Part shown: in pieces, positions 1-64,000 of the stretch
How positions within the stretch are numbered: the first letter of the stretch is position 1
Layout: every line of letters starts with the position of its first letter
Source: a virus
Taxonomy: Duplodnaviria; Caudoviricetes
Strand: one strand, 5' to 3'
IMG/VR virus record: IMGVR_UViG_3300025150_000002
Coordinates: 96,001-160,000 of that record
DNA: 64,000 nt
Position numbers and translations under genes: made by a program
Notes under the pieces: generated by a model
What the model was told of the DNA's origin: nothing
Databases searched by the model: none
Seen by the model: the letters and a program-made list of their open reading frames with translations, nothing else

Positions 1-115
1 ATAACTGTTGATGCGAGAACTAGTCGAGGGTCTACAGCACTATCGGCTGCATCACAGACTAATTGATGCACACTAGAGGTTGACCTCGTAAGTGATCAGT
101 GCGTATGCTCGGTAA

Positions 116-1228
116 ATGCAGCGCGTCGTTCCTATCAAACTCAATGAAGATGTTGATCTTAGGGCGACGATTGAGTCGTTTAGACTCGTTCAGCAGCGCG
201 TCTCGGATCTAGCCTTTGCGACCGGGTCATGGGATTCGGCGATCGCGCTCCACCGCGTCGCCTACCCACATGTCAGAGGAGCGCTCAAGTCGCAGCTCGT
301 CTGCACAGCGATACGCCTTGTGGCCTCCGATTACGCTCGGCTTCGGCGGCTCAGAAAGCGTATCCACGGCGCGATTCACTTCAGCAAGCCGAGGGCTCTG
401 TTCCTGATCGGGAAGGGGAAGCGGGACGCGTGCCCGCCTCGAAAAGAAACCATACGGATCTGGACCGTGGCCGGGCGGAAAGACATCGGCTTTACCATTC
501 CGAAGGAGTTCGAGAGCTTGCTGAAACGGGTCACGTCCTACGACACACTAGCTGTCAGCATCAAAAGGGGACGACTCGTCGCCTCGCTCTCGGTGACTCT
601 CAAGGCGCCGGATCGCAAGGGCTCGCGCCCGGCCGGCGTTTCGGCAGGTCTCAGAAACGATATAGCAGCAGTGGACGCCTCCGGACGAGCGCTCCGGATC
701 GTCACAACAGCCCAAACAGTGATGGAGGAGACAACCCAGAAAACCAAAAAAAGACTTGAGCGACGTCTAGCTGCACGAAAGGCAGATGGGTACGAAACAC
801 GATCCGTGCGACGTGCCCTCAAACGGCTGAGCAGACGGCGTCACCTGCGAACCAGAGCGTTTTGCCACGTAGCGGCAAACGAGCTGATCCGCTGGTTGGA
901 TCTAGATGTGATCGTGGTAATGGAAGATCTTAGGCGGCCGCCACCGTCGCGGAGGAAGTCTTCCAGCAGTAACATCCCGCACTACTACGAAGGCCTTCGA
1001 CGGAGGCTTGAGGAGAAGTCGGAGGCTGCGGCTATCCCGGTCCACTATGTGAGCGTCACCGGTAATGCTCGGAGGTGCTCGGTCTGCGGCGACGCCGGCA
1101 CGATCGGCAGACGCGTGTTTAGTTGCGGGTCCTGCGGCAGCAGTGGTCCACTGAGCAAGAATGCCGCACTGAACATCAGGAACAAATTCACGGTCACACG
1201 GCCGTGGGCTGCTGTCAACCAGCCCTGA
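116..1228 (+). CDS. tnpB: TnpB-family (IS200/IS605) protein with inactivated RuvC, TldR-like
   Basis: TnpB layout: RuvC-I region GVSAG (normally GxDxG), RuvC-II VMEDL, CxxC..CxxC zinc ribbon (CSVCG..CGSCG), RuvC-III SKNAALNI (normally DxNAAxNI). No tnpA adjacent within the window. Confidence 0.88.
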   Translation: MQRVVPIKLNEDVDLRATIESFRLVQQRVSDLAFATGSWDSAIALHRVAYPHVRGALKSQLVCTAIRLVASDYARLRRLRKRIHGAIHFSKPRALFLIGKGKRDACPPRKETIRIWTVAGRKDIGFTIPKEFESLLKRVTSYDTLAVSIKRGRLVASLSVTLKAPDRKGSRPAGVSAGLRNDIAAVDASGRALRIVTTAQTVMEETTQKTKKRLERRLAARKADGYETRSVRRALKRLSRRRHLRTRAFCHVAANELIRWLDLDVIVVMEDLRRPPPSRRKSSSSNIPHYYEGLRRRLEEKSEAAAIPVHYVSVTGNARRCSVCGDAGTIGRRVFSCGSCGSSGPLSKNAALNIRNKFTVTRPWAAVNQP

Positions 1229-1272
1229 AGCTCGACAACGGGTAAGTGGCCTTGGTCACAGTTGATGAAAAG

Positions 1273-1968
1273 CTACTTCTGTCGCCAACGTGCTGAAAAC
1301 ACGTTGCGCCCCTTTTCGGTAACGGAGCTTGACTTTGATAGAGCTGCGACCTCGGCGTCGAGCCGGCCCCAAATGATCGTTCGAGGGAACCCGCCTAGCC
1401 CGTATTCAAGCCGTTGCGCAAGGAAGGGAACGTCGGCTAGAACCTTGCCATTGATCTTGGGGAGCGTGGCGTCGAACGCCTGAGGTGTCCTTCCGATCGT
1501 AGCCAGTTGTGACCTGATCTCGATCATCTCAGCGAGTCGAGCGCGGCGGTGAAAGTCAGTCTCTGACTCGGATGACGGCCTTACGAGCATATCGCCGCTA
1601 AAACCATCAGTTACTGCTGGAATGGTATCTAGTGTCCACGGGCTGTGTTGAGATAGAACACCAGCTACGTCGTCTCCACTAGAGATCCAAATCAGGCTAC
1701 GGTCAGCCACTATGCTCCCGTAGTCGATCTCGTTGACTCGGGCCTCGACCTCGAATCGGTCCTTGGCGACCTCCACAACAACGATGGACTTCTTGTAGAT
1801 GTCGTACCAACCACCATCATTGGGAATCAACGCGACGACCCGGTCACGTAGTCTGTAGGCGAGCTCCTTCGCGGAAGACTGCATTGCGACCTTACCGGCC
1901 GCTGGAACGCTAGTCTTTAGCTGCTCGATCTCTTTGACGAGCTCTTTGTCGTCAATCCAGAACCGCAC
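1273..1968 (-). CDS. hypothetical protein, possibly virion morphogenesis (neck/head completion)
   Basis: 231-aa ORF directly downstream of the portal gene; function inferred only from position. Confidence 0.6.
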   Translation of the reverse strand: MRFWIDDKELVKEIEQLKTSVPAAGKVAMQSSAKELAYRLRDRVVALIPNDGGWYDIYKKSIVVVEVAKDRFEVEARVNEIDYGSIVADRSLIWISSGDDVAGVLSQHSPWTLDTIPAVTDGFSGDMLVRPSSESETDFHRRARLAEMIEIRSQLATIGRTPQAFDATLPKINGKVLADVPFLAQRLEYGLGGFPRTIIWGRLDAEVAALSKSSSVTEKGRNVFSARWRQK

Positions 1969-1971
1969 GAG

Positions 1972-4900
1972 CTAGTGCCGACCGTGTCCCCGCCCACGGC
2001 CCTGCGGTACCAGCTTGCCGTTACCGTTGCGAGACATGTAGGTGTGCTTGAGCTCTCGAATGAAGTGTTCGGTCTGGGTCAACCTGTGGGCGAGCGACTT
2101 GTTCTCGATCATGGCCTTCCGGAGAGAGTCTTGGATCTCAGCGTCGCGAGCCCTAGACTCCCGGTCCAGACGCTCTTCCAGACGCCGAGCCTGGTCATAG
2201 CGCTTCCATTCATTCTGGGTGTTGGGCCGCCCCGCCACTCCAGGGGGCGGTCCGATGTCCATCGGGGGCGGTGGACCTCCAGCCCCACCGGCGAGGGCTG
2301 GGCCCTCCATAGGCAGCCCGCCGGGTCCACCCGCACCACCACCACCACCGCCTGCGTCGCCCATCAGCTTCTGCTGCTCAGCCTGCTTCTTCATGTCCTC
2401 TTCGCGCTGCTTCTCGATCACATCAATCTCGTCGTCACTGAGCTTGAGGATTCGCTCCTGGATGTAGCGCATAGACACGAAAGGCTGGACGCGCGTGGCG
2501 AAGTCAGCCCGAGCGTTCTTGATCTCGTTGTGTGCCAACTCGTAGATCCCCGACGGAACCGTCATCATGACCTGAAGGTCTTGGTTGAACGGGTTGATAC
2601 CGCGCGAAGCCAGGTCGATTTGGATCAACCGACGAATAGTGTTCTTCATCTCGCGCTGAATACCCATGGTCACACGGGCGGCCCGAACGTCTTCGAACGA
2701 GAGGATCGTCTTAGGAGGCGGAGCATCGTCCTGACCGAGGTAGCTGCGCGGAACCTTGAGCACGCCGTGCAGCTTTCGGGCGAAGTACTCGACATCCTCT
2801 GTGGCCTGGTAGTCGGGACCCTGTAGTACTTCGACGCGGGCCAACTCGCGGTTCTCGCGGACTGCAATGAAGAAGTCCTGCATGTTGTCCATCGGGTTGT
2901 AGCGCATGTCCAGGCGCTGCGTGTTGTGGACAAACACACCAGCGGTCAGGGCGAAGTTGTGATAGTCCTCCACGGTGATGTCGTAAACATCCTCAAACCC
3001 GTCCGGAGTTACGCTGACCACTGTGTGGTTGTTCTTGCCGGCACCGACCAGTCGCCTTTCCTTCTTCTTCTGAGGCCCGCTCTTCCGCTCACCAGTTCCT
3101 GCAACCTGCTCCTTGTAATCGGCGAAGCTCTTGAAACCGCGCCGCTTCAAAAGCGCGGTCCAGCAGCCGCGACTCAACTTGGGCTTGATGGTTGTAGGCA
3201 GGTCCGCATAGATCCGAATGAAGTCCTCTTGCCCGTTGAGCCACGCGACCATGTCCTGGGACGTGATGGTCGGGTCGTTGTGCAGTTTCTGGTCCACCAT
3301 CGCGAAGACCAGGTTGTAGAGGCAATCAGCCCGCTCTGTCTTAGTGGCGGCCGCCTTTTTGTTGGCCTCGCTAATCTTCTCAGGATTCTCCTCGCGCCAA
3401 TCACGGATACGCCCGTATAACTCCTGCTTGAACACCGGATCATTCTGGGCCCTCTCTTTGAGAGCCTTCCGGGCCGCCTGGAGATGAATGGGGTGCCGAC
3501 CACCGGCGTGGTCTCCGGGGGTGATCGGTTCCAGATTTGACGGGTGATTGTTCTCCTTGTTTTCGTCACGATGATGGACATGAAGACCCTTGGCCTTGTA
3601 GTCCGGGTCAATCAGCTCCTCTGTGACCATTTGATGGACGTAGCGCTGCTTACCAAGCCCCGTGTCCTTGTACTTCCAGTAGTGCTGCGTCTCCTTGCTA
3701 CCGCGAGACAGGTAGAGGGGCATGAGCGACTCACCCTTGACGAGGTCTTGGGCCTGCTTGTAGGAGCCGTTTCGCAGCAGGAAGGGGTGGTCTCCTGTGC
3801 ATCGAACGATGGCGCCGCTGTCTACCACGACCCGGTAAACGGCCTTCTTCTTGCCTGAGAGGCCAGCGGCCGTGATCTTGCCGGGAACTACCCTGTGCCG
3901 CTTTGTATCGTAAGAGAATACGTAGTGGTGCTTCCCTTCCTTAGCGAGCCTGGGCACCTCCTCCGCCAGATCGCGCATCGACCTGTCCTTACCATCGAGA
4001 CAGGTGACCGGGGTTTCACCGGTGAGGCAGCGCGGGTTCACGAGCTTCTGCTTGCGCATGTCCTGCTTGGCCTTACGCAAGAACGAGTCGACCTTGTCCG
4101 AGGGTATATCAGTGACGTCGATGTAAAACGCGAAGCGTGCTGGCGCTCTTGTGTTATGGACACAAACCCCGTCTGCGATGAAGTTGTGCTCTTCGTCTTC
4201 GACGCCGATGTCCCAAATATCATCGACGCCGACCACTTCGACTCCACGCAGGGGCTCTGTCAGTGGCTGCTGCTTGAACGTGATGTCCATGCAGTAGGAC
4301 GTAGTGCCCTTCAGCGGCTGGGTCGACCCTGCGATGGTGCGGCCACCTTCGCGGGTTCGCTCGCGCACGAAGGTGACTACCAGTCCTAGCTGCATCGCGA
4401 GCTCGCGCACATCTTCGAGGAGTTGCTTGTTGCACAACTCGAAGCGCGCCTTTTCAAATCGGGTCTTGCGGCCCTCCCTGCGCGGGATGATGTGGGCGTC
4501 CGCATCAGCGAGACCACGGATCATCGCGAGCTTGATCTCTGGACTCGCGCGGAACACCCACTCAGGAAGGCGCTTGTCGTGGGCCCCCGGAATGAATCCA
4601 TTGAGAAGCATGAACTCGGCGAACTTGCTTGAGACAAATGAGTAGGCCCCGAGGCGGTAGTCCTGGTCATTGACCAGCTTCACACCTGGAACATAGCGCT
4701 CGAACAGGCCCTTGTAGCGATCGTTGATTTGGTCGTCCTCGCCCAGGGCAAATCCGATCTCGTTCTGTGAGACGAACCCGCCCTTTTGAGTCCTGGTGGT
4801 GATGAACCCGTCACCAAGCATAAAGCCCCACCACCGGGCGAAGTCTTCGTCGACTACATCTGGGACAGTGACTCCCTTTACCGGGATTCCGCGATCACCG

Positions 4901-6681
4901 CCCCAGTGCTCCTCGACATCGAGGTGCTCGTCGGTGTAGCCGTTAGCTTCAAGTAGCGCTACCGCTGTCTCTGTCTTCAACTCGTAGTCGCCGTTGAAGA
5001 AGTCCCTGGCGCGGTAGTGGTGAACTCCCATCGACCTAGCGATGTCCGGATAAGTCTGCCTACGCACGACCTCGTTCGGAGACCGCAGTCTCGCCTTCGA
5101 GTGAAGGTCAGGCTTCTTGAGTTCGATCTCCTCCCAGTCGTCAGTGTTCTTCTTGGGGGTCACGAGGCGGTGGCGCGTCGGGTCGAGATCTTTCACCTCG
5201 ACGTACTTCAAGAACCTGGCCTTGGGGCGGCCCTTACCCTGCCCGATGATCTCCTCAACCAGGACTGGGTGGGTGGCGTTCGCGTACAACTCGCGATGGT
5301 CACTGAAAACCCGGTAGATCTTGTCCTGCCCGTTGTGCTTCTTGTAGCAGACCCGGGTCTTCCGGAGCTTGTCCTCCTTGGTGAAGGAGTAGACCTCATC
5401 GCCCTCTTCAAGCTCCCTGATGGCCTTCCGTCCTTCGGGGGTCCAGATCTGCGAATCGCCGCGTAGGCAGAGCTTGTAGATGAGCATGGCATCTTCGAGG
5501 AGGACGAGCCGCTTCCAGATCCACCGTGCTCCGTCAGCTACACCGTAGCCGTATGGGCAGCGGCGAACCGTGCCTCGCAACCGTGAGTGCAGGACCTGCC
5601 ACTCCTCGAAAAGCGCTACGTGGTCAGGCACCTTAGTCTGGCCCGCGAGCATGCCGCGCAGGTCCGTGGCGTCCTGAGTGAATTTACCGGTGACGTCCTG
5701 AACGTAGCCGATGAGCGCGCCGTTCGACTGCTCCACGCGCCTCATGGTCGGGACTGGCAGGGAGTTTAGGCCGACGACACCATTCTCGGTGACCAGAACC
5801 TCTTCGTAGTTATTGCCCATCTTCACGGTCGTGTAGACCATGCTCCAGATATCGTCCTCAATCCTCAAACGCCTGTTGAGGAGCGTATCAGTCATGTCCT
5901 TGATGGCTTCGTCGCCCGAGTGAACCCATACGGTCTTGCCTGTGTCGATGTCTGGCTGGGTAGCATCGTTGGTGAAGTAGTGATGTGCGCTGTTATGCAC
6001 AACAACTCCGTTGGCAACGAAGTTCTTGGTCCCGGTTGAGACGTCGTAGACGTCTTCTTCTCCTGCCGGCTGGGCCGCCTGGACGACACGCAGGGTCCCT
6101 GAGATTGTGTGCAGGAAGGAGCACATTCCGTGCGCCTCGAAGCCTGCCCACGTGGAGACGACTACCGTCCCCTCGGTCATGTCAGATGCGTTGATGTAGC
6201 CGTGTTCAACCGTGAGGAACTTGTGATCTGGTGTACACCGGATGTTCTCACCGTTACTGAACCCGAGCTGCACGACTGGCTGCTTGTTCCCGGTCACACG
6301 CGGGTTATTGGTGACCGTCTTTGTAAGTCGCTGCGTCTTGGTGTCGTAAGCGAGGATCTCTACCCCACCACCGTTAGCCGCCAGATCGTGTAGACGGAAG
6401 GGCTTGATGATCGAACCATCAACCACATAGATCAGCGTGTCGCCGGTAAGGCAGTTGATGTCCGGGTAGTCATCCATCTGCTCGTAGTCGGCATACCTGT
6501 CCATCAGGTTCTGCGAGACCGAGAGCAGCCCGCCTACATCCTCTCGCCCCCACACCGAGAACATCGAGGTCGGGATGTGCTTTTCTGCATCAGCAGAAGG
6601 CGATTCGGCCCTGTCACGTTCTGCGCGCTCTCGGCCAAAAACTTGGCGAAGGTAATTCAGCGCATCGTCTCGAAGTGCCAT
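1972..6681 (-). CDS. T4 gp20-type portal protein precursor containing three inteins
   Basis: Removing three Hint segments restores gp20-like motifs YEQMDDYPDIN|SAHHYFTNDAT, LEDAMLIYKL|TRAPARFAFYIDV and KQKLVNPR|TQRLDMRYNPM; about 607 aa after splicing. Confidence 0.88.
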   Translation of the reverse strand: MALRDDALNYLRQVFGRERAERDRAESPSADAEKHIPTSMFSVWGREDVGGLLSVSQNLMDRYADYEQMDDYPDINCLTGDTLIYVVDGSIIKPFRLHDLAANGGGVEILAYDTKTQRLTKTVTNNPRVTGNKQPVVQLGFSNGENIRCTPDHKFLTVEHGYINASDMTEGTVVVSTWAGFEAHGMCSFLHTISGTLRVVQAAQPAGEEDVYDVSTGTKNFVANGVVVHNSAHHYFTNDATQPDIDTGKTVWVHSGDEAIKDMTDTLLNRRLRIEDDIWSMVYTTVKMGNNYEEVLVTENGVVGLNSLPVPTMRRVEQSNGALIGYVQDVTGKFTQDATDLRGMLAGQTKVPDHVALFEEWQVLHSRLRGTVRRCPYGYGVADGARWIWKRLVLLEDAMLIYKLCLRGDSQIWTPEGRKAIRELEEGDEVYSFTKEDKLRKTRVCYKKHNGQDKIYRVFSDHRELYANATHPVLVEEIIGQGKGRPKARFLKYVEVKDLDPTRHRLVTPKKNTDDWEEIELKKPDLHSKARLRSPNEVVRRQTYPDIARSMGVHHYRARDFFNGDYELKTETAVALLEANGYTDEHLDVEEHWGGDRGIPVKGVTVPDVVDEDFARWWGFMLGDGFITTRTQKGGFVSQNEIGFALGEDDQINDRYKGLFERYVPGVKLVNDQDYRLGAYSFVSSKFAEFMLLNGFIPGAHDKRLPEWVFRASPEIKLAMIRGLADADAHIIPRREGRKTRFEKARFELCNKQLLEDVRELAMQLGLVVTFVRERTREGGRTIAGSTQPLKGTTSYCMDITFKQQPLTEPLRGVEVVGVDDIWDIGVEDEEHNFIADGVCVHNTRAPARFAFYIDVTDIPSDKVDSFLRKAKQDMRKQKLVNPRCLTGETPVTCLDGKDRSMRDLAEEVPRLAKEGKHHYVFSYDTKRHRVVPGKITAAGLSGKKKAVYRVVVDSGAIVRCTGDHPFLLRNGSYKQAQDLVKGESLMPLYLSRGSKETQHYWKYKDTGLGKQRYVHQMVTEELIDPDYKAKGLHVHHRDENKENNHPSNLEPITPGDHAGGRHPIHLQAARKALKERAQNDPVFKQELYGRIRDWREENPEKISEANKKAAATKTERADCLYNLVFAMVDQKLHNDPTITSQDMVAWLNGQEDFIRIYADLPTTIKPKLSRGCWTALLKRRGFKSFADYKEQVAGTGERKSGPQKKKERRLVGAGKNNHTVVSVTPDGFEDVYDITVEDYHNFALTAGVFVHNTQRLDMRYNPMDNMQDFFIAVRENRELARVEVLQGPDYQATEDVEYFARKLHGVLKVPRSYLGQDDAPPPKTILSFEDVRAARVTMGIQREMKNTIRRLIQIDLASRGINPFNQDLQVMMTVPSGIYELAHNEIKNARADFATRVQPFVSMRYIQERILKLSDDEIDVIEKQREEDMKKQAEQQKLMGDAGGGGGGAGGPGGLPMEGPALAGGAGGPPPPMDIGPPPGVAGRPNTQNEWKRYDQARRLEERLDRESRARDAEIQDSLRKAMIENKSLAHRLTQTEHFIRELKHTYMSRNGNGKLVPQGRGRGHGRH
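2923..4029 (-). mobile_element. portal intein 3 with HNH endonuclease (369 aa)
   Basis: CLTGET...CTGDHPF...VFVHN/T; HNH motif HVHHRDENKENNHPSNLE. Confidence 0.93.
4153..5469 (-). mobile_element. portal intein 2 with LAGLIDADG endonuclease (439 aa)
   Basis: CLRGDS...ATHPV...VCVHN/T; LAGLIDADG-type motifs WWGFMLGDG and MIRGLADADA. Confidence 0.93.
5992..6453 (-). mobile_element. portal intein 1, mini-intein (154 aa)
   Basis: Starts CLTGDT, block B CTPDHKF, ends VVHN followed by Ser; no endonuclease domain. Confidence 0.93.
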
Positions 6682-6720
6682 ACGAGTTCCTGTATTCCAG
6701 ACAGTTAGCTCGCGTCTACT

Positions 6721-7452
6721 CTAGCAGGACGGGAGCTCCAGAAACACACCTGAAACTGCCAACGAGCCCATAGATCGGACAGATGCGGTGAATACTTCTT
6801 CCAACGAGCCTGGTGTGACACGCGTCACCTTGTGGTTCCGCCGACCGCGCTTTCCGACGATTTTGGCCATCTTCGGTGATGCGGCAGCGCACTCATCCAG
6901 GATGTCTTTCGCTAGATCGAGCGCCTTGATGATCTTATTCCGGTGACGCTTTTTAGCCCGATTCGGGTTGATGATGATATTCAGGTTGTCGGGGTGGTAG
7001 TGCTTTCGGTTCTTGTCGATGTGCTCGACTGTGGTACCTGGGCCGAGCGGGTGCCCGAGCTTCCACTCGGCGATAAGTCTAGCGATTTTCCGCTTTACGT
7101 AACGACCAGGGATCCTGTAGGTCGGATAACCATAGACATCTTCTTCGAGGTAAAGGGGGAGCAGCGAGTCGCCTGGGACTAGTTCAGGGGGCATCTTCCG
7201 TTCGCCAGACCGCATGACGAATCGGGATGATGGCGAGACCTGAAGCTTCGCTCCGTCGTCGAGCACGACCTCGAACAGTTGCTGAAGTCCGATCGACTTA
7301 ACCCCGCCCACTTCACCTAGAAAGAAGGTCCCGGAAGACCACACAAAGGCCGTCTCGGTGTAGTCAGGGTTTAGGACAGTTCGATTCGACAATTCCGAGA
7401 TTTTGGTTGGGCCAGACACCGTCTCGATGCACATGTCGCCGCGCAATCCCAC
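6721..7452 (-). CDS. free-standing degenerate intein (Hint plus HNH-like), no exteins
   Basis: Block A-like (M)GLRGDM lacking Cys1, block B SPSSRF lacking TxxH, HNH-like VEHIDKNRKHYHPDNL, block F/G-like NHKVTRVT..EVF..VSGVFLE lacking terminal HN; own GTG start with GAGG upstream. Confidence 0.72.
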   Translation of the reverse strand: MGLRGDMCIETVSGPTKISELSNRTVLNPDYTETAFVWSSGTFFLGEVGGVKSIGLQQLFEVVLDDGAKLQVSPSSRFVMRSGERKMPPELVPGDSLLPLYLEEDVYGYPTYRIPGRYVKRKIARLIAEWKLGHPLGPGTTVEHIDKNRKHYHPDNLNIIINPNRAKKRHRNKIIKALDLAKDILDECAAASPKMAKIVGKRGRRNHKVTRVTPGSLEEVFTASVRSMGSLAVSGVFLELPSC

Positions 7453-7460
7453 CGAACCCT

Positions 7461-8747
7461 CTACAGTCCTGCCATCAAAATGGGCTCACGTGTGAGCTCA
7501 TCCTGGCTCTCCGGCTTCACCGTTTGCTCAGCCCCTGACGCATCGATCACCGTGAGGCCTCTCGCCGATATCACCATCCGGAACGGGGTGATCCCGACGT
7601 ACCTCCTGCCGGCTCCCTTCTTCAAGTAGGCAACCGTAAGATGTGGAATGTAGTTCGGGCGAGTCGGCGGTCTGGAGTTGGGCAGCTTGGCGATTTTCTG
7701 GTGAAGCTCTCGAATCGAGTCGCCGATGACTTCGATGTAGAGTACGTCGCGCTCTTCGTGCTCGAAGATGTTGAACGTGCCCAGCATGGCCCTGATTGGC
7801 CTGCCGTAGTCCTGAACGATTTGCTGGATAGCTGAGAGATCTCGCTTGTCGGCGCCGTAGTAGACCGTCACATGGGGCCGGTGCTCCAGCTTCAGGATGT
7901 TGTCCTCAGGGATGTTCTTCTGGACCCAGCCAGGAATGCGAACTCGCAGGTAACCGAAGTCGACCTGGGTCTGCAGGAAGTTCTCGTCCTGCTGCTCACG
8001 CTCGAACTGAAGGTCCTCGAATAGACACCCCTCCGTCAACTCAGGCTTGTGGCGAAGGTGGGCTACGAGCTCCAGGAACACCTTACGGACGATAGAACCA
8101 GAGCGACTCATTTCGCGGCCTGCGTGACCGCGCCCAAGAATCACGTTAGCCGCAACTTCGGCAAAGGCCTCCGCAGGGTCTGCGTTCGCGTATTTGCTGG
8201 GGAAAGAGTCAGACACCTTCTTCGTCTTCAGCCACCCCCTGAACAACTCGGGGTCACTCCCATAATGCTTGTTGAAGAAGAACCAAAGGCTCGACTTCTC
8301 TGGACGACTCTGCACGACTTTCGCCAGCGCGTCGGCGGCTGCCGGGTCATAAGGTCTCCCGACGACCTCACACAGAGTTGCCCACAGTTCACGGGCGTCG
8401 TCACTCATGTGCTTAACCCATATTCTGTGCATCGTCTCATGGACGATGGTCCACAGATAGTCAGCGGCTCCACGAATAGGTGGGTAGAAGATGACTGACT
8501 TGTCATCTTTTGGAAAGTAGCGCCCGTTGGCCCGCTCATCGTCCTTTCGGTGAACAATCTCGATCTTGCCGCCGAAGTCCTTGTCCGAGAAGCCGAACGC
8601 GCGCATCTTTTCGACGGCTACGTAGATCGCGTTGAGGAACTGTCCTACCTCCTCAGACGGTACCTCACCGTCAGATCCCGGCTGCATAGGTCCGGGTGTG
8701 CGGACGCCTGGCGTGAGCAGTCGGAACGCTGAGATAATTCGGTCCAT
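7461..8747 (-). CDS. zincin metallopeptidase-like domain fused to 2H phosphoesterase
   Basis: HExxH (VHETMH) plus SKYA..DPAEAFAE in the N-half; two HxT motifs (PHVTV, PHLTV) in the C-half. Confidence 0.78.
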   Translation of the reverse strand: MDRIISAFRLLTPGVRTPGPMQPGSDGEVPSEEVGQFLNAIYVAVEKMRAFGFSDKDFGGKIEIVHRKDDERANGRYFPKDDKSVIFYPPIRGAADYLWTIVHETMHRIWVKHMSDDARELWATLCEVVGRPYDPAAADALAKVVQSRPEKSSLWFFFNKHYGSDPELFRGWLKTKKVSDSFPSKYANADPAEAFAEVAANVILGRGHAGREMSRSGSIVRKVFLELVAHLRHKPELTEGCLFEDLQFEREQQDENFLQTQVDFGYLRVRIPGWVQKNIPEDNILKLEHRPHVTVYYGADKRDLSAIQQIVQDYGRPIRAMLGTFNIFEHEERDVLYIEVIGDSIRELHQKIAKLPNSRPPTRPNYIPHLTVAYLKKGAGRRYVGITPFRMVISARGLTVIDASGAEQTVKPESQDELTREPILMAGL

Positions 8748-9022
8748 CAGTAAAGCTCGTCGGCGCTAAGGTCTTCCCCAGTATAGCCCGGAGTGGACGC
8801 ACGCATCGCCATCACCTTACGGACCAATTCGACGGGAAAGGTCTCATAAGAGCCGTCGAGTAGTTGGATTTGGGCGTATAGACCATCGAGCACGACCTTT
8901 CTGGCCGAGAAAAACGTGCTCTTGTCGTCGAGGTCCGCGAGTTCAACCTCGACGCCCCAAGCAAGGCCCATTTCCTCAGTCGAAAGCCGAGGCTCAAGAT
9001 CCTCTGGATCCACAGTGCCCAT
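8747..9022 (-). CDS. hypothetical protein
   Basis: 91-aa ORF whose stop overlaps the next start; operon-like packing. Confidence 0.6.
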   Translation of the reverse strand: MGTVDPEDLEPRLSTEEMGLAWGVEVELADLDDKSTFFSARKVVLDGLYAQIQLLDGSYETFPVELVRKVMAMRASTPGYTGEDLSADELY

Positions 9023-9036
9023 TCAGTTCATCCTCC

Positions 9037-9231
9037 CTACGGGATCGTCTCGGTCAACACCCTCGGACCGCCCTGAGAGCCCTGCGCCTCAAGGACCTTC
9101 TGGAAACGATGAGCTGCGGCTTCGTCGACCTCGACTCGGGTGCGCCCGCCGGTCTCGTCCTCCATCGTGACGAACCAGCTCACCGTACCACCGGAGAGAA
9201 GAGACTTGTCTACACTAATGACGCGATTCAT
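9037..9231 (-). CDS. hypothetical protein
   Basis: 64-aa ORF with RBS-like GGAG before the downstream gene; operon packing. Confidence 0.55.
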   Translation of the reverse strand: MNRVISVDKSLLSGGTVSWFVTMEDETGGRTRVEVDEAAAHRFQKVLEAQGSQGGPRVLTETIP

Positions 9232-9257
9232 TATGTACCCCTAGAGGAGGTCAGGTT

Positions 9258-10073
9258 ATGGAGCATCACGACCATTCTAGCGAGTGTGGTGCTCTGGGAC
9301 ACCAAGTCTCTTCCATAACTACAACTACGGCCACGAGCACCTTGCCCTCTTTCCGGGTATATGTAGATATGGGAACAGACCAACCCGTGGGGCGCGCAAA
9401 CACCGCCGTGACCTTCGAAGCAGCAGATGGAAGCCAGAAGACCTGCATCGACTCTCTGAGAGACGACGCCCACTATCGCTTCTCCTGCAGGTGTGGCTGC
9501 GGCGCTCAGTTCGCTGGATACGGTCGCGACATCAAGGCATCCGGCAAGATCGGCCGAGATGGAGGCAGTATCACATCAACACCTGACGCGGGCGAGTCCC
9601 GGTCAGAGGTTGCCCACGAGGTTCGAACCATGCGCTCCCCACTGCGTCCCTTCGTCTCTGACCGCTACCTGATGAAGGCCATCTTCAAGCTCACGGACGA
9701 CGAGATCGATGCGGCACGCGCGAACGAGCCCGATCCTCTTGAGGGGAAGGGCGTGAACCTATCGGAGCGCAGGCCGCCAGCTATCGCCGACGAGGTCTAC
9801 TCTCTGTCTACCGGAAAGGGTCCGTTCACGCTCATTGACCACGTCAGCAAGAGCCTCAGTGACGAGGATGGCGCATCTCACACGGTGGTCTGCGGACTGC
9901 TGCGGAACGCGGCCGGCAAACTGGTGGTGGTCCCGTTGGCCGACTTGGTCCTCGCTTCCCCGGACCGCGAGTTGCGGCGCCCGTCGAAGGGCTCCTGGGT
10001 CATGCTGACCCTCGCTATGATCTTGTCCTTGGCGATCGGGTCCGGGATCGCACTCGGCTACTTCTGGCCCTAA
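9258..10073 (+). CDS. hypothetical membrane-anchored protein
   Basis: GGAGG upstream; C-terminal hydrophobic helix WVMLTLAMILSLAIGSGIALGYFWP. Confidence 0.65.
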   Translation: MEHHDHSSECGALGHQVSSITTTTATSTLPSFRVYVDMGTDQPVGRANTAVTFEAADGSQKTCIDSLRDDAHYRFSCRCGCGAQFAGYGRDIKASGKIGRDGGSITSTPDAGESRSEVAHEVRTMRSPLRPFVSDRYLMKAIFKLTDDEIDAARANEPDPLEGKGVNLSERRPPAIADEVYSLSTGKGPFTLIDHVSKSLSDEDGASHTVVCGLLRNAAGKLVVVPLADLVLASPDRELRRPSKGSWVMLTLAMILSLAIGSGIALGYFWP

Positions 10074-10417
10074 GGAAGCGTCCCCGACCGTCGTCTACGG
10101 GTATAGTGCTTCGCGCACAGCCCGCGAGCTCGCACCTTAGCTTCGCAGTGCTCCTCTGAGCAAACCGTCTTGCCGGTCATGTACTCGCGGTCGGGGCGCA
10201 GTTCGCCGAACAGCTTGATCTGTCGAGCGTGCTTGCGGCAATGCCCGCCGCTGACCCGGTCGTCGTCACATCCGTCAGCATCACACACCTGCGGCCCGCC
10301 GCGCTCGGCCTCCAACGTGAGGTGTCCGTGGCGTAGGACCTGCATGTAATGTCTTTTACAGTAGCCCTTGGCATACGCAAGACGGTCGCAGTGCTCGACA
10401 ACGCAGTAGCCGCTCAT
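10070..10417 (-). CDS. protein of three tandem C-x4-C-x8-10-G-x-C-x2-H zinc-binding repeats
   Basis: CVVEHC..KGYCKRHY, CDADGC..GGHCRKHA, CSEEHC..RGLCAKHY. Confidence 0.75.
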   Translation of the reverse strand: MSGYCVVEHCDRLAYAKGYCKRHYMQVLRHGHLTLEAERGGPQVCDADGCDDDRVSGGHCRKHARQIKLFGELRPDREYMTGKTVCSEEHCEAKVRARGLCAKHYTRRRRSGTLP

Positions 10418-10464
10418 CAGTCGTAGTATACAGGGAACCCCCCGACTGATGCTAATGGTGGATC

Positions 10465-11049
10465 ATGAGAAGACTACTGCTGGTAACACTGATGCTCTCT
10501 GTTACGGGATGCTCCGCCCTCAAGGAGCGCACCGGAGAATACGTGACCGAGTCGGTCGTCGATCACATCGCCGAGAAGGTCGACCAACGTCTAGAGAGGC
10601 GGGGTCTTTCCATCTCGCAGATCAAGGGCGTCACCGACTTGAACGACGATGGCGTCGTGGACATGGCCGAGGTCCGGGAGACCGCTAAGCTGGCTGGGCG
10701 CGAAGTCGCCCTCTCAGAGGCTGAGCGCTGGAAGCGAGAGTCTCAGGAGGAGTTGAAGGCCGCGACCAAGCAGTTCGTCACTGCCGACGACCAGTCTACG
10801 GTCAAGTCAAAGCTACAAGACTTTTGGAACTACCTGTTGGCTACAATCGGAGCTCTGGTGGCCACGGTCGTCAGCTACCTTACCAAACAGGTGTTCTCAG
10901 CGAAGAGCGATGGCCGCCGAGATGCCGAGATCGCAAAGGCCGCCGCTAGAACGGACGCGCTCGAACGCCTACTAGGTCGAGACCTGAACAATGATGGCCG
11001 TATAGGGTCTGACAGAGACCAGTCGCCTACCCCTGAGGCCTTGGCGTAG
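10465..11049 (+). CDS. lipoprotein with internal transmembrane helix (u-spanin-like topology)
   Basis: Signal MRRLLLVTLMLSVTG|C with lipobox; TM FWNYLLATIGALVATVVSYL; two DxNxDG motifs. Confidence 0.65.
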   Translation: MRRLLLVTLMLSVTGCSALKERTGEYVTESVVDHIAEKVDQRLERRGLSISQIKGVTDLNDDGVVDMAEVRETAKLAGREVALSEAERWKRESQEELKAATKQFVTADDQSTVKSKLQDFWNYLLATIGALVATVVSYLTKQVFSAKSDGRRDAEIAKAAARTDALERLLGRDLNNDGRIGSDRDQSPTPEALA

Positions 11050-11064
11050 CGGCTGCGAAAACGC

Positions 11065-11298
11065 TCATCGCGCGTCCAGTTTGCCGAAGTATCGCGGCTT
11101 TACCGGCACGACCGCCTGCTCCGCGCACCACTTAAGGAAGTCGCGGACAGGGGCGGGTAGCTCAACCCCCTCAACATCGGCGTCCCTTAGCGACTCGGCA
11201 CCGACCAGGGCGATGAGCTTCTTCTCGCCACCACAGAACTGCGGCCCCAGGAGGTAGACCTCGTTGACCGGAACGAAGTCCTCGGTCATGCCGACCAC
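11065..11298 (-). CDS. hypothetical protein
   Basis: 77-aa ORF with phage-like codon use; no motif. Confidence 0.45.
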   Translation of the reverse strand: MVGMTEDFVPVNEVYLLGPQFCGGEKKLIALVGAESLRDADVEGVELPAPVRDFLKWCAEQAVVPVKPRYFGKLDAR

Positions 11299-11532
11299 GC
11301 AGTGCAGAGAATAGAAGGGTTCGTTCGTAATGGTGCCCTAACCTCATCCTGGGAAGACATCGGGTAGTTCGTCTTCACCTATCGTCTACCACAACCAGTA
11401 GAAGACTTGGAAGCGTGTCGAGAGCGGTCTTACACGCACGCTCAATGAAACCACACAGGCGGCTGCTGACGGCGCAGAGCCGACACCATTCGCCCCAAAC
11501 GGGGGCGGCTATCTGGCAGTGTTGGCAGTAGC

Positions 11533-11721
11533 TCACTGGAGTCTGTCTCGAATCTCCATGAGCTCCATCATGGACCGCTTGAGAGCCTCGTGATACGGAC
11601 TGTTGTATTCGTCATACCCACAGCAGTGGTTGACGACGATTTCACTTATGTCCTTGACCGCGCCCTGGATCTTCTCCAGGGCCGCGTTTAGATGCTCGTC
11701 AGCAGTCGTTTTTACGCTCAT
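11533..11721 (-). CDS. hypothetical protein
   Basis: ATG at 11721 immediately after the HU stop; helical 62-aa product. Confidence 0.55.
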   Translation of the reverse strand: MSVKTTADEHLNAALEKIQGAVKDISEIVVNHCCGYDEYNSPYHEALKRSMMELMEIRDRLQ

Positions 11722-11722
11722 G

Positions 11723-12025
11723 CTAAGACGGCTTGTAGCTGTCCGCCAACCTCTGCTTGAGCTCCTTGCCGACCTTGAAGCCGCACACCTTGGTGGCTGA
11801 CACCTCGACCGGCTCGCCGGTCTTAGGGTTGCGCGCTGTCCGCGCCTTGCGCTCCTTCGGGGTGAACACACCGAAGTCGCGGAGCTCGATCCGCTCGTCG
11901 TTCACCATCGCGCCTCCGATCGAGTCCAGGAACTGCTGGATCACGTCGGAGATCTCGTTCTTCTTGATGGCTGGCAGCTGGTCCGCGACTCGCTCGACCA
12001 GGTCCCGCTTGGTAACAGTCTTCAT
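11723..12025 (-). CDS. HU/IHF-family DNA-binding protein
   Basis: MKTVTKRDLVERVA...RIELRDFGVF...RKARTARNPKTGEPVEV..KVCGFKVGKELK; start reassigned to ATG 12025 after AGGAG. Confidence 0.95.
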   Translation of the reverse strand: MKTVTKRDLVERVADQLPAIKKNEISDVIQQFLDSIGGAMVNDERIELRDFGVFTPKERKARTARNPKTGEPVEVSATKVCGFKVGKELKQRLADSYKPS

Positions 12026-12074
12026 GGTGGCTCCTATGTCCTTTCGGTTTCCTGTTTTACCCGATCTCTGGTCG

Positions 12075-12698
12075 CTACGACACCACATCTTGGTAGCTGA
12101 GCGCTGCTGATGCCCTTAGGACCTTCTCAGCATCCGCAAGCTCGCTAGTCTGCACTACCTCCAGAACCTTGATAACGTCCAACTGACTGATGTCATAGCC
12201 TTTACGGGCATAGCGTAGCAGTCGACAGACCGTGTTCACTACACAAGTTGAGTCGACGTAACAGACTGTGAGCTTTGAGTTTAGCTCGTCGGGCTCGAAC
12301 AAGTGGTGTGCCACACCCGCGTGGATGCTCGTGAGTGCCACTCGACAAACGCTGAAATCGATCTTCCCCAGAGCGTCCTGCAACTCACCACCCTGGTAGT
12401 TCTTGAGTAGCTGGATGTAGAGCTTTGAGCCGTATCCCTTGTAGGTGAAGGAGAACTCGGTCTCGCGTACGAGGCAGGCGCCGTCGCGCTGAAGCTGCTC
12501 GCGCGCCTTATTGATCGCACTGTCGGATAGACAGATCACATCGATGTCAGAGGGCTTAGGGCTACACTCTCGTGGTGAGCACGCCCACCTAGCATAGCCA
12601 CCCGTGATGAAACAGTCGGTGCCTTCCAGTGCCCGAATCAGGCTCACGACCGGCGGATGGATCCTATGAACCGTCGCAGTATTCCACTCAGACATCAA
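12075..12698 (-). CDS. Pol-beta superfamily nucleotidyltransferase (CCA/poly(A) polymerase head-like)
   Basis: ITGGYAR...SDIDV, IDFSVC, RLLRYARKGY motifs. Confidence 0.75.
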   Translation of the reverse strand: MMSEWNTATVHRIHPPVVSLIRALEGTDCFITGGYARWACSPRECSPKPSDIDVICLSDSAINKAREQLQRDGACLVRETEFSFTYKGYGSKLYIQLLKNYQGGELQDALGKIDFSVCRVALTSIHAGVAHHLFEPDELNSKLTVCYVDSTCVVNTVCRLLRYARKGYDISQLDVIKVLEVVQTSELADAEKVLRASAALSYQDVVS

Positions 12699-13219
12699 AG
12701 TGTGTCTCCTAGATTGGTATCGAATGTCACGACCTCGGCCTTACCTCGCGTGACCGTGAAGCCCTTCGATTGAAGGGTCCGCGTCACCTCGCGAATAGCT
12801 TCGATAGCCTCTTCGCTTGTGGGGCGTCGCGTGGTGAGGATCAGGTCGTCCTGGTGCTCCTCGCCCGAGGTATCCATACCAAGCCGAGCCCCCCACCAAC
12901 CATCACCCTTCGCGGCGAGCAGTGAGCCGCCAGCCGGGTCATGCCTTACAATCACGTGGCATTCGACGTAGTGCGCGTTCACGCCTATTCCCCGTGGTCC
13001 GGTCGAGTTTTCCTCTAGACGCCCGACCGCGTCGATCACCAGTGCTGAGTACTGGAGTCGCAAGTAAGATCCGCCGCCCTCACACGACATGCAGGCTTTA
13101 TCGAGTGCATAAGGGTTGCAGCGCTCGCACTTCCGCCAGATAGCCTCCAGGTAAGGCCTGCGCTCGTTCTCAGAGAGCGCCTTCAGATCGGCTCTAAAGA
13201 CTGGTCCGGGCGGATTCAT
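12695..13219 (-). CDS. hypothetical protein with two CxxC motifs
   Basis: CERC and CMSC; overlaps neighbours at start and stop codons. Confidence 0.55.
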   Translation of the reverse strand: MNPPGPVFRADLKALSENERRPYLEAIWRKCERCNPYALDKACMSCEGGGSYLRLQYSALVIDAVGRLEENSTGPRGIGVNAHYVECHVIVRHDPAGGSLLAAKGDGWWGARLGMDTSGEEHQDDLILTTRRPTSEEAIEAIREVTRTLQSKGFTVTRGKAEVVTFDTNLGDTL

Positions 13220-13932
13220 GAGGTTATCTCCATCACCAATGATGAGTGCTTGCGCCGAAGACCTTCAAGGATCTCGCCAACGGTCCATCGATACTCGCCA
13301 TTCTCGTAGACTGCCATCCCACGATGGATAGCCTGGTGGTGTGTCGGACAGAGGAAGATCTCTGGGCTGTTCTTGTCGCTACCGCTCTTAGTGAAAACAA
13401 TATGGTGAACATCGATGCAGATGTGCTCAGGACACGGCTCACCCGAAACAAGGCGACCTTGGCACTGCTGGTAGTCGCTCAGCAATCGCTTGTAAAATTC
13501 CGTCTCTACTCGCTTGTAGTGGATCTCGCTGTGGTTTCTGCTATCCCCGTTGCGGTCGCACCACCACAGATTCCCACTATCGCGGTTCGGAACGAGAACA
13601 AGCTCGTTGCACTCGGGCAAGCAGCACGGCAAGAACTCGCCGGGTCCACCCCTCGCGTTGTAGCGCTTGATGTGTTTCCGACAGCACGCCAGCTTAGTTG
13701 ACTTGAACGGAAACATCACGTCGCACTCGACCAGGATGCACTTGACCATCGTCTTGTAGACATCGGTCTCCTGGGACAGCCACCGATAGACGTTGGTGTA
13801 GGAAGTTCCGTAGCGCTCTCCGATCGACTCAAGCGTCTCCCTCGACAACGCCCTACGAATGACGTCCTCGCGGTGCTCGTTGAGGACGCTGTATCCCTTG
13901 GTCGTGACCCACGTGCCAGGCTTTCTACCCAT
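13216..13932 (-). CDS. HNH homing endonuclease with N-terminal HTH
   Basis: IDVHHIVF...IFLCPTHHQAIHRG; N-terminal ESIGERYGTSYTNVYRWL HTH. Confidence 0.8.
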   Translation of the reverse strand: MGRKPGTWVTTKGYSVLNEHREDVIRRALSRETLESIGERYGTSYTNVYRWLSQETDVYKTMVKCILVECDVMFPFKSTKLACCRKHIKRYNARGGPGEFLPCCLPECNELVLVPNRDSGNLWWCDRNGDSRNHSEIHYKRVETEFYKRLLSDYQQCQGRLVSGEPCPEHICIDVHHIVFTKSGSDKNSPEIFLCPTHHQAIHRGMAVYENGEYRWTVGEILEGLRRKHSSLVMEITS

Positions 13933-13935
13933 CGC

Positions 13936-13957
13936 TCGTCTCCATCAGTGGAGACGA
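13936..13957 (-). promoter_or_regulatory. hairpin sequestering the RBS of the HNH gene
   Basis: TCGTCTCCA-CTGA-TGGAGACGA 9-bp stem containing GGAG, 3 nt before the ATG at 13932. Confidence 0.65.
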
Positions 13958-14031
13958 TACCAGTCCTAGCTACGAGCATCAAGGCTTTGATGTGCTGCTG
14001 TCAGCTAACACCTTTTGACGTAAGTCCTTAT

Positions 14032-17000
14032 CTAGTGCAATTCGTCCCATGTACGCCCCGCACGCGCGTCTGCGGTGAAAGGCACCCTCATTCCGGTCGC
14101 GACGCTCTCCATCGAGGTTTTCACCAATCCGCAGAGCTCCTCTTTCATGGCACGGGGCCCTTGGAAGATGAGTTCGTCGTGGACCTGAATCATGAACCGG
14201 AACTTGGCCCACAACTTCGACTCGGCGGGCCGCGAGTTGGCGACCTTATCGTTCCGGGCGTCGTAGAGCTTGATCATCGCCAACTTGATCAGATCCTGGC
14301 AGCTGTTGTGGGTGAAGAACCCCGCCGCGATGTAGGCATGATTGTCACCGTGAATCTCGATGTCATAGGTCGGTGACGATCCTACATGCTCGACCGAAAC
14401 CACCTTGTCCCACCCATATCCCAGCACCTCCTTGGGACCGGGCTCATCAATGTAGTCGAGAACGGCCTCAATCATGTTCTCGCCTGCGTTTCCTGTCCTG
14501 GCATGTCCGATGTAGGTCTGGATTCTACGGCGCATCCTTCGATCATCAAACGCTGTAGATGATCCCTGCCGCGAAGCGAGCGCAGGCGCTCTGGAGGCCA
14601 GCTCGGCCACAGCCGACACAAACGACCTAGGCAGCTCCCGCCTTGGAGCACGGGTCGCAATAAGCTGGAGAGCGCCCGCCAGGGTGGCCGCCTTCCTTGG
14701 GTGGCGAAGAGGGACCCACCTGTTGAAGGCCTGAAATCCACGATATGAGACATCAAGTCGATACTGCTTGGTCATCCCTCTCTTCTTGCCCGTTCGCGCC
14801 ACGTCGAGCTCGCGGATCGCGCAATCAATCCCGAGAGAACTGGCGAGTTTCCACGCACCTTCAACAAGCTCGCGAACGCGAGAAGAGTAGTTGATGGTCA
14901 GGGATGTATAGGTCTTCTGCTTGTAGCTGAGAACCGACCCGTCAGTGTCGATCAGACCGGCGAGCACAGCGCCTCGCAGTTCGGGACTGGCTGTGTAAGC
15001 CCACTTCGGGATCCTCTTAGCCTGCTTAGAAACGCAGTCCAACCCGAGGATCATCAGGTTTGAACGAGCGCGACTACTGTTACAAACCAGGTCCCTGACC
15101 TTTCCTCCGCGATTCGTATTCCTAAGTCCCCAGCGGAGCTTCTTGCGCGCTGTCTCGCCCTGCGACCTCAAAACCGACTCTTCTAGAGATTCAGGCCAGC
15201 CTGGATCTCTTGCCGATGCCGCCAGGGTAAACCCTTGGGATGACCCGTAGTAACCGTCACCGATGAGTGCACCGACCAAATATGCATCGTCGACGGACGC
15301 CCCATGATCGTCATCACCGCCTGCCGCCAGCACATCGTGCGTGGCTAGCATATCGCCCGAGTCGAGCTCCGACGTCTTGGTCCACACCATTCGCAAGCCA
15401 TCCATGGTCGCGAACCTGTGATCTGCAGAACAGGTGATGGTCCTGCCGCTCGACAGCGTTACCTTAAACACGTCTTTCACGCCGGAGTCGATGACGTCGT
15501 AGTCACTGGTGAATTTCTCGCCGTCGAAAATCGGCAGCCTGTCCGTCGCGAGGTCCTCGATGCTCACGTAGCCCTGCTCTGTGAGAACAGGAGTAGATGG
15601 AGTCACACACCCGCTGACGCGGAACTGGATCGCCTTAGTACCTGCGACGTAGTCATTCTTCTGCCAGTCGGTATCAAGCCGGCGCCGACGTCGCGCAATG
15701 TTGTAGGCGATGTAGTTGTCTTTGACGAGCTGGTTGATGGTCCGCTCATGCCAAGAGGCGATTCCAGGGTAGGCCTGATGCCAGAGCTCGATCAGCCGCT
15801 GGCCGTAACCGATCTGCGGGTTACCGTCCTCATCGAACAGACCTGCATAGATGCAGAACTTGGGTGCTCCCATGCGGTAAAGCAGCCCGAAGTTGCTGTC
15901 CAATACAGCAACACTGTTGCAAATCATCGCAGTTCGTTCGGGCTCGTAAACGTCGAACACTGGGGCCTCCCCAGCATCGGTCACGCTGCGAACTTTTGCG
16001 GTCCAAATTCCAGCGTCTCGATATGCCTTGATCTCGTCCGGTAGCACGTCCTCTAGTAGCTCCAGTCGAGTATCGCCAAATCGAACTGGGCTCTTCTTGC
16101 GGCGGATCACCTCGCGCAGCTTGTCTTTCCTCTTACGCTTGGTCTTGTCGTAGATCGATTCCAGTAGGACCTCTACGCCATCCAAGAACCGGTTGGCGTA
16201 ATCAGCGCTCTGTGGGGCCATGGCCTCCAGGAGCTTGTCAGACTTCTCAGTTGACACGAATCCGACGCGTTCAGCGAACCGCTCGATATCGCGCTGTCGT
16301 CTGACCGTCCAGCACCAGTAAGGTTGCTCTCCCTTTAGGGTGGGCCGCATTTCACTATGGATAAACCCGAGGATGTCGATGTTCATCATCTCGGCGTGGA
16401 TTTGACGAATTAGCTTCTCGGACTTGCTGGTATAGACGATCGCAAAGCTATTTCTCGCCTTTCCAACCGCCTTTACAGTACCGTCGCCCTCGAACAGAGC
16501 CCGGAAGAACTCGCGCTTCAGCGACCACGGTGCACTCCTCACACACCTCGGAATGTCCTTCTCACCAGAGCAGGATTTGAACCCGAGATGGGCCATCCAC
16601 AAATTCAGCTTCTTTGAGGCTACTGTATAGTGCGTAGCCTCCTTATCCAGTGGATGATGTTCAGTGATGGTCCTATCGTTTACCACCAACCTCCAACAGC
16701 CGATGAAATCCTCGACCATCTCTACTGAGCAGTCACCAAACCCGAAGGGCATCTGATAGTAACCGCGAGACTCATCAGTTACCATCCGCCCCTCGGACAC
16801 GAAGTAGCCGAAAAACCGAGCAACCTCTGGCGTCATCTCGGTCGGAAGATCAATATCCTTGAGCGCATTCCCTCCGACCACATCAATCGATGGTAGGGCC
16901 ACGTCCTTTCCGTGAACATCACGACCGGTCATGATCAGGCATGGGTCATCGGGCCGCAGATCAGCAGCCATCACTCGTTCGACCTTTCCGCCTCGCATCA

Positions 17001-20000
17001 CAAAGAATTCGTGGTCCGGCGTGGCCGTGAGCTTGATCCCGTATTCGAGGTTCACATCGACGACGGAACGAACTCCAGGGCTCCAGGTCGAGTCGGTGTA
17101 GCGAATCTGACCATCGTCAGACATGATCCCGATACGCTTCTTGAACCTGTCCGGCTCGGTCACCACCTCGCCCATCTCAAGCAGCCCGTGCTCTGTAAGG
17201 AGCATGGCGTCAGCGGTCACGCAGTTCTTTGCCAACGGATTACGCTTAACTTGGACGTCCTCTGCAGTTCGTTGGTGAAGGTCGACGTGTCGGCAGCGCT
17301 TCTGATGCTCGATGTTTGACAGGCCGCACCCGGGACAAAGCGCCGGGTTGCTGTCGGTGTCCGGCAACCACCCCTCAGGCTGCCACGTGTGGCCGCACTC
17401 GTTGCAGGACCAGTTCAGGTAGCGATCGCATGCTGCGCCGTCCTTGTTCCTGCAATGACCGGTGTTCAAGAACACCTCGATCATGTTGAGCTCGTTTGCC
17501 AGGTGGGCTGCCATCCGCAACTCCATCTGCGATTGGCCGCTCACCAACCCATTCTCTAGGACATACGTGTGTGTCCCCTCGACGGTGATCTGCCAAACCT
17601 CCCGCGAACCCACCGGAGTAATCGACACGATTCGATGATTGTCTGATTTCGCGCGGCCTCGATTTGCGCAGGACCTACCGCAGAACCTTGCTGCGCTCTT
17701 CGTAGGCAGGAAATCCTGGTTACATGTTAAGCACGCTTTAGTCCCTGGCTTACCAGACGTAAAACACTCGCGGGAGCAGAACCGAGTCTTTTTTCCGTCA
17801 CTTCTGTAATAGACCACCCCGCACCGGGCGCAGGTCAGGTCACAGCCGTTCTCGCGTGACTTGTGATAGCACGCTCTGCTACAGAACTTACCGTCTGCAG
17901 AAGGTGGTTGGTAAAACGCACTGCCGCAGGAAGCGCAGTTAGTCACGGCTCCCTTCAGGTTCCCGTGATTTGGGTTTCCGTCTGCTTTATAGGATCGACG
18001 GTTCTTCCTCTGGCCTTCGACTAATTGCTGCTTCTTTCGCCGGCGCTGAGATAGGGTGGCCGCGTCCCACCAGCGCTGAGCCCCCTGCCCCCTGTTCTCT
18101 CGGCTGGGCAACCACCGCAGATTAGCACCTCTGTTATCAAAGGTGTCTCCGTTGATGTGGTCGGCATCGTGGCCCTCAGGACGTTCCCCGTGAAAGTGCT
18201 CAGCGAGTACGATGTGCTGAAACGCAGCAACCCCGCGAACCGCCCACATCTTATATCTACCTAGCTGTGTCTCGCGCACGTGAGCCAAGCGATCCCCTGG
18301 ATTCAAGTACTTGGTCTCAACGAGACGTCCTCCGTATGTCATCCATTTATGATCCTCGGTACAAATCACCGATGACCCGTCTTCTAGAACCAGTTCTACG
18401 CACGGAGCAATACCGACCTTGCCACCGGCAACCACTGGTCGAATCTCTAGACTTCTCCCATCGGCAGATGACAACACCGGAGTCTCTGTAGCTGCTACCT
18501 CTTCAATCGGCATGACCCCATTGACGGTGACAATCGGGGTCCCAGCGACCAAACAGTAGTCGGCGTCTATCAGGCATAGCTGAGATCGTTCCTCGTCGTA
18601 ATCGTTCTCTAGATGGGCGCAGAATGCCTTTCGGATCAGATCCTTGTCCCGTGGTTGGTTCATAAGATTCACGGGGTCCGCCGAGTTGTGATTGACGAAC
18701 CCTTGAGCCAGGTAGCTGTGGTCACCCTCTACGGTGATGTCCCAGACATCTTCGACGCTGACTGGAGTGATGCTGGTAACTCGTGCCCAAGTTCGGACGC
18801 GATTCTCTTGATCACCGTAGGGAGGGCCTTGTCGATCTGCTTCGTAGTGAACCTCACCACTCGGTAGCCAAGTTCCTTCGCCTTCTTCGCCTTCCGACGA
18901 TCCCTGGCCTTGGTCTTCTCGCACTTCCGGTGAAACTCGCCATCGACCTCGACCAGTAGTTTCTTTTCTGGCCAAGCGAAGTCCGCTTGCCAGTTCTTGA
19001 AGAAACAGAACAGACGCCGATGCGGGATTCCAGCCGCCGTCAAAGCTCGTGAGAGTCTCATCTCCCGACGATTGGCAGAAAAGGTTAGATGGGACTTCTC
19101 GATCTCCCCGCGCTCGATCAGAGCCTGCATGAACGATCCGCTCTGCTTGACCGCACTCGCTAGAGACATCAGTCTCTGATACGCCTCTACCAGGGAGGCA
19201 AACGCCTTGGCCGGGTCGGTCGACAGCTTCGATACTTGTGGACATAGCGCCGCAAGAGCTTTGTACTCGGTATCCGTGAGCCTGCTGATCCAGGACATCG
19301 TTCCGTGAGTGTGCGCTGAAATCCCGTGATGTCGCATGTCCATCAGGACAATGGATTCCCCCACCCCAAGCTGATCTGCGATCTCGACCGCCGACAGACC
19401 CCTGGACACCTCGGTCTCCAAAAGATTCTTGGGGAAGAACGCCTCCTCGTTCCTCTTGGATGCGCTCAGGAGCCTGCCGTGCTTCACTGCCAGGTCGTCG
19501 GAGAACTGCTTGTAGGTCTTGACCGCCCTGATCAGGGCCTGATGAGATACGCCGAAGGCTACCTTGGCCTGCTCTTGCGTCAGATTGCTGTCGACGAAGA
19601 TCCTCTTGAACGACGCCTTCGAGAGTATGAATCCCTTCGAGCGATCTCGGCGAACCCATGTCGGCTCGTCGGGAAGGATGTCCTCCAAGTCCGGGAGCTT
19701 GGTAGGGTTCCCCCGAAACAGTTCGGGGAACTCCCATCCGTACACTGCCTTGCAGGTCAAGCTGATCCCATCCGACAGCCCGTACAACTTGGCCTTCTTG
19801 TAGACCGGCCTCGGGTCCTCGGCGTAGACCCTGATGAACGAGGGTCGATCTAGCACCCAACGTCGTTGCCTGACGGGCCGCCTTAGTCTCACATACCTCG
19901 GCTCGAAGCAGCCGGTCCCCTCGTTCGAGGTCCTTGAGATCACGCCACCCATTGTTGGTGAGGAATCTGTGGTCCCTTGTGCATCTGATTCGATTTCCGT

Positions 20001-21417
20001 CATCGGTCACCACCTCGAACATCAGGTCTGGGCCCTTGTTGAACAGGTTCAACACTCGCCCCTCCCGACCCTCATGGGTGATGATCATAACATCAGTTCC
20101 TGCAAACCGACCAAGTTCTGAGATTCTGACTGAACGACGGAAGTTCTCTCCTCTCAATCGGATAGAGAGCTTTGATGTCCCAGAAATGCAGCTGAGGCGA
20201 CCAATGACGGTCCCCGTCTGTCTAAACCGAGCGTAGATCCGACCCTTGTTGTCTGGATCGTTGGCGAGCGAAATCAACTTCTTGCAGAAGCTGCTGTCGA
20301 TAACGCTGAGCGAACGATACTTCAGCAGCTTGCCGACCAGTGGAAACTGATCCTTGCGGTGTTTGATGGCCTTGTCGCCGGTACCGTACTGTTCGAGCTC
20401 CTCGTTGTAGTCGACACCTTTGGTGGGTAGCCCCAGCCCACCCTTCTCTGGCGGGTTGTAGAGGAAGTCGGACACCTGCTTAGGCGAGCGCAGATTGGGG
20501 ACCCAGCCAACAGTCTCCTTGAACTCGTTCAGGATCTCCTGCTGCTCTTTGTTGATCCGCTCCTGAACAGTGACCAGCCACTCCCAATCAATAAAGCAAC
20601 CAGTGATCTCCATCTCCATGAGGATCCGCTGGATCTTCATCTCGATCTTCCAGTAGATCTTCTCCAGGTCGGAGTAGACGCCGGGCGTGTCGTCTAGTGG
20701 TGAGCACCACTCGCCCTTGTGCTTGCGCGGAGGGTCCTGCTTCCGCATGGAGTTTATGGCCCATTTCCAGAGCCGATAGGTCCAGGCACAGTCGTCGGCA
20801 GCGTAAACGCCCAGAGGCTTCTTGTTCGCGAAGCCGAAGGTGGCTTGGCCCCCAAAGGCTTCACTGTAGGTGGTCATCTTGTGGCCGAAGACCTGATCGA
20901 CTCGTGGCTTCAGACCATAGCGCCTCAGCCGTTCGTCCGCGATGTAGTCCGCGAGCATGCTGTCAGCGATGACGTTGTTGACGATCAACGGCTCGTCGAG
21001 ACCGCTCTTTAGGTAGAGGAAGGCGTCGTCGAAGATACCGTTGTGGCGGACCGCAATGATGTGCTTGAGGTCCCACAACTCTCGAAGCTGAAGCATGGTG
21101 GAGCGCTGATCAACCGGTTCACGAAGCGCACGCACTTCGCCATCAACCGTGTGCTCCATCGTTCCGTCCGTAAACGGAAACCAGGCGCGAACTGGTCGCT
21201 GCGATGGATTCTTTTCGTTTGGGACGTAGAAGGCTACACCCTCTATACGATCCTTACGGGGCGACAGCCCTGTTGTTTCCAGGTCGTATGAAAAGACGCC
21301 TTCTTCTTCGGCGCGCTCAATCAGATACGGGACGGAGACATCGCAAGTATCGGTAGGGTCCCAGGAGTTACCTTCTTGGTTGGGCTTAACTTTAGCTTTG
21401 GACCTAGCCACCAACAC
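14032..21417 (-). CDS. polA: family A DNA polymerase precursor with four inteins
   Basis: 3'-5' exo YDLETTGL; spliced motifs IGRLS|SADPVNLMN, DADY|SQMELR (A), AKN|SNFGLLY (B), VSG|SCQDLIK, QVHDEL (C); about 741 aa after splicing. Confidence 0.95.
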   Translation of the reverse strand: MLVARSKAKVKPNQEGNSWDPTDTCDVSVPYLIERAEEEGVFSYDLETTGLSPRKDRIEGVAFYVPNEKNPSQRPVRAWFPFTDGTMEHTVDGEVRALREPVDQRSTMLQLRELWDLKHIIAVRHNGIFDDAFLYLKSGLDEPLIVNNVIADSMLADYIADERLRRYGLKPRVDQVFGHKMTTYSEAFGGQATFGFANKKPLGVYAADDCAWTYRLWKWAINSMRKQDPPRKHKGEWCSPLDDTPGVYSDLEKIYWKIEMKIQRILMEMEITGCFIDWEWLVTVQERINKEQQEILNEFKETVGWVPNLRSPKQVSDFLYNPPEKGGLGLPTKGVDYNEELEQYGTGDKAIKHRKDQFPLVGKLLKYRSLSVIDSSFCKKLISLANDPDNKGRIYARFRQTGTVIGRLSCISGTSKLSIRLRGENFRRSVRISELGRFAGTDVMIITHEGREGRVLNLFNKGPDLMFEVVTDDGNRIRCTRDHRFLTNNGWRDLKDLERGDRLLRAEVCETKAARQATTLGARSTLVHQGLRRGPEAGLQEGQVVRAVGWDQLDLQGSVRMGVPRTVSGEPYQAPGLGGHPSRRADMGSPRSLEGIHTLEGVVQEDLRRQQSDARAGQGSLRRISSGPDQGGQDLQAVLRRPGSEARQAPERIQEERGGVLPQESFGDRGVQGSVGGRDRRSAWGGGIHCPDGHATSRDFSAHSRNDVLDQQAHGYRVQSSCGAMSTSIEAVDRPGQGVCLPGRGVSETDVSSECGQAERIVHAGSDRARGDREVPSNLFCQSSGDETLTSFDGGWNPASASVLFLQELASGLRLARKETTGRGRWRVSPEVREDQGQGSSEGEEGEGTWLPSGEVHYEADRQGPPYGDQENRVRTWARVTSITPVSVEDVWDITVEGDHSYLAQGFVNHNSADPVNLMNQPRDKDLIRKAFCAHLENDYDEERSQLCLIDADYCLVAGTPIVTVNGVMPIEEVAATETPVLSSADGRSLEIRPVVAGGKVGIAPCVELVLEDGSSVICTEDHKWMTYGGRLVETKYLNPGDRLAHVRETQLGRYKMWAVRGVAAFQHIVLAEHFHGERPEGHDADHINGDTFDNRGANLRWLPSRENRGQGAQRWWDAATLSQRRRKKQQLVEGQRKNRRSYKADGNPNHGNLKGAVTNCASCGSAFYQPPSADGKFCSRACYHKSRENGCDLTCARCGVVYYRSDGKKTRFCSRECFTSGKPGTKACLTCNQDFLPTKSAARFCGRSCANRGRAKSDNHRIVSITPVGSREVWQITVEGTHTYVLENGLVSGQSQMELRMAAHLANELNMIEVFLNTGHCRNKDGAACDRYLNWSCNECGHTWQPEGWLPDTDSNPALCPGCGLSNIEHQKRCRHVDLHQRTAEDVQVKRNPLAKNCVTADAMLLTEHGLLEMGEVVTEPDRFKKRIGIMSDDGQIRYTDSTWSPGVRSVVDVNLEYGIKLTATPDHEFFVMRGGKVERVMAADLRPDDPCLIMTGRDVHGKDVALPSIDVVGGNALKDIDLPTEMTPEVARFFGYFVSEGRMVTDESRGYYQMPFGFGDCSVEMVEDFIGCWRLVVNDRTITEHHPLDKEATHYTVASKKLNLWMAHLGFKSCSGEKDIPRCVRSAPWSLKREFFRALFEGDGTVKAVGKARNSFAIVYTSKSEKLIRQIHAEMMNIDILGFIHSEMRPTLKGEQPYWCWTVRRQRDIERFAERVGFVSTEKSDKLLEAMAPQSADYANRFLDGVEVLLESIYDKTKRKRKDKLREVIRRKKSPVRFGDTRLELLEDVLPDEIKAYRDAGIWTAKVRSVTDAGEAPVFDVYEPERTAMICNSVAVLDSNFGLLYRMGAPKFCIYAGLFDEDGNPQIGYGQRLIELWHQAYPGIASWHERTINQLVKDNYIAYNIARRRRRLDTDWQKNDYVAGTKAIQFRVSGCVTPSTPVLTEQGYVSIEDLATDRLPIFDGEKFTSDYDVIDSGVKDVFKVTLSSGRTITCSADHRFATMDGLRMVWTKTSELDSGDMLATHDVLAAGGDDDHGASVDDAYLVGALIGDGYYGSSQGFTLAASARDPGWPESLEESVLRSQGETARKKLRWGLRNTNRGGKVRDLVCNSSRARSNLMILGLDCVSKQAKRIPKWAYTASPELRGAVLAGLIDTDGSVLSYKQKTYTSLTINYSSRVRELVEGAWKLASSLGIDCAIRELDVARTGKKRGMTKQYRLDVSYRGFQAFNRWVPLRHPRKAATLAGALQLIATRAPRRELPRSFVSAVAELASRAPALASRQGSSTAFDDRRMRRRIQTYIGHARTGNAGENMIEAVLDYIDEPGPKEVLGYGWDKVVSVEHVGSSPTYDIEIHGDNHAYIAAGFFTHNSCQDLIKLAMIKLYDARNDKVANSRPAESKLWAKFRFMIQVHDELIFQGPRAMKEELCGLVKTSMESVATGMRVPFTADARAGRTWDELH
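14305..15609 (-). mobile_element. PolA intein 4 with LAGLIDADG (435 aa)
   Basis: CVTPST...CSADHRF...LVGALIGDG / LAGLIDTDG...FFTHN/S. Confidence 0.93.
15898..17223 (-). mobile_element. PolA intein 3 with LAGLIDADG, C-terminal Asp (442 aa)
   Basis: CVTADA...ATPDHEF...FFGYFVSEG / FFRALFEGDG...NSVAVLD/S in motif B. Confidence 0.88.
17533..18555 (-). mobile_element. PolA intein 2 with HNH, C-terminal Gln (341 aa)
   Basis: CLVAGT...CTEDHKW...DHINGDTFDNRGANL...three CxxC..FCSRxC repeats...ENGLVSGQ/S in motif A. Confidence 0.9.
18685..20190 (-). mobile_element. PolA intein 1 (502 aa); endonuclease region is non-protein-like filler in this frame
   Basis: CISGTS...CTRDHRF...VWDITVEGDHSYLAQGFVNHN/S. 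Confidence 0.92.
18729..20003 (-). CDS. Vsr/DUF559-like PD-(D/E)xK endonuclease with HTH, nested in the +1 frame of PolA intein 1
   Basis: WQADFAWPEKKLLVEVDGEFH...RDRRK...LGYRVVRFT; HTH LSAVEIADQLGVGESIV. Real start uncertain (19952 or 19892). Confidence 0.85.
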   Translation of the reverse strand: MTEIESDAQGTTDSSPTMGGVISRTSNEGTGCFEPRYVRLRRPVRQRRWVLDRPSFIRVYAEDPRPVYKKAKLYGLSDGISLTCKAVYGWEFPELFRGNPTKLPDLEDILPDEPTWVRRDRSKGFILSKASFKRIFVDSNLTQEQAKVAFGVSHQALIRAVKTYKQFSDDLAVKHGRLLSASKRNEEAFFPKNLLETEVSRGLSAVEIADQLGVGESIVLMDMRHHGISAHTHGTMSWISRLTDTEYKALAALCPQVSKLSTDPAKAFASLVEAYQRLMSLASAVKQSGSFMQALIERGEIEKSHLTFSANRREMRLSRALTAAGIPHRRLFCFFKNWQADFAWPEKKLLVEVDGEFHRKCEKTKARDRRKAKKAKELGYRVVRFTTKQIDKALPTVIKRIASELGHELPASLQSASKMSGTSP

Positions 21418-21454
21418 CTCCCGGCTCTAGCTCTTTTACCCGACTCGGCTACAA

Positions 21455-21490
21455 ACAGAAACAGCGCGGCATAAGCCGCGCTGTTTCTGT
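21455..21490. terminator. 16-bp perfect inverted repeat between ssb and polA
   Basis: ACAGAAACAGCGCGGC-ATAA-GCCGCGCTGTTTCTGT. Confidence 0.7.
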
Positions 21491-21506
21491 CGTAAAAGGC
21501 CGAGAC

Positions 21507-22376
21507 TTAGTAGTTGATCTCGGCCTCAGAGGCCGCGCCGGCTGCGCTGGCAACGGCGGCGCTCGCGTCACCCGAGTCGTCGTCATCACCGCCCTTGATA
21601 GCGGAGCCATCGCTGCGAATGTCCTCAGCGACCTTGGTCAGCTGAGCGTGGCTCTTCGGCTTGAGCACGATGTCGTAGTTGATCGGCTGGATGAACCGCT
21701 CGACCGGCATGCCGTACTCGGCGGCCCGCTTCTCGAACTCAGCCTTCATCTGCTCGTCGTCGAGCTTCTGCGTGAAGTACCAGACGTCGCCGATCCGAGG
21801 CGAGTCCTTGTACGAGACGACCTCACGCCCATCCTTCATCTCCTTCAGCGGCTCGGAACGAGTGACCTCGAAGAGCGAACCACGGAACCCCTGAGCACGA
21901 TCACCGTTGGCGTTCATGCGCTGAGTCCAGGTGTTGGTGATCAGGATCAGCCGACGTAGATCGGTGTAGGTCACCGAGCTCTTCTTGCCGTCCTTGGTCC
22001 GCTCGAAGGTGTACTTGTTCCGGTCGATGCCGGTCAACACGACGTACCAGCTCGGATCCTTGTTCAGAACCTCACAGACAGGGCAGGGACGCGGATCCGC
22101 AGCCGTCTTCGGGCACACGACGATGTTGTCCTTCGTGCCACGGAGGTTGAACATGTGGATGTTGACGCTGTAGGCGTCATCGGTACTGGCGATGTCGTCC
22201 AGTGTGAGGATCGGCTGATTCTTGGTGCCAGGCCGGAGCTTCAGCGCCTTGACCTGCTTCAGCTGGGGTCCATTGCTCCCCGTGATGGATTCGGACAGGT
22301 AGTAGAGCGCCTGTTCGTTGTTGCCTCGACCACCACCACGCTTCGGTGGTGGACCTCCTGCTCCACGATGTGCCAT
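21507..22376 (-). CDS. single-stranded DNA-binding protein, gp32-like
   Basis: HxF..VVCP...CPVCE zinc motif, acidic low-complexity C-tail, located upstream of polA. Confidence 0.65.
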   Translation of the reverse strand: MAHRGAGGPPPKRGGGRGNNEQALYYLSESITGSNGPQLKQVKALKLRPGTKNQPILTLDDIASTDDAYSVNIHMFNLRGTKDNIVVCPKTAADPRPCPVCEVLNKDPSWYVVLTGIDRNKYTFERTKDGKKSSVTYTDLRRLILITNTWTQRMNANGDRAQGFRGSLFEVTRSEPLKEMKDGREVVSYKDSPRIGDVWYFTQKLDDEQMKAEFEKRAAEYGMPVERFIQPINYDIVLKPKSHAQLTKVAEDIRSDGSAIKGGDDDDSGDASAAVASAAGAASEAEINY

Positions 22377-22455
22377 GATGATCTTATCCTTTCTGCCTGT
22401 CCCTCTGGGACCTCGGCTGGTTTACCGGCATCAAAACGACATCGGCTGATCAGGG

Positions 22456-24117
22456 TTATACCCGAATAACCTGACGCTCTTGCAGGACTTTCTTTAGCAG
22501 GTCGTAGAACGTAGAGAGGAGCCCACTTACGTCCTGTACAACCACGGTGTTATCGTAGAAGCGCTTCACATCATCACCCCCAACGCCAATACCGAAAACG
22601 GTGATTCCAGCAGACTCGATTCGGCTAATCGAAGTTCGAAGATGAGCGGCCAGAACCTCATTGTTCTCTGGTTCTGAAGCCGGTGTCCCGTCTGAGAACA
22701 CCATGAGAACGGGTCGATCGCCGTGGTTGGGCTTGGAGAGCATTCGCTTTGCGGCCCACAACACAGCCTCACCATCAATGTTCTCGGAGCAATGCTCGAA
22801 GAGCGCAAGTGATAGAAAGTTCGCTCGACAGCTTCGGAACGGCCTGTTGTACGGCTTGATGACTAGGTGACTGAGTGCTCGCAGCCGATCAAACTCGGGC
22901 GCCGGAGCAGGAGTCCGCTTGGACGTCGTGAACGCGAGCACCTCGTTGGGGACCCCAATGGCGTCCAAGGTGGATGAGACAGCGGCGGCAGCCTGGGCCG
23001 CAACAAACAACCTGGTTCGGAAGACCAGCGGTTCTCCTGGAGTGGCCGGGTCTCGTGCTGGCCTCGTCATAGACGCCGAACAGTCAACGAGGATCGTCAC
23101 AATGGACCGATTGGACAATGTCGGTCGGCTTCTTTTGTGAATCCGGTCATCGCCAACCCCGTACCGCCACAACCTTCGGTCGTCTAGCCGTCCTCGGCGC
23201 TGAAACCGCTCAACACCGAGCCCAGTAGACCGGAATTGCATCATCAGACGACGACGAAGAATTGGTGCCGTCTTCCGAACCCCATCGAAGAACACCCCAT
23301 ATAGATTGTCGATGGGGAATGATGGCCGGCGAATCATGTCCGATCTGTCTTTATCTGTCTTAGCCCGGTAGGAGCCCGGCGTCTCACCTCGGCTGATCTG
23401 TTGTATGGACTGCTTACGCTCGGTGGCCGGGCTCACGACGAACTCGTCGAGCTCCCTGGCCGCCGCGTTTTCGATAGCTTCCCGTGACTTAGCCCGAGAC
23501 TTCTTGATCGGCTCCCAGCACCAGGTGTCTGCGACTTGTTTCGCAATCTTGACCACATCCATCGTCGATTTAGTGGCTTGAGCCGCCGTCGCGATCTCAC
23601 CGATCTCATCAAAGTAGGAGGATAGGTCTCCTCCCAGTTGTGTAATAGCGTCGGCCGGGTTGTAGCCATAGGCTACGAGGCTCAGGGCGCACAGCGCGCG
23701 CGACCGCCTGTTTAGCTCATCGTCCGACTTGTTCTCGGCAATCCGGGCCACCGCTCGACGATTCGATCGTTCGAGGTTCTCCCCACAACCAAGCCACTCG
23801 TTGCTGACGAGCCGCTCGATGCGCCCATCCTCGATAGCGTCAACTATCTTGCGGACCAGCTTGCGCTTGACCGACGAAAGTGCGCCCGGATCGGTATGCA
23901 GGATGTGCCCCAGCTCGTGATCGCAATCACTGCGCAGGTCCTCGATCGCTTCATCAGATAGCTGATCTGGAACGGGCCGCAAGTGAATGACCCTGTTAGT
24001 CAGGTCAGCCCACGGGGCGTCGGCATCGAATAAAACGGTTACATCAGTCCCGGACAACGTAGACGCAACAACCTCCTGCGCCGACATTAGGTGACCAGGA
24101 TTGATCGCGCGGTTCAC
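22456..24117 (-). CDS. CobT-like VWA protein
   Basis: N-terminal HELGH, GRLDDRRL, MIDAS ILVDCSASM, VFSDGTP; GTG start overlaps the RNase H stop. Confidence 0.85.
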   Translation of the reverse strand: MNRAINPGHLMSAQEVVASTLSGTDVTVLFDADAPWADLTNRVIHLRPVPDQLSDEAIEDLRSDCDHELGHILHTDPGALSSVKRKLVRKIVDAIEDGRIERLVSNEWLGCGENLERSNRRAVARIAENKSDDELNRRSRALCALSLVAYGYNPADAITQLGGDLSSYFDEIGEIATAAQATKSTMDVVKIAKQVADTWCWEPIKKSRAKSREAIENAAARELDEFVVSPATERKQSIQQISRGETPGSYRAKTDKDRSDMIRRPSFPIDNLYGVFFDGVRKTAPILRRRLMMQFRSTGLGVERFQRRGRLDDRRLWRYGVGDDRIHKRSRPTLSNRSIVTILVDCSASMTRPARDPATPGEPLVFRTRLFVAAQAAAAVSSTLDAIGVPNEVLAFTTSKRTPAPAPEFDRLRALSHLVIKPYNRPFRSCRANFLSLALFEHCSENIDGEAVLWAAKRMLSKPNHGDRPVLMVFSDGTPASEPENNEVLAAHLRTSISRIESAGITVFGIGVGGDDVKRFYDNTVVVQDVSGLLSTFYDLLKKVLQERQVIRV

Positions 24118-24668
24118 CAGGTGTCCTCGTCCCCCCAGAAATCCCAATCGACCGTTGTGTGTACCGTCTTCTGGTTGTTACAGAGCTGGTCTGCCTCGTT
24201 GTTGTAAGTGGTGAAGTCGGAGTGATCCTTCTGGTGACCGCCGTGATGGATAAACTTGATCGATGTGAACTTCCGCTCATCGATGACCCGCCGAATCTCA
24301 GCAAGTGCGTCGGCTACATTATCGCTGTTCACGCGCCAGGCACCGGCCAGCCACGCTCCTGTGCCGATGTAGTCGTGGACTACGACAAGCGGGCGCTCTG
24401 GGTTCACGACGCTCAGCCCGATCAGCAGCGACCAAAGTTCGGGTCCGATGTTCGCGCTCTTCGCGTCACGGTGCTCAGCGATACGCGTGATCGTCTTGGC
24501 GAACGGGTCAAGGATCACCGCCGCATGCCAGCCGCTGGAGCTTCCGTCGATGAACATCCAGATGTTCGAGTGATCGAGCTTGCGATCCGCACGGAGCCGA
24601 AGCCAGTTTGTCTTGTATTTGACCTTCGCGGCCTTTTCGCTAGTGGTCTCTACGAACTTGATGATCAT
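24114..24668 (-). CDS. ribonuclease HI-like protein
   Basis: FIDGSSS, GPELWSL, VVHDYIG, GHQ...YNNEADQLC. Confidence 0.82.
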   Translation of the reverse strand: MIIKFVETTSEKAAKVKYKTNWLRLRADRKLDHSNIWMFIDGSSSGWHAAVILDPFAKTITRIAEHRDAKSANIGPELWSLLIGLSVVNPERPLVVVHDYIGTGAWLAGAWRVNSDNVADALAEIRRVIDERKFTSIKFIHHGGHQKDHSDFTTYNNEADQLCNNQKTVHTTVDWDFWGDEDTW

Positions 24669-24760
24669 TCTGGGCCGCCGAGGTCTTTGAGCTTCCTCTT
24701 GATCGCCTGCTTCTTGGCAGCGCTCAGCCGGTCGATGAACAGGGTGCCGTCGAACATCAT
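24665..24760 (-). pseudogene. orphan duplicate of the peptide deformylase C-terminus (31 codons)
   Basis: MMFDGTLFIDRLSAAKKQAIKRKLKDLGGPE* versus def HLMGTLFIDRLSPARKHAIKGKLRRL. Confidence 0.85.
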
Positions 24761-25383
24761 CTGGCCTCTTTTACCCGTCGAATGGCGTCACCGATGATCA
24801 GCATCTCATCAGGGGTGAATCGGTCACCCCTGGCGATGTTGCATTCAACACAACAACTAACTACATTATCCGATTCGTAACCACGCTTGTTATCTAGGCG
24901 ATCGAGGCCGATGCCGGCTTCCACATTGTTCGTCAACTTGCAGTAGTAGCACGGCGCTTGAACCAGCTCTTCGTATAGGTCTCGCTTCAATGCCCACTTT
25001 CTACCGGACCGCTGAGCGTTAGCTCTGACATAGTTAAATCGTCCACCACCACGCTTTGTCTTAGCAGCGGACTTTCTCTGCGACTCGCGTCGAGCTTCAG
25101 CGGACGCTTCCAGATAGTAGGAACCCTTTTCACTCTTGAGGTATCGCACTACCCCTCGTTTGTTTCTTTCGAGGTGATCCTTACACCTTGTCTTTCCCTC
25201 GACAGCAGCGGTATTACAGTCGTAGCAGATGCCTGATGCCCGACGTGCTCCTCGCGCGTCGACGTAGCGTTTGTGATAGGCGCGATGGTAGTCAAGGTGC
25301 TCTTGGCACCGTGCGTATCCGGAAACAGGTGGGCTTGTACAGTCCCTGCAGCGCTTCCGTCTACTCGTTCTTCCCTTCGCCAT
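24757..25383 (-). CDS. HNH homing endonuclease
   Basis: CYYC...GIGLDRLDNKRGYESDNVVSCCVECN; N-terminal CxxC..C..H repeats. Confidence 0.85.
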   Translation of the reverse strand: MAKGRTSRRKRCRDCTSPPVSGYARCQEHLDYHRAYHKRYVDARGARRASGICYDCNTAAVEGKTRCKDHLERNKRGVVRYLKSEKGSYYLEASAEARRESQRKSAAKTKRGGGRFNYVRANAQRSGRKWALKRDLYEELVQAPCYYCKLTNNVEAGIGLDRLDNKRGYESDNVVSCCVECNIARGDRFTPDEMLIIGDAIRRVKEAR

Positions 25384-25912
25384 GCTTTCTCCTCAGTCTG
25401 CGCAGCTTGCCTTTGATGGCATGCTTTCGAGCTGGAGAGAGCCTATCGATAAAGAGTGTACCCATCAAGTGATCGTATTCGTGCAGAAAGCACCGAGCGG
25501 GTAGCCCATCAAGCGAAAATTCGTTTGTCTCTCCGTCCGTGTTCATGCAGCGGATCTTGATTTCCCTTGGACGAACCACCTTTCCGGATATGCCCGGCAC
25601 CGAGAGACATGCCTCGTAGGCCTCGTTCGTGGACTTAGACCTTTCGATGATCTCAGGGTTCAGAAAAATCAGTCCGTCTCGTCTTTGACCGGAGAGGTTT
25701 ATTGCCAAGACCCGAGCGTGCCACGCAACCTGTGGCGCAGCCAGCCCAATACCTTTGGCCTCGTGCATGAGGTCCATAAGCGCGAGGCACTTTCGCCGGA
25801 TGTCGTCTGTTATCTCCGTTACGGGCTGGGACTTGATCCTCAGGCGCCTATCTGGGTAAGTGAGGATCTCCCACTCGTTACCACCCACAGCTGGGTCGCT
25901 CGTGTCGGTCAT
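25361..25912 (-). CDS. def: peptide deformylase
   Basis: GIGLAAPQV, EACLSV, HEYDHL motifs. Confidence 0.96.
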   Translation of the reverse strand: MTDTSDPAVGGNEWEILTYPDRRLRIKSQPVTEITDDIRRKCLALMDLMHEAKGIGLAAPQVAWHARVLAINLSGQRRDGLIFLNPEIIERSKSTNEAYEACLSVPGISGKVVRPREIKIRCMNTDGETNEFSLDGLPARCFLHEYDHLMGTLFIDRLSPARKHAIKGKLRRLRRKHGEGKNE

Positions 25913-27105
25913 TGCTTCCTTGCCGATGTGCCGTAGATCCGGTTCACGAAATCATCGATGTTCTGGAGATCCGAACTCGTCGCTCGGTTCTGAACCGCAA
26001 ACCTCCAGGCATCCTCAGGAGTAAACCCGGCCGCCACGTTGGAAGCAACGGCCAGAGTACGGCGCATTGTCATGCAGAGCATGATCTTGTCGTTAGCGAA
26101 CGCTCGTCGCAGCTCCGTGGCCGCCTTGATTATCAAGGCGGCTTTAGCCTTGGGCAGGCCTGTTCGCCTACACAGGATGAGCTGCTCGGTCTCGTGCGGG
26201 AGGTAGTCGACCTTGATGTAGTTCGGCCAACGATCGAGGAAGGCCTCGTCCTGGAACGCCCGGCCGTGGTGGATACCACGATCATCGCCACGTCCCTCGG
26301 TGTTCTGTGTTCCTACAGCTCGGAAGTTCCTATGAGGTACGATCACGCCCTCATACCCCATTCGAGCGATCCGCATGTCCTTACGGTCCAGGGCCCGATA
26401 GAGGGAGTAGCATGCCTCTGCTGGGGCCGCGTCAACTTCGTCGAGGAGAAGCCCGTAGCCCTTGCCGACAGCCTCGGCGCAGGATGATGGGGTGAACACC
26501 GTATTGCCATCGACCAGATCGATGGCCCCCTCGAAATCGTCGGCGGACATCGAAGGAGTGCAGGAGACGATCTCCAGTCGTTGATCCCTCTTAGAAAAGA
26601 GACGTTCGACAGCCTCGGTTTTCCCAGACCCAGAGGGTCCTATCAGGAGAACCGGTAACCCGCGCGCCACGAACGATTCCATATGGGGAAACCATTCCGG
26701 CTCTACATAGAAGCTCGGATCAACGACCCCTTCAGTCTCGGCGGGTAAAGCGCCAGGGATGGGCGAGAACGTCTGCCGATTGAGCGAGCCGTCTGCGGCA
26801 ACGTAGAACGCGACCCCGCGCCGGGCCGCAGCCCTCACGAAGTATGGATGAATGATCAGTCCGGCCAGATCGGCAATCGAGAGGAGCCGAACAGCATCCT
26901 CAGGAGAGATCGTGGACTTTCCATGATTGAGCAGCTTCGAGACGAGCTCGTTGCAGTGATCCGGGTCCAGTACGGACTCCGCGTTCCTGCGAACAAGTTC
27001 GTTGAGCACGCCGAACGGTGATGTGGCGAGACCAGCTAGACCCTCAGAGTCAGCCGTAAGCTGCTCCAGCAGATTGGTCGCCGGTCGTGCTCGGCTCTTA
27101 GACAT
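25909..27105 (-). CDS. CobS/MoxR-like AAA+ ATPase
   Basis: GPSGSGKT, LLLDEVD, GTQNT, AFLDRW; putative partner of the CobT-like VWA protein. Confidence 0.88.
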   Translation of the reverse strand: MSKSRARPATNLLEQLTADSEGLAGLATSPFGVLNELVRRNAESVLDPDHCNELVSKLLNHGKSTISPEDAVRLLSIADLAGLIIHPYFVRAAARRGVAFYVAADGSLNRQTFSPIPGALPAETEGVVDPSFYVEPEWFPHMESFVARGLPVLLIGPSGSGKTEAVERLFSKRDQRLEIVSCTPSMSADDFEGAIDLVDGNTVFTPSSCAEAVGKGYGLLLDEVDAAPAEACYSLYRALDRKDMRIARMGYEGVIVPHRNFRAVGTQNTEGRGDDRGIHHGRAFQDEAFLDRWPNYIKVDYLPHETEQLILCRRTGLPKAKAALIIKAATELRRAFANDKIMLCMTMRRTLAVASNVAAGFTPEDAWRFAVQNRATSSDLQNIDDFVNRIYGTSARKQ

Positions 27106-27178
27106 TCAATTCTCCGTACAGCTCATCCGCCGTAACTACTTATACCTGTAGCTGCAATCGATAGTTACGCTCGTAGGC

Positions 27179-27856
27179 ATGGGAAGGCGCAAGCGGCCGA
27201 TCTTCGAATTCACCATCTTGGATGCGATCCGACTCGCTGTATTGCCGGAAAAACACAGAACTTCCGCAATGGCCGCCCTGCTGATAACCATCGAAATCGA
27301 CATCCCTGTTCCGGTGGTGGGAGCGCGGCAGCTGGCCGCCTTTCTCACAACGACGCTCGACGATGCGAACGAGATGGTCTTGGACATCCTCGCAGAAGTC
27401 AGGCGTCAGCTCGACATCAGGATGGACCGTGCAGACAGCAGACTCCGGCTGAAAGCGGCGCTGGCCATGGGGTCTCAGGTTTCGGTTGCAGAGCGTGTCA
27501 ACAAGATAGGACCGCGCATTTTCGGACCATCGGACACCTGGACATCAATCGGTCGCGTATCGTCTAAGGTTGAAAGACCAACCTTCAATTGGATGCATCG
27601 GGTGAACCACTGCTTGGTAGCAGGAGTCGATGCCTCCATAGGTGCCGACTTGGTTACCGGTTTCGTCTACATGGCTCACCGAGGGGGCCCGTGTAGATTC
27701 GGCCGGCTGCCTCGTCAGGTGAAAACCATAGATGAACTGTGTCTCGTGCTCGGGCTTCACCCTCGACTGCTGGGGACGAAGCAAGTCAGGGTCGATTGGG
27801 CGCACCGGGCGTTCATCGTCGCCGAAACTAACCGTCTGCCGTGGGTTTATCCTTAG
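27179..27856 (+). CDS. hypothetical protein
   Basis: 225-aa ORF heading a plus-strand cluster. Confidence 0.6.
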   Translation: MGRRKRPIFEFTILDAIRLAVLPEKHRTSAMAALLITIEIDIPVPVVGARQLAAFLTTTLDDANEMVLDILAEVRRQLDIRMDRADSRLRLKAALAMGSQVSVAERVNKIGPRIFGPSDTWTSIGRVSSKVERPTFNWMHRVNHCLVAGVDASIGADLVTGFVYMAHRGGPCRFGRLPRQVKTIDELCLVLGLHPRLLGTKQVRVDWAHRAFIVAETNRLPWVYP

Positions 27857-27875
27857 GGTATAACTGGAAGACAGT

Positions 27876-28235
27876 ATGAGCCTTAGAGACGATCTTCCAA
27901 AGCGGTCCATCACCAATGCGTTCCTGATTTGGCGTGTTCCTCGGACCATGCCGATCGAGCTGTCGATGTTGCTGAAGAACATCGCTGAGGACATTGAGAC
28001 TGCGAGCGAGGAGTGTAACTTCGACTATGCGTTCTTCTCGCGTCGCGAGAAGCCGGAGAGGTCCATCAAGTTCCTGCTTCAGCGAAACCTCCTGACGAGA
28101 GAGGGAGGCCTGATCTCTCGCAACGCAAGAACGAAGCGCTACGTGGACCGACTTCCCGCTGGCGTCGTCAAGCTCGTCGACAGGCTCCCGATCGGAGACC
28201 CGCTAACGCTACTTGCCGGGGCGGGCGACGAGTGA
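27876..28235 (+). CDS. hypothetical protein
   Basis: Preceded by GGGTATAA motif; stop overlaps next start. Confidence 0.65.
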   Translation: MSLRDDLPKRSITNAFLIWRVPRTMPIELSMLLKNIAEDIETASEECNFDYAFFSRREKPERSIKFLLQRNLLTREGGLISRNARTKRYVDRLPAGVVKLVDRLPIGDPLTLLAGAGDE

Positions 28236-28615
28236 CGGAGCTGAGTGTCTGCGAGCGCCACCTTCTGATGAAGGCAATGATCGTGCGACGAGTGCCGAAC
28301 GTGGTTTGGATAAAAAGCCAGTTGCTGATGGAGGCGCTTCAGGCCGACTACGAGTTGGTCCGGTCTAAAACTCCAGAGTATTACTACGCAGAGTGGAACT
28401 GGTGGATAAGCCGTGAGGTTGATGAGTGCATTGAGCAGGAGTTGATCTCAGACGGCATCAACAAGAAGACAGGCAAAGGGCCCACGAACCACGGATTCAC
28501 CAGAACAAGCTTGGGAAACACCTACCTCAGGACGCTAGAGCCTAGACTCGCTGAGGCCCTGGACTTTATGCCGATGTCGGATGTCGGTGTACTGGACTTC
28601 CTCAGCCTGATCTAG
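28232..28615 (+). CDS. hypothetical protein
   Basis: GTGA overlap with the upstream gene. Confidence 0.6.
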   Translation: MTELSVCERHLLMKAMIVRRVPNVVWIKSQLLMEALQADYELVRSKTPEYYYAEWNWWISREVDECIEQELISDGINKKTGKGPTNHGFTRTSLGNTYLRTLEPRLAEALDFMPMSDVGVLDFLSLI

Positions 28616-28654
28616 GACCGAACATCAATCTCCGCAGGTATAAGCTCGTGGGAG

Positions 28655-29506
28655 GTGAGCGTGACCGACTCCAAACCACGTAAGCACAGGCTTTTCATTG
28701 TTGGCGGCAAGGGCAGGAACGTGCCGCCGTGGCTCTCTGCAGCCTTCGACTACGAACAGTTCGAACAGGATCACGCGAAGACCAGAACGCTAGAGCCTAG
28801 CGTCCGACCAGACGCGGTGGTTGTTCTTAGCTCGTGGGTGGGTCATGAACACTTCTACGGGGCGCGAGACCTCGCGGGGAGGCTGAGCATCCCCATGATC
28901 CTCTCACCTGGAGGGTGGTCTACATCACTAAAGGCGGCTGCTGACCTTGGCATCGAATGGTTCATCAAGGACATCGAGCGGGCGCGCACATCCGGCGGAC
29001 TACCAACCCCAACGGTCGAGGCGCTCGACGAGTTCGTCGACAACGCCTGGCGTGAGGCCTACAATCGAGAGTGGGCAGCCCGCGAGGCTCTCACCCAGCG
29101 TTACGCTAAGGAGCGTAAGCGATCAGAGCGCCTTGAGGCCGAGCTCACCAAGCTCAAGGTGACGGAGGCAGCCGCCCAACGTGTCATAGCCGAGATCCGC
29201 GCAGCGGCGGCCCTCCAGCGAGCTGAGATGGAGCGGCACAACGAAGAGGTCCAGCATCGCAGTGCCCGAGTAGCGGACGCGCTGGCCGAGCACATGAACA
29301 CTATGAAGGAGCTATTCGAGTCGGTCGACGAGACTCACGCAATGCTAGTCAAAACTACATCACATGTGCACGGCGTGAGAAACGACGCTCAGAGGAAGAT
29401 GGATTTCCTGAGGGCCGCACTCAAGGTCGCCGAAGAGGGCACCCCGTCTCGCATCGTAGCGACAGAGTCTCCTATATCTGCTTCCAATTTGGAGATGGGC
29501 TCGTAG
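28655..29506 (+). CDS. DUF2325-like domain plus coiled-coil protein
   Basis: LFIVGG...VVVLSSWVGH N-domain resembles DUF2325; long heptad-like C-half; GGAGG RBS. Confidence 0.6.
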   Translation: MSVTDSKPRKHRLFIVGGKGRNVPPWLSAAFDYEQFEQDHAKTRTLEPSVRPDAVVVLSSWVGHEHFYGARDLAGRLSIPMILSPGGWSTSLKAAADLGIEWFIKDIERARTSGGLPTPTVEALDEFVDNAWREAYNREWAAREALTQRYAKERKRSERLEAELTKLKVTEAAAQRVIAEIRAAAALQRAEMERHNEEVQHRSARVADALAEHMNTMKELFESVDETHAMLVKTTSHVHGVRNDAQRKMDFLRAALKVAEEGTPSRIVATESPISASNLEMGS

Positions 29507-29518
29507 AATACGAGCCCA

Positions 29519-30241
29519 GTGTCCGACCCCGGCGAACCTCCATACCTTCCTATCAGCTCAGCTATCTACTGCGGTGACGCTTTCAGGCTCATCAAGCAGG
29601 TGGAGCCAGGGTCTGTACGTCTGCTCTTAACGGACCCACCATACGAAATCAGCCAGGACAACAACCTACACACGATGGGCCGCCGGGGTATCGACTTCGG
29701 AACATGGGACCACGTGTTCGATCAGACCGGGTGGCTTGAGGACGCGGTACGCACCTTGATGAAGGGCGGGTCGTTGGTGGTCTTCAACGACTGGAAACTG
29801 CTCGGAATAATTGCGGCACACCTGCAGTCCCTCGGGATGGTGGTGAAGCGCCAACTTATATGGCGCAAATGTAATCCCATGCCACGCAACATCTTACGCG
29901 TTCCGGTTCAGGCTAGCGAGTTCGCTCTGTGGGCCGTGAAGCCAAAGGGTAGGTGGGTCTTCCACAAACGCCCAGACCGACCCTACGAGCGTGGCGAGTT
30001 CGACTACCCTGTAGTTCGTGGGTCGCCGCACCCGACGAAGAAACCTGATGGCCTGTTCCAAGACATCATTGAGATGTTCAGTGATGAGGGGGACCTTGTT
30101 CTGGACCCGTTCGCGGGTTCGGGCACAACGGCCGTCGCAGCTCAGCGCACGAGGAGACGCCACATCAGCTTCGAAAACGACCCTAACTACTACGACCTTG
30201 CTGTAGCAGCACTTGAAAAAGTGATTCCAGTCAAGCGGTAA
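29519..30241 (+). CDS. DNA amino-methyltransferase (beta class, likely N6-A)
   Basis: LLTDPPY before HPTKKP and VLDPFAGSGTT. Confidence 0.92.
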   Translation: MSDPGEPPYLPISSAIYCGDAFRLIKQVEPGSVRLLLTDPPYEISQDNNLHTMGRRGIDFGTWDHVFDQTGWLEDAVRTLMKGGSLVVFNDWKLLGIIAAHLQSLGMVVKRQLIWRKCNPMPRNILRVPVQASEFALWAVKPKGRWVFHKRPDRPYERGEFDYPVVRGSPHPTKKPDGLFQDIIEMFSDEGDLVLDPFAGSGTTAVAAQRTRRRHISFENDPNYYDLAVAALEKVIPVKR

Positions 30242-30261
30242 ACAGAGAATATGCAGGAGTG

Positions 30262-30378
30262 GTGACTGTGAGACACGGAGACCGACGGAAGACTCTTACT
30301 GCTCCAGAGTACGCAGCCTGGTCGGCCATGCGATCACGCTGTAGTGGCGTTGGTATTGGCGCATGGGAAGACGCATGA
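30262..30378 (+). pseudogene. truncated remnant of a phage HNH-associated endonuclease
   Basis: RHG...TAPEYAAWSAMRSRC matches the common HG..T.EY..W..M..RC phage nuclease motif, then stops after 38 aa. Confidence 0.55.
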
Positions 30379-30446
30379 TTCCCCCAGCAGCACACCTCAC
30401 CGGGGGCACCACCGGTAAGTTCATCGTCGTCGAAGGCAACATCGGG
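30375..30446 (+). pseudogene. relic 5' end of deoxynucleoside kinase, fused in frame to the HNH ORF
   Basis: MIPPAAHLTGGTTGKFIVVEGNIG versus downstream dNK MPIDIPAACSHLSDAQRGAFIVVEGNVG. Confidence 0.85.
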
Positions 30447-30500
30447 CCTGTTGACGACGGTATGGCGTCAATGTTACCTTCTCGTCTTCGGAGGTGGCAG

Positions 30501-31004
30501 ATGTCGCAAAGGCAGCGAAAGCCTTGGACCGAGGACCGTAAGCGCCAAGCGGTCGACCTCTACGAGACTGGCGTCTCAATGCATGCCGTGGCCAGAGCCA
30601 TGGTCACGTCGGTGCGCCATGTTCATCGTGTGCTGAACGAGCGCGGTGTGGTCAGGTCGAAGTCAGACCTTTACCGAGGAGACGGAAACCCGGCCTGGAA
30701 AGACGGTAGGCGCGTCGTTGGCGGCTATGTCTACCTCTACAGACCCGAGAGTCCGATGGCGACAGAGGCCGGCTACGTGGCTGAGCATCGGCTAGTCGTA
30801 TCTGAGTCTGTTGGTCGTCCTCTCAAGCGTGGTGAGGTCGTGCATCACAAGAATGGCGACAAGGCAGATAACCGACTGGAGAACTTGGAACTCTTTGCGT
30901 CGAACGCCGAGCATCTGCGTCACGAGCTAACGGGCCGGTGCCCGGAATGGACCGAAGACGGGAAGCGGCGCCTCCGAGAGGCGCGCAACAGAGGTCGGGG
31001 GTAG
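30501..31004 (+). CDS. HNH homing endonuclease with HTH
   Basis: GYVAEHRLVV...VVHHKNGDKADNRLENLEL; GGAGG before ATG 30501. Confidence 0.9.
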   Translation: MSQRQRKPWTEDRKRQAVDLYETGVSMHAVARAMVTSVRHVHRVLNERGVVRSKSDLYRGDGNPAWKDGRRVVGGYVYLYRPESPMATEAGYVAEHRLVVSESVGRPLKRGEVVHHKNGDKADNRLENLELFASNAEHLRHELTGRCPEWTEDGKRRLREARNRGRG

Positions 31005-31009
31005 CAGCG

Positions 31010-31711
31010 ATGCCGATTGACATACCCGCTGCTTGCTCACATCTGAGCGACGCGCAGCGAGGCGCTTTCATAGTCGTAGAAGGGAATGTGGGGGTTGGCA
31101 AAAGCTCGTTCAGCGAATCACTGACTCGGCTTCGCGGCGAAGGTGCGCAGCTGTTCCCCGAGCCAGTTGATCGGCCCGCCTTCCGTGTGCTCCTCGACCG
31201 CTACTACAAAGAACCCGCACGCTGGGGATTCACGTTCCAGATGTACGCGCTCAAGGAGCGGTTCAAGCAGCACACCCTCGCAGCGGAACTTGTAGCCCAC
31301 GGGATCGACGTAGTCCAGGACAGGAGTATCTACGCTGACGGCTGCTTCGGTCGCCTCGTCCACCTCGACAAGAATATGACCGTAGAGGAGTGGGACATCT
31401 ACGCTGAGACCTTCGGCGCGCTCAAGCGCTTTCTGCGCTACCCCGATCTACTTGTCTACCTACGGGCCGATCCGGAGATTTGCCATGATCGAACCAAACG
31501 GCGAGGACGCAAGGAGGAGTCGGGTGTCCCTCTCGATTACCTGAGACGCCTGCACGACGAACACGAAGCCCTGGTGGATGCCATGAGTCGCTTCACTCGT
31601 GTAGTCACCTTCGACTGGAACGAGTTCCAGGAGGCTGATCTGGTCAATGGGAAAATCGACGAGGCGCTCAACGAAGAAGTGCGGTTCATGCGTGATTTCA
31701 CGCGACTGTAA
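31010..31711 (+). CDS. deoxynucleoside kinase (dNK family)
   Basis: VEGNVGVGKS, QDRSIYAD, YLRADPEIC..R..RGR..E. Confidence 0.93.
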   Translation: MPIDIPAACSHLSDAQRGAFIVVEGNVGVGKSSFSESLTRLRGEGAQLFPEPVDRPAFRVLLDRYYKEPARWGFTFQMYALKERFKQHTLAAELVAHGIDVVQDRSIYADGCFGRLVHLDKNMTVEEWDIYAETFGALKRFLRYPDLLVYLRADPEICHDRTKRRGRKEESGVPLDYLRRLHDEHEALVDAMSRFTRVVTFDWNEFQEADLVNGKIDEALNEEVRFMRDFTRL

Positions 31712-31725
31712 GGCTGGAGGCACTG

Positions 31726-32181
31726 ATGAACATCTTCTTACGTGGGGACCGGGCAGTCCCCATAATCATCGCCAAGAGGCTTATCCGAAAAGAACCGAAG
31801 ATCACCAAAACCCGCCGATTCGTCGGGTTTAGGCAGGGGTTCGGTACCTTGGTCTACAAAGCGATCGAGGTCTTACAGGAGTGCTTCTGGGACGAGGAGC
31901 AGGATGTCGAGGACCTGGGCGAGAGCGAGGTTGTCCATTACGCCATCGACGTAATGGATGATCCCGGCTCAGGTGCTCCGGAGCTCGTGGTCACCAAACT
32001 CCACGGTAAGGCTCGTCCAGGGTGTGGCGTCTACTGTGAGGTGATAACCCCAGTCCTGGAGGACGATGATCGGTCTGATCATCCTTACGCCCCGAACTCG
32101 GAGTTGAGTGGGGCCAAGCTAGTCCAGCCCAAAAAGCAGAGGCCTGGTCACACGGGGCCGCTACCTCCGCCGCAGATCTAG
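31726..32181 (+). CDS. hypothetical protein
   Basis: GGAGG RBS, 151 aa. Confidence 0.6.
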   Translation: MNIFLRGDRAVPIIIAKRLIRKEPKITKTRRFVGFRQGFGTLVYKAIEVLQECFWDEEQDVEDLGESEVVHYAIDVMDDPGSGAPELVVTKLHGKARPGCGVYCEVITPVLEDDDRSDHPYAPNSELSGAKLVQPKKQRPGHTGPLPPPQI

Positions 32182-32183
32182 CG

Positions 32184-32216
32184 ATGGAGCTCATGCGTGT
32201 ATGGTGCGGCCCATGA
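32184..32216 (+). pseudogene. relic 5' end of thymidine kinase
   Basis: MELMRVWCGP* versus tdk MQMLKVFCGPM; its TGA overlaps the ATG of the LAGLIDADG gene. Confidence 0.7.
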
Positions 32217-33067
32217 GCCACAGTCCAAGGCCGATCATCTATCCTGAGATGGGTCGAGAGCTCGCCTACTTCCTCGGCCTCTTCCTCGCAGACGGCTGTT
32301 TCGAGCGCCGAGGCCGGGACTACGATTACAGCACTGTTGCCATCTCTCTGCGCGAGTCGGATGGTTACATCCTTGATGAACTAGGTGAGTGGTTGAGCGG
32401 ATACAAGCTGCGTCCTCGGCTGGGACAAATGAAGAGGGGTCCATCGGCATCAGCCGCAGCCGAGGATCGCAAAAGGTTGCGGTTACACTCAAAACTCTTT
32501 GTCGAGTACCTGACTTCAGAGCTCGGAATCCCAGTGCAGAACAAGGGCAAGCTTATGGGAATGCCGTCTCAGATCAACAATGAGATGGCTTCAGACTTCA
32601 TTCGTGGGGTGTTCGACGGCGATGGTCACATCGCCTATCTTCCAAGTGGAAAGTTCTACGTATGTACTATGGGAGCGCTACTGCTACTGGAGGACATAGC
32701 GCGCAAGCTGGCCGAATTGACCAGTGTTAGGCTATTAAGGCCGACAAAGCACAATTCTGGGGATGTTCACATCCTGCACTATTACAGTCGCGCCGAAGCC
32801 CACGCCGTGTGCGAATTTCTCTACCAGGACCACCCGAGGTTCTTCATGGATCGAAAGCGCAATACCTGGCTGAGCTTTGTCGAGGAGAGATCATTGCCCA
32901 TCAAGCGACCCGTTCGGTGGGATGACGATGAGACGGAAAGACTTATGGCGCTCAAGCAAGATCGCACGAGCCATGGGGTGATAGCCGAGGTCCTGGGTAG
33001 ATCAACCGCGTCTGTGACACAGCGCCTCCACGCCCTGAGAAAGTCGGGAACCTATGCAGATGCTTAA
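32213..33067 (+). CDS. free-standing double-motif LAGLIDADG homing endonuclease
   Basis: LAYFLGLFLADGCF and DFIRGVFDGDGHI; C-terminal HTH/Myb-like segment. Confidence 0.92.
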   Translation: MSHSPRPIIYPEMGRELAYFLGLFLADGCFERRGRDYDYSTVAISLRESDGYILDELGEWLSGYKLRPRLGQMKRGPSASAAAEDRKRLRLHSKLFVEYLTSELGIPVQNKGKLMGMPSQINNEMASDFIRGVFDGDGHIAYLPSGKFYVCTMGALLLLEDIARKLAELTSVRLLRPTKHNSGDVHILHYYSRAEAHAVCEFLYQDHPRFFMDRKRNTWLSFVEERSLPIKRPVRWDDDETERLMALKQDRTSHGVIAEVLGRSTASVTQRLHALRKSGTYADA

Positions 33068-33659
33068 AGTCTTCTGCGGTCCGATGTGCGCCGCCAAAAC
33101 CACCGGGGCACTACACGCGGCACGGCGCTATGCCCGTCATGGGAAGCGCGTGGTCTTGATAAGACCGGCCGGTAGTCGCCGTGCTCACGAGGGCGATCCT
33201 GAGGCTCTGTCGACCAAGAATGGTGAGTCGTTTCCTAGCTTCGACGTAGAGCGGGTCGAGGACATCTTCGAGCGCTCACGGGGTGCAGACGTAGTCTGGC
33301 TCGACGAGCCGAACCACTTCAGGCACGAGTCTAGGTTATTGCACATCATCCCTGAGATAAGAAGGTCGTCCATTATCCTTGTCTCCGGTCTAGGGGCCAC
33401 ATCAGAGCTAGAGCCCTTTGGAAGCTCAATGCCGTTCTTTCTTGCTACGGCCGATGATGTGCAATGGAGGTCGGCAGACTGCGACCTCTGCCAAACCCAC
33501 GGTACAGCGACAAGGAGCCTCTACATCGGAGAGGCTCCTAAGTCAGGTCAGTTGAAGGCCGGTGGAGCGGAGAGCTATAGACCCGTGTGTCCGAAGTGCT
33601 GGACGTCCGCAACGGCGCTCAGCCCATCAGAGCGATGGGCCGTGTTCGCCGCGTCCTAG
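33054..33659 (+). CDS. tdk: thymidine kinase
   Basis: CGPMCAAKT, VWLDEPNHF, VSGL, CDLC...YRPVCPKCW lasso/zinc motif. Confidence 0.92.
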   Translation: MQMLKVFCGPMCAAKTTGALHAARRYARHGKRVVLIRPAGSRRAHEGDPEALSTKNGESFPSFDVERVEDIFERSRGADVVWLDEPNHFRHESRLLHIIPEIRRSSIILVSGLGATSELEPFGSSMPFFLATADDVQWRSADCDLCQTHGTATRSLYIGEAPKSGQLKAGGAESYRPVCPKCWTSATALSPSERWAVFAAS

Positions 33660-34327
33660 TCCTCATCCTCGTCGTGGATCAGGCGATAGCCGATAGCCTT
33701 ATCACCGACGCTCTCATCGGCGAGCCTGGCCTGACGGGCGCTCTGAATCGGAACTCCCTTGTTCCTCAAAGAGTTCACCTTCGTCGACACGTGGTCGGCT
33801 GCGGGTAGGGCACCCATTCGGACCAGCAGCTTCGGCGTAGTGAACATCGGCCACCGCTGGATGAGGATGTCCACGAACTGCTGCTCCTTCTCGGAGAGAT
33901 CTCGTGTGGGCGTGAACGACCCGGGGTAGCCCTTCGCCTTGGCGGGGCCGGAGGCGTTGGTCCGCTGTGCGACCTTCTGCTTCTTGGCCGGAGGCTTCTT
34001 GGCCGGAGGCTTCTTGGTCGACTTCTTGGCGGCCACCGCCTCCTTCGGCTTCGCAACGGCGAACTGGTCCGCCTGCTTGTCCACCTGCTTGTCACGAGAC
34101 ACCACGACCAGTCGCTCCAGGTCGGCGCTGAACCCGTGGATCTCCGACTGCTGGTCGATGTAGTCCTCTAGTGTGCATAGGACGTCGAGCATCCTCGCCG
34201 CTCGGGCCGCCGCAGCGTCTGAGAGCTGCGCCGTCAGCTCGGCGATGACGGCCGCGCTCTCCTCATCCTCCGAGACGAACTGGCGAAGAGCCAGCAGGGT
34301 GTCACGAGTGCTCATGTACTTGTTCAC
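33656..34327 (-). CDS. hypothetical DNA-binding protein (Lys/Pro-rich linker, C-terminal winged helix)
   Basis: KKPPAKK repeats; VSTKVNSLRNKGVPIQS..GYRL wHTH-like end; GGAGG before GTG 34327. Confidence 0.65.
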   Translation of the reverse strand: MNKYMSTRDTLLALRQFVSEDEESAAVIAELTAQLSDAAAARAARMLDVLCTLEDYIDQQSEIHGFSADLERLVVVSRDKQVDKQADQFAVAKPKEAVAAKKSTKKPPAKKPPAKKQKVAQRTNASGPAKAKGYPGSFTPTRDLSEKEQQFVDILIQRWPMFTTPKLLVRMGALPAADHVSTKVNSLRNKGVPIQSARQARLADESVGDKAIGYRLIHDEDED

Positions 34328-34329
34328 GA

Positions 34330-35184
34330 TTATTCCTCCGTGGGGGTTGGGGTGCCTGACAGGTCGTTTATACCCAAGGCCCAACACCTCCGAAGTGCGG
34401 CAATGACGCCTTCGCTCAAATCGTAACCGAGCGACCTCATTCCGCGACTGGAAGCCGCGTAGCACGTCGTTCCTCCGCCTACGAACGGGTCGAATACCGT
34501 TGATCCGGTCGGAATCCCGCTAACAGTTATGAGCTTTACGGCGAGCTCAAGAGGAAATTCGTGCCTGTGCATCTTCTTGGTCGTCGACCCAGTCGTCTCA
34601 TACGGCAAGTACCAGATATCGCCAGGACAATGAACAGCATCAGATGCGCTTTTCCACCGCTTGATGTTCGTCTTGTCGGCGTAGGCGACGCCCACACCCT
34701 TGGCTTTTCTGTTGAGCGGAACGGCGCTCTTCTCGGGTTGCTTGATGAAGCAGATCACGTACTCCCAGCAGTAGTTGAGTAGGTGGTCTGAGTTGATCGG
34801 CTGGAAATGTCCCCGCGATACCACCTCAGTTCGCGCCTTGTTCCCACAGGACTCGCATTTCTCGACCCATCCGCCCACAGCGATGGACTTGACCCAGATG
34901 ATCGTCTGGCCGGGCGCCAGTTGACCGCCTCCTCCAGCAAGGATCTCTCGTTGAACATCGAACGGTCTATCGAGCTTCTCCTTGATCTGCCCGAAGATCA
35001 CGTAGGCGCGGCCGCCCGGCTTCAGGGTCCGGGCGAACACACCACCCAACTTACGCATAAGCTCATCGGTGTAGCCGTTCCTCTTGAAGTAGGGTGGACT
35101 GGTGATGATCAAGTCACAGCTGAGATCCTGAACCTCAGGACAGCCGTCTGCCACATCACCCACGTAGAATGAACCTTTAGCCAC
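34330..35184 (-). CDS. DNA amino-methyltransferase (beta class, likely N4-C)
   Basis: IITSPPY, HEFPLEL, VFDPFVGGGTT. Confidence 0.9.
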   Translation of the reverse strand: MAKGSFYVGDVADGCPEVQDLSCDLIITSPPYFKRNGYTDELMRKLGGVFARTLKPGGRAYVIFGQIKEKLDRPFDVQREILAGGGGQLAPGQTIIWVKSIAVGGWVEKCESCGNKARTEVVSRGHFQPINSDHLLNYCWEYVICFIKQPEKSAVPLNRKAKGVGVAYADKTNIKRWKSASDAVHCPGDIWYLPYETTGSTTKKMHRHEFPLELAVKLITVSGIPTGSTVFDPFVGGGTTCYAASSRGMRSLGYDLSEGVIAALRRCWALGINDLSGTPTPTEE

Positions 35185-35277
35185 GGGAGCACCTCCGAGT
35201 TCTCATACTACAGGCCTACTCGCCGGAGTACAAGTCCGCACCCGACGATTCGTGTAGGATCCAGACAGGAGTAAGAG

Positions 35278-35607
35278 ATGGGCAAAATTAGGAGCGGACT
35301 AGAGGCCGGACGTTACGCTTACAGCGCACACTCACTCCTACTATCGGGCGACATCGTAGAGGTGTTTATCGGCAGGTGGGAGACCACGTCCGAGACCTCT
35401 CGCGTCTTGAAGAAATACCCGATAGAGGAGACAGTTGATGAGGGTGAGGTGCTTTGCACGATCAAGCTCCGACGCCCCATCTCACTAGACGAGTATCGAG
35501 AGGTTCACCGACCAGAGATCAGACCGATGGTCCGCAGCGTCGGTGCGGACGTCTCGATGGTCATGCTTCCGGCCAATATGGTCTGCACCATCCCAGATTC
35601 CATGTAG
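35278..35607 (+). CDS. hypothetical protein
   Basis: AGGAG RBS, 109 aa. Confidence 0.6.
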   Translation: MGKIRSGLEAGRYAYSAHSLLLSGDIVEVFIGRWETTSETSRVLKKYPIEETVDEGEVLCTIKLRRPISLDEYREVHRPEIRPMVRSVGADVSMVMLPANMVCTIPDSM

Positions 35608-35616
35608 GAGTTACGT

Positions 35617-35862
35617 ATGAGCGATATGCCCGAGCCAACCCGCATCAAGGTGTCTTTCGGCGTCGACGTCGACATCAAGTTACTGAACGAAATCAAGGCG
35701 CGGCTTGAGAACCTACGTCCTGGGTCGGTGGACTACTGCGTGGAGTGGGACAGGCTCAAGGCCCACTACACCCTTTTCCAGTCACGGCTCGATGGGGAGT
35801 GCTCGGCCTACATGAACATCGCCAAGGAGCAAGCTCGTCAGCTATTCGGCCTCTCCGGGTAG
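35617..35862 (+). CDS. hypothetical protein
   Basis: AGGAG RBS, 81 aa. Confidence 0.6.
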   Translation: MSDMPEPTRIKVSFGVDVDIKLLNEIKARLENLRPGSVDYCVEWDRLKAHYTLFQSRLDGECSAYMNIAKEQARQLFGLSG

Positions 35863-35900
35863 AAGTAGAGGACTAAGGACGCACCCCTAGAAGGACGAAC

Positions 35901-36410
35901 ATGAGCGGTAACATCGGAGTGGAGATGACGGTCCTCCGTCCAGAGGGGCGAGATGACTTGATGAAAGGCATGGTTCTCAGGCGAATTCGAGATGGTGCAC
36001 CCCTAACCCGTAGCCAGCTCGACGTCGCTATCGAGCAAGACATCATCGAGATCCAGCGCCAATGGCGTCAGTTCGACTTCGAGGCCTACACTGGTGTGGA
36101 CCTGGATACCTTCTACAAGGCCATGATGGTCGGGATGCTCCTGAACGAGCGACAGGTCGACGAGAGCACCTCGGTTTACGAGCGCGGTCAGCTTGCAGGT
36201 GAGTTCGAGGCTGGTCTCTCTGACGATATGGAGTGGTTGATCGATTCGCTCCCAATGTCGACGCGTGGGTTCTTCGACAAGCTGAAGCAGAACCCGGAGC
36301 GCGAGATTTCTGCCCAGGAGTTCCTGGACAGTCTCGACAAGACGGTGGTCGAGGATCACCGCAACAAGCTCAAGGGCCCCGACATCTCCGACCACCAGCT
36401 TCGCGCCTAG
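35901..36410 (+). CDS. hypothetical protein
   Basis: AAGGA RBS, strong GC3 bias. Confidence 0.65.
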   Translation: MSGNIGVEMTVLRPEGRDDLMKGMVLRRIRDGAPLTRSQLDVAIEQDIIEIQRQWRQFDFEAYTGVDLDTFYKAMMVGMLLNERQVDESTSVYERGQLAGEFEAGLSDDMEWLIDSLPMSTRGFFDKLKQNPEREISAQEFLDSLDKTVVEDHRNKLKGPDISDHQLRA

Positions 36411-36416
36411 GAGCTC

Positions 36417-36650
36417 TTGGTGTTCCAGGTAAACGACCGAGTCAGAAAGCGATTCTGCTTCGGAGGGACCTCGAAGCGCTTCAACCCTGAGGGTACCGTT
36501 GTCGGCATCAACGGTAGGTGGATCCACGTCTTGCACGACAAACCAGTGTACCCTCAGGGTATGGTAGCTGCTCAGCCAGATAGGTTCGACTATCTGGCTG
36601 AGGAGCTAGAGCACATCAATCCGCTGTTACGGATTGCCTTCGAGAACTAG
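36417..36650 (+). CDS. hypothetical protein
   Basis: AGGAG RBS; ends LLRIAFEN like several small phage ORFs here. Confidence 0.55.
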   Translation: MVFQVNDRVRKRFCFGGTSKRFNPEGTVVGINGRWIHVLHDKPVYPQGMVAAQPDRFDYLAEELEHINPLLRIAFEN

Positions 36651-38035
36651 TTGGCAAGAATCTTCATGAGGGCTCCCCACACACGCTCCTGCGCGTCCAG
36701 GTCCTCAAGGAAAATCGCCTCCATTTCCTTCTGTGTCTTGGCCTCCACGCCCATCAGCTCGTAGCCGGTGCCGGTCTCCTTCTTCTTGAGGAGCTCGTAG
36801 CGCTTCGCGTACTCCCACAACCAGATGGTGTTATCGGTGTCTCCGACGCGCCGACCGTGCCCAGCCCGCATCCAGTAGTGGAAGGTCCCGTAACGGCCTG
36901 GCGGACAGATGCCAGAATCGGTGACCTTGCACTCGATCTCGATGAAGTCGGAGGTGTCGTCCTCGCCGGGCTTCCACTTGCCTCCGAACTTCGTGACGTG
37001 GTCCTTGTAGCCACCCTTTCCGTCCGACAGAAGGTAGTGCTTCTGTCGCTTCTGGAACTTGATGTCACAGGCGCTGGTGTAGCCCTGACCGAGTCCACCC
37101 GGCATGACATCCGGGTTGCCGAACGCCGATGTCTTGTTGCGAATCTGGTTGATGCAGATGACGGTCGGCTTTCGGGTGCTGAGGATGTCTTTGCTCACCA
37201 GCGAGCAGACCCACTTGCGCATGGCTGAGTTGACCAGCATGGCGTTCCGCCCGATGGTCTTACCCTTCTCGGCGGCCTTCTGAAGCTCGTCGGCGCTGGT
37301 GATCTGTGCGATCGAGTCGATGATCACCAGCCCGATTCCGGCGTCGGACCGCAAAGCAGCGTCGGCGATGTCGACGACCTGCTCACCGCCTTTGGGTGAG
37401 ACCATAGCAAGTCGCTCTGGGGCGATACCGTGGGCCTCAGCCCACGGCCGGTTATCCGAGATACGACCCTCGACATCCACGTAGAGACACTTGGCGTAGA
37501 TGAACGGGCCCACGCACTTACACAGCAGACGGTGCTCGAAGCAGCGTCCGCAGTGGTTGGAGGTGAAGGCCTCGGCACAGTTCAGCGCCGACCCGGTTTT
37601 GGCACTCTTGGGCACTCCCCAGAACCGATAAAGGCGGCCTCTGCGGAGGCCTCCGTAGCACAGACGGTCGAGGACGAAGTTACCGGTCGACATGACCGGC
37701 GTGCCATCTACTGGTAGATCAGACGCCCTTTCGATGGAGCCAGGCCACCGCTCTTGGGCCGCAGTCATCCAGGCGTCGAACGGATCGGGTTCAACCTCGT
37801 CCTTCTTCTTGCGGCCCGCCTTCTTCTTGGTCTTCTTGACCTTTGCGGCCGGTTCGGTCTCACCATCCTCGTCAGCGTCGGGTTCGTCCGACTGATCAGA
37901 CGAGTCATCTGCTGGCTCGTCTGCTGGTTCTTCGAAGGCCTCATCAGCTTCAACCGTGTCTATGGCGGCAGGAGCATCAGTGATCTTCTTGGAGGTTGAT
38001 CGCTTCTTGGTTGTCTTCTTCTTCTTTTTAGCCAT
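36647..38035 (-). CDS. RecA/UvsX-like recombinase
   Basis: STGNFVLDRLCYGGL..G, Walker A variant GVPKSAKT, YVDVEG, IIDSIAQ, ICINQIR, PGG; Cys-rich insert CGRC..CKC. Confidence 0.88.
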   Translation of the reverse strand: MAKKKKKTTKKRSTSKKITDAPAAIDTVEADEAFEEPADEPADDSSDQSDEPDADEDGETEPAAKVKKTKKKAGRKKKDEVEPDPFDAWMTAAQERWPGSIERASDLPVDGTPVMSTGNFVLDRLCYGGLRRGRLYRFWGVPKSAKTGSALNCAEAFTSNHCGRCFEHRLLCKCVGPFIYAKCLYVDVEGRISDNRPWAEAHGIAPERLAMVSPKGGEQVVDIADAALRSDAGIGLVIIDSIAQITSADELQKAAEKGKTIGRNAMLVNSAMRKWVCSLVSKDILSTRKPTVICINQIRNKTSAFGNPDVMPGGLGQGYTSACDIKFQKRQKHYLLSDGKGGYKDHVTKFGGKWKPGEDDTSDFIEIECKVTDSGICPPGRYGTFHYWMRAGHGRRVGDTDNTIWLWEYAKRYELLKKKETGTGYELMGVEAKTQKEMEAIFLEDLDAQERVWGALMKILAN

Positions 38036-38062
38036 GGGTTCCTATCAGCGATTCGTAAGGGG

Positions 38063-38455
38063 TTAGATCGCGATGTCGTCCAGGGCCTTCTTGATGATCG
38101 GGATCTCGCGCATGACGCGCTCCTTCGCCATTCGATAGGCGAGCTCGATCGCGTCTGGGAGCTCCTCCTTGTAGCAAGGGAGGTAAACGCCTACCTCTAC
38201 GCCCACAGACTGAAAGCTGCGAGATAGCTTGACAGGCACGCTGACGTGGGCGACGGCGGGTGTGGTGGCGAAGATCTGCACCTCAATGACTTGCTCAGTA
38301 GAGGCCGAGTCTTGGTCGACGCCATCAAGCTTCACGGTGCGCTGAACGACGACCTTGGTCTCGGCGGTTACAGGGACCATCGCAGCCTCAAGAGCTGCAG
38401 GATCCTTCGTAACCTCAGGTTCGTCAATTACTTCGGTAGTCGGTTCATCAAACAT
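38063..38455 (-). CDS. hypothetical protein
   Basis: Probable ATG at 38455 after GAGG; strong GC3 bias. Confidence 0.6.
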   Translation of the reverse strand: MFDEPTTEVIDEPEVTKDPAALEAAMVPVTAETKVVVQRTVKLDGVDQDSASTEQVIEVQIFATTPAVAHVSVPVKLSRSFQSVGVEVGVYLPCYKEELPDAIELAYRMAKERVMREIPIIKKALDDIAI

Positions 38456-38972
38456 TGAGGTCCTCGGTGTAGTCACTGACGATCGGAATGGGCCGGTCGC
38501 TTAGTTGAGTTGTCTGCCAAGACTCTTTTACCCGGAGTGACCACTCATCGAGCCGACCACTTTTTGACACGACTTGGGCAATCAAGAAAACCACGAACTC
38601 AGCAGGATACCAACGTCGCCCGAGAGAGTCCTTTGCGTAGTTGAGCGGAATGTAGCCTTTCTTTTCCCAATTCACAATCGTACGAGCAGAAACCCCCAAC
38701 AAACTGGCTACCTTGCCACTGCTCAGCAGCGTGACGCTGATCCCGTTCATCACGATGAGCTTGTCACGGTTGAACGATCTCCTCCGATCGCTTCCGCTCT
38801 TCTTTTTTCTCTGCCTACGCACGGATGCCTTGATGCTCTCCTGGTAGGAAGGGTCGTTGGCGTAACGCTCGCGGCGCCGCTTAAGGATCCTCTCTGCTTT
38901 CCTGCGGTCCTCCCGCCACCGCCTGCGCGACTCGTCCCGGCGAATAAGACTGATGATTGGGTCGTTGGTCAC
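38448..38972 (-). CDS. MerR/excisionase-like HTH protein
   Basis: SSGKVASLLGVSARTIVNWEKKGYIP...GRRWY. Confidence 0.75.
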   Translation of the reverse strand: MTNDPIISLIRRDESRRRWREDRRKAERILKRRRERYANDPSYQESIKASVRRQRKKKSGSDRRRSFNRDKLIVMNGISVTLLSSGKVASLLGVSARTIVNWEKKGYIPLNYAKDSLGRRWYPAEFVVFLIAQVVSKSGRLDEWSLRVKESWQTTQLSDRPIPIVSDYTEDLNV

Positions 38973-38974
38973 GA

Positions 38975-41734
38975 CTAGCTGGGGTTCCTGGTGATTCTGG
39001 TCACCTTGATTCCGAGCTGAGCATAGGTGTCGTAACGTCGATCAGCCTTTCGGATGGCGTAGTCTACGTTTTCGTAAGGATCGATGGCCAACAACGGGCG
39101 CCGGTCGGCCGGACCCTTATCGCGGAGACGTCCAATAGGCTGGAGTGGCTTTCCTGGAGGAGTCGCAAAGAGAAGCGTATCGATGTGAGGGATGTTCATG
39201 GCGTCGCGGCCGAACGCGTACGTGCAGAAGATCACATCACCGCTCATCGCGTCGTCGAGCTTGGAGCCCTTCAGGCCGCCAACAAGCAAGGTGACATTTG
39301 TGTCCTCATCGAGGAGCAGGAGCTCGTCAGACGCGTCGGGGGAGGATGCATCGGGGGAGGATGCGTATACCAGTGCGTCTAGGACGTTTAGCCTGGCCGA
39401 GAAATTCTCCTTCAGAGCCTTAAGGTGATCCTTCAACCGGGCGAAAACCAAAACCCGTCGCCCTTTACCCCGCATCTTGACCAGCTCATTTACGAGGAAT
39501 TCGTTGCGCCGTGTGTCCTCGGCCAACATCTTGTCGTACTTGAGAGGGTCCGGCATTGGTTCGCCGCTAGGGGTCCTCTTCCACGAGTTGGTGTATTCCC
39601 GCACCTCGTAGCGCTTTTTGTAGAGGACCTGGACGACATCCGGCTTCGGCGTCGCCATGACGACCTTATGGATGATTGGACCGAAGTGCCACGTTACGAG
39701 TTTGTCCAGGCCGTCATCCCTAGTAGGGTCGGCCGACATTCCTACCCTGTAACGTGTAGGAAAGAGCTTCATGACCTCGTTCCACTGCGGTGCACCGAAT
39801 CGGTTGCAGTTGTGGACCAACAGCCCATTGGCAACAAACGAGTGGTGCTCATCAACTTCCAGGTCAAACACGGGGTCATATACTGAAGCGTCTTCTACGA
39901 TCCTCGTAATCGTCGGGAAATTTGTAACGCATGGAAGGCGCAGCGTAATCTCTGACAATCCGTAGCCACTTGATGGCTTCTCTGACTTTGAGTTTGATGA
40001 TCCAGTACTTCCCTTTTGATGGGTACACTGAGCCATCGACCTTGAATCGGTCGTAGATGTAGTCCCGGAGCAGGCACACTTCGTCTTTGGAGAAGCCCTC
40101 AGTGTGAAATCTGATACCACCTCTTTGGCAGTTCCCATCGTCCATGTACCACCACGCCCATCCCTCATCAGAGATCGCAGATAACCACGCCGGGTTGACC
40201 TGTCTGCCGGGCCCGACACGGTCTCGCACTGAGAGCAGTGATGGGTGGGTGCAACTTGTTCCTCTGTAGAGGACATCTCCGTAACCGTGGTTCTCTTTTT
40301 CTCTGACCTGGACGTGCAGTCCGACAAGTCGTTGGGCTTTGTAATACGCCCAGTCTTTTTGTCGTGGACCATGGTTGAACACGATCCCTGGATAGACGAT
40401 TCCCCGCCCTCGGCCCCCTCCTGATCTTCCTCCGGTCCTGGAGGTGTTTGAGTAAAGAGCGCTGTCTCCGAGCAGTGTTCCGTAGACAAGTCCAAGGCAG
40501 TCGTCTGAGAGTGGGCGCCTGACGCCTTTGCAGCCGTTGTGCCCCAACACAACGCGCGGCCATTTGTAGTTCTTGATTCGAGCTCTTTCGAGGTCTGCTC
40601 GGACGCGCAGCTGTTCCCCACAGCCACAGGCACAGAATGGCGCTGATTCGTTGAGAATCCGGATTCGCTCTTCCCAGTCAATTGATCTGCGACGATTGTG
40701 GTGCCCCCGTACGAACCGTCGTCTTCGACCCCGTTTGTCACGTCTTGGGACAGACTCTCCGCAACCGCACTCACAGGCGATAGTAGCCGCATCCCCTCCT
40801 TTAGATTTTGAGCCTGAATCCAGCCTCGATCTGTCCGAATCAGGTGTTCTGGAGTGCATCGAAGAGTGACCCCTTCCGATGTTTCGATCGCCAGAGTCCT
40901 CTTCACACCCTTTGGAACCCATCTAATGATCCTCCGATAAGTCCATCGCTCATGATACTCATCGTAACATAGCACTGAACTGGCACCGGAACCAGGAATA
41001 TCTTTGATGGGCACTTTACCCACATCCGTGTCGATGAGGGAGTCACCAGCGATGCACTCGTCAGCCACGATCACGCCAAACTGGGCGTAGAGCTCGGGCG
41101 GGTATTCCTTCTCGCTGAGCAGGCTCTGCACCATCATGATAGTGACGGGGCGTCCTAGATCGCAGCGATCACGCTGAACAATCCCTATCTCCTCATCATT
41201 GAGTCCGAACAGCCATTTGGCTGTTTCGACCCAGTTCTTGACCATGTGCTCGTTATAGACCAACACACCAATGGTGGTGTTCAGCCGGTGGCCGATCGCA
41301 TATCCGAGGATTGTCTTACCGCACCCGGTGGGGGCGCACAAAATACCGCCGGAATGTTCCTTCAGATGCTTGACAACCATCTCTACGGCGAGCGGCTGGC
41401 CTCGTTTCGAATCGAGGACTGCGTTGAACGGTAGGTTCGTTGGTCGACCGTCGACCCACTCGAATTTGATGTCGTGGTTTCCGAGCTTTCGCTTACTGAT
41501 GGATTCAGCGAAGAAGAACCTGGGGATCCAGAAGTAGCCATCCTTCTTGTAAAAGGCTTCCACATCGATAGCAGGCGCGTCGTTCCACGACTTCATCTGT
41601 AGCGTTAGCCGCTCTTGCATGTCTAACTGTACGTCTACCTTGAGCTTCTTGGCCAGGATGCCAAGATAGCCTTGTAGCCGATACACATCAGGCTCAGAGG
41701 TCGTAGACATAACAGTCGGGCCTCGCACTCCCAT
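38975..41734 (-). CDS. UvsW-like SF2 helicase precursor with one intein
   Basis: CAPTGCGKT, VADE|CNRFG, GMSADPTRDDG, QPIGRLR. Confidence 0.9.
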   Translation of the reverse strand: MGVRGPTVMSTTSEPDVYRLQGYLGILAKKLKVDVQLDMQERLTLQMKSWNDAPAIDVEAFYKKDGYFWIPRFFFAESISKRKLGNHDIKFEWVDGRPTNLPFNAVLDSKRGQPLAVEMVVKHLKEHSGGILCAPTGCGKTILGYAIGHRLNTTIGVLVYNEHMVKNWVETAKWLFGLNDEEIGIVQRDRCDLGRPVTIMMVQSLLSEKEYPPELYAQFGVIVADECIAGDSLIDTDVGKVPIKDIPGSGASSVLCYDEYHERWTYRRIIRWVPKGVKRTLAIETSEGVTLRCTPEHLIRTDRGWIQAQNLKEGMRLLSPVSAVAESLSQDVTNGVEDDGSYGGTTIVADQLTGKSESGFSTNQRHSVPVAVGNSCASEQTSKELESRTTNGRALCWGTTAAKASGAHSQTTALDLSTEHCSETALFTQTPPGPEEDQEGAEGGESSIQGSCSTMVHDKKTGRITKPNDLSDCTSRSEKKRTTVTEMSSTEEQVAPTHHCSQCETVSGPADRSTRRGYLRSLMRDGRGGTWTMGTAKEVVSDFTLRASPKTKCACSGTTSTTDSRSMAQCTHQKGSTGSSNSKSEKPSSGYGLSEITLRLPCVTNFPTITRIVEDASVYDPVFDLEVDEHHSFVANGLLVHNCNRFGAPQWNEVMKLFPTRYRVGMSADPTRDDGLDKLVTWHFGPIIHKVVMATPKPDVVQVLYKKRYEVREYTNSWKRTPSGEPMPDPLKYDKMLAEDTRRNEFLVNELVKMRGKGRRVLVFARLKDHLKALKENFSARLNVLDALVYASSPDASSPDASDELLLLDEDTNVTLLVGGLKGSKLDDAMSGDVIFCTYAFGRDAMNIPHIDTLLFATPPGKPLQPIGRLRDKGPADRRPLLAIDPYENVDYAIRKADRRYDTYAQLGIKVTRITRNPS
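39809..41056 (-). mobile_element. helicase intein (416 aa); central region is non-protein-like filler in this frame
   Basis: CIAGDS...CTPEHLI...VFDLEVDEHHSFVANGLLVHN/C in Walker B. Confidence 0.92.
39876..40922 (-). CDS. LAGLIDADG homing endonuclease nested in the -1 (+2) frame of the helicase intein
   Basis: GLVYGTLLGDSAL and GWAWWYMDDGN, FHTEGFSKDEV, two CxCGCGE repeats; probable start ATG 40859. Confidence 0.9.
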   Translation of the reverse strand: MGSKGCEEDSGDRNIGRGHSSMHSRTPDSDRSRLDSGSKSKGGDAATIACECGCGESVPRRDKRGRRRRFVRGHHNRRRSIDWEERIRILNESAPFCACGCGEQLRVRADLERARIKNYKWPRVVLGHNGCKGVRRPLSDDCLGLVYGTLLGDSALYSNTSRTGGRSGGGRGRGIVYPGIVFNHGPRQKDWAYYKAQRLVGLHVQVREKENHGYGDVLYRGTSCTHPSLLSVRDRVGPGRQVNPAWLSAISDEGWAWWYMDDGNCQRGGIRFHTEGFSKDEVCLLRDYIYDRFKVDGSVYPSKGKYWIIKLKVREAIKWLRIVRDYAAPSMRYKFPDDYEDRRRRFSI

Positions 41735-41788
41735 AACCAGTTTTACCCGAGTTAGAGGGCGGAGTGATAAGCCTCTGAAAGATATAGA

Positions 41789-42895
41789 CTACGAAGATGG
41801 TGTATTCGGGTCGAAGTATGGGAGCGGCTTAGACCACTCGATACGACGTCTGATGACCCGAGCCTCATCAAACAGCTTGTTTATGATGGGGTAAGGCAAG
41901 ACCGAGGGGTCTATCTTCATTCGAACGGGCTTACCATCTGCGGTCGAATCAATGATGGGTCCCCACGGGCACTCCATCAGCTTGACCGGCATATGTCCGT
42001 CAAGAATGTAAGCAATCTTGCTAGCCATCGCATGCCCCGCCGGATCGCCATCGGTGAAAATACAAACAAATGGCGGCTTGCAGCTAGCCAGCGTTAGCGC
42101 ATGGCGATCGGTGAACCCCTCACCAAGAGAGGCGGCGACGCACGCCTTGCCGTCGAGCGCCTGCCATGTATTGAGCGTGTCAATGCACGACTCGACGACA
42201 ACAACAGGCTTACCGTTCTCCAACATGTGAGCGCCGAAGAGATTCTTCGCCTTATCGAGTCCGCCGTAGTTGTGGTGTGTGTGCTTCGCCCTATCACTGA
42301 CAGCGCGACCAACAAGTCCAACCAGGGTTCCGTCGCGCCGACGGACAGGAAAAACAAGGTAGCCGTTCTCCTTATCGTAGCCAAGTCCCCACACCCTAGC
42401 CGTCTCAATAGAGATGCCGCGCTCGATGGCGTATTGAGGCAACCTCCCCGCAAACGGCTCAAAGGCGGACTCCGGAATAGCCTCTCGATCACGGATGGGC
42501 GATTTGGTCTCCTTAAAGGTCTGTTCATCTTGGAGCCGCTGCTTGAGTCGCTTGACCTTTCCGTTGAGCGAGACGAACTCATAGGCAGACACGTCTGCGA
42601 GTAGGGCGGTCAAGTGCGGGGCGCTCCCGCGCACCTTTACAGCCTCGCGAACTAGCTTGAGAAGACTCCCGTGAAACCTGCAGTTGCCGCTGAAACAGCG
42701 GACACGGCTCGGTCCGTCATCCGACACCTCAATGGAGCAGGACATGTTGTCGTCGTTCGGATCACCGTGGCGCACGATCGCAAGCGGACAGGACACCGAT
42801 ATATTTCGCGACCCGTTGACGCCCACGGCACTACGGACTCGGCCGTAGGCGAGCTGGAAGGTGTCACAGATCTTGATGATGCCTGCTTCGTCCAC
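41789..42895 (-). CDS. DnaG-like (Toprim) primase
   Basis: N-terminal Cys/His zinc motif, YLVFPV..G.LVGLVGR, VVESCID, FTDGDPAG. Confidence 0.85.
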   Translation of the reverse strand: MDEAGIIKICDTFQLAYGRVRSAVGVNGSRNISVSCPLAIVRHGDPNDDNMSCSIEVSDDGPSRVRCFSGNCRFHGSLLKLVREAVKVRGSAPHLTALLADVSAYEFVSLNGKVKRLKQRLQDEQTFKETKSPIRDREAIPESAFEPFAGRLPQYAIERGISIETARVWGLGYDKENGYLVFPVRRRDGTLVGLVGRAVSDRAKHTHHNYGGLDKAKNLFGAHMLENGKPVVVVESCIDTLNTWQALDGKACVAASLGEGFTDRHALTLASCKPPFVCIFTDGDPAGHAMASKIAYILDGHMPVKLMECPWGPIIDSTADGKPVRMKIDPSVLPYPIINKLFDEARVIRRRIEWSKPLPYFDPNTPSS

Positions 42896-42904
42896 TATGT
42901 CCTG

Positions 42905-45532
42905 TTAGTCGATCAGGATCGACTCCTCGTCGAATGGAGGGTCGTCGTCGTCATCAGCTCCGCCTCCGGCGTTCGTGCTGTCGAGGCTATCACCCGACCC
43001 CTCCTCGACCTTTTCGAGGATCTGGATTTCGTCGTAGTTGTGAGTGCCGGGATCGAAGTGAATCTCCAGATCAACGGTCTCGAACTCGCGTGCCTCCATC
43101 CCTCGGATGATCCTCCGCTTGTTTCCTCGGAACTCGGTGTTTCCGAAGATACCGTCGATGGCATCCGCGTAGTCGCCTACAGCCTTGGCGTAGGCCACAG
43201 CATCAGCCTCGGCATTCATATCACCCTTCTTGACCTGACCACTAAGCTGAGTGGTCGTGACGACGGGAATGCCAAACTTCGCAGCGATGTCAAGCTTGAT
43301 CGACTTGATGTTGTGGACCATGCGCTCCCACATCTGCATACGGGCGTTCTTAACGTCCAAGATGTAAAAGGAGTCGATGAAGACAGCCTTAGGCCGATAC
43401 TGCGCGACAAGCCCGACGATATCGTCGGTGGTTCGGGCGCGATCTGAGGCGACGATCACGATGTGAGGGCGGCTGTGATCCGCCTGCTTCATCTCGGCGG
43501 CCCACTCGAAGAAGCGCTTCTCCTCCTCTTCAGAGAGCTTTCCAGACCGGAACTTCTCATAGTCGAGTTTGTTGTGAATAGCGAAGAGCCGACGACGAAC
43601 CTGCTTGGTCGGCATCTCCATTGAGACAACCAGCAGGCACTCACCAGGCCCGAGCTCCGGATCTCCCTTATTTGTGACTGCGGTCCAGATGTGGTCAACC
43701 CACTTCAGCAAAAGCCACGTGTTATGGACGATCACATCGTTAGCGATGAAGCAGTGAGTTGGGATCACGGTCAGATCAAAGACTCGTCTCTCACCAACGC
43801 TCTCGACCATCACGATCTCATCCCACGTGATGTTGTCGTCGAGAACCCATCTGAGGTCTGAGTTGTAAACGTCGCAGAAGGCTTCAAACACCTTCCTCCG
43901 AATGCGGCCCGACTTGTAATCCAGGACGTGGCTCTTCTGGAACGCGAAGTCGTAGCCGAGCTCCTCTCCAACCTCCTTGACCAACTCAGGCCGGTCCGAC
44001 ATCTCGGCCTTGATCTGGTCCCAGAGCTCCTCGTTACGGATCCAGCCGACTCGGCTCCGGCCCTGAAACTTGATCTCCTGGAGCTTTGCTGCCTTCGGCC
44101 CGATGAGGTGCTGTCCAACCGTCTGCTTGAATTTCTCGATGTGCTCCATGCGGATCACCACCTCGGAGTAGTCGCGCTCACCGTCCCTGGTGTTCCGGTG
44201 AATGGTTCGCACTCTCGAAGTGACGCCGAACCTGAGGAGCAGGTGCTGAACCTGATCAGCCATCTTGCGAGAGCCGGTGGAGTAGCTGACAACCCCCTTC
44301 TTCTCAACCGATCCATCACACGACCACAAGCGCCCTAGAAAAAGGGCCAGCTGATGATTCGGAAGAGAGAACACAGCGTCAGGAATCGTCTTGTCGATTG
44401 ATAGCTTTCCGTGAAGGTTGTAAGACTTCAGCAGTTCAACGACACCGTTTCTTCCTCCGTGGAGTGTTACAACACGATGATTTCCAGGCTCATACTCATT
44501 GAGAGTGTGATCGGTTGTAGAGAGCGCCCCGTCCATATCCTCGACAATCTCTGGCACCGCACTTGTAAATGTAGGGGTCGATGGCTTGGTGCAACCACCC
44601 TCGGCGATCATGTAGGCCAGCACCTTGATGGTTGCTGGTTCCATACACACAGGCGTTATCGGCTCAGGAAACACCGCCACAGCTGCAGTGTGATGTCCCT
44701 CCTGGAGCTCGTCGATCCTCTTCCAACCCGTAGGAGTCATCAACGGGTGTTCTGGCGTAGCGATAAGCGATCGACCGGACCTCCATGTGATCTTGAGACA
44801 TTCCTTGATTCCCATATCGAGGTAGGCATCCGGTGACACACTGCGGAGAGGGGACGCCTTATCCCACGTGTGGAGCTGCCGAGTCCCCTCTCTGACAAAC
44901 TCCTCAATGGGAAGTTGCACGCCTGTTCTAGCACAAATCACTGGAGTATCAGGACTTAGGCACTTGCCGGACTTTCGCTTAGCTAGGAGAACGGTGACCT
45001 CACCAGCCTGAAGGCCCAGGCTCGCTTTGTCACGAGACGGCCAGGGTGACGAGAACCCGAGCAGTCCACCATCGCGGCTCTTTGCGTCGAGGTAGTCGTC
45101 TTCGATTTCTGAGATAGCAGCCGCCGAGTTGGTGCTTATCACCGAACCAAGGCTCCAAGTGGTCTCCTTGACCAGGTCTCCTAGCGCGTCCCGGGCGGCG
45201 AACGGATCCTTGTAGACTTGCTCCGTGATCAGGTCCAGTCCGTCGGCCAGCTTATTCTGCAGCGTACGACGCATGATGTCTTGCGCGCATAGATCGACAT
45301 CAAATTCAACGGCTGTCTCTTCGATGTCGATCGAGTAGTGCTGCCGAATCGTTGCCACGTTTGGCATCTTGCCCTTCGGCAAGAACACCTCCTCGAACGC
45401 GACGAAAATAGTGCGGTCATCGGCAGCAAGGATAAATTCTGCCTCGACCCCCATCGTTTTCGCCTTCTGAAAAGCGGGCACGCCGCCTTGCATAATGCTG
45501 TAGATGAGTGCCCGGTCTGGGTGGGTGTCCAC
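42905..45532 (-). CDS. DnaB-like replicative helicase precursor with one intein
   Basis: AKRKSGK|TWLL, VSMEM, VFIDSFY, TTQLSG. Confidence 0.9.
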   Translation of the reverse strand: MDTHPDRALIYSIMQGGVPAFQKAKTMGVEAEFILAADDRTIFVAFEEVFLPKGKMPNVATIRQHYSIDIEETAVEFDVDLCAQDIMRRTLQNKLADGLDLITEQVYKDPFAARDALGDLVKETTWSLGSVISTNSAAAISEIEDDYLDAKSRDGGLLGFSSPWPSRDKASLGLQAGEVTVLLAKRKSGKCLSPDTPVICARTGVQLPIEEFVREGTRQLHTWDKASPLRSVSPDAYLDMGIKECLKITWRSGRSLIATPEHPLMTPTGWKRIDELQEGHHTAAVAVFPEPITPVCMEPATIKVLAYMIAEGGCTKPSTPTFTSAVPEIVEDMDGALSTTDHTLNEYEPGNHRVVTLHGGRNGVVELLKSYNLHGKLSIDKTIPDAVFSLPNHQLALFLGRLWSCDGSVEKKGVVSYSTGSRKMADQVQHLLLRFGVTSRVRTIHRNTRDGERDYSEVVIRMEHIEKFKQTVGQHLIGPKAAKLQEIKFQGRSRVGWIRNEELWDQIKAEMSDRPELVKEVGEELGYDFAFQKSHVLDYKSGRIRRKVFEAFCDVYNSDLRWVLDDNITWDEIVMVESVGERRVFDLTVIPTHCFIANDVIVHNTWLLLKWVDHIWTAVTNKGDPELGPGECLLVVSMEMPTKQVRRRLFAIHNKLDYEKFRSGKLSEEEEKRFFEWAAEMKQADHSRPHIVIVASDRARTTDDIVGLVAQYRPKAVFIDSFYILDVKNARMQMWERMVHNIKSIKLDIAAKFGIPVVTTTQLSGQVKKGDMNAEADAVAYAKAVGDYADAIDGIFGNTEFRGNKRRIIRGMEAREFETVDLEIHFDPGTHNYDEIQILEKVEEGSGDSLDSTNAGGGADDDDDPPFDEESILID
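43721..44962 (-). mobile_element. DnaB intein with LAGLIDADG (414 aa)
   Basis: CLSPDT...ATPEHPL...LAYMIAEG / FLGRLWSCDG...VIVHN/T in the P-loop. Confidence 0.93.
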
Positions 45533-46188
45533 TAGGACTCCTGTTCGGGATCGTTGCCCTTACGCCAGTTAAACCCTCTTACGCTGATCGAGTAGAAGCG
45601 AGAAGGGTCGACCAGAATAGAACTGACAGATGGGTATTGTTTGATCAGCTCGGGAACCGGAAGGTTCGTTGTGATATAGGTGACGAGCCGGTCGTCGTAG
45701 CGACGTCTAATCAACTCTTCGATGATCCGGATGTCCCCGGCCTTGTAACCGCCGGAGGCGAGCTCTGTACCGAGATCATCGATGGTCAGTAGCTGACTCC
45801 TTGTCAGCACTTCCCAGATCTCAATCCCATCACTGTTGGTCTCTGTCCACCGCTTCTCATAGGCGTGCTCAATGGAGGATGCTAGGCGGTGATAGCACTG
45901 GCCCCCGCGTGCCATGGCGGCCTTGAGCATTATCGATGCCACGCTGGTCTTTCCGTATCCGTGGTTACCCACGAACACGGCACCCTTGCCATTACGCTCA
46001 TCTCGCGGAAGGTTGCTGATCATGCTGATCAGCTTCACCTTGTGTGAGCAGGTATCCGGGACTCTTTGAACGCTCACCGGCCAGTAGGAGCGTCCGATCC
46101 CCGCGTTGCGGAGCATGGCCTTGGTGACCGAGAACGATGGTTCGGGAGAAAGCGGTCGGTGATAGAACTCAAGATCGCCATCAGGCAT
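45532..46188 (-). CDS. DnaC/IstB-like helicase loader ATPase
   Basis: GNHGYGKT, LTIDDLGTE, RYDDRLVTYITTN. Confidence 0.88.
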   Translation of the reverse strand: MPDGDLEFYHRPLSPEPSFSVTKAMLRNAGIGRSYWPVSVQRVPDTCSHKVKLISMISNLPRDERNGKGAVFVGNHGYGKTSVASIMLKAAMARGGQCYHRLASSIEHAYEKRWTETNSDGIEIWEVLTRSQLLTIDDLGTELASGGYKAGDIRIIEELIRRRYDDRLVTYITTNLPVPELIKQYPSVSSILVDPSRFYSISVRGFNWRKGNDPEQES

Positions 46189-46196
46189 AACCGTAC

Positions 46197-47783
46197 CTAC
46201 CCGTTGATCTGAGCACGGACGGCCGCAAACGGATCGTCATCATCATCACCGCTGGTGGTTTTACCCTCACCATCTACGACAGCCGAAGCCTTTCCGTGTC
46301 GCTTCGCGTAATTGTCCGCGTAGGCACTGTAGCGAACAGAAGGTGGTGAAATGATGCCCACGCCGATCAGCTGAGCCAGTCGATCGGCGTTGCAGTAAAA
46401 CTGCTCGTAGTTTGGGTGTGGTCCGCCAGCCCACTTGAAGAACATCTTTGAGCGCTCGATGTTCTCGTAGTCGTCCACGAGTACCTGGATCATCTCGTAG
46501 AGCTGCTTCCGGTCGTAGCGCTTCAGGAGCTCGCTGCCCCACTTCATGTATTTCCCATCCGGGGCCTTAGCGAGACCAGCAGAAGGGAAACGGGTGAGAA
46601 CCACCCTCCTGAAGTGGGTGAAGACCTGCCACGGGTTCTTCGGAACCTCGTCTACCGTCTCGGGGTCCGGGGTCGCCTCCTCGTAGATCTTCGAGGTGTC
46701 GGGTGAGATACCCTTGTCGCCGCCTGCGGAGCCTCCTACTGGGCTCCTACTGGTGACCACGTCCTTGATACCAGTTCGTGGTGTTCCCTTGCCCCTGACG
46801 CGCTCCAGACGCGCCCGGCGCTCCTCCTCTTGAGCCTTGGATGGCCTAGCCACATCGGTCTCCTTTTCTGACGCAGCGCGGCGTACAGACTCCGGTGCGG
46901 CGCGGCGTACAGACATCTGCTCTTGGTCACTTGTTGCGGTAGCGGTCGCGCCGCGCGTACGAGGGGGGACGCCCAAGGCACTCTTGTGCCTTGGTCCGTC
47001 CATCCCGTAAGGGATATCTAAGCTCTTCTCTAGAAGTTCATCTGTACCGGGGAGCAGTGGGTTGCCAGTACGGTGGCAACTGGTTGCCAGTACTACTGGC
47101 AACTGGTTGCCAGTACGGTGGCAACTGGTTGCCAGTACTACCCCCCCTAGTACTGGCAGTGGGTTGCCAGTACTAGGTGGTTCACCCCCCAAAATTACTG
47201 GCAACCCACTGCCAGTACTTGAGTCCGGCAGCCTCACGTTTGCAGCCAGTTGGGTGGCTCCATCATCCCGAGGGTCATCGCTTACGTGCGTCTCACCCTC
47301 ATCGGCAGGTGTCTCCAGCGTGAACCCTCCGGTATACGTCTCGGGTCGTCCGGTCCGCCTCACGGCCTGTCGAGGTCGATAGGGACGACGCTGGAGGGTT
47401 TTCACGCCGCCCGAGGTCTCGACGTAGGTCTTGGCGTCCAAGAGTCGGTTTGAGAGAAGCTCCTCTGGAGACATTATTGGAGGGGTCTCGTTGATGATGT
47501 AGACCGGGTAACGGTGGTCGTTGCCCACCGGCTGGATGGAGATCAACCCAGCGCGTTCGAGACTCCGTGTCGAGTTGAAGATGGTGCGCTCCGAGACCTT
47601 CATGATCCCTGCGAGGCACTGCTTGGTAAGCCTGCAGATCCTCGGCTCATTCGACTTGGTCTTCCGACAATAGGAGACCATGATCATGAATAGTCTTAGG
47701 TCGTTGCTGGTGATGTCTGGAGACCTAATGATGTCGTCAAAGACCTGCGAGAACAGGCGGGTCGGCTTCTTGTTGTCGCTCAC
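46197..47783 (-). CDS. replication initiator (N-terminal wHTH, internal iterons)
   Basis: LAGIMKVSERTIFNSTRSLERAGLI wHTH; embedded repeat cluster; lies upstream of DnaC/DnaB/primase. Confidence 0.75.
   Translation of the reverse strand: MSDNKKPTRLFSQVFDDIIRSPDITSNDLRLFMIMVSYCRKTKSNEPRICRLTKQCLAGIMKVSERTIFNSTRSLERAGLISIQPVGNDHRYPVYIINETPPIMSPEELLSNRLLDAKTYVETSGGVKTLQRRPYRPRQAVRRTGRPETYTGGFTLETPADEGETHVSDDPRDDGATQLAANVRLPDSSTGSGLPVILGGEPPSTGNPLPVLGGVVLATSCHRTGNQLPVVLATSCHRTGNPLLPGTDELLEKSLDIPYGMDGPRHKSALGVPPRTRGATATATSDQEQMSVRRAAPESVRRAASEKETDVARPSKAQEEERRARLERVRGKGTPRTGIKDVVTSRSPVGGSAGGDKGISPDTSKIYEEATPDPETVDEVPKNPWQVFTHFRRVVLTRFPSAGLAKAPDGKYMKWGSELLKRYDRKQLYEMIQVLVDDYENIERSKMFFKWAGGPHPNYEQFYCNADRLAQLIGVGIISPPSVRYSAYADNYAKRHGKASAVVDGEGKTTSGDDDDDPFAAVRAQING
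47055..47220. repeat. iteron-like direct and inverted repeats, probable replication origin
   Basis: Repeated GTTGCCAGTAC and its inverse TGGCAAC/TACTGGC; translated as TGN(P/Q)LPV(L/V)L repeats. Confidence 0.8.
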
Positions 47784-48103
47784 TTCGCACCCGCGCTGGC
47801 CAACTGTCTAAGGAGACTGTACCCGTTGTCCAAGTGAAGCACTTCGATGTGCAACCAGGTTGAACCTTTGTCGACGCTGAGAAGCTCTAGCCCTACAAGC
47901 TTCTTCAGACCCTTGCGGACCGTAGAGACGCTGAAGTGGGTCTCCTTGGCGAGCTGGTCATAGCTGCCGTAGTCAGAGGGGTTGTGGTAATGAGTCCGAT
48001 ACTCGGCTGCGACGAAGAGGTAGATCAGCTTCTCTGAAGCTGTCAGGCCTGCATCACGAATGATGCGACCCGTTACCTCCGTCAGCGGTCTACGCCTTGG
48101 CAA
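47780..48103 (-). CDS. small winged-HTH protein
   Basis: LTASEKLIYLFV...LAKETHFSVSTVRKGLKKLVGLELL. Confidence 0.75.
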   Translation of the reverse strand: MPRRRPLTEVTGRIIRDAGLTASEKLIYLFVAAEYRTHYHNPSDYGSYDQLAKETHFSVSTVRKGLKKLVGLELLSVDKGSTWLHIEVLHLDNGYSLLRQLASAGAK

Positions 48104-48440
48104 CGAACTGCTCCGACGAGCTATTAAGCGTGATCAACCCGGTGTAGGGACCGCGCCTACTCTCGCGGGAGATAAACCCACGCTCCTCAAGTCGGACGAG
48201 CACTTCGGCCACTGTTCGCTTGGCGAGGCCGGTTCGATCGGCGATACCATCAAGACCATCGTCGATTTCTTTCGACTCGGTGCACAAGTCCATCAGGACA
48301 GCGAACACCCTAACCTCAGACGAGGACAGAGTCCGATCGCTTACAAGTTGTCGAGGGACACGAAGATACCCATGTTCGCTGATAGACACACGAACCTCTA
48401 ATCGATGAGTATTTTGTTGAACCTGGGCGTTACAGCCCAA
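48090..48440 (-). CDS. small winged-HTH protein (start uncertain)
   Basis: LSSSEVRVFAVL...IADRTGLAKRTVAEVLVRLEERGFI. Confidence 0.75.
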   Translation of the reverse strand: MGCNAQVQQNTHRLEVRVSISEHGYLRVPRQLVSDRTLSSSEVRVFAVLMDLCTESKEIDDGLDGIADRTGLAKRTVAEVLVRLEERGFISRESRRGPYTGLITLNSSSEQFVAKA

Positions 48441-48446
48441 GGGGCG

Positions 48447-48474
48447 AGTCTAGAAAGACTGGCAAGAATTGCAA
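48447..48474 (-). promoter_or_regulatory. sigma70-like promoter for the replication operon
   Basis: TTGCAA-N16-TAGACT on the minus strand. Confidence 0.4.
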
Positions 48475-48815
48475 GTCTTTCTCTTAAGACATCACAAACC
48501 AACAGCCGCAACTGAAGACACAGCTTCGACTTTTATCGGGACCGCCAGGCTGGTCTTGCGGTGATGACGTGTGACCGCCAGTTAACCGTGCTTCTAGGGA
48601 GACGACGGGCGCCGATAATACGACGGAGTTCGATAGCGTTGGTGAAGTGACCACCTCGAACCACGCAATCCAACAGATGGTCGAACTGGCACGACAGATA
48701 ACCGCCGTCCAACGACGGGCCGTGCACCAGGTCAAGTGTGTGGAGCTCGAATGCCCCTGACTCGTAGTCGATGAACCCTCGCGATGAGAACGTGACTAAC
48801 CCCTGAGTGATGAGA

Positions 48816-50726
48816 TTACGCCAGCGAGCGAGATCGCCATGAAACCCGACATCCACCATTATCCCAGGCTCCCCTGGCGGCTCGCCTGATGCCTGTCTCA
48901 GGACCCGACTCGAATCCCCAGGCACGTCCGCGCTGTTGTGCGTCGGGGGTGTATGGAAGATCTGAGGCGACGGCTGACGGCCAATAGGATCGGACGGACG
49001 GCATTGTGAACCAGGTGAATTCTCCGATGAGAGATCGGTTGGCCGGGGCGCGACCCTGTAGACATCTTGATTCTTGTTCAAGCATGGCCGCAGTAGCGGC
49101 TCGGATAAAGCTGTCGTCTCTGGAGAGGAGAGGGGTCCACTTCTCGACGAGGCTTGCGATGATGGAGTCGGGGTGAAGGTGGGCTGGAAAGATTGTGCTA
49201 AGTGCGGCACCTCCAGGCCGCCCTCGTTCCAATTCCGTCATCTGGCTCGTCGAACAGGCGCGGATCTCTGATGACGATACTGGCTGTGTCACAGGGCCAG
49301 CTGAGGCCTCGGACCGCGACTCTGACGCCACCGTTGTAGGCTCTGTGGATTCTGGCGAGCTCCCGCTCCCAGATTTCACGTGGGTAGATGCGACTGCTGT
49401 TGATGGGATGGATACAGGTGAACGGGCGGCTGATACGAAAGGGTGGTCACCTCGCTCTCCAGGCGGATCGGAGTCCACAATCTGTTGGTGCTGAGCTGAG
49501 CTGTTGCCAGATTCGTTCTGCGTGCCAGGGCACGTGGGGGTAGGACGGTCCTCTGATACAAGCTCCTGGATCTGAAGATCGTTCAGGAACACGGTCATCG
49601 TAGGGTCCGGGCAGACCTCGCCATGAGCGACGAACCCGCTCACCGGAGCACCAGACGTGTTCTCGGACCACATGCAGCGCGTCCACTCGAAGACATTGCC
49701 GCAGTTGTCGTGGAGGCCCCAGTTGTTGGGGTCCTTCAGACCAACAGCCTTGTGCCCCTCTTCCCAGTCTCCACCGAACCAGGCGATCTTCTCTAGATCA
49801 CTGTCGTTGTCTCCGTTCGGATAGCGAGTGGTCGTGCCAGCCCGTGCCGCGTATTCCCACATAGCCTCTGACGGGAGCTGAAAGCCGCACCTTTCACCCT
49901 TCGAGTTCCAGAGCCAGGACTGATACGCCTTCTCTACCGGCTCAGAGAAGATCAGCGCACCGAACTCGCTGATGTCCACCTCACCATCGCTACGACGTGT
50001 GATGGGACCAAAAGGCGTGAGGTCGGCGATTCCGAATTCGACATCAAGCCACCGCACGTAGTCGGATCGCTTGTCGCCCTTTCCCACCCGGAAGAGGGCG
50101 TTGAAGCGCCTCGCGAAGTCGATGCGATTGATCCAGTCCTCGACCTCGCGACACCGGTCCCAACTGACGGACTCGACAGGGTGGTCGCCCCAAAGCCGTT
50201 CATGATCGTCCGCTAGGTCCAGACGCACGGTGTCTGGAATTGATGGAACGCTTCGAGAGTCCTCTGATGTCGAGAACTCGGGGTGCAACTCCTCGACCAT
50301 TGCCCTGGTAGGGAAGTGGGATGGAAACTCACCCGTGACCCGATGCCACTCGCGGCCGGTCCACGGATATTTTGCCATCAAGAATGGCTCGTCGAAGACC
50401 CTCCGAACTGGAGCTGGAGGGTCCTCGTTTTCGTCTTCCTCATCGTCTTCGATGTCCTCGTCTTCGATGGATCGAGTAGGGCCCATCATGAACTCGCCGG
50501 CCGGGAGCAACACGAAGAGCATCCCGGTTGTCTTGTGACGAAACTCGGCAAGTCCCTGAGCATTCAGCCCCGCCGCCGAGTAGAGGGTCGTCTCCTCTAC
50601 TCGAAGGTGGTAGGGGATTTCGGCCCCAGACCGGCTAATTGCTGAGATCAGCTCTAGAAGATCATCGTGGGTTCTAGAGGAGTTGCTGTATCGGCGTTCT
50701 GCGTCGCGCAACCTGGCATCAGACAT
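48816..50726 (-). CDS. FGE-sulfatase (C-type lectin fold) domain protein with degenerate C-terminus
   Basis: LPAGEFMMG, MAKYPWT, HPVESVSW, LPSEAMWEYAARAG, NNWGLHDNCGNVFEW; similarity collapses afterwards. Confidence 0.75.
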   Translation of the reverse strand: MSDARLRDAERRYSNSSRTHDDLLELISAISRSGAEIPYHLRVEETTLYSAAGLNAQGLAEFRHKTTGMLFVLLPAGEFMMGPTRSIEDEDIEDDEEDENEDPPAPVRRVFDEPFLMAKYPWTGREWHRVTGEFPSHFPTRAMVEELHPEFSTSEDSRSVPSIPDTVRLDLADDHERLWGDHPVESVSWDRCREVEDWINRIDFARRFNALFRVGKGDKRSDYVRWLDVEFGIADLTPFGPITRRSDGEVDISEFGALIFSEPVEKAYQSWLWNSKGERCGFQLPSEAMWEYAARAGTTTRYPNGDNDSDLEKIAWFGGDWEEGHKAVGLKDPNNWGLHDNCGNVFEWTRCMWSENTSGAPVSGFVAHGEVCPDPTMTVFLNDLQIQELVSEDRPTPTCPGTQNESGNSSAQHQQIVDSDPPGERGDHPFVSAARSPVSIPSTAVASTHVKSGSGSSPESTEPTTVASESRSEASAGPVTQPVSSSEIRACSTSQMTELERGRPGGAALSTIFPAHLHPDSIIASLVEKWTPLLSRDDSFIRAATAAMLEQESRCLQGRAPANRSLIGEFTWFTMPSVRSYWPSAVASDLPYTPDAQQRGRAWGFESGPETGIRRAARGAWDNGGCRVSWRSRSLA

Positions 50727-50750
50727 ATGCTGCTCCTAGACGTAGACCTT

Positions 50751-52424
50751 TTACCCGAAAAGGGAGAAGAAACCTCGCTTTGCTCCGGTGATGACGACTG
50801 TGAAGCTGGCGCTGTTGTTCAGGGTGCGTCCGTCGACCACCAGCCGCACCAGCCCCTTGACCTTGTTGCGGCCCAGATCACTGGTCGTCCAGGTCAGCCG
50901 GTGGCGAAGACCGTCCGGGGATGTCGCGTAGCGCTGGGCCACACCCCTCAGGGCGCAAACCTTCCACGACCTACCACCATCGAGCGAGTAGTCGATTGAG
51001 ACCGTAACGGGCCGCGAATCGCTGTTACGCAGCACAAAGGTGAGCTCCAGGTCGCCCTTTCCGGCGAACGACCCCTCCTTGAACCAGGCGTAGGTCAGGC
51101 CGGTGCTCGCGATGTCGTGGGTCTGACCGCCGACCGACCCGCTGAGCTTGAGGAGCTCGTCGCTGTTGAGCGGGCCGCGAAGGTAGCTGTAGGCCCACCG
51201 AATCTTGGTCACGGCATGATCGCCGGCTCGCTTGAGCACCAGGAAGTGACGCTGGGGGATCGCCGACAGCGTAGCCTGATCGACGTTCCGGTTCTCCAGC
51301 TCCTTCTTGAGGTCGCGGGCGCAGTCCCGAGGACGAAGGTTCCCGAGGAACCAGGTACCGACGTTGGTCAGCGCCTTGTAGTCCATGTCGTTCGGGTTCT
51401 GAGTCCCGATCAACATGCCGATACCCTGAGCACGGCCCTGCGCCAGGAGGGTGCAGATCGGCTTCTTGGTCGGGGGATTCTTCGGGTAGGGCGGCAGGTA
51501 ACCGCGCGCCTCATCGATTACGACGAGCAGCTTCAGCTTGTTGCTCGCCGGCATGCGGAACATGTAGTCGACAATCGATGACAGCAGCATCGCTGCGAAG
51601 AACTGCCGCTCGTTCTCGTCCAGGTGGCGCAGGGTGAACACCGACACCTTGGGCTTGTCGGATCCTACATACCTGTCGACCGACAGGGGACCACCGTCTA
51701 GCCACTTGGCCGCCTGACGGCGGAAGCCGACAATGGACCGCGCGATCTGCATCCGGCGCTTCTTCGGGAAGAAGTCGTCCAGCTTAAGACCATCGATGGT
51801 CTGGAACTTCGCGGGCGGGTTGTTGAGCACGGCGGCCCAGGTCTCCAGTCCGGCGGGGGTTTGCGTCTGCCAGGCGTCGACCACGACATCGGTCAAGAGC
51901 ACGTTTGCCGGGTCCGTCATGGGGTCGGCCGTGTGCCCGATCGCGCTAAGGATCGATGCGACAAGCGATGCGGCCCGATCACGCAGCGCCTGCTCGCTGT
52001 GATCCCCAACCGGACGGTCAAAGGAGGCCAACACGTTGACGGCCTGTCCGCCACCCTGGGTCTTACCCGGCGCGTAGATGGTGACCTCGGCTGAGTCTTT
52101 CCACCTCTTGACGTTAGGTGCCAGGTGACCAAGCTCATCACGGGCGCGCTCCGCCGCCTCTACTGGATCCTTGCCGTCCTCCATCCAGGGGGTGAACTCC
52201 TCGCTGGTCAGGTTGGGGAATGCGAGCGCCAGGTTGGTGAGGTCGCCCTTAGGATCGATCACGATCGCAGAGGCACCGCTGAGGACAGCCTCCTCAATGA
52301 TGGCGACCGTGGCTCCGGTCTTACCCGAGCCCGTCTTCCCCAGAACCACACCGTGGGTCGTAAGGTCAGCCGGGTCAATGGTCAGCTGCGATCCATCGTT
52401 CGTGTATCCGATCAGCATGGTCAT
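50751..52424 (-). CDS. HerA/FtsK/DUF853-like P-loop ATPase with C-terminal beta domain
   Basis: HGVVLGKTGSGKT, IVIDPKGD, VIDEARGY, QGRAQG..GTQNP. Confidence 0.85.
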   Translation of the reverse strand: MTMLIGYTNDGSQLTIDPADLTTHGVVLGKTGSGKTGATVAIIEEAVLSGASAIVIDPKGDLTNLALAFPNLTSEEFTPWMEDGKDPVEAAERARDELGHLAPNVKRWKDSAEVTIYAPGKTQGGGQAVNVLASFDRPVGDHSEQALRDRAASLVASILSAIGHTADPMTDPANVLLTDVVVDAWQTQTPAGLETWAAVLNNPPAKFQTIDGLKLDDFFPKKRRMQIARSIVGFRRQAAKWLDGGPLSVDRYVGSDKPKVSVFTLRHLDENERQFFAAMLLSSIVDYMFRMPASNKLKLLVVIDEARGYLPPYPKNPPTKKPICTLLAQGRAQGIGMLIGTQNPNDMDYKALTNVGTWFLGNLRPRDCARDLKKELENRNVDQATLSAIPQRHFLVLKRAGDHAVTKIRWAYSYLRGPLNSDELLKLSGSVGGQTHDIASTGLTYAWFKEGSFAGKGDLELTFVLRNSDSRPVTVSIDYSLDGGRSWKVCALRGVAQRYATSPDGLRHRLTWTTSDLGRNKVKGLVRLVVDGRTLNNSASFTVVITGAKRGFFSLFG

Positions 52425-52518
52425 AGTCTGTTCTGCCTTTTAGGTGATCTCGGGTATCACCTGATAGGCGAACTGGTGCGGATGCATCGAGTTATCCGAA
52501 GGGGATCAAGCCGTGGCC

Positions 52519-53040
52519 ATGAACATCAAGGAATTTTTCAAGGCGAGGGACGACTCTGATCGAAGAAGTCGGTTCAACCCTAACCGTAACCTTCGGCTGT
52601 CCTATGTTCGTACGGAGCCAAAGGGATGGCCGCTGACACGGCCTGCCACCAGTATCGAGTGGGCGCATGTGCTCAAGGTTATGATCATGCGCCGCGTCCC
52701 GAAGTCGGGACCGATACATCAGATCAAACTGATCCGGTACGTATCAGAGGACTTGTTGGCCGCCAGCGCGGCGGGCAAGATCTACGTAGACAATGACTTC
52801 GTCGAGATGCGAAGGGTCATGGGAGTCTTCGAGAACATGTGCGGACGAGATAGGACGCTGCGCACAGCCCCTTTCATGGAGGATCCGGATATGGCCTATG
52901 AAGCACCAGCTGTTTACAGAACGGACGCGGCAGATCGCTGGCTGGAGAGGGTCCCGGTCGTCGTTATGGCGGTTGTGAACCAACTCCCAACTACGAGTGT
53001 ACTCGACATGATGGTCCAGGCATTGTTGGATGATGAGTAG
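52519..53040 (+). CDS. hypothetical protein
   Basis: About 173-aa ORF with plausible RBS. Confidence 0.6.
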   Translation: MNIKEFFKARDDSDRRSRFNPNRNLRLSYVRTEPKGWPLTRPATSIEWAHVLKVMIMRRVPKSGPIHQIKLIRYVSEDLLAASAAGKIYVDNDFVEMRRVMGVFENMCGRDRTLRTAPFMEDPDMAYEAPAVYRTDAADRWLERVPVVVMAVVNQLPTTSVLDMMVQALLDDE

Positions 53041-53251
53041 GGAACCCATCCCCCGAGTGGACCACCGTTTTTGTGGTTTTGATGATCTTCCAGCTCCCTG
53101 AGCTGGGTAGCCCTAGCACGGCCGACGCGACGGCCTTTAGCGCGGCGTCCTCGCTGGTGAACGCCCCAGCATTGCAGAGCAGGACCCCACGTCGACTAAA
53201 CAGGAGCAGGGTGTAGTTGACATCGTTGGGTTGATCCACATCAGGTCCTTG

Positions 53252-53680
53252 TCATATCTCAGCCAGCTTGTCCAGGATGTTGATTTGTTTGGCCGTTGGG
53301 CGTGGTACGGAATCCGACACGAACATCGGCGTGTTGAAGTCTACTGTGATGCCACCCTCTGGGTGGCGCGCGTAGGCCTCGCAGTGACGGATGGCTTGTA
53401 GCACGTCCCAGGCAATCTTGCCCCTCTCCGAAGGGCAAGAGGATATTCCGTAGGAGTGACTTGGTCCGCCGGTTAGGTCTGGGAAGATGCTCACTTTCAC
53501 CTCCTCCATGAGGGCCTCGATCTTGCCTACGTCGATGTCTTGGCAGAAGAACTGCTCCCTGATGGTGTGAAATTGTCCGATGTGGATCCGGGCGAGCACG
53601 TCAAGCGCGGTTACGACCACTCGTGCCTGCTCAGGGGTGAGGGTCACTCGGATAAAGTAGTTCTCGTCCCGTTGGGTCAT
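53252..53680 (-). CDS. hypothetical protein
   Basis: ATG 53680 just after the GGTATAAA motif; ends ILDKLAEI. Confidence 0.6.
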   Translation of the reverse strand: MTQRDENYFIRVTLTPEQARVVVTALDVLARIHIGQFHTIREQFFCQDIDVGKIEALMEEVKVSIFPDLTGGPSHSYGISSCPSERGKIAWDVLQAIRHCEAYARHPEGGITVDFNTPMFVSDSVPRPTAKQINILDKLAEI

Positions 53681-53746
53681 GGACGATTTATACCGCGTAC
53701 GGTTGTCGGAGGCGCCAGGTAGAAGAACAGTGAAGGGGTGCGGGAA

Positions 53747-54214
53747 ATGAGCCAACCGACTAGAGACCCTAAGGTGGTGGCGAAAGCGGCTGCTAAGGCT
53801 CTATCGCGCGAGTATGAGGCCTCGCTGACCGACGAGCAGAGGCAAGACCTCGCCAAATGGTGGATGCTTAGCATGGCTCGAAGAGAGCCAATCCGCACAA
53901 CATCAACTGATACTTCGGAGTCGGGGTTGACCGAGAGCTACGAGCCCGCGAAGGCGTTCGCCGAGCTACCTTCTGCGGTGCAGAAGCAGGTCAAGAAGCT
54001 CCTGTCGCAGTACAGCACCGATAAGATCTATGACATTTGCCTGGGCCTAGCGCCTCGTATTCGTAGTTTCGTCAAGCGTATCTGGAAGCGAGAGGACAAG
54101 AACGGCGAGGACTGGCCCACTATTGCGAGTGAGATGGCTGAGACAGCTCACAAGATCCTGATGCATCGGATTGACATCGTCCTTTTCTTCGGTGTGTGTG
54201 GAGCGAGACGGTGA
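53747..54214 (+). CDS. hypothetical protein
   Basis: Helical 155-aa ORF. Confidence 0.55.
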   Translation: MSQPTRDPKVVAKAAAKALSREYEASLTDEQRQDLAKWWMLSMARREPIRTTSTDTSESGLTESYEPAKAFAELPSAVQKQVKKLLSQYSTDKIYDICLGLAPRIRSFVKRIWKREDKNGEDWPTIASEMAETAHKILMHRIDIVLFFGVCGARR

Positions 54215-54501
54215 GGTGCCATCCGAGGATCGGATGTGTCGGATGACTCAGGCCAGACGCGAGTGCGATGCGCTTCTGACCGTCTTCGCGCATTATTTCA
54301 CCATCGGATCTAGCACGAAGCTTGCGGCTAACTGCACTACTTACGCGATGGCAGATAACAAGGCACAGCTCCTGGGCGGGCTGATCGATGTTGTCGACTC
54401 CGGGCGAATCGATCCACAGCGAAGAAGATCTCGGGTCAACGCCGCCATGAACCTAATCAAGACCAACGGCTGGAAAATGCCTGAGAGAGATAAGTGATCT
54501 A

Positions 54502-54966
54502 GTGGCTAAGCGGAAAAAGAAGAAGAGCGCCGTTGCCGGACTGATGGATCTCATGGATGATGAGGTCGTAGAGCCGGTTTCTGATCAAGCTTCTGAGCCG
54601 GCGCACGCCGCTCCGAAGAAGGAGGCCGCTGTAAGCGCTCCAGGAACCTGCGGAGTGTGCAGCCAGATCAGGACCATCGCCTACTACGATGCCGACGAGA
54701 ACTTGGAGCTACCTGGTCACCCAGATCGAATCGATCGACCGATCTGCGTTGACTGCGCCGCCGACTACGAGCTTCGAGATAAATGCGCTTACGCTGTTTT
54801 TGCGGCTATGCGCGTCGCGCTAGAGAAGCAGGGGCTGGGGGCTTACGAGGTGGATCAAGCGATTCAAGTCGCCTGGAGGTCCTTCATGGTCGCCAGTGAT
54901 AGCGCCGCCCTCATCAAAACCGCCAAGCAGCTCAAGGTCAATCACCCCTGGCTGAACAAGAAGTGA
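54502..54966 (+). CDS. hypothetical protein with CxxC motifs
   Basis: CGVC and CVDC; basic N-terminus. Confidence 0.65.
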   Translation: MAKRKKKKSAVAGLMDLMDDEVVEPVSDQASEPAHAAPKKEAAVSAPGTCGVCSQIRTIAYYDADENLELPGHPDRIDRPICVDCAADYELRDKCAYAVFAAMRVALEKQGLGAYEVDQAIQVAWRSFMVASDSAALIKTAKQLKVNHPWLNKK

Positions 54967-55018
54967 TCCCTCCCTTAGTCTAAGGGGAGAAGGTAGTCTC
55001 CATTTAGGAGGCTACCAA

Positions 55019-55795
<777 letters not shown>

Positions 55796-55796
55796 T

Positions 55797-56168
55797 GAAA
55801 AGAGCGCCGGGAGTCGAACCCGGGAGACCACCCATGGTGTCCTGTCTAAGTCGGACATGGGTGTGTAGTCGACAACCCTGAAACCAGTTAGCCAGGCAGT
55901 CTCGCATACGAGGTGCTAACGAGCAGGCGGCCCATTTGCACGACCCAACTCTCCCTCGACGTCGCTTTCATTATGAGCCCAACCAGTAACAGGTATCACC
56001 ACGCCGCCACCTTACGGCGTCTCCGCTCTTGTTGATGCCAGGAACTCTCATCCTGGGGAGGCTTGACGATTTTCTAAAATCGCCACTTACCCGGACTTAC
56101 ACCGGTCCACCGGCCCTAGCACTAGTGTTGCTCAAGAAACCTTCTCCCTCGTCCCCATTATCGCCCCT
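55797..56168 (-). ncRNA. tmRNA-like RNA
   Basis: T-arm CCGGG-TTCGACT-CCCGG, 3' CGCTCTT pairing with 5' AGGGGCG about 370 nt upstream, pk1-like CCGGtGGAC-CGGt-gtaa-GTCC, UAAGU|GGC resume-like site; ORF-poor interval. Confidence 0.55.
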
Positions 56169-56307
56169 GACGGGGTCTATTAGTTCGAGGCATCCAGTCC
56201 CTGCACCGGTCGCTAGGGGATCGGCACGCGGCCGTCATTCCGCGCTTACACCAACAGAGGTAGCGTAGCTCGGAAACATCCACTTCCAGTGGATTACCGC
56301 CCCACCT

Positions 56308-56574
56308 CTACCTCCATTTTACCCCGAACCGACGAGGGCGTCGTGTCGTACGAGGGTCGATCAACTCATCCAGGACTGTTCTCTCTTCGAGGATCAGACC
56401 AGCGGAAAAGCCGAGAGCTTGAGCGACCAAGGCGACATCGCGCAACCGCACGTCTTGATGTCCGCGTAAGACGTCCCTGACCGTTCGACAGCTAATACCA
56501 AGGATCCGAGCGAGTTCCCGGGGCTTCAGGCCTCGATCTTCGAGCTCGGCGCGGAGCAGGGCGGGTCCAGGCAT
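56308..56574 (-). CDS. XRE/Cro-like HTH regulator
   Basis: GLKPRELARILGISCRTVRDVLRG...VAQALG. Confidence 0.8.
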   Translation of the reverse strand: MPGPALLRAELEDRGLKPRELARILGISCRTVRDVLRGHQDVRLRDVALVAQALGFSAGLILEERTVLDELIDPRTTRRPRRFGVKWR

Positions 56575-56924
56575 CGGTGTCCCTCCGCAGCCATCCTATC
56601 CAACACTCCGGGCATCAGTGCGAGCTTGGCCGCCTTTATGGAGAGATAGTGTCTAACCGGCACGCCGTCGATGAAGATCCCCCATACCTTCTTGCTCTTA
56701 CGGTATCGGATCTCACCGTTGGTGACCTCAAGCGACTTGAAGGGGGTGACCACGCACACCACGTATCGCGTCCGAAAGCGTCTCTTGCTGCGTCGGCGCA
56801 GCACAAATGAGCCTACTGGGTGTGCATTCCGATCGATGTAACGATCGTTGCTGCGGAAGAAGTCTACCCAGTGAAGAGTCGGGTGCTGCTTGATGTCCTC
56901 GTGCCAGTCCGTGAGGTTGTTCAT
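56571..56924 (-). CDS. hypothetical protein
   Basis: Probable start MNNLTD; stop overlaps next ATG. Confidence 0.55.
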
Positions 56925-56981
56925 CGGCTCGTCCTGTCCCAAGTCAACGCCCGGTATAATCTGATCAGCACCGGAGTTGCC

Positions 56982-57170
56982 ATGTCTTCTACCCTAGATC
57001 AGCGTATCCGAAGCGTCGAAGCTATCCTGGGCTTCGAACTTCGCAGCTACCAAGACCAGGCCCTTCGGGCTTTAGGTGCCGGGAAGAACGTCATCCTTCA
57101 CGTTCCAACTGGTGGCGGGAAGGAAGGCTACTTTGTGCTAGACTCTCTTTCAGAGGAGGTCGGTGTATGA
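56982..57170 (+). pseudogene. relic intein-free 5' end of recQ-like helicase
   Basis: MSSTLDQRIRSVEAILGFELRSYQDQALRALGAGKNVILHVPTGGGK then unrelated tail and stop overlapping the ATG of the full gene. Confidence 0.9.
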
Positions 57171-60100
57171 GCCCGATAGAGGGTCGCATTGAGTCGGTGG
57201 AAAGGCTTCTGGGATTCCAGGTCAGGTCATACCAAAGGCAAGCCCTCACAGCCCTGGGTCAGGGCAAGAGTGTGATTCTTCACGCTCCTACAGGCTGCCA
57301 CGCGCCTGGTCAGCTGATTCTGATGCACGATGGCTCGACCAAGAAGGTCGAGGACATCAAGAAGGGCGACCTTCTTATGGGGCCCGATAGCAAGCCCCGT
57401 CGCGTTACTAGGCTGATTCGCGGTCGCGGTCGAATGGTCAAGGTCCACCCGAAGAAGGGCGAGCCGTTTGTGGTCAACGAGGATCACATCTTGACGCTCG
57501 TCCGGACCGGCGTGGTCAGGACTCCGTCTGATGGTTCCAGGAAGCGTCGAGACTTGGGAGGTGAGCTCATCGACGTCAAGGTCAAGGACTGGGAGACCTG
57601 GTCATTGACCCAAAAGCACATCCACAAGCTCAAGCGTACAGGCGTCACTTTCCGTAGTCGAGCGCCACTCCCATTGGACCCATATACGCTCGGCATCATC
57701 ATCGGAGATGGGTCTATCAAGGACGGTACTCCTGGGGTCACCACCGCTGATTCTGAGATCGAAGAGGTTCTTGTGGCCTGCGCTGAGCGTCGGGGCCTTT
57801 ACATCAGAGAGGAGGTTAAAGCGGGAAATGCGGCTACGACCTATCGCTTGTCTTCTGGGCACCGGAAGCAAAGGGGCCGTGCCGGCGGAACGAACTCACT
57901 GACTAACGATCTTCGCCAACTCGGTCTCTGGGGCAAGGGTAGTTCGGACAAGTTCATTCCGGGGACCTACAAGGTTGCTTCCAGAAAGAGCAGACTCGAT
58001 CTCCTCGCAGGGCTCATCGACGCGGATGGCTATCTACATCACAACAACCACGTCCTAACTACTGCTAGCGAACAACTCGCAGCAGACGTTGCTTTTGTCG
58101 CCCGGAGTCTTGGGTTCGCAGCCTATATCTACACCACCTCGAAGAGGTGCCAGACTGGCTACGAGGGCGACTACTTCAGGGTCTCTATTACTGGCGACAA
58201 CTCCATCATCCCTTGCAGGCTTGAGAGGAAGACAGCCTCTCCGAGAGGCCAGGAGAAAGACCCTACGAGGACGGGCTTCACGCTTGAGGATGTTGGAGAG
58301 GGAGAGTTCTACGGGTTCTCCCTTACCGGTGATGGTCGATTCCTGCTCGGTGATTTCACCATCACCCACAACAGTGGTAAAACCGTGGCCTTCCAAGGTG
58401 CGCCATACGTGTCTCCGCACCCGGGGATAACGGTAATCCTCTACCCTCTTCGCGCCCTGGTGAAAGACCAGTCGCGACGGTTCAGCGAGCTTGGGCTCCC
58501 CAGCGTGACGCTCTACGGTGAGACTCCGACCACCGAGCGGGCCGCAATCTACGACAAGATCCTCTCAGGCTCTACCAAGATTCTGCTCACGACGCCTGAG
58601 TCCTTCGACATGAACAGGAAGTTGCAGGACGTCCTCAGGCAGCGCGGCGTGTCTGTTTTGACCGTCGATGAGGCTCATGCCTATGAGGAGTGGGCTGATG
58701 GATTTCGGCCCACCTACCGTCGGGCCGGAGCCGTCGCGAGGAGTGTCGGCGTCAAGCAGTTCCTGCTGTGCTCCGCCACTCTTACCGGTAAGGGCTTCCG
58801 AACCGCCTGCGACACCATCGGAGTGTCCAACTGGACCATCGTTCAGATCCCTCCACTGCGCTCGAACTTGATCTACAGGGACCTGAGCCAGCCTGAGAGC
58901 GAGATCCTCTGTCGGGCCGTAAGGGGCGATGGGCTGGAGGCCCCCGGGATCGTATTCTTCACGACCGTCAAGCGTCTGGAGGAGACGGCGTCCTTCGTTG
59001 AGACAAAGACTCGCCGGAAGGTGCTTCGTTATCACGGCGGCATGGCCGGCAAGGCGCGTCGAGAGGCACAAGAAGAGTTCATGACCACCGATACCTGGAT
59101 CTTTGCGACCAAGGCATTCGGTATGGGAATCGACAAGGACAACATCCGGAACATCATCCACTGTCAGTTGCCGAGCTCGGTTCTGAGCTACGCGCAGGAG
59201 TGCGTTCACGGCGACACGCCGGTGATGACGTTGAACGGAAACCGCCCAGCGCGAGACATCAAGGCGGGCGACCAACTGGCCGGCTACGACCCGGTTACTG
59301 GTGAGGTGGTTCCGGCAGTCGTTAAGGAACTCTACCAGGGCAAGACGGGTGACTGGCTCGCCGTTCGGACCTCGGCTGGTGATGAGATTGTGGTGACGAA
59401 GAATCATCCGTTCATAGTGAACGGTGGTGAGGTCCGTGCGGACCAACTCAAGGTCGGTGAACGCTTGGCGACGCTCAGCAGTTCCGCTCAGGTTGACCGT
59501 CCAATGCTTACGGCCGACTGTCTGATTGCCGATCAGACGTTCGCTCAGGTCGAACCTGGTCTTATCGATGCTCTTCGAGACAAGCTGTCTCCGACCGAGC
59601 TCGGTCAGATGTTCGGACTCTCTCGCCACCACGATTACTCCAGCTATCGTCGTGGTAAGGCGATCAAGCTCTCTGGACTGCAGGCCGCCGGCGACGCTGC
59701 TGGTATGCCTCGGCAGCAGATCTATAGTCGCGTTCTTGCGCTGAAGTCCCGGAGTGGGAAGCCTGTTCGACTGCCTCTCACGCTCGATGACGCCGAACTG
59801 GGGTGGTTCGCCGGTATCGTGGCGACTGACGGCTACATCTACCGGTCGGACAAGTCAGGGTTCGGTAGTTGGAAGATCAAGCTCACGAATACGAATCACG
59901 CGATCGTTGACAAGTTCGCCGGAATCGTGAAGCGGTTTGGACTTCACTGCCACTCTTACATCAGGACTCATCGATCTGACGCGTTGTCGAAGCGCCCGGC
60001 TCACTGCGCCGAAGTTTCGAGCCCTGTGCTCTGCGACCTACTCAACCATCTCGGTATCCACGATGGTCGCAAGAGCACGACCGTGTCTTGTTCTGAAACC

Positions 60101-61435
60101 GCGCTGAGTGCTGGAAAGCTGTTCAAGGCCGGCTTTGCGGCGGGTGTCATCGATGGCGACGGGAACCTGAGTCCTCCGAGGAGCAGCAAGCCACAGGGTA
60201 AGGTGCGGTTTCACACCGCGTCCTGGCGCTTTGCATCGTGCTTCGCCAAGCTCCTCCATAGTCTTGGTATCCACGTTCGGTTGTCGACCGAGGACTACTT
60301 AGACAACGCGCACATCATGAAGTGCTCAGTCGATTCCGGCTACAATGGCGAGATCGGGCGTTTTGAGTCGCTGCGGCGGTTCGCGGACTCCGTTGCCCCG
60401 CATCTGGTCAAGCGGATGTTTCCGGTCAAGCTGATGAGCACGGATGCACGCGAGAGCATTGGACCGATCATCGTTTCCAGGGTCATCGAGATCCGCGAGC
60501 TCAGCACGGATCTGCCGGAGTCGACGTTCAACTGGCGTGTGGAGCCGCACCATCTTCTCTGGACCGCGAACACGCTGACTCACAACTGCGGAAGAGCTGG
60601 TCGTGACGGTTACGAGTCCAACTGCTTCTTGACACAGGAGGAGCACGGCCAGTCGGCCCACTTCCTCATTGATATGAGCGTGCCGTCTATCGGGCATGTT
60701 AGGAAGGTGTGGAACGTTCTGCAGGTCATCGCGCTCGACTGGCCCGGTTGGTTCGAGGTTGATTGGCCGGATGTGGCGGCCCGAACCGGTCTGAGCCTTC
60801 CGGCTGTTCAGGCCTGCGTCAGCTGGCTTTTCACCGGGAAAATGATCGAGAAGAAGCAGAAGCGGTTGGCGTGGAAGTTCACCATTCATGACGAGTCCGA
60901 CGCCAAGGCGATCAAGTACAAGCGGAAGACCCCAGAGCTCCTCGATGCGCTTCGTGGAGAGGCGATGGTCGATCAGGGGCCCGCTGTGTTCGAGCTCAAG
61001 CCAGACGTCTTGTCCGAGGTAGTTGGACAGCACTTCTCCAACTGGCAGGCCAAGCTTAGGAAGATGAACGAACTTGACATCATCCGGATCGAGGAGCCCC
61101 CGAAGGGGAGATCCAGTTACCGGTTCCTGCACGGCTCGTTCCACTTCGCCCAGGGGCAGAAGCAGTTGGAGAAGGCCCGGTCCAGTGCCTTCGAGCGGCT
61201 GGCAGCCATGCGAGACCTTCAGTCGTGTGCGGCCCACAAGCGTCGAGACTTGATCGAGGACGCGATCTCTTTGAAGCTCCCTCCCATGGAGGGCCTGGAG
61301 ATCCTAGACACCGATCACACCGAGCCGGACCACACCGCCGAGCAGAAGGTCACCAAGCGACCTGTCATCAAGGCGGCGAAGCTAGCAGATGATGATCCGT
61401 TTGCCGAGGACGACGAGTTCATCGTCCCCTTCTAG
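57167..61435 (+). CDS. recQ: RecQ-like helicase precursor with two inteins
   Basis: HAPTG|SGKT, LYPLRAL, TTPE, VDEAH, SATL, ATKAFGMGIDK, YAQE|CGRAGRDG. Confidence 0.93.
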   Translation: MSPIEGRIESVERLLGFQVRSYQRQALTALGQGKSVILHAPTGCHAPGQLILMHDGSTKKVEDIKKGDLLMGPDSKPRRVTRLIRGRGRMVKVHPKKGEPFVVNEDHILTLVRTGVVRTPSDGSRKRRDLGGELIDVKVKDWETWSLTQKHIHKLKRTGVTFRSRAPLPLDPYTLGIIIGDGSIKDGTPGVTTADSEIEEVLVACAERRGLYIREEVKAGNAATTYRLSSGHRKQRGRAGGTNSLTNDLRQLGLWGKGSSDKFIPGTYKVASRKSRLDLLAGLIDADGYLHHNNHVLTTASEQLAADVAFVARSLGFAAYIYTTSKRCQTGYEGDYFRVSITGDNSIIPCRLERKTASPRGQEKDPTRTGFTLEDVGEGEFYGFSLTGDGRFLLGDFTITHNSGKTVAFQGAPYVSPHPGITVILYPLRALVKDQSRRFSELGLPSVTLYGETPTTERAAIYDKILSGSTKILLTTPESFDMNRKLQDVLRQRGVSVLTVDEAHAYEEWADGFRPTYRRAGAVARSVGVKQFLLCSATLTGKGFRTACDTIGVSNWTIVQIPPLRSNLIYRDLSQPESEILCRAVRGDGLEAPGIVFFTTVKRLEETASFVETKTRRKVLRYHGGMAGKARREAQEEFMTTDTWIFATKAFGMGIDKDNIRNIIHCQLPSSVLSYAQECVHGDTPVMTLNGNRPARDIKAGDQLAGYDPVTGEVVPAVVKELYQGKTGDWLAVRTSAGDEIVVTKNHPFIVNGGEVRADQLKVGERLATLSSSAQVDRPMLTADCLIADQTFAQVEPGLIDALRDKLSPTELGQMFGLSRHHDYSSYRRGKAIKLSGLQAAGDAAGMPRQQIYSRVLALKSRSGKPVRLPLTLDDAELGWFAGIVATDGYIYRSDKSGFGSWKIKLTNTNHAIVDKFAGIVKRFGLHCHSYIRTHRSDALSKRPAHCAEVSSPVLCDLLNHLGIHDGRKSTTVSCSETALSAGKLFKAGFAAGVIDGDGNLSPPRSSKPQGKVRFHTASWRFASCFAKLLHSLGIHVRLSTEDYLDNAHIMKCSVDSGYNGEIGRFESLRRFADSVAPHLVKRMFPVKLMSTDARESIGPIIVSRVIEIRELSTDLPESTFNWRVEPHHLLWTANTLTHNCGRAGRDGYESNCFLTQEEHGQSAHFLIDMSVPSIGHVRKVWNVLQVIALDWPGWFEVDWPDVAARTGLSLPAVQACVSWLFTGKMIEKKQKRLAWKFTIHDESDAKAIKYKRKTPELLDALRGEAMVDQGPAVFELKPDVLSEVVGQHFSNWQAKLRKMNELDIIRIEEPPKGRSSYRFLHGSFHFAQGQKQLEKARSSAFERLAAMRDLQSCAAHKRRDLIEDAISLKLPPMEGLEILDTDHTEPDHTAEQKVTKRPVIKAAKLADDDPFAEDDEFIVPF
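57296..58372 (+). mobile_element. RecQ intein 1 with LAGLIDADG (359 aa)
   Basis: CHAPGQ...NEDHIL...LGIIIGDG / LAGLIDADG...TITHN/S in the P-loop. Confidence 0.94.
59201..60586 (+). mobile_element. RecQ intein 2 with LAGLIDADG (462 aa)
   Basis: CVHGDT...TKNHPF...FAGIVATDG / AAGVIDGDG...TLTHN/C in motif VI. Confidence 0.94.
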
Positions 61436-61440
61436 TACAG

Positions 61441-61475
61441 AGAGACAGCCACGACCTGTGGTCGTGGCTGTCTCT
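61441..61475. terminator. 16-bp hairpin between convergent genes (bidirectional terminator)
   Basis: AGAGACAGCCACGACC-TGT-GGTCGTGGCTGTCTCT. Confidence 0.8.
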
Positions 61476-61494
61476 TCCACGTTAGCGGTGTTGG

Positions 61495-62034
61495 CTAGTT
61501 AGCCGACACGTCGGCCGAGTTGTCGGCCGACACGCTCGACGCGGTAGCCTCGGCGAAGTAGTGCAGGCCACGACGCTTTCCCTCGGTCCGGATCTCACCA
61601 GCCTCGCGGGCCGAGTTGAGGATGCGACGGATCACAGCCTGGGGCAGGCTTACCGCCCCCTCGATGTCCGTCATGTTGCAGCCGGCGTTGCTGCGGACGA
61701 AAGAGAGCACCACGTCCGGCCTGACTGGCTTCCGCTTGGTCTCCTTGACCAAGGCGATCTTGGGGGAGTCCCCCTTCTTGGCCACCTTCTTGGCAACCTT
61801 CTTGGTCACCTTCTTGGCAACCTTCTTGGCCACCTTGGCCTTCTTCTCGACCTTCTTCTTGGTCGACGGCTTGGTGCGAGGCGCGTTCTTGGTGGTAGTA
61901 ACCGACCCGCCGCCTACGGCGATGGCAGTGGCCCGTTGGGCCACGTAGGTTGCACCTGCCTTGAACACCTTGGGCATCTGCTTCGCCATCTCTGGCGTCG
62001 CCGTGAAGACAACGTATCCGTTCGAACTACTCAC
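61495..62034 (-). CDS. histone-H1-like Lys/Ala-rich protein with C-terminal winged helix
   Basis: (KKVA/T) repeats; DVVLSFVRSNAGCNMTDI...GEIRTEGKRRGLHYF; AGGAGG before GTG 62034. Confidence 0.75.
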   Translation of the reverse strand: MSSSNGYVVFTATPEMAKQMPKVFKAGATYVAQRATAIAVGGGSVTTTKNAPRTKPSTKKKVEKKAKVAKKVAKKVTKKVAKKVAKKGDSPKIALVKETKRKPVRPDVVLSFVRSNAGCNMTDIEGAVSLPQAVIRRILNSAREAGEIRTEGKRRGLHYFAEATASSVSADNSADVSAN

Positions 62035-62263
62035 TGAGAATCTCCTCCTTTGAGGGACTTGATTACGGGTGCTGGAAATCAACACCCAAGATCGCCGACC
62101 ATTCGGCGGTTATTGGAGACGGGAGCCCGTAGCCCTCGTCATGCCTGATGGTTTACGCATCCCACTCACTAGGACTCTACATCTACTAATCGATCGTCAC
62201 CAGTAATACCGGGACTTTTTACGACAAATCAGATGCGGTCCATCAGTTAATCTTGCAGAACAC

Positions 62264-62788
62264 CTACCTGGTTGACCTCTTCGAGGTTCTTGAGGGTCGC
62301 GACGACCTCTTGGTTGACCGCTTGGGCCGCACCTGCATCTGCTTCGTGCGGGCGTAGCTGATACGCTTCTTGTCCTCCCGAAGGGATCGAATCTCGTTGA
62401 GTTGACCCTCGATGAAGGTGGCCCACTTGTCACCACGGTCGCCCCGGTCTCTGGCGATCAGGAACTCGGTCCACAGGACGCGGGCCACATCCGAGAGCGG
62501 TTGGCCGCGCTCCACGGCGTAGGCCCTCAACTTATCGGCGATCACCTCGGGCACGGCTGCGCCGAGATGCGCCAGCGGTCTCGGGAAGAGGCGCCCCAAG
62601 GGGGCTGTCGCTATCTGCTTGTCACTGGCCTCGTGGATCTCAAGCCGCACAAGCACCGTTACGGTCCTACCACGGGCCTCCTCAGACCGCCTGGCGCGGT
62701 TAATCGCAGCTCCGTAGTGGTCGAGCTCGGATTGGGTAACCTCGATTGAGGTGGACTCCAGTGAGTAGTTGAGGTGCATCTCGTTCAT
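62264..62788 (-). CDS. hypothetical protein, possible ribbon-helix-helix segment
   Basis: AAGGA RBS, GGTATAAA motif upstream; ADKLRAYAVERGQPLSDVAR. Confidence 0.6.
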   Translation of the reverse strand: MNEMHLNYSLESTSIEVTQSELDHYGAAINRARRSEEARGRTVTVLVRLEIHEASDKQIATAPLGRLFPRPLAHLGAAVPEVIADKLRAYAVERGQPLSDVARVLWTEFLIARDRGDRGDKWATFIEGQLNEIRSLREDKKRISYARTKQMQVRPKRSTKRSSRPSRTSKRSTR

Positions 62789-62969
62789 CGTTCCTTTGTT
62801 GATTTCGGGCTAATCTGACGGTTTTATACCGCCGATGGTGTTGGGATCGCCTAATGACCGGGTGGATTATCTGGTTTTTCGGCTGGACTTTAGGCACCAA
62901 CTCCTTTCAGCACAAGAACTTGAGAAATCTCCGGAAAGGCTTGTTATCCAATCCGAGATCGCTATAACA

Positions 62970-63310
62970 GGGGCACTCAGCAGTTGCTGGGGGTCGTTTC
63001 GCCTCTTACGAGTGGTGTGCGGTCGTGACTGGGACGGACTTCAGCTTCGGCTAAAGTAGACAACGGTTGAGGGTGACGCCCAGGAGTCCGAGGTAATGCT
63101 CACTCCGAGGAAACGAGCTCGCTGAGGGTAAGGCCCTCAGAGGCGACACCAAGGCGGGGATGCGGCGCAGGGACCGGGTAATGCCGACCAGGTGGTAAGC
63201 GACTAGCGCTACGAATTACACTCTCAAAGTGTGGAGCGTAGAGCCGAAGGCAACTGATGGGATACGGAGAGAGGCGGATCAGGGAAACCTGATCCGCCTC
63301 GCTTCATTTT
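62970..63310 (+). ncRNA. candidate large structured non-coding RNA
   Basis: ORF-free; TTGTTA-N16-TATAAC at 62941-62968; several GNRA-capped hairpins; ends in the 13-bp GAAA hairpin GAGGCGGATCAGG/CCTGATCCGCCTC. Confidence 0.45.
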
Positions 63311-63382
63311 GCTCAAACGGTGGGAGTCTGGTAGCATCACTTAGCAGAGCGATGTGGTTGTAAGACCCGTAGGAGCAAAGTG

Positions 63383-63964
63383 ATGTCTGGATTTGCAGTC
63401 AGCGGCGAAGAGTCCGACCAGGTATTGGTTCCGTCCAGCCACTCGACTATCAACCACACAGGAATCCCCGGCGTACCAGCTGCCGAGACCTTCACCAGCG
63501 GTGTTCACGCCTCTACTGACCACACGGGCATAACCGGCGTCAACAACTTCGACTCGACACTACACGCATTGACGGACCATTCTGTTATTCCTGGTGCAAA
63601 CGGTGGCCTGGCCGTGGGTACGTCCACGACGGTGCCCGCCAACACCCTCACCGCCGACGGCCACATGCTGATGATCTCCTTGCGCGGTACGGGCACTTTA
63701 GGGATGTCCAACGTCACGCTCAACGGGCAGGTCATCGCGCAGTCCGTGGCCTCTCTAGGCGGGGACCCTTGGGGTGGCACCCTCCTCGTCACCCGCACCG
63801 GTGGCTCGTCAGGCTCGGCGACAGGCGCAGTAAGCGACGCCAACAACGGGCGAAGCTGCGTGGGCGTTGGCGGCGTGGGGAGCCTGAACTGGGGCGGCGC
63901 GCAAGTCATCGCCGTCAACGGCGGTGCGACCATCAGCGCCGTCGCCCTGGTCGCGTTCCGCTAG
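63383..63964 (+). CDS. Gly/Thr-rich putative virion fibre or decoration protein
   Basis: Three repeats of xxHTGIxGV-like motif; AGGAG RBS. Confidence 0.55.
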   Translation: MSGFAVSGEESDQVLVPSSHSTINHTGIPGVPAAETFTSGVHASTDHTGITGVNNFDSTLHALTDHSVIPGANGGLAVGTSTTVPANTLTADGHMLMISLRGTGTLGMSNVTLNGQVIAQSVASLGGDPWGGTLLVTRTGGSSGSATGAVSDANNGRSCVGVGGVGSLNWGGAQVIAVNGGATISAVALVAFR

Positions 63965-64000
63965 CGTCGTGGCGGATGTGTCTGTAGAAGACCGCCTAGT

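What the first reader, a model, noticed from the sequence alone, without database searches (positions are those of the whole stretch)
55797..56327. tmRNA-like RNA with a degenerate acceptor and a non-degron tag frame
Seen (minus strand): tRNA T-arm, acceptor AGGGGCG/CGCUCUU with two G-U pairs and no encoded CCA, pk1-like pseudoknot at 56093-56113, UAAGU|GGC at 56084. That frame gives 37 aa (GDFRKSSSLPRMRVPGINKSGDAVRWRRGDTCYWLGS*); the alternative gives AILENRQASPG*. Neither ends in the usual Ala-Ala degron. A further 140 nt of hairpins lie upstream behind a GGGGTAAAA motif. Inference: a phage tmRNA that rescues ribosomes without targeting products for proteolysis, an SmpB decoy, or a different tRNA-like RNA class.
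Basis: partly seen in the sequence, partly recalled or inferred. Interest (0 to 1): 0.6.

Follow-up and report, generated by a model that had tools for sequence, protein, structure and literature searches.

The report
Orphan phage RNA-like insert, tRNA-type end
A 512-base protein-free insert in an uncultured 203-kb phage ends in a genuine tRNA-type hairpin but fails every testable tmRNA criterion, and with no relatives found it remains an unproven candidate for a phage RNA with a tRNA-like tail.

Summary
The sequence features exist, but the tmRNA reading does not hold.

**What is real**
- A perfect tRNA-type T-arm lies at 55807-55823 on the minus strand.
- It closes a 512-nt stretch (55796-56307) with no coding signal, between the convergent HTH and vWA genes of a 203-kb phage contig.

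**Why it is not a tmRNA**
- ARAGORN finds nothing.
- Rfam tmRNA scores 19.2 bits against a cut-off of 47, and only the T-arm aligns.
- A true tmRNA with the same T-arm in another jumbo phage scores 149 bits and carries an ...ALVA tag.
A perfect partner, AAGAGCG, lies at 56024-56030.
- Neither candidate places G·U at position 3:70.
- No minus-strand frame ends in a degron.

**Conservation**
- The closest relative has overlapping HTH and vWA stop codons, so the insert is absent there.
- No homologue was found, so covariation cannot be tested.
- Folding stability is unremarkable for this genome.

**Best reading (about 0.4)**
It is a lineage-specific structured RNA with a tRNA-like 3' module, analogous to phage T5 stable RNAs such as RNAX, which directly precedes tRNA-Arg. 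A non-functional relic is nearly as likely.

This scan has noted tRNA-shaped phage RNAs on other genomes. None resembles this one in sequence.

The parts
55796..56307 (-). 512-nt protein-free insert between the convergent vWA and HTH genes; candidate RNA on the minus strand
   Evidence: All six frames have negative codon log-odds and 3-10 stops each. Stop-to-stop frames give no Pfam or PHROG hit. The 79-aa plus-strand ORF has no homologue among 5.8 billion proteins. The insert is absent from relative L004.
55807..55823 (-). tRNA-type T-arm CCGGG/UUCGACU/CCCGG
   Evidence: Read. Identical over 18 nt to the T-arm of the phage's own odd tRNA at genome c[11762,11835]. Identical over 19 nt to the T-arm of a true tmRNA in another jumbo phage. 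It is the only part that the Rfam tmRNA model aligns with confidence. The consensus scan also flags it as terminator-like.
55800..55806 (-). Acceptor 3' strand CGCUCUU, followed by UUCA (no CCA); the UCA is the antisense of the vWA stop codon
56024..56030 (-). AAGAGCG, the perfect Watson-Crick partner of the acceptor 3' strand, used by the minimum-energy fold
   Evidence: P=0.037 in shuffles.
56162..56168 (-).
   Evidence: At chance level: at least one such partner occurs in 76% of shuffles. Enforcing it costs only 1.3 kcal/mol, so thermodynamics cannot choose between the two candidates.
56019..56023 (-). GAGAC, pairs with GUCUC (55828-55824) directly 5' of the T-arm; together with the acceptor and T-arm it forms a three-way junction
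   Evidence: The helix forms under both acceptor choices.
56003..56018 (-). D-arm-like hairpin with a GG-containing loop (UAAGGU)
55865..56002 (-). 138-nt long arm in the position of an anticodon arm
   Evidence: Predicted from one sequence only.
55829..55863 (-). 35-nt hairpin in the position of a long variable arm
56032..56310 (-). 5' domain of about 280 nt: a hairpin of about 55 nt starting at the HTH stop codon, then a multibranch fold
   Evidence: z=-3.13 on the minus strand against -1.61 on the plus strand. However, 3 of 36 random windows of this genome reach the same z. No Rfam match at E<=10.
56316..56323 (-). GGTAAAAT, one mismatch from GGTATAAT; a possible -10 box that would place a transcript start at about 56309
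   Evidence: The best -35 candidate matches only 3 of 6 bases (read), and the site is below the threshold of the promoter scan. Speculative.
56308..56574 (-). Cro/C1-type HTH gene directly upstream on the same strand
   Evidence: Pfam HTH_3 at 1.3e-6. 53% identical to the L004 orthologue.
55019..55795 (+). Convergent vWA-domain gene; its stop codon abuts the RNA's 3' end
   Evidence: Weak hits to three Pfam vWA families, all below the curated cut-offs (VWA_2 6.1e-5, VWA_3 4.1e-4). 21 homologues at 47-64% identity.

Best explanation
The stretch 55796-56307 is a lineage-specific non-coding insert. It is most likely transcribed on the minus strand, either by read-through from the HTH gene or from a weak promoter at its end, into a structured RNA of about 510 nt.

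The last 230 nt or so of that RNA form a tRNA-shaped module. This module has a 7-bp acceptor stem (AAGAGCG/CGCUCUU), a canonical T-arm, a D-arm-like hairpin, a 138-nt arm where the anticodon arm would sit, and a long variable-arm-like hairpin.

By analogy with phage T5 stable RNAs (RNA1 and RNA2, annotated as tRNA-like; RNAX, which directly precedes tRNA-Arg), the tRNA-like end would recruit host tRNA-processing enzymes such as RNase P, 3' trimming enzymes and the CCA-adding enzyme. That would define and stabilise the RNA's ends. The T-arm hairpin plus the CUCUUUU tail may also stop transcription.

It is not a tmRNA.

Shown here: the insert is non-coding, it carries a tRNA-type T-arm, it is absent from the closest relative, and it fails the tmRNA tests. 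Inferred only: transcription, strand, fold and processing.
For: - Non-coding: no coding signal in any frame, no protein-family remnants, and no homologue of the largest ORF.
- T-arm: 18-19 nt are identical to the T-arm of a real tRNA-like gene in the same genome and of a real tmRNA in another jumbo phage.
- Acceptor: a perfect 7-bp complement exists at P=0.037.
- Strand: the minus strand folds better than the plus strand in both halves (z -3.13 and -1.93 against -1.61 and -1.03). It is also G-rich (171 G against 125 C).
- Fold: the GAGAC/GUCUC helix next to the T-arm forms under either acceptor choice.
- Boundaries: the insert starts at the HTH stop codon and ends at the vWA stop codon. In relative L004 these two stop codons overlap.
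- Precedent: the T5 GenBank record annotates tRNA-like stable RNAs of unknown function, and a 719-nt RNAX directly followed by tRNA-Arg.
Against: - The element is a singleton. It was not found in phage GenBank records, in IMG/VR pattern scans, in the relatives G001-G003, or in this scan's index. There is therefore no covariation.
- The folding z-score is ordinary for this genome: 3 of 36 random windows are as low.
- Four different 5' partners can be proposed for the acceptor strand, because the 3' strand is pyrimidine-rich and the region is purine-rich.
- No convincing promoter was found.
- No tRNA genes lie nearby, unlike the T5 stable RNAs.
Confidence: 0.4

Rival explanations
1. Non-functional relic. 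The insert is a decayed or recombined piece of a former tRNA or tmRNA locus, or a scar left by a lost mobile gene. Only the T-arm survives, perhaps refreshed by gene conversion from the phage's own tRNA at 11.8 kb or retained as a terminator.
For: The element is a singleton and is absent from the closest relative. Only the T-arm recurs elsewhere in the genome. Folding stability is within the genome's ordinary range. This phage carries many mobile elements, including two inteins in the neighbouring helicase. The gap size of 512 nt is close to that of a tmRNA gene (409 nt in G002).
Against: Outside the T-arm there is no residual similarity to the G002 tmRNA: local alignment score 17 against a shuffle mean of 19.5. 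Uniform decay would not leave 19 of 19 bases intact beside nothing. No protein remnant was detected. The strand asymmetry of folding and the perfect acceptor complement would both have to be coincidences.
Confidence: 0.3
2. Long 3' untranslated region of the HTH gene ending in an intrinsic terminator that only happens to look like a T-arm.
For: The consensus scan calls CCGGGTTCGACTCCCGG + CGCTCTTTTC a terminator-like site. It lies at the end of a transcription unit, facing a convergent gene.
Against: A 5-bp stem with a 7-nt loop and an interrupted U-tract makes a weak terminator. The loop matches the T-loop pattern base for base, and the whole arm equals that of real tRNA-type genes. The relative manages with overlapping stop codons and no spacer.
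Confidence: 0.12
3. A divergent or degenerate phage tmRNA or SmpB decoy: 5' end at 56168, resume codon at 56084/56083, total length about 372 nt.
For: The overall dimensions resemble a tmRNA, with about 85 nt from the 5' end to the resume codon and about 372 nt in total. This comparison rests on my own recollection of E. coli tmRNA (363 nt, resume codon near nt 90). The sequence after AGGGGCG (AUAAUGGGGACGA) shares 8 of 13 positions with the tmRNA D-loop analogue. The 11-codon frame starts with Ala (GCG), and its UGA stop lies in a hairpin loop. Phage tmRNAs are known (PMC7162821, PMC9004378). Another jumbo phage in the collection has a tmRNA with the same T-arm.
Against: ARAGORN finds none, even at 80% of its threshold on this strand. 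RF00023 gives 19.2 bits against a cut-off of 47, aligns only the T-arm, and prefers a different D-loop-like piece at 55888. In the control search the same model gives sub-threshold hits (E<=0.001) in four archaeal genomes; archaea have no tmRNA (textbook knowledge), so a hit of this kind is not diagnostic. The positive control scores 149.3 bits with an ...ALVA tag. The acceptor is at chance level. G3 pairs with C70. The sequence before the T-arm pairs with 56019-56023, not with bases near the 5' end. The candidate resume codon sits inside a 9-bp hairpin. No frame ends in a degron. The phage has no SmpB gene.
Confidence: 0.07
4. attP-type integration site that carries the 3' end of a host tRNA or tmRNA gene.
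For: An isolated T-arm plus acceptor 3' strand is what such sites look like.
Against: The 203-kb contig has no tyrosine integrase. Among 185,579 species genomes the 21-mer GGTTCGACTCCCGGCGCTCTT occurs once, inside a stretch where ARAGORN finds no tRNA or tmRNA gene.
Confidence: 0.03

Closest known systems
Phage T5 stable RNAs of the tRNA region (RNA1 and RNA2, 'tRNA-like stable RNA with unknown functions'; RNAX, 719 nt, directly followed by tRNA-Arg; GenBank AY543070.1)
   Same: Phage-encoded, protein-free and several hundred nucleotides long. A tRNA-type element at the 3' end could serve as a processing signal. Function is unknown.
   Different: The T5 RNAs lie inside a dense tRNA cluster and are experimentally observed stable RNAs. 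This element stands alone between an HTH gene and a vWA gene, has no tRNA neighbour, has no expression data, and shows no sequence similarity to any phage record.
tmRNA (SsrA, Rfam RF00023), including phage-encoded tmRNAs
   Different: 19.2 bits against a cut-off of 47 and against 149.3 for the control. No G3:U70, no P2 topology, no supported PK1, no degron tag, and no ARAGORN call.
3' tRNA-like structures of plant RNA viruses, and the MALAT1/mascRNA arrangement
   Same: A tRNA mimic at the 3' end of a much longer RNA, used for processing by tRNA enzymes, for 3'-end protection, or for both (PMC4810235 for the plant viruses; mascRNA from my own knowledge).
   Different: Those are eukaryotic systems with pseudoknotted acceptor stems or RNase P/Z processing shown by experiment. 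The mascRNA model scores only 17.2 bits here against a cut-off of 42.5. Nothing about this element has been tested at the bench.
Canonical tRNA, including tRNAs with an intron in the anticodon loop
   Same: T-arm, 7-bp acceptor and a D-arm-like hairpin. With its intron option ARAGORN calls 'tRNA-Thr(cgt) with a 68-nt intron' at 55797-55956.
   Different: There is no call without the intron option. That model needs a mismatch and two G-U pairs in the acceptor. Known bacterial tRNA introns are group I introns of about 200 nt or more (my own knowledge), and no group I match was found.

Membership tests
tmRNA (RF00023) | Covariance-model score at or above the Rfam gathering score (47 bits) | tested here: not met
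   19.2 bits; only 55806-55888 aligns, essentially the T-arm. Positive control L023: 149.3 bits. The same model gives sub-threshold hits in four archaeal control genomes; archaea lack tmRNA by textbook knowledge.
tmRNA (RF00023) | Recognised by ARAGORN as one-piece or permuted tmRNA | tested here: not met
   No call at default settings. Lowered thresholds give only scattered, overlapping, mutually inconsistent calls. Control tmRNA in L023 is called at default settings.
tmRNA (RF00023) | Acceptor stem with the G3:U70 alanine identity pair | tested here: not met
Perfect stem AAGAGCG: G3-C70. A G-U falls at the third pair only if the stem is shortened to 6 bp.
tmRNA (RF00023) | Helix P2 joining bases just after the 5' tRNA-like part to bases just before the T-arm | tested here: not met
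tmRNA (RF00023) | Pseudoknot PK1 upstream of an accessible resume codon | tested here: inconclusive
   56113-56091 holds three CCGG/GGAC palindromes that give alternative hairpins, not a sterically plausible H-type knot. The candidate resume codon GCG lies inside the hairpin GGCGAUUUU/AAAAUCGUC. No covariation is available.
tmRNA (RF00023) | Tag reading frame ending in a hydrophobic, Ala-rich degron | tested here: not met
   None of the 23 stop-terminated minus-strand frames ends in this way. The control tag is ANSNEQGLTDAQIHAWIDGAAKPALVA.
tmRNA (RF00023) | Alanylation, SmpB binding, and tagging of stalled peptides | not testable with these tools
   Bench assays are needed. The contig holds no SmpB gene, but the host's SmpB could serve.
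tRNA (RF00005 / ARAGORN) | Cloverleaf with a 7-nt anticodon loop, recognised by tRNA finders | tested here: not met
   No tRNA is called in the window. A call appears only with the intron option, and it has an imperfect acceptor.
Phage stable tRNA-like RNAs (T5 RNA1/RNA2/RNAX type) | Non-coding phage RNA with a tRNA-type acceptor/T-arm element | tested here: met
   Non-coding. T-arm with adjoining acceptor strand and a perfect 7-nt complement.
Phage stable tRNA-like RNAs (T5 RNA1/RNA2/RNAX type) | Located within, and co-processed with, a tRNA gene cluster | tested here: not met
   The 64-kb window holds no tRNA. The whole contig has only two, at 11.8 kb and 193.6 kb.
Phage stable tRNA-like RNAs (T5 RNA1/RNA2/RNAX type) | Accumulates as a discrete stable RNA during infection | not testable with these tools
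   The phage is uncultured and no transcript data are held.
Any structured RNA family | Conservation with compensatory base changes in homologues | not testable with these tools
   No homologue was found.

The most novel reading that the evidence does not exclude
The insert encodes a new kind of phage RNA: a tRNA-shaped molecule with a giant arm and a 280-nt ornate leader. It would be matured by the host's tRNA enzymes and would act on a tRNA-binding host factor. For example, it could be a decoy for tRNA-targeting defence nucleases or for SmpB/EF-Tu, or a chargeable tRNA mimic with a non-translational role.
Probability: 0.12. Interest if true: 0.6.

Novelty: new member of a known kind. Interest (0 to 1): 0.27.

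Why it matters
If the insert is transcribed and processed, it would add one more case to the long-unexplained class of phage stable RNAs that carry tRNA-type ends (T5 RNA1, RNA2 and RNAX). This case is unusual in standing alone, outside any tRNA cluster, in a groundwater jumbo phage. That would be of some use to anyone trying to learn what such RNAs do.

As it stands it is a single sequence with no conservation and no expression data. Its main value is negative. A sub-threshold tmRNA hit together with a G-U-tolerant acceptor pairing does not make a tmRNA, and true jumbo-phage tmRNAs from the same collection are easily recognised.

Tried and rejected
- **tmRNA and tRNA finders.** ARAGORN at default, lowered-threshold, intron and mitochondrial settings. 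Rfam at gathering and at E<=10, on the window, the region, the candidate alone and the 5' domain alone. Only a 19-bit T-arm hit came back.
- **Homologue search.** No homologue of the insert came from any of these:
  - phage GenBank records by blastn;
  - loci encoding relatives of the vWA and HerA-like proteins — one close relative without the insert and two distant ones without a gap;
  - whole-record searches of those relatives;
  - this scan's own index.
- **Host tRNA or attP origin.** The GTDB scan for the 21-mer gave one chance hit, with no tRNA or tmRNA gene in that locus. The contig has no tyrosine integrase.
- **Ro/Y-RNA system**, suggested by the vWA neighbour. No TROVE domain was found. 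By reading its N-terminal sequence (no predictor was run), the vWA protein looks as if it has a signal peptide.
- **CsrA/RsmA sponge.** GGA motifs are not enriched: 12 observed against 13.5 expected.
- **Decayed protein gene or homing endonuclease.** No Pfam or PHROG signal.
- **Small protein gene.** No coding signal and no homologue.
- **DGR template or intragenomic repeat.** Only the T-arm recurs in the genome.
- **Decayed copy of the G002-type tmRNA.** No similarity beyond the T-arm.
- **Thermodynamic stability as evidence.** Calibrated against random windows of the same genome, it is not exceptional.

Full report
**Setting**

The window is bases 96001-160000 of a 203,521-bp IMG/VR virus contig estimated at 89% complete. 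The finding lies in the gap between two convergent genes:
- a Cro/C1-type HTH gene on the minus strand (56308-56574; Pfam HTH_3, 1.3e-6);
- a vWA-domain gene on the plus strand (55019-55795).

The gap is 55796-56307, 512 nt. The finding's upper 20 nt, including the 'GGGGTAAAA' motif, are the last codons of the HTH gene.

**Observation**

- the T-arm CCGGG-UUCGACU-CCCGG at 55823-55807;
- the adjoining CGCUCUU, with no encoded CCA;
- the heptamer AGGGGCG at 56168-56162;
- both quoted peptides.

The T-arm is clearly of tRNA type. It is identical over 18 nt to the T-arm of the phage's own odd tRNA gene at genome c[11762,11835]. It is identical over 19 nt to the T-arm of a bona fide tmRNA in another jumbo phage.

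The acceptor pairing is a different matter. A G-U-tolerant 7-nt partner of CGCUCUU is expected 1.37 times in the 480 nt upstream, and at least one occurs in 76% of dinucleotide shuffles. Two exist here. The second, AAGAGCG at 56030-56024, is perfectly complementary (P=0.037), and the minimum-energy fold uses it.

With its intron option, ARAGORN proposes a third partner, AGGGAGAG at 55956. The mascRNA model proposes a fourth. The pyrimidine-rich 3' strand simply pairs with many purine runs.

The 'pk1-like' element is three CCGG/GGAC palindromes that form alternative hairpins. It is not a credible pseudoknot.

**Is it a tmRNA?**

ARAGORN finds no tmRNA or tRNA in the window. In the whole contig it finds only two tRNAs, both far away.

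Rfam at gathering thresholds finds nothing. At E<=10 the tmRNA model gives 19.2 bits against a cut-off of 47. It aligns only the T-arm and a short D-loop-like piece at 55888, and it deletes both acceptor strands.

Such a sub-threshold hit is not diagnostic. In the control search the same model hits four archaeal genomes, and archaea lack tmRNA by textbook knowledge.

A positive control turned up by chance. A complete 245-kb jumbo phage (G002) encodes a distant homologue of the vWA protein. It carries a tmRNA with the same T-arm that ARAGORN calls at default settings. That tmRNA scores 149.3 bits and has the degron-type tag ANSNEQGLTDAQIHAWIDGAAKPALVA. Outside the T-arm, the window's region shows no similarity to it: local score 17 against a shuffle mean of 19.5.

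Further tmRNA features fail:
- G3 pairs with C70 in both candidate stems.
- The bases before the T-arm (GUCUC) pair with GAGAC at 56019-56023, not with bases near the 5' end as helix P2 requires.
- The proposed resume codon is buried in a 9-bp hairpin.
- No minus-strand frame ends in an Ala-rich degron.
- The contig has no SmpB gene.

The dimensions are tmRNA-like. AUAAUGGGGACGA shares 8 of 13 positions with the D-loop analogue. An 11-codon frame starts with Ala, and its stop codon lies in a hairpin loop. I therefore leave the tmRNA reading about 7%.

**What is it, then?**

*Non-coding.* All six frames have negative codon log-odds and 3-10 stops each. By comparison, 96% of 80-codon pieces of real genes score positive. 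Stop-to-stop frames hit nothing in Pfam or PHROGs. The 79-aa plus-strand ORF has no homologue among 5.8 billion proteins.

*An insertion or deletion difference between relatives.* In the only close relative (L004/G001; vWA 53%, HTH 53%, HerA-like 79% identical), the vWA and HTH stop codons overlap within a CTAG. Two distant vWA loci likewise have no gap.

*Strand and fold.* The minus strand folds better than the plus strand in both halves and is G-rich. The predicted architecture has two parts:
- a 280-nt 5' domain that begins with a hairpin right at the HTH stop codon;
- a 230-nt tRNA-shaped 3' domain, made of the acceptor, a GAGAC/GUCUC helix, a D-like hairpin with a GG loop, a 138-nt arm, a 35-nt variable-arm-like hairpin and the T-arm.

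*Caution on stability.* When I calibrated the z-score on 36 random windows of the same genome, 3 were as low. Thermodynamics alone therefore proves little.

*Other families and origins.* No Rfam family matches either half. Also excluded or unsupported are:
- a Ro/Y-RNA system;
- a CsrA sponge;
- an attP site;
- intragenomic repeats or a DGR template.

**Mechanism**

The closest precedent I could verify is phage T5. Its GenBank record annotates RNA1 and RNA2 as 'tRNA-like stable RNA with unknown functions', and a 719-nt RNAX directly followed by tRNA-Arg.

By analogy, I propose that the insert is transcribed with, or just after, the HTH gene. A near-consensus -10 box, GGTAAAAT at 56323-56316, would start a transcript at the first hairpin, but its -35 is poor. 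The tRNA-like end would then be handled by RNase P, 3' trimming enzymes and the CCA-adding enzyme. This would define stable ends. The T-arm plus CUCUUUU would possibly also terminate transcription. All of this is inference.

A relic of a lost tRNA-type or mobile gene is nearly as likely.

**Limits**

Earlier notes of this scan describe tRNA-shaped phage RNAs on other genomes. None shares sequence with this one.

Background from papers: phage tmRNAs are known and are routinely found with ARAGORN (PMC7162821, PMC9004378). 3' tRNA-like structures of plant viruses are reviewed in PMC4810235.

Noticed in passing
G000:C1:11762-11835 (minus strand; outside the window, 84 kb upstream): Odd tRNA-like gene that ARAGORN labels tRNA-?(Leu|Val)(aa). 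It has a 6-nt anticodon loop, a mismatched anticodon stem and an acceptor beginning U-A, U-G. It sits in a 130-nt gap between two minus-strand genes, and its T-arm is identical to the one in the finding.
   Followed up: partly
L023:1491-1902 (minus strand; IMGVR_UViG_3300017971_000001, 245 kb, direct terminal repeats): Bona fide jumbo-phage tmRNA (Rfam 149.3 bits) followed by tRNA-Gly(tcc). In the Rfam alignment the tag is 27 aa, ANSNEQGLTDAQIHAWIDGAAKPALVA. ARAGORN reports a different frame, ADQKAHLPTATSRA. No CCA is encoded.
   Followed up: partly
L004:3684-3687: In the closest relative, the convergent vWA and HTH genes share their stop codons within a CTAG palindrome (TAG on both strands, 2-nt overlap), leaving no room for a terminator between them.
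   Followed up: yes
window 55019-55795 (+): The vWA protein starts with a stretch that looks like a signal peptide, followed by a run of eleven PT repeats. It belongs to a small family of about 20 metagenomic proteins with conserved DxSGS and TDG motifs, and one source names a member 'Mg-chelatase subunit ChlD'. It is probably exported, which is unusual for a phage vWA protein.
   Followed up: no
window 56308-56574 (-) and 56526-56942 (-): The HTH gene has an atypical codon score (-0.13) for this genome. Its start overlaps by 49 nt a well-scoring 138-aa ORF with no Pfam hit.
   Followed up: no
window 57167-61435 (+): The DEAD/RecQ-like helicase gene carries two intein/LAGLIDADG insertions. The orthologue in L004 appears intein-free at its 5' end. 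Other notes of this scan already cover this.
   Followed up: no
window 30242-30937 and 62789-63379: My crude codon-score gene call leaves further large gaps with no coding signal: about 700 nt at 30.2-30.9 kb and about 590 nt at 62.8-63.4 kb. The second overlaps a structured-RNA candidate already reported by this scan. The first may simply be a low-scoring gene, because ORFs of 213-257 aa overlap it.
   Followed up: no

What the first reader, a model, noticed from the sequence alone, without database searches (positions are those of the whole stretch)
56982..58372. Intein apparently imported with its own N-extein, leaving an intein-free recQ 5' relic with Gly at the +1 site
Seen: 47 aa of recQ N-terminus (...HVPTG GGK) are duplicated directly upstream of the full gene (...HAPTG [intein] SGKT). 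The relic has Gly where splicing needs Cys/Ser/Thr. Known: intein splicing requires a +1 nucleophile. Inference: the intein colonised a non-permissive allele by bringing the donor 5' gene segment and RBS, the same terminal-replacement logic as the three free-standing HEGs. Together these four loci suggest a general mode of homing in this phage group.
Basis: partly seen in the sequence, partly recalled or inferred. Interest (0 to 1): 0.72.

Follow-up and report, generated by a model that had tools for sequence, protein, structure and literature searches.

The report
Intein cassette that displaces the gene start
A self-splicing intein in a groundwater phage helicase gene travels with its own gene start and ribosome-binding site, leaving the resident gene start as a short relic; the same layout recurs in at least four other phage lineages.

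Summary
A 62-codon ORF (56982-57170) repeats the first 47 codons of the RecQ-like helicase gene that starts at 57167. It ends three codons past the site where intein 1 (57296-58372) sits in the full gene, and it has Gly where the full gene has the +1 Ser. The two copies are only 56% identical in DNA. Contigs from four sequencing runs cover the junction, so this is neither an assembly artefact nor a recent duplication.

The layout is not private to this phage. Four other lineages (L003, L005, L035, L034) have the same order of parts: relic, about 44-60 nt of foreign leader with a ribosome-binding site, a new N-extein, then the intein. Four of the five share an identical junction after PTGGGK.

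Each relic groups with the intein-free gene starts of its own host clade. The carriers sit in four separate clades of the helicase tree, and the relic-associated inteins form one clade.

My best reading: a composite element (leader + N-extein + intein) arose by one-sided illegitimate repair. It then spread with the relic acting as its left homology arm. This mirrors yeast WHO elements and mitochondrial endonuclease elements.

I rate this a new variant of a known kind, of moderate-to-high interest. The scan had noted this same stretch before, but found nothing like it on other DNA.

The parts
56952..56960 (+). Conserved CGGTATAAT box upstream of the relic start; probably the resident promoter -10 element, which now drives relic plus helicase.
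   Evidence: GGTATAA(T/C) lies 18-25 nt upstream of the start codon in the window, L003, L005, L034, L035 and in intein-free relatives L007, L031, L032, L030, L002, L033. The simple sigma-70 scan found no full promoter, and the motif occurs only once in the window.
56982..57122 (+). Relic of the resident 5' end: 47 codons of the helicase (Q-motif region up to the P-loop, PTGGGK), with Gly at the position that is +1 Ser in the full gene.
   Evidence: Nearest relatives are intein-free N-termini of its own clade (P0026 82% aa; P0009/P0003 80% aa, 71-72% nt). Only one residue is unseen among 23 functional N-termini.
57123..57166 (+). Imported 5' leader, read as the 15-codon tail of the relic ORF. 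It carries a decayed -10-like TGTGCTAGACT (57134-57144) and the ribosome-binding site GAGGAGG (57153-57159).
   Evidence: Homologous leaders follow the same junction in L003 (73% nt), L005 and L035; L034 has a longer one. The leader resembles the native GGTATAAC...AGAGG upstream region of outer-clade genes L009 and L010.
57167..57295 (+). New N-extein: 43 codons ending HAPTG.
   Evidence: 77% aa identity to the N-extein of P0004, and pairs with it (92/81 support). It falls outside the clade of relics plus intein-free N-termini.
57296..58372 (+). Intein 1: 359 aa, class-1 type (Cys1 ... His-Asn, followed by +1 Ser), with a VDE/PI-SceI-like LAGLIDADG endonuclease, inserted in the P-loop.
   Evidence: Pfam PF05203, PF05204 and PF14528; boundaries. 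Both LAGLIDADG motifs are visible in the translation (the pattern caught only the second for the window). 89% aa and 85% nt identity to the L003 intein, with dS 0.68 against 1.9-2.4 in the flanks.
58373..59200 (+). Middle extein (helicase motifs I to VI), of resident (host-clade) type from the first codons after Ser.
   Evidence: 83% aa identity to intein-free P0002 and 80% to carrier P0004; placement in the trees.
59201..60586 (+). Intein 2: 462 aa, LAGLIDADG type, inserted in motif VI (YAQE | C...HN | CGRAGR).
   Evidence: L003 and L005 share 73-86% nt across it against 55-70% in the flanks.
60587..61435 (+). C-extein and stop codon.

Best explanation
The relic is the resident, promoter-proximal start of a single-copy RecQ-like SF2 helicase gene. 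It was displaced by a composite homing element made of a donor 5' leader (decayed -10 box plus ribosome-binding site), a donor N-extein of 43 codons, a VDE-like LAGLIDADG intein, and the +1 Ser codon.

Inferred origin. The intein endonuclease cut a P-loop of type HVPTGGGKT. The right end was repaired by homology with the well-conserved helicase core. The left end had only about 130 nt of poorly matching N-extein to pair with (exact runs of 7-11 nt), so synthesis ran past the donor's start codon and the end was joined illegitimately about 9 nt beyond the insertion site.

Inferred spread. Once formed, the relic gives the element a left homology arm that matches this clade. The whole unit can then be copied into naive alleles, and each recipient's own start becomes a fresh relic. 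The intein also still homes on its own between cassette alleles.

What is shown: the anatomy, its recurrence in five lineages, and the conflicting phylogenies. What is inferred: the endonuclease cut, the illegitimate join, and homing as a unit.
For: (1) Five lineages carry relic + leader + new N-extein + intein: the window, L003/L004, L005/L021, L035 and L034. Four share the junction exactly after the GGGK codon and have homologous leaders; L034 is joined within 1-2 nt of that point and has a longer leader.
(2) Among sampled genes with intein 1, all 5 of the main clade have a relic and none of the 3 outer-clade genes (HSPTG|SGK context) do.
(3) On the middle-extein tree the carriers fall in four separate, supported clades among intein-free relatives. 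The AU test rejects carrier monophyly (p 6.5e-4), and at least 4 changes are needed.
(4) Each relic sits with the functional N-termini of its own host clade, and the AU test rejects a clade of all relics (p 8.5e-5). A single clade of the new N-exteins is not rejected (p 0.19).
(5) The relic-associated inteins form one clade (support 93/92) apart from the native-context inteins.
(6) L034 and L035 have sister hosts: the upstream gene is 51% identical between them against 31-41% to others, and relic plus intergenic region is 71% nt identical. Yet their cassettes are deeply different (N-extein 55% nt), and the AU test rejects their inteins as sisters (p 3e-4).
(7) Relics are unevenly decayed. They show 0-1 unusual residues in the window, L005 and L035, 3 in L034 and 6 in L003. 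Relic L005 has dN 0.07 against P0027, equal to the helicase core, while dS is saturated. Most relics therefore look recently functional.
(8) The inteins are demonstrably mobile. Window-L003 identity jumps to 80-91% exactly over intein 1 (dS 0.68 against 1.9-2.4), and L003-L005 identity rises over intein 2.
(9) There is a published precedent for a displaced gene end serving as a homology arm: WHO elements at yeast FBA1 (PMC7282813).
Against: The cassette/intein tree largely mirrors the deep host tree: (L035,(P0021,(window,P0004))). Cassette divergence (N-extein 62-72% nt) is as deep as host-gene divergence (69-72%). That is also what vertical descent from one old event would give.

Synonymous sites are saturated between all sampled relatives, so no event can be dated and no recent donor-recipient pair was found.

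Window-L003 similarity is raised only over the intein, not over the leader or N-extein, so the most recent transfer detected moved the intein alone.

The endonuclease's target and cut position are unknown. A junction 9 nt to the right of the insertion site is further than many LAGLIDADG cuts (my own knowledge, not tested).

With 44 columns, the AU test cannot reject the window's relic and new N-extein being sisters (p 0.235).
Confidence: 0.55

Rival explanations
1. One ancient event at the base of the main clade, then vertical descent. Intein-free relatives lost the cassette repeatedly. The relic ORF is kept by selection, for example as a translated leader that carries the promoter and delivers ribosomes to the overlapping start.
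For: The cassette/intein topology mirrors the deep host topology, and its divergence is as deep as the host gene's. All five relic ORFs are intact, and dN is far below the saturated dS. The relic stop overlaps the main start in 3 of 5 lineages (ATGA, ATGA, GTGA).
Against: It needs at least 9 precise losses that restore PTGGGKT, against 4 gains. The only repeat available for such a deletion is a 9-nt stretch matching at 5 of 9 positions (my count on the sequence). The AU test rejects relics forming their own lineage (p 8.5e-5). The sister hosts L034 and L035 carry non-sister cassettes. Relic L003 shows relaxed constraint, with 6 unusual residues including the Q-motif aromatic residue. In L035 and L034 the relic stops right after the junction and is not coupled to the main start.
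Confidence: 0.25
2. A local tandem duplication of the segment from about -44 to codon 47 arose in an ancestral genome without any foreign donor. The upstream copy became the relic, and the intein later homed into the downstream copy.
For: The layout is formally a tandem duplication: leader plus 47 codons repeated. The cassette leader resembles a helicase-gene -10/ribosome-binding-site region. The AU test does not reject the window's relic and new N-extein as sisters (p 0.235).
Against: Within-genome copies are 53-56% nt identical, while relics are 65-79% identical to the N-termini of other genomes. The new N-extein of L034 is of outer-clade type (ends LTALAAGK.VILHSPTG, as in P0030) while its relic is of main-clade type. 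All new N-exteins carry the intein-associated H(A/S)PTG, and the association with the intein is 5 of 5. Relics are polyphyletic. The duplication end point coincides with the intein site to within 9 nt.
Confidence: 0.12
3. Assembly artefact or very recent duplication in this one contig.
For: None found.
Against: The copies are 56% identical in DNA. Contigs from four runs span the junction without variants. Independent assemblies from other samples show the same architecture.
Confidence: 0.01

Closest known systems
WHO homing elements at the yeast FBA1 gene (Coughlan et al. 2020, eLife; PMC7282813)
   Same: A VDE/intein-related endonuclease element brings a replacement end of the target gene and pushes the resident end aside as a fragment. 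In the authors' model the fragment is the homology arm that lets the whole unit home. The replaced end and the rest of the gene give conflicting trees. Intein 1 here matches the VDE Pfam families PF05203 and PF05204.
   Different: WHO elements replace the 3' end, do not splice, sit outside the gene, and build arrays of fragments. Here the 5' end, leader and ribosome-binding site are replaced, the endonuclease sits inside a canonical splicing intein within the gene, and only one relic is present. WHO cleavage was shown experimentally; nothing here was.
Mitochondrial mobile endonuclease ORFs with an inserted foreign C-terminus and a displaced native C-terminus (Allomyces atp6; Glomus atp6, atp9, cox2, nad3; Beaudet et al. 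2013, PMC3630166)
   Same: A foreign gene end is imported together with a LAGLIDADG or GIY-YIG gene. The native end persists next to it and clusters with close relatives, while the inserted end does not. The identity figures are similar: 64% between duplicates against 91% to a relative.
   Different: Those are free-standing or in-frame fused endonuclease genes at the 3' ends of organelle genes, with no intein. Here the element sits at the 5' end of a phage gene, with a splicing intein.
Standard intein homing with flanking co-conversion (PI-SceI/VDE type)
   Same: A class-1 intein with a nested LAGLIDADG endonuclease sits at a conserved P-loop site. Intein-free alleles exist, and the intein sequence is more similar between genomes than its flanks are.
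   Different: Standard homing uses homology on both sides and leaves no duplicate. Here the whole N-extein and the leader came along, and the resident start survives as a relic in all five main-clade carriers.
Free-standing homing endonuclease with a 5' gene relic in the same window (HNH at the deoxynucleoside kinase P-loop, 30363-31711)
   Same: A resident N-terminus is cut off at the P-loop (..FIVVEGNIG) and is followed by a complete gene with its own start (..FIVVEGNVGVGKS).
   Different: There the endonuclease is a separate HNH gene fused to the relic, not an intein inside the new copy. I did not examine relatives of that locus.

Membership tests
Class-1 intein with nested LAGLIDADG homing endonuclease (VDE/PI-SceI-like) | N-terminal Cys/Ser, and C-terminal His-Asn followed by a Cys/Ser/Thr +1 residue | tested here: met
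   Cys44 ... His-Asn402, then Ser403. The same holds in all eight homologous inteins.
Class-1 intein with nested LAGLIDADG homing endonuclease (VDE/PI-SceI-like) | Hint splicing domain and two LAGLIDADG motifs with acidic residues | tested here: met
   Pfam Hom_end_hint E 4.7e-16, Hom_end 1.4e-11, LAGLIDADG_3 3.1e-23. The motifs ..GIIIGDG.. and LLAGLIDADG are visible in the translation; the pattern matched the second motif in the window and both motifs in the seven relatives.
Class-1 intein with nested LAGLIDADG homing endonuclease (VDE/PI-SceI-like) | In-frame insertion at a conserved site, with intein-free homologues that close up exactly | tested here: met
   About 30 homologues of roughly 600 aa read PTG(G/A/S)GK(T/S) without the insert.
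Class-1 intein with nested LAGLIDADG homing endonuclease (VDE/PI-SceI-like) | Protein splicing and site-specific DNA cleavage activity | not testable with these tools
   Needs expression and cleavage assays. Indirect support only: this is the single helicase copy in the record, and the intein has spread horizontally.
Terminal-replacement homing element (WHO / mitochondrial mobile-ORF type) | The endonuclease-bearing element carries a replacement end of the target gene, and the resident end persists beside it as a fragment | tested here: met
   Relic 56982-57122, followed by imported leader, N-extein and intein. The same holds in four other lineages.
Terminal-replacement homing element (WHO / mitochondrial mobile-ORF type) | The displaced end follows the host phylogeny and the replacement end does not | tested here: met
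   AU tests: all relics as one clade p 8.5e-5; carriers as one clade p 6.5e-4; L034+L035 inteins as sisters p 3e-4.
Terminal-replacement homing element (WHO / mitochondrial mobile-ORF type) | Works without protein splicing, with the endonuclease gene outside the target reading frame (WHO definition) | tested here: not met
   Here the endonuclease is inside a canonical in-frame intein. It works like a WHO element but is not a member of that family.
Terminal-replacement homing element (WHO / mitochondrial mobile-ORF type) | The endonuclease cleaves naive alleles, and the new allele and the fragment are resistant | not testable with these tools
The relic keeps only 9 nt to the right of the insertion site.
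RecQ family helicase | SF2 core (DEAD plus Helicase_C domains) | tested here: met
   PF00270 E 6.3e-17 and PF00271 E 9.1e-16.
RecQ family helicase | RecQ zinc-binding / RQC domains (PF16124, PF09382) | tested here: not met
   Not reported for the window protein at E <= 0.01, nor listed for any of the 60 closest homologues. More distant true RecQ hits do carry them. Best called RecQ-like.

The most novel reading that the evidence does not exclude
A bona fide splicing intein has become the core of a larger mobile unit that includes its own N-extein, ribosome-binding site and leader. The unit homes as a whole into helicase alleles that the intein could not enter by ordinary two-sided homologous repair. 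It uses the relic of the previous host's gene start as its left homology arm, and it makes a fresh relic from each new recipient. This would be an intein counterpart of WHO elements. It would also show how homing elements cross into diverged host clades when their insertion site lies close to a gene end.
Probability: 0.45. Interest if true: 0.72.

Novelty: new variant of a known kind. Interest (0 to 1): 0.62.

Why it matters
Intein homing is normally described as a clean, two-sided gene conversion that leaves no trace beyond short co-conversion tracts. Here an intein only 43 codons from a gene start is always found, in one large phage clade, with an imported gene start and a displaced resident one. 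The displaced piece follows the host while the imported piece follows the element.

This gives a concrete, testable model for how homing elements cross a homology barrier and then carry a homology arm with them. It links inteins mechanistically to WHO/HO-type and mitochondrial terminal-replacement elements.

There is also a practical point for annotation. Short ORFs that copy a gene start upstream of intein-bearing phage genes are relics of homing, not small genes. Gene-start sequences of such genes should not be used for host phylogeny.

Tried and rejected
- A megablast of the locus against the phage collection found nothing. Two scans of viral contigs returned only one intein-free relative.
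- No RNA holder is listed for the stretch, so expression of the relic could not be examined.
- The simple sigma-70 scan found no full promoter, and one terminator-like hairpin at 56897-56916 lies inside the divergent upstream gene. The CGGTATAAT box is not a recurrent motif in the window, so calling it a promoter rests only on its conservation among relatives.
- Dating by synonymous divergence failed. dS is saturated (above 1, often undefined) for nearly all pairs.
- The AU test on 44 columns could not reject the window's relic and new N-extein as sisters (p 0.235). The case against a local duplication rests on nucleotide identities and on the other lineages.
- I looked for an intein-free allele of cassette type (relic plus new-type N-extein without intein) and found none. 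P0008 (HAPTGSGKS) has a host-type N-terminus and only 107 nt upstream, so no relic.
- I considered that the L034 relic might extend further into the C-extein, which would mean a different junction. About 20 nt is too little to decide, so I left it open.
- I considered a function for the 62-aa product. The tail is not conserved, and two lineages stop right after the junction.
- Contig look-ups were exhausted before DNA of P0018, the closest non-carrier to carrier L035, could be fetched.
Full report
**Observation**

The window is part of a 203.5-kb viral record that is estimated 89% complete.

- At 56982-57170 a 62-codon ORF precedes and overlaps (ATGA) a 1422-codon gene at 57167-61435.
- The long gene is an SF2 helicase (DEAD, Helicase_C) interrupted by two LAGLIDADG inteins.
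  - Intein 1 (aa 44-402, 57296-58372) lies in the P-loop: HAPTG | C...HN | SGKT.
  - Intein 2 (aa 679-1140, 59201-60586) lies in motif VI.
- The short ORF repeats the first 44 residues up to PTG, continues with GGK, and then diverges into a 15-residue tail.
- The two copies are 67% identical in protein and 56% in DNA, and the longest exact run is 7 nt.
- The helicase is single-copy in the record.
- Contigs from four sequencing runs cover relic, junction and intein start without variants. Several of those runs may be the window's source.
- The architecture also appears in independent assemblies of other phages (below).

Assembly duplication and recent tandem duplication are excluded.

**The family**

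A search with the middle extein found about 35 close homologues at 64-83% identity.

- Most are intein-free, about 600 aa, and have P-loop HVPTG(G/A)GKT.
- A few intein-free ones have H(A/S)PTGSGK.
- Every intein-bearing gene has H(A/S)PTG | intein | SGK.
- None of the close homologues, nor the window protein, shows the RecQ zinc-binding or RQC domains that more distant true RecQ hits carry. The gene is RecQ-like rather than a demonstrated RecQ.

**The relic is not private to this phage**

- Directly upstream of the two other two-intein genes (P0004 in L003/L004; P0021 in L005/L021) lies the same kind of relic. It ends after PTGGGK, is followed by a homologous 44-nt leader with a ribosome-binding site, and has a stop that overlaps the main start.
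- A search with the relic ORF found two more, L035 and L034.
- L035 has the identical junction and a homologous leader.
- L034 is joined within 1-2 nt (PTGGG-N-stop). It has a longer leader and a more divergent N-extein of HSPTG type.
- The three one-intein genes of the outer clade (P0030, P0034, P0035) have the intein in native context with no relic.
- So 5 of 5 main-clade carriers have the relic and 0 of 3 outer-clade carriers do.
- In intein-free relatives the gene start lies at the same distance from the upstream divergent gene and from the conserved GGTATAAT box as the relic start does. The relic therefore occupies the ancestral start.
- The leader contains a decayed -10-like TGnTAnAnT and resembles the native GGTATAAC...AGAGG region upstream of outer-clade genes. 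This suggests it is a captured native 5' region.

**Phylogenies**

- On the extein trees the carriers fall into four separate, supported clades among intein-free genes. The AU test rejects carrier monophyly (p 6.5e-4), and at least four changes are needed.
- On the N-terminal tree (44 columns, weak resolution) each relic sits with its own host clade. Relic L005 groups with P0019/P0027 (97/92). Relics L034 and L035 group with P0011/16/18/22. Relic L003 groups with P0012/14/17/25. The window's relic groups with P0026/P0008/P0009.
- The AU test rejects a clade of all relics (p 8.5e-5). A clade of all new N-exteins is not rejected (p 0.19).
- The relic-associated inteins form one clade (93/92) apart from the native-context inteins, with topology (L034,(L035,(P0021,(window,P0004)))).
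- L034 and L035 have sister hosts: the upstream gene is 51% identical between them against 31-41% to others, and relic plus intergenic region is 71% nt identical. Their N-exteins are only 55% identical, and the AU test rejects their inteins as sisters (p 3e-4).

**State of the relics**

- Synonymous sites are saturated between all sampled relatives.
- Even so, relic-to-nearest-functional-N-terminus dN is 0.07-0.24, similar to functional sequence.
- Relics of the window, L005 and L035 have 0-1 residues never seen in 23 functional N-termini. L034 has 3. L003 has 6, more than any functional sequence.
- This uneven decay fits relics of different ages better than one old relic under uniform selection.

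**The inteins are mobile in their own right**

- Window-L003 identity rises to 80-91% exactly over intein 1 (dS 0.68, against 1.9 in the middle extein and 2.4 in the N-extein).
- L003-L005 identity rises over intein 2.

**Interpretation**

The imported 5' end is supported.

I propose instead that the intein entered the main clade from a lineage in which it sat in native context.

- The right end of the break could pair with the conserved helicase core.
- The left end had only about 130 nt of poorly matching sequence, with exact runs of 7-11 nt between relic-type and cassette-type N-termini.
- Repair therefore copied through the donor's start and leader and closed by an illegitimate join.
- The relic then provides a clade-matched left arm, so leader + N-extein + intein can be copied as a unit into naive alleles.
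- That would explain the fixed junction, the host-like and mostly fresh relics, the scattered distribution, and the non-sister cassettes in sister hosts.

This is the logic proposed for WHO elements at yeast FBA1, where the displaced gene fragment is the recombination arm (PMC7282813). It is also the logic of mitochondrial endonuclease ORFs that import a foreign C-terminus (PMC3630166). Here it is mirrored to the 5' end and built around a splicing intein.

**Rivals**

- An old single event with vertical descent is favoured by two points. The cassette tree largely mirrors the deep host tree, and cassette divergence is as deep as host divergence. It needs at least nine precise losses and does not explain the L034/L035 conflict or the AU result for relics.
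- A purely local tandem duplication is formally possible for the origin. It fits poorly with three observations: the within-genome identity of 53-56%, the outer-clade-type N-extein of L034, and the perfect association with the intein.
- I give the composite-element reading 0.55, old vertical descent 0.25, local duplication 0.12, and artefact about 0.01.

**Context**

The same window holds a free-standing HNH gene fused to a truncated kinase N-terminus (..FIVVEGNIG). It is followed by a complete deoxynucleoside kinase gene (..FIVVEGNVGVGKS). Earlier notes of the scan describe this and similar loci; I checked only this one.

**Verdict**

This is a new variant of a known kind, terminal-replacement homing, here built around a true intein at a gene's 5' end and recurrent across at least five phage lineages. 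I found no description of such an intein arrangement in four literature searches. That does not prove none exists.

Noticed in passing
window 30363-31711: An ORF starts with a deoxynucleoside-kinase N-terminus cut off in the P-loop (..FIVVEGNIG) and runs in frame into an HNH endonuclease (PF13392). It is followed by a complete kinase gene (PF01712) that restarts with ..FIVVEGNVGVGKS. This is the same 5' relic logic, with a free-standing endonuclease.
   Followed up: partly
window 59201-60586; L003:5035-6423; L005:5005-6393: Intein 2 (motif VI) of L003 and L005 is 73-86% nt identical, against 55-70% in the flanking exteins, while the window's intein 2 is only 57% aa identical to both. Intein 2 has therefore also moved between lineages. 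All four carriers whose contigs reach motif VI carry intein 2 as well as intein 1; L034 ends before it.
   Followed up: partly
P0008, P0019, P0031, P0033 (homologues; L033 and L020 for the first two): These intein-free alleles have the intein-associated P-loop H(A/S)PTGSGK and host-type N-termini. They may be footprints of ordinary homing followed by precise intein loss, or they may be empty cognate sites.
   Followed up: partly
window 56526-56942 (- strand): A divergent 138-aa ORF of unknown family lies between the HTH gene (56308-56574) and the helicase. It is present in the window, L003, L007, L034 and L035, but absent in L005, L030 and L032, where the HTH gene lies directly upstream. The left flank of the helicase gene is therefore variable, which limits left-side homology for homing.
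   Followed up: partly
window 56932-57055: In one run (X6), the contigs laid on the window break inside the relic: one ends at 56931 and the next begins at 57056, at depth about 5. This could be low coverage or a variant bubble at the relic.
   Followed up: no
L033:5452-5691: A small HNH_3 gene lies about 2 kb downstream of the intein-free helicase P0008 in a related contig.
   Followed up: no
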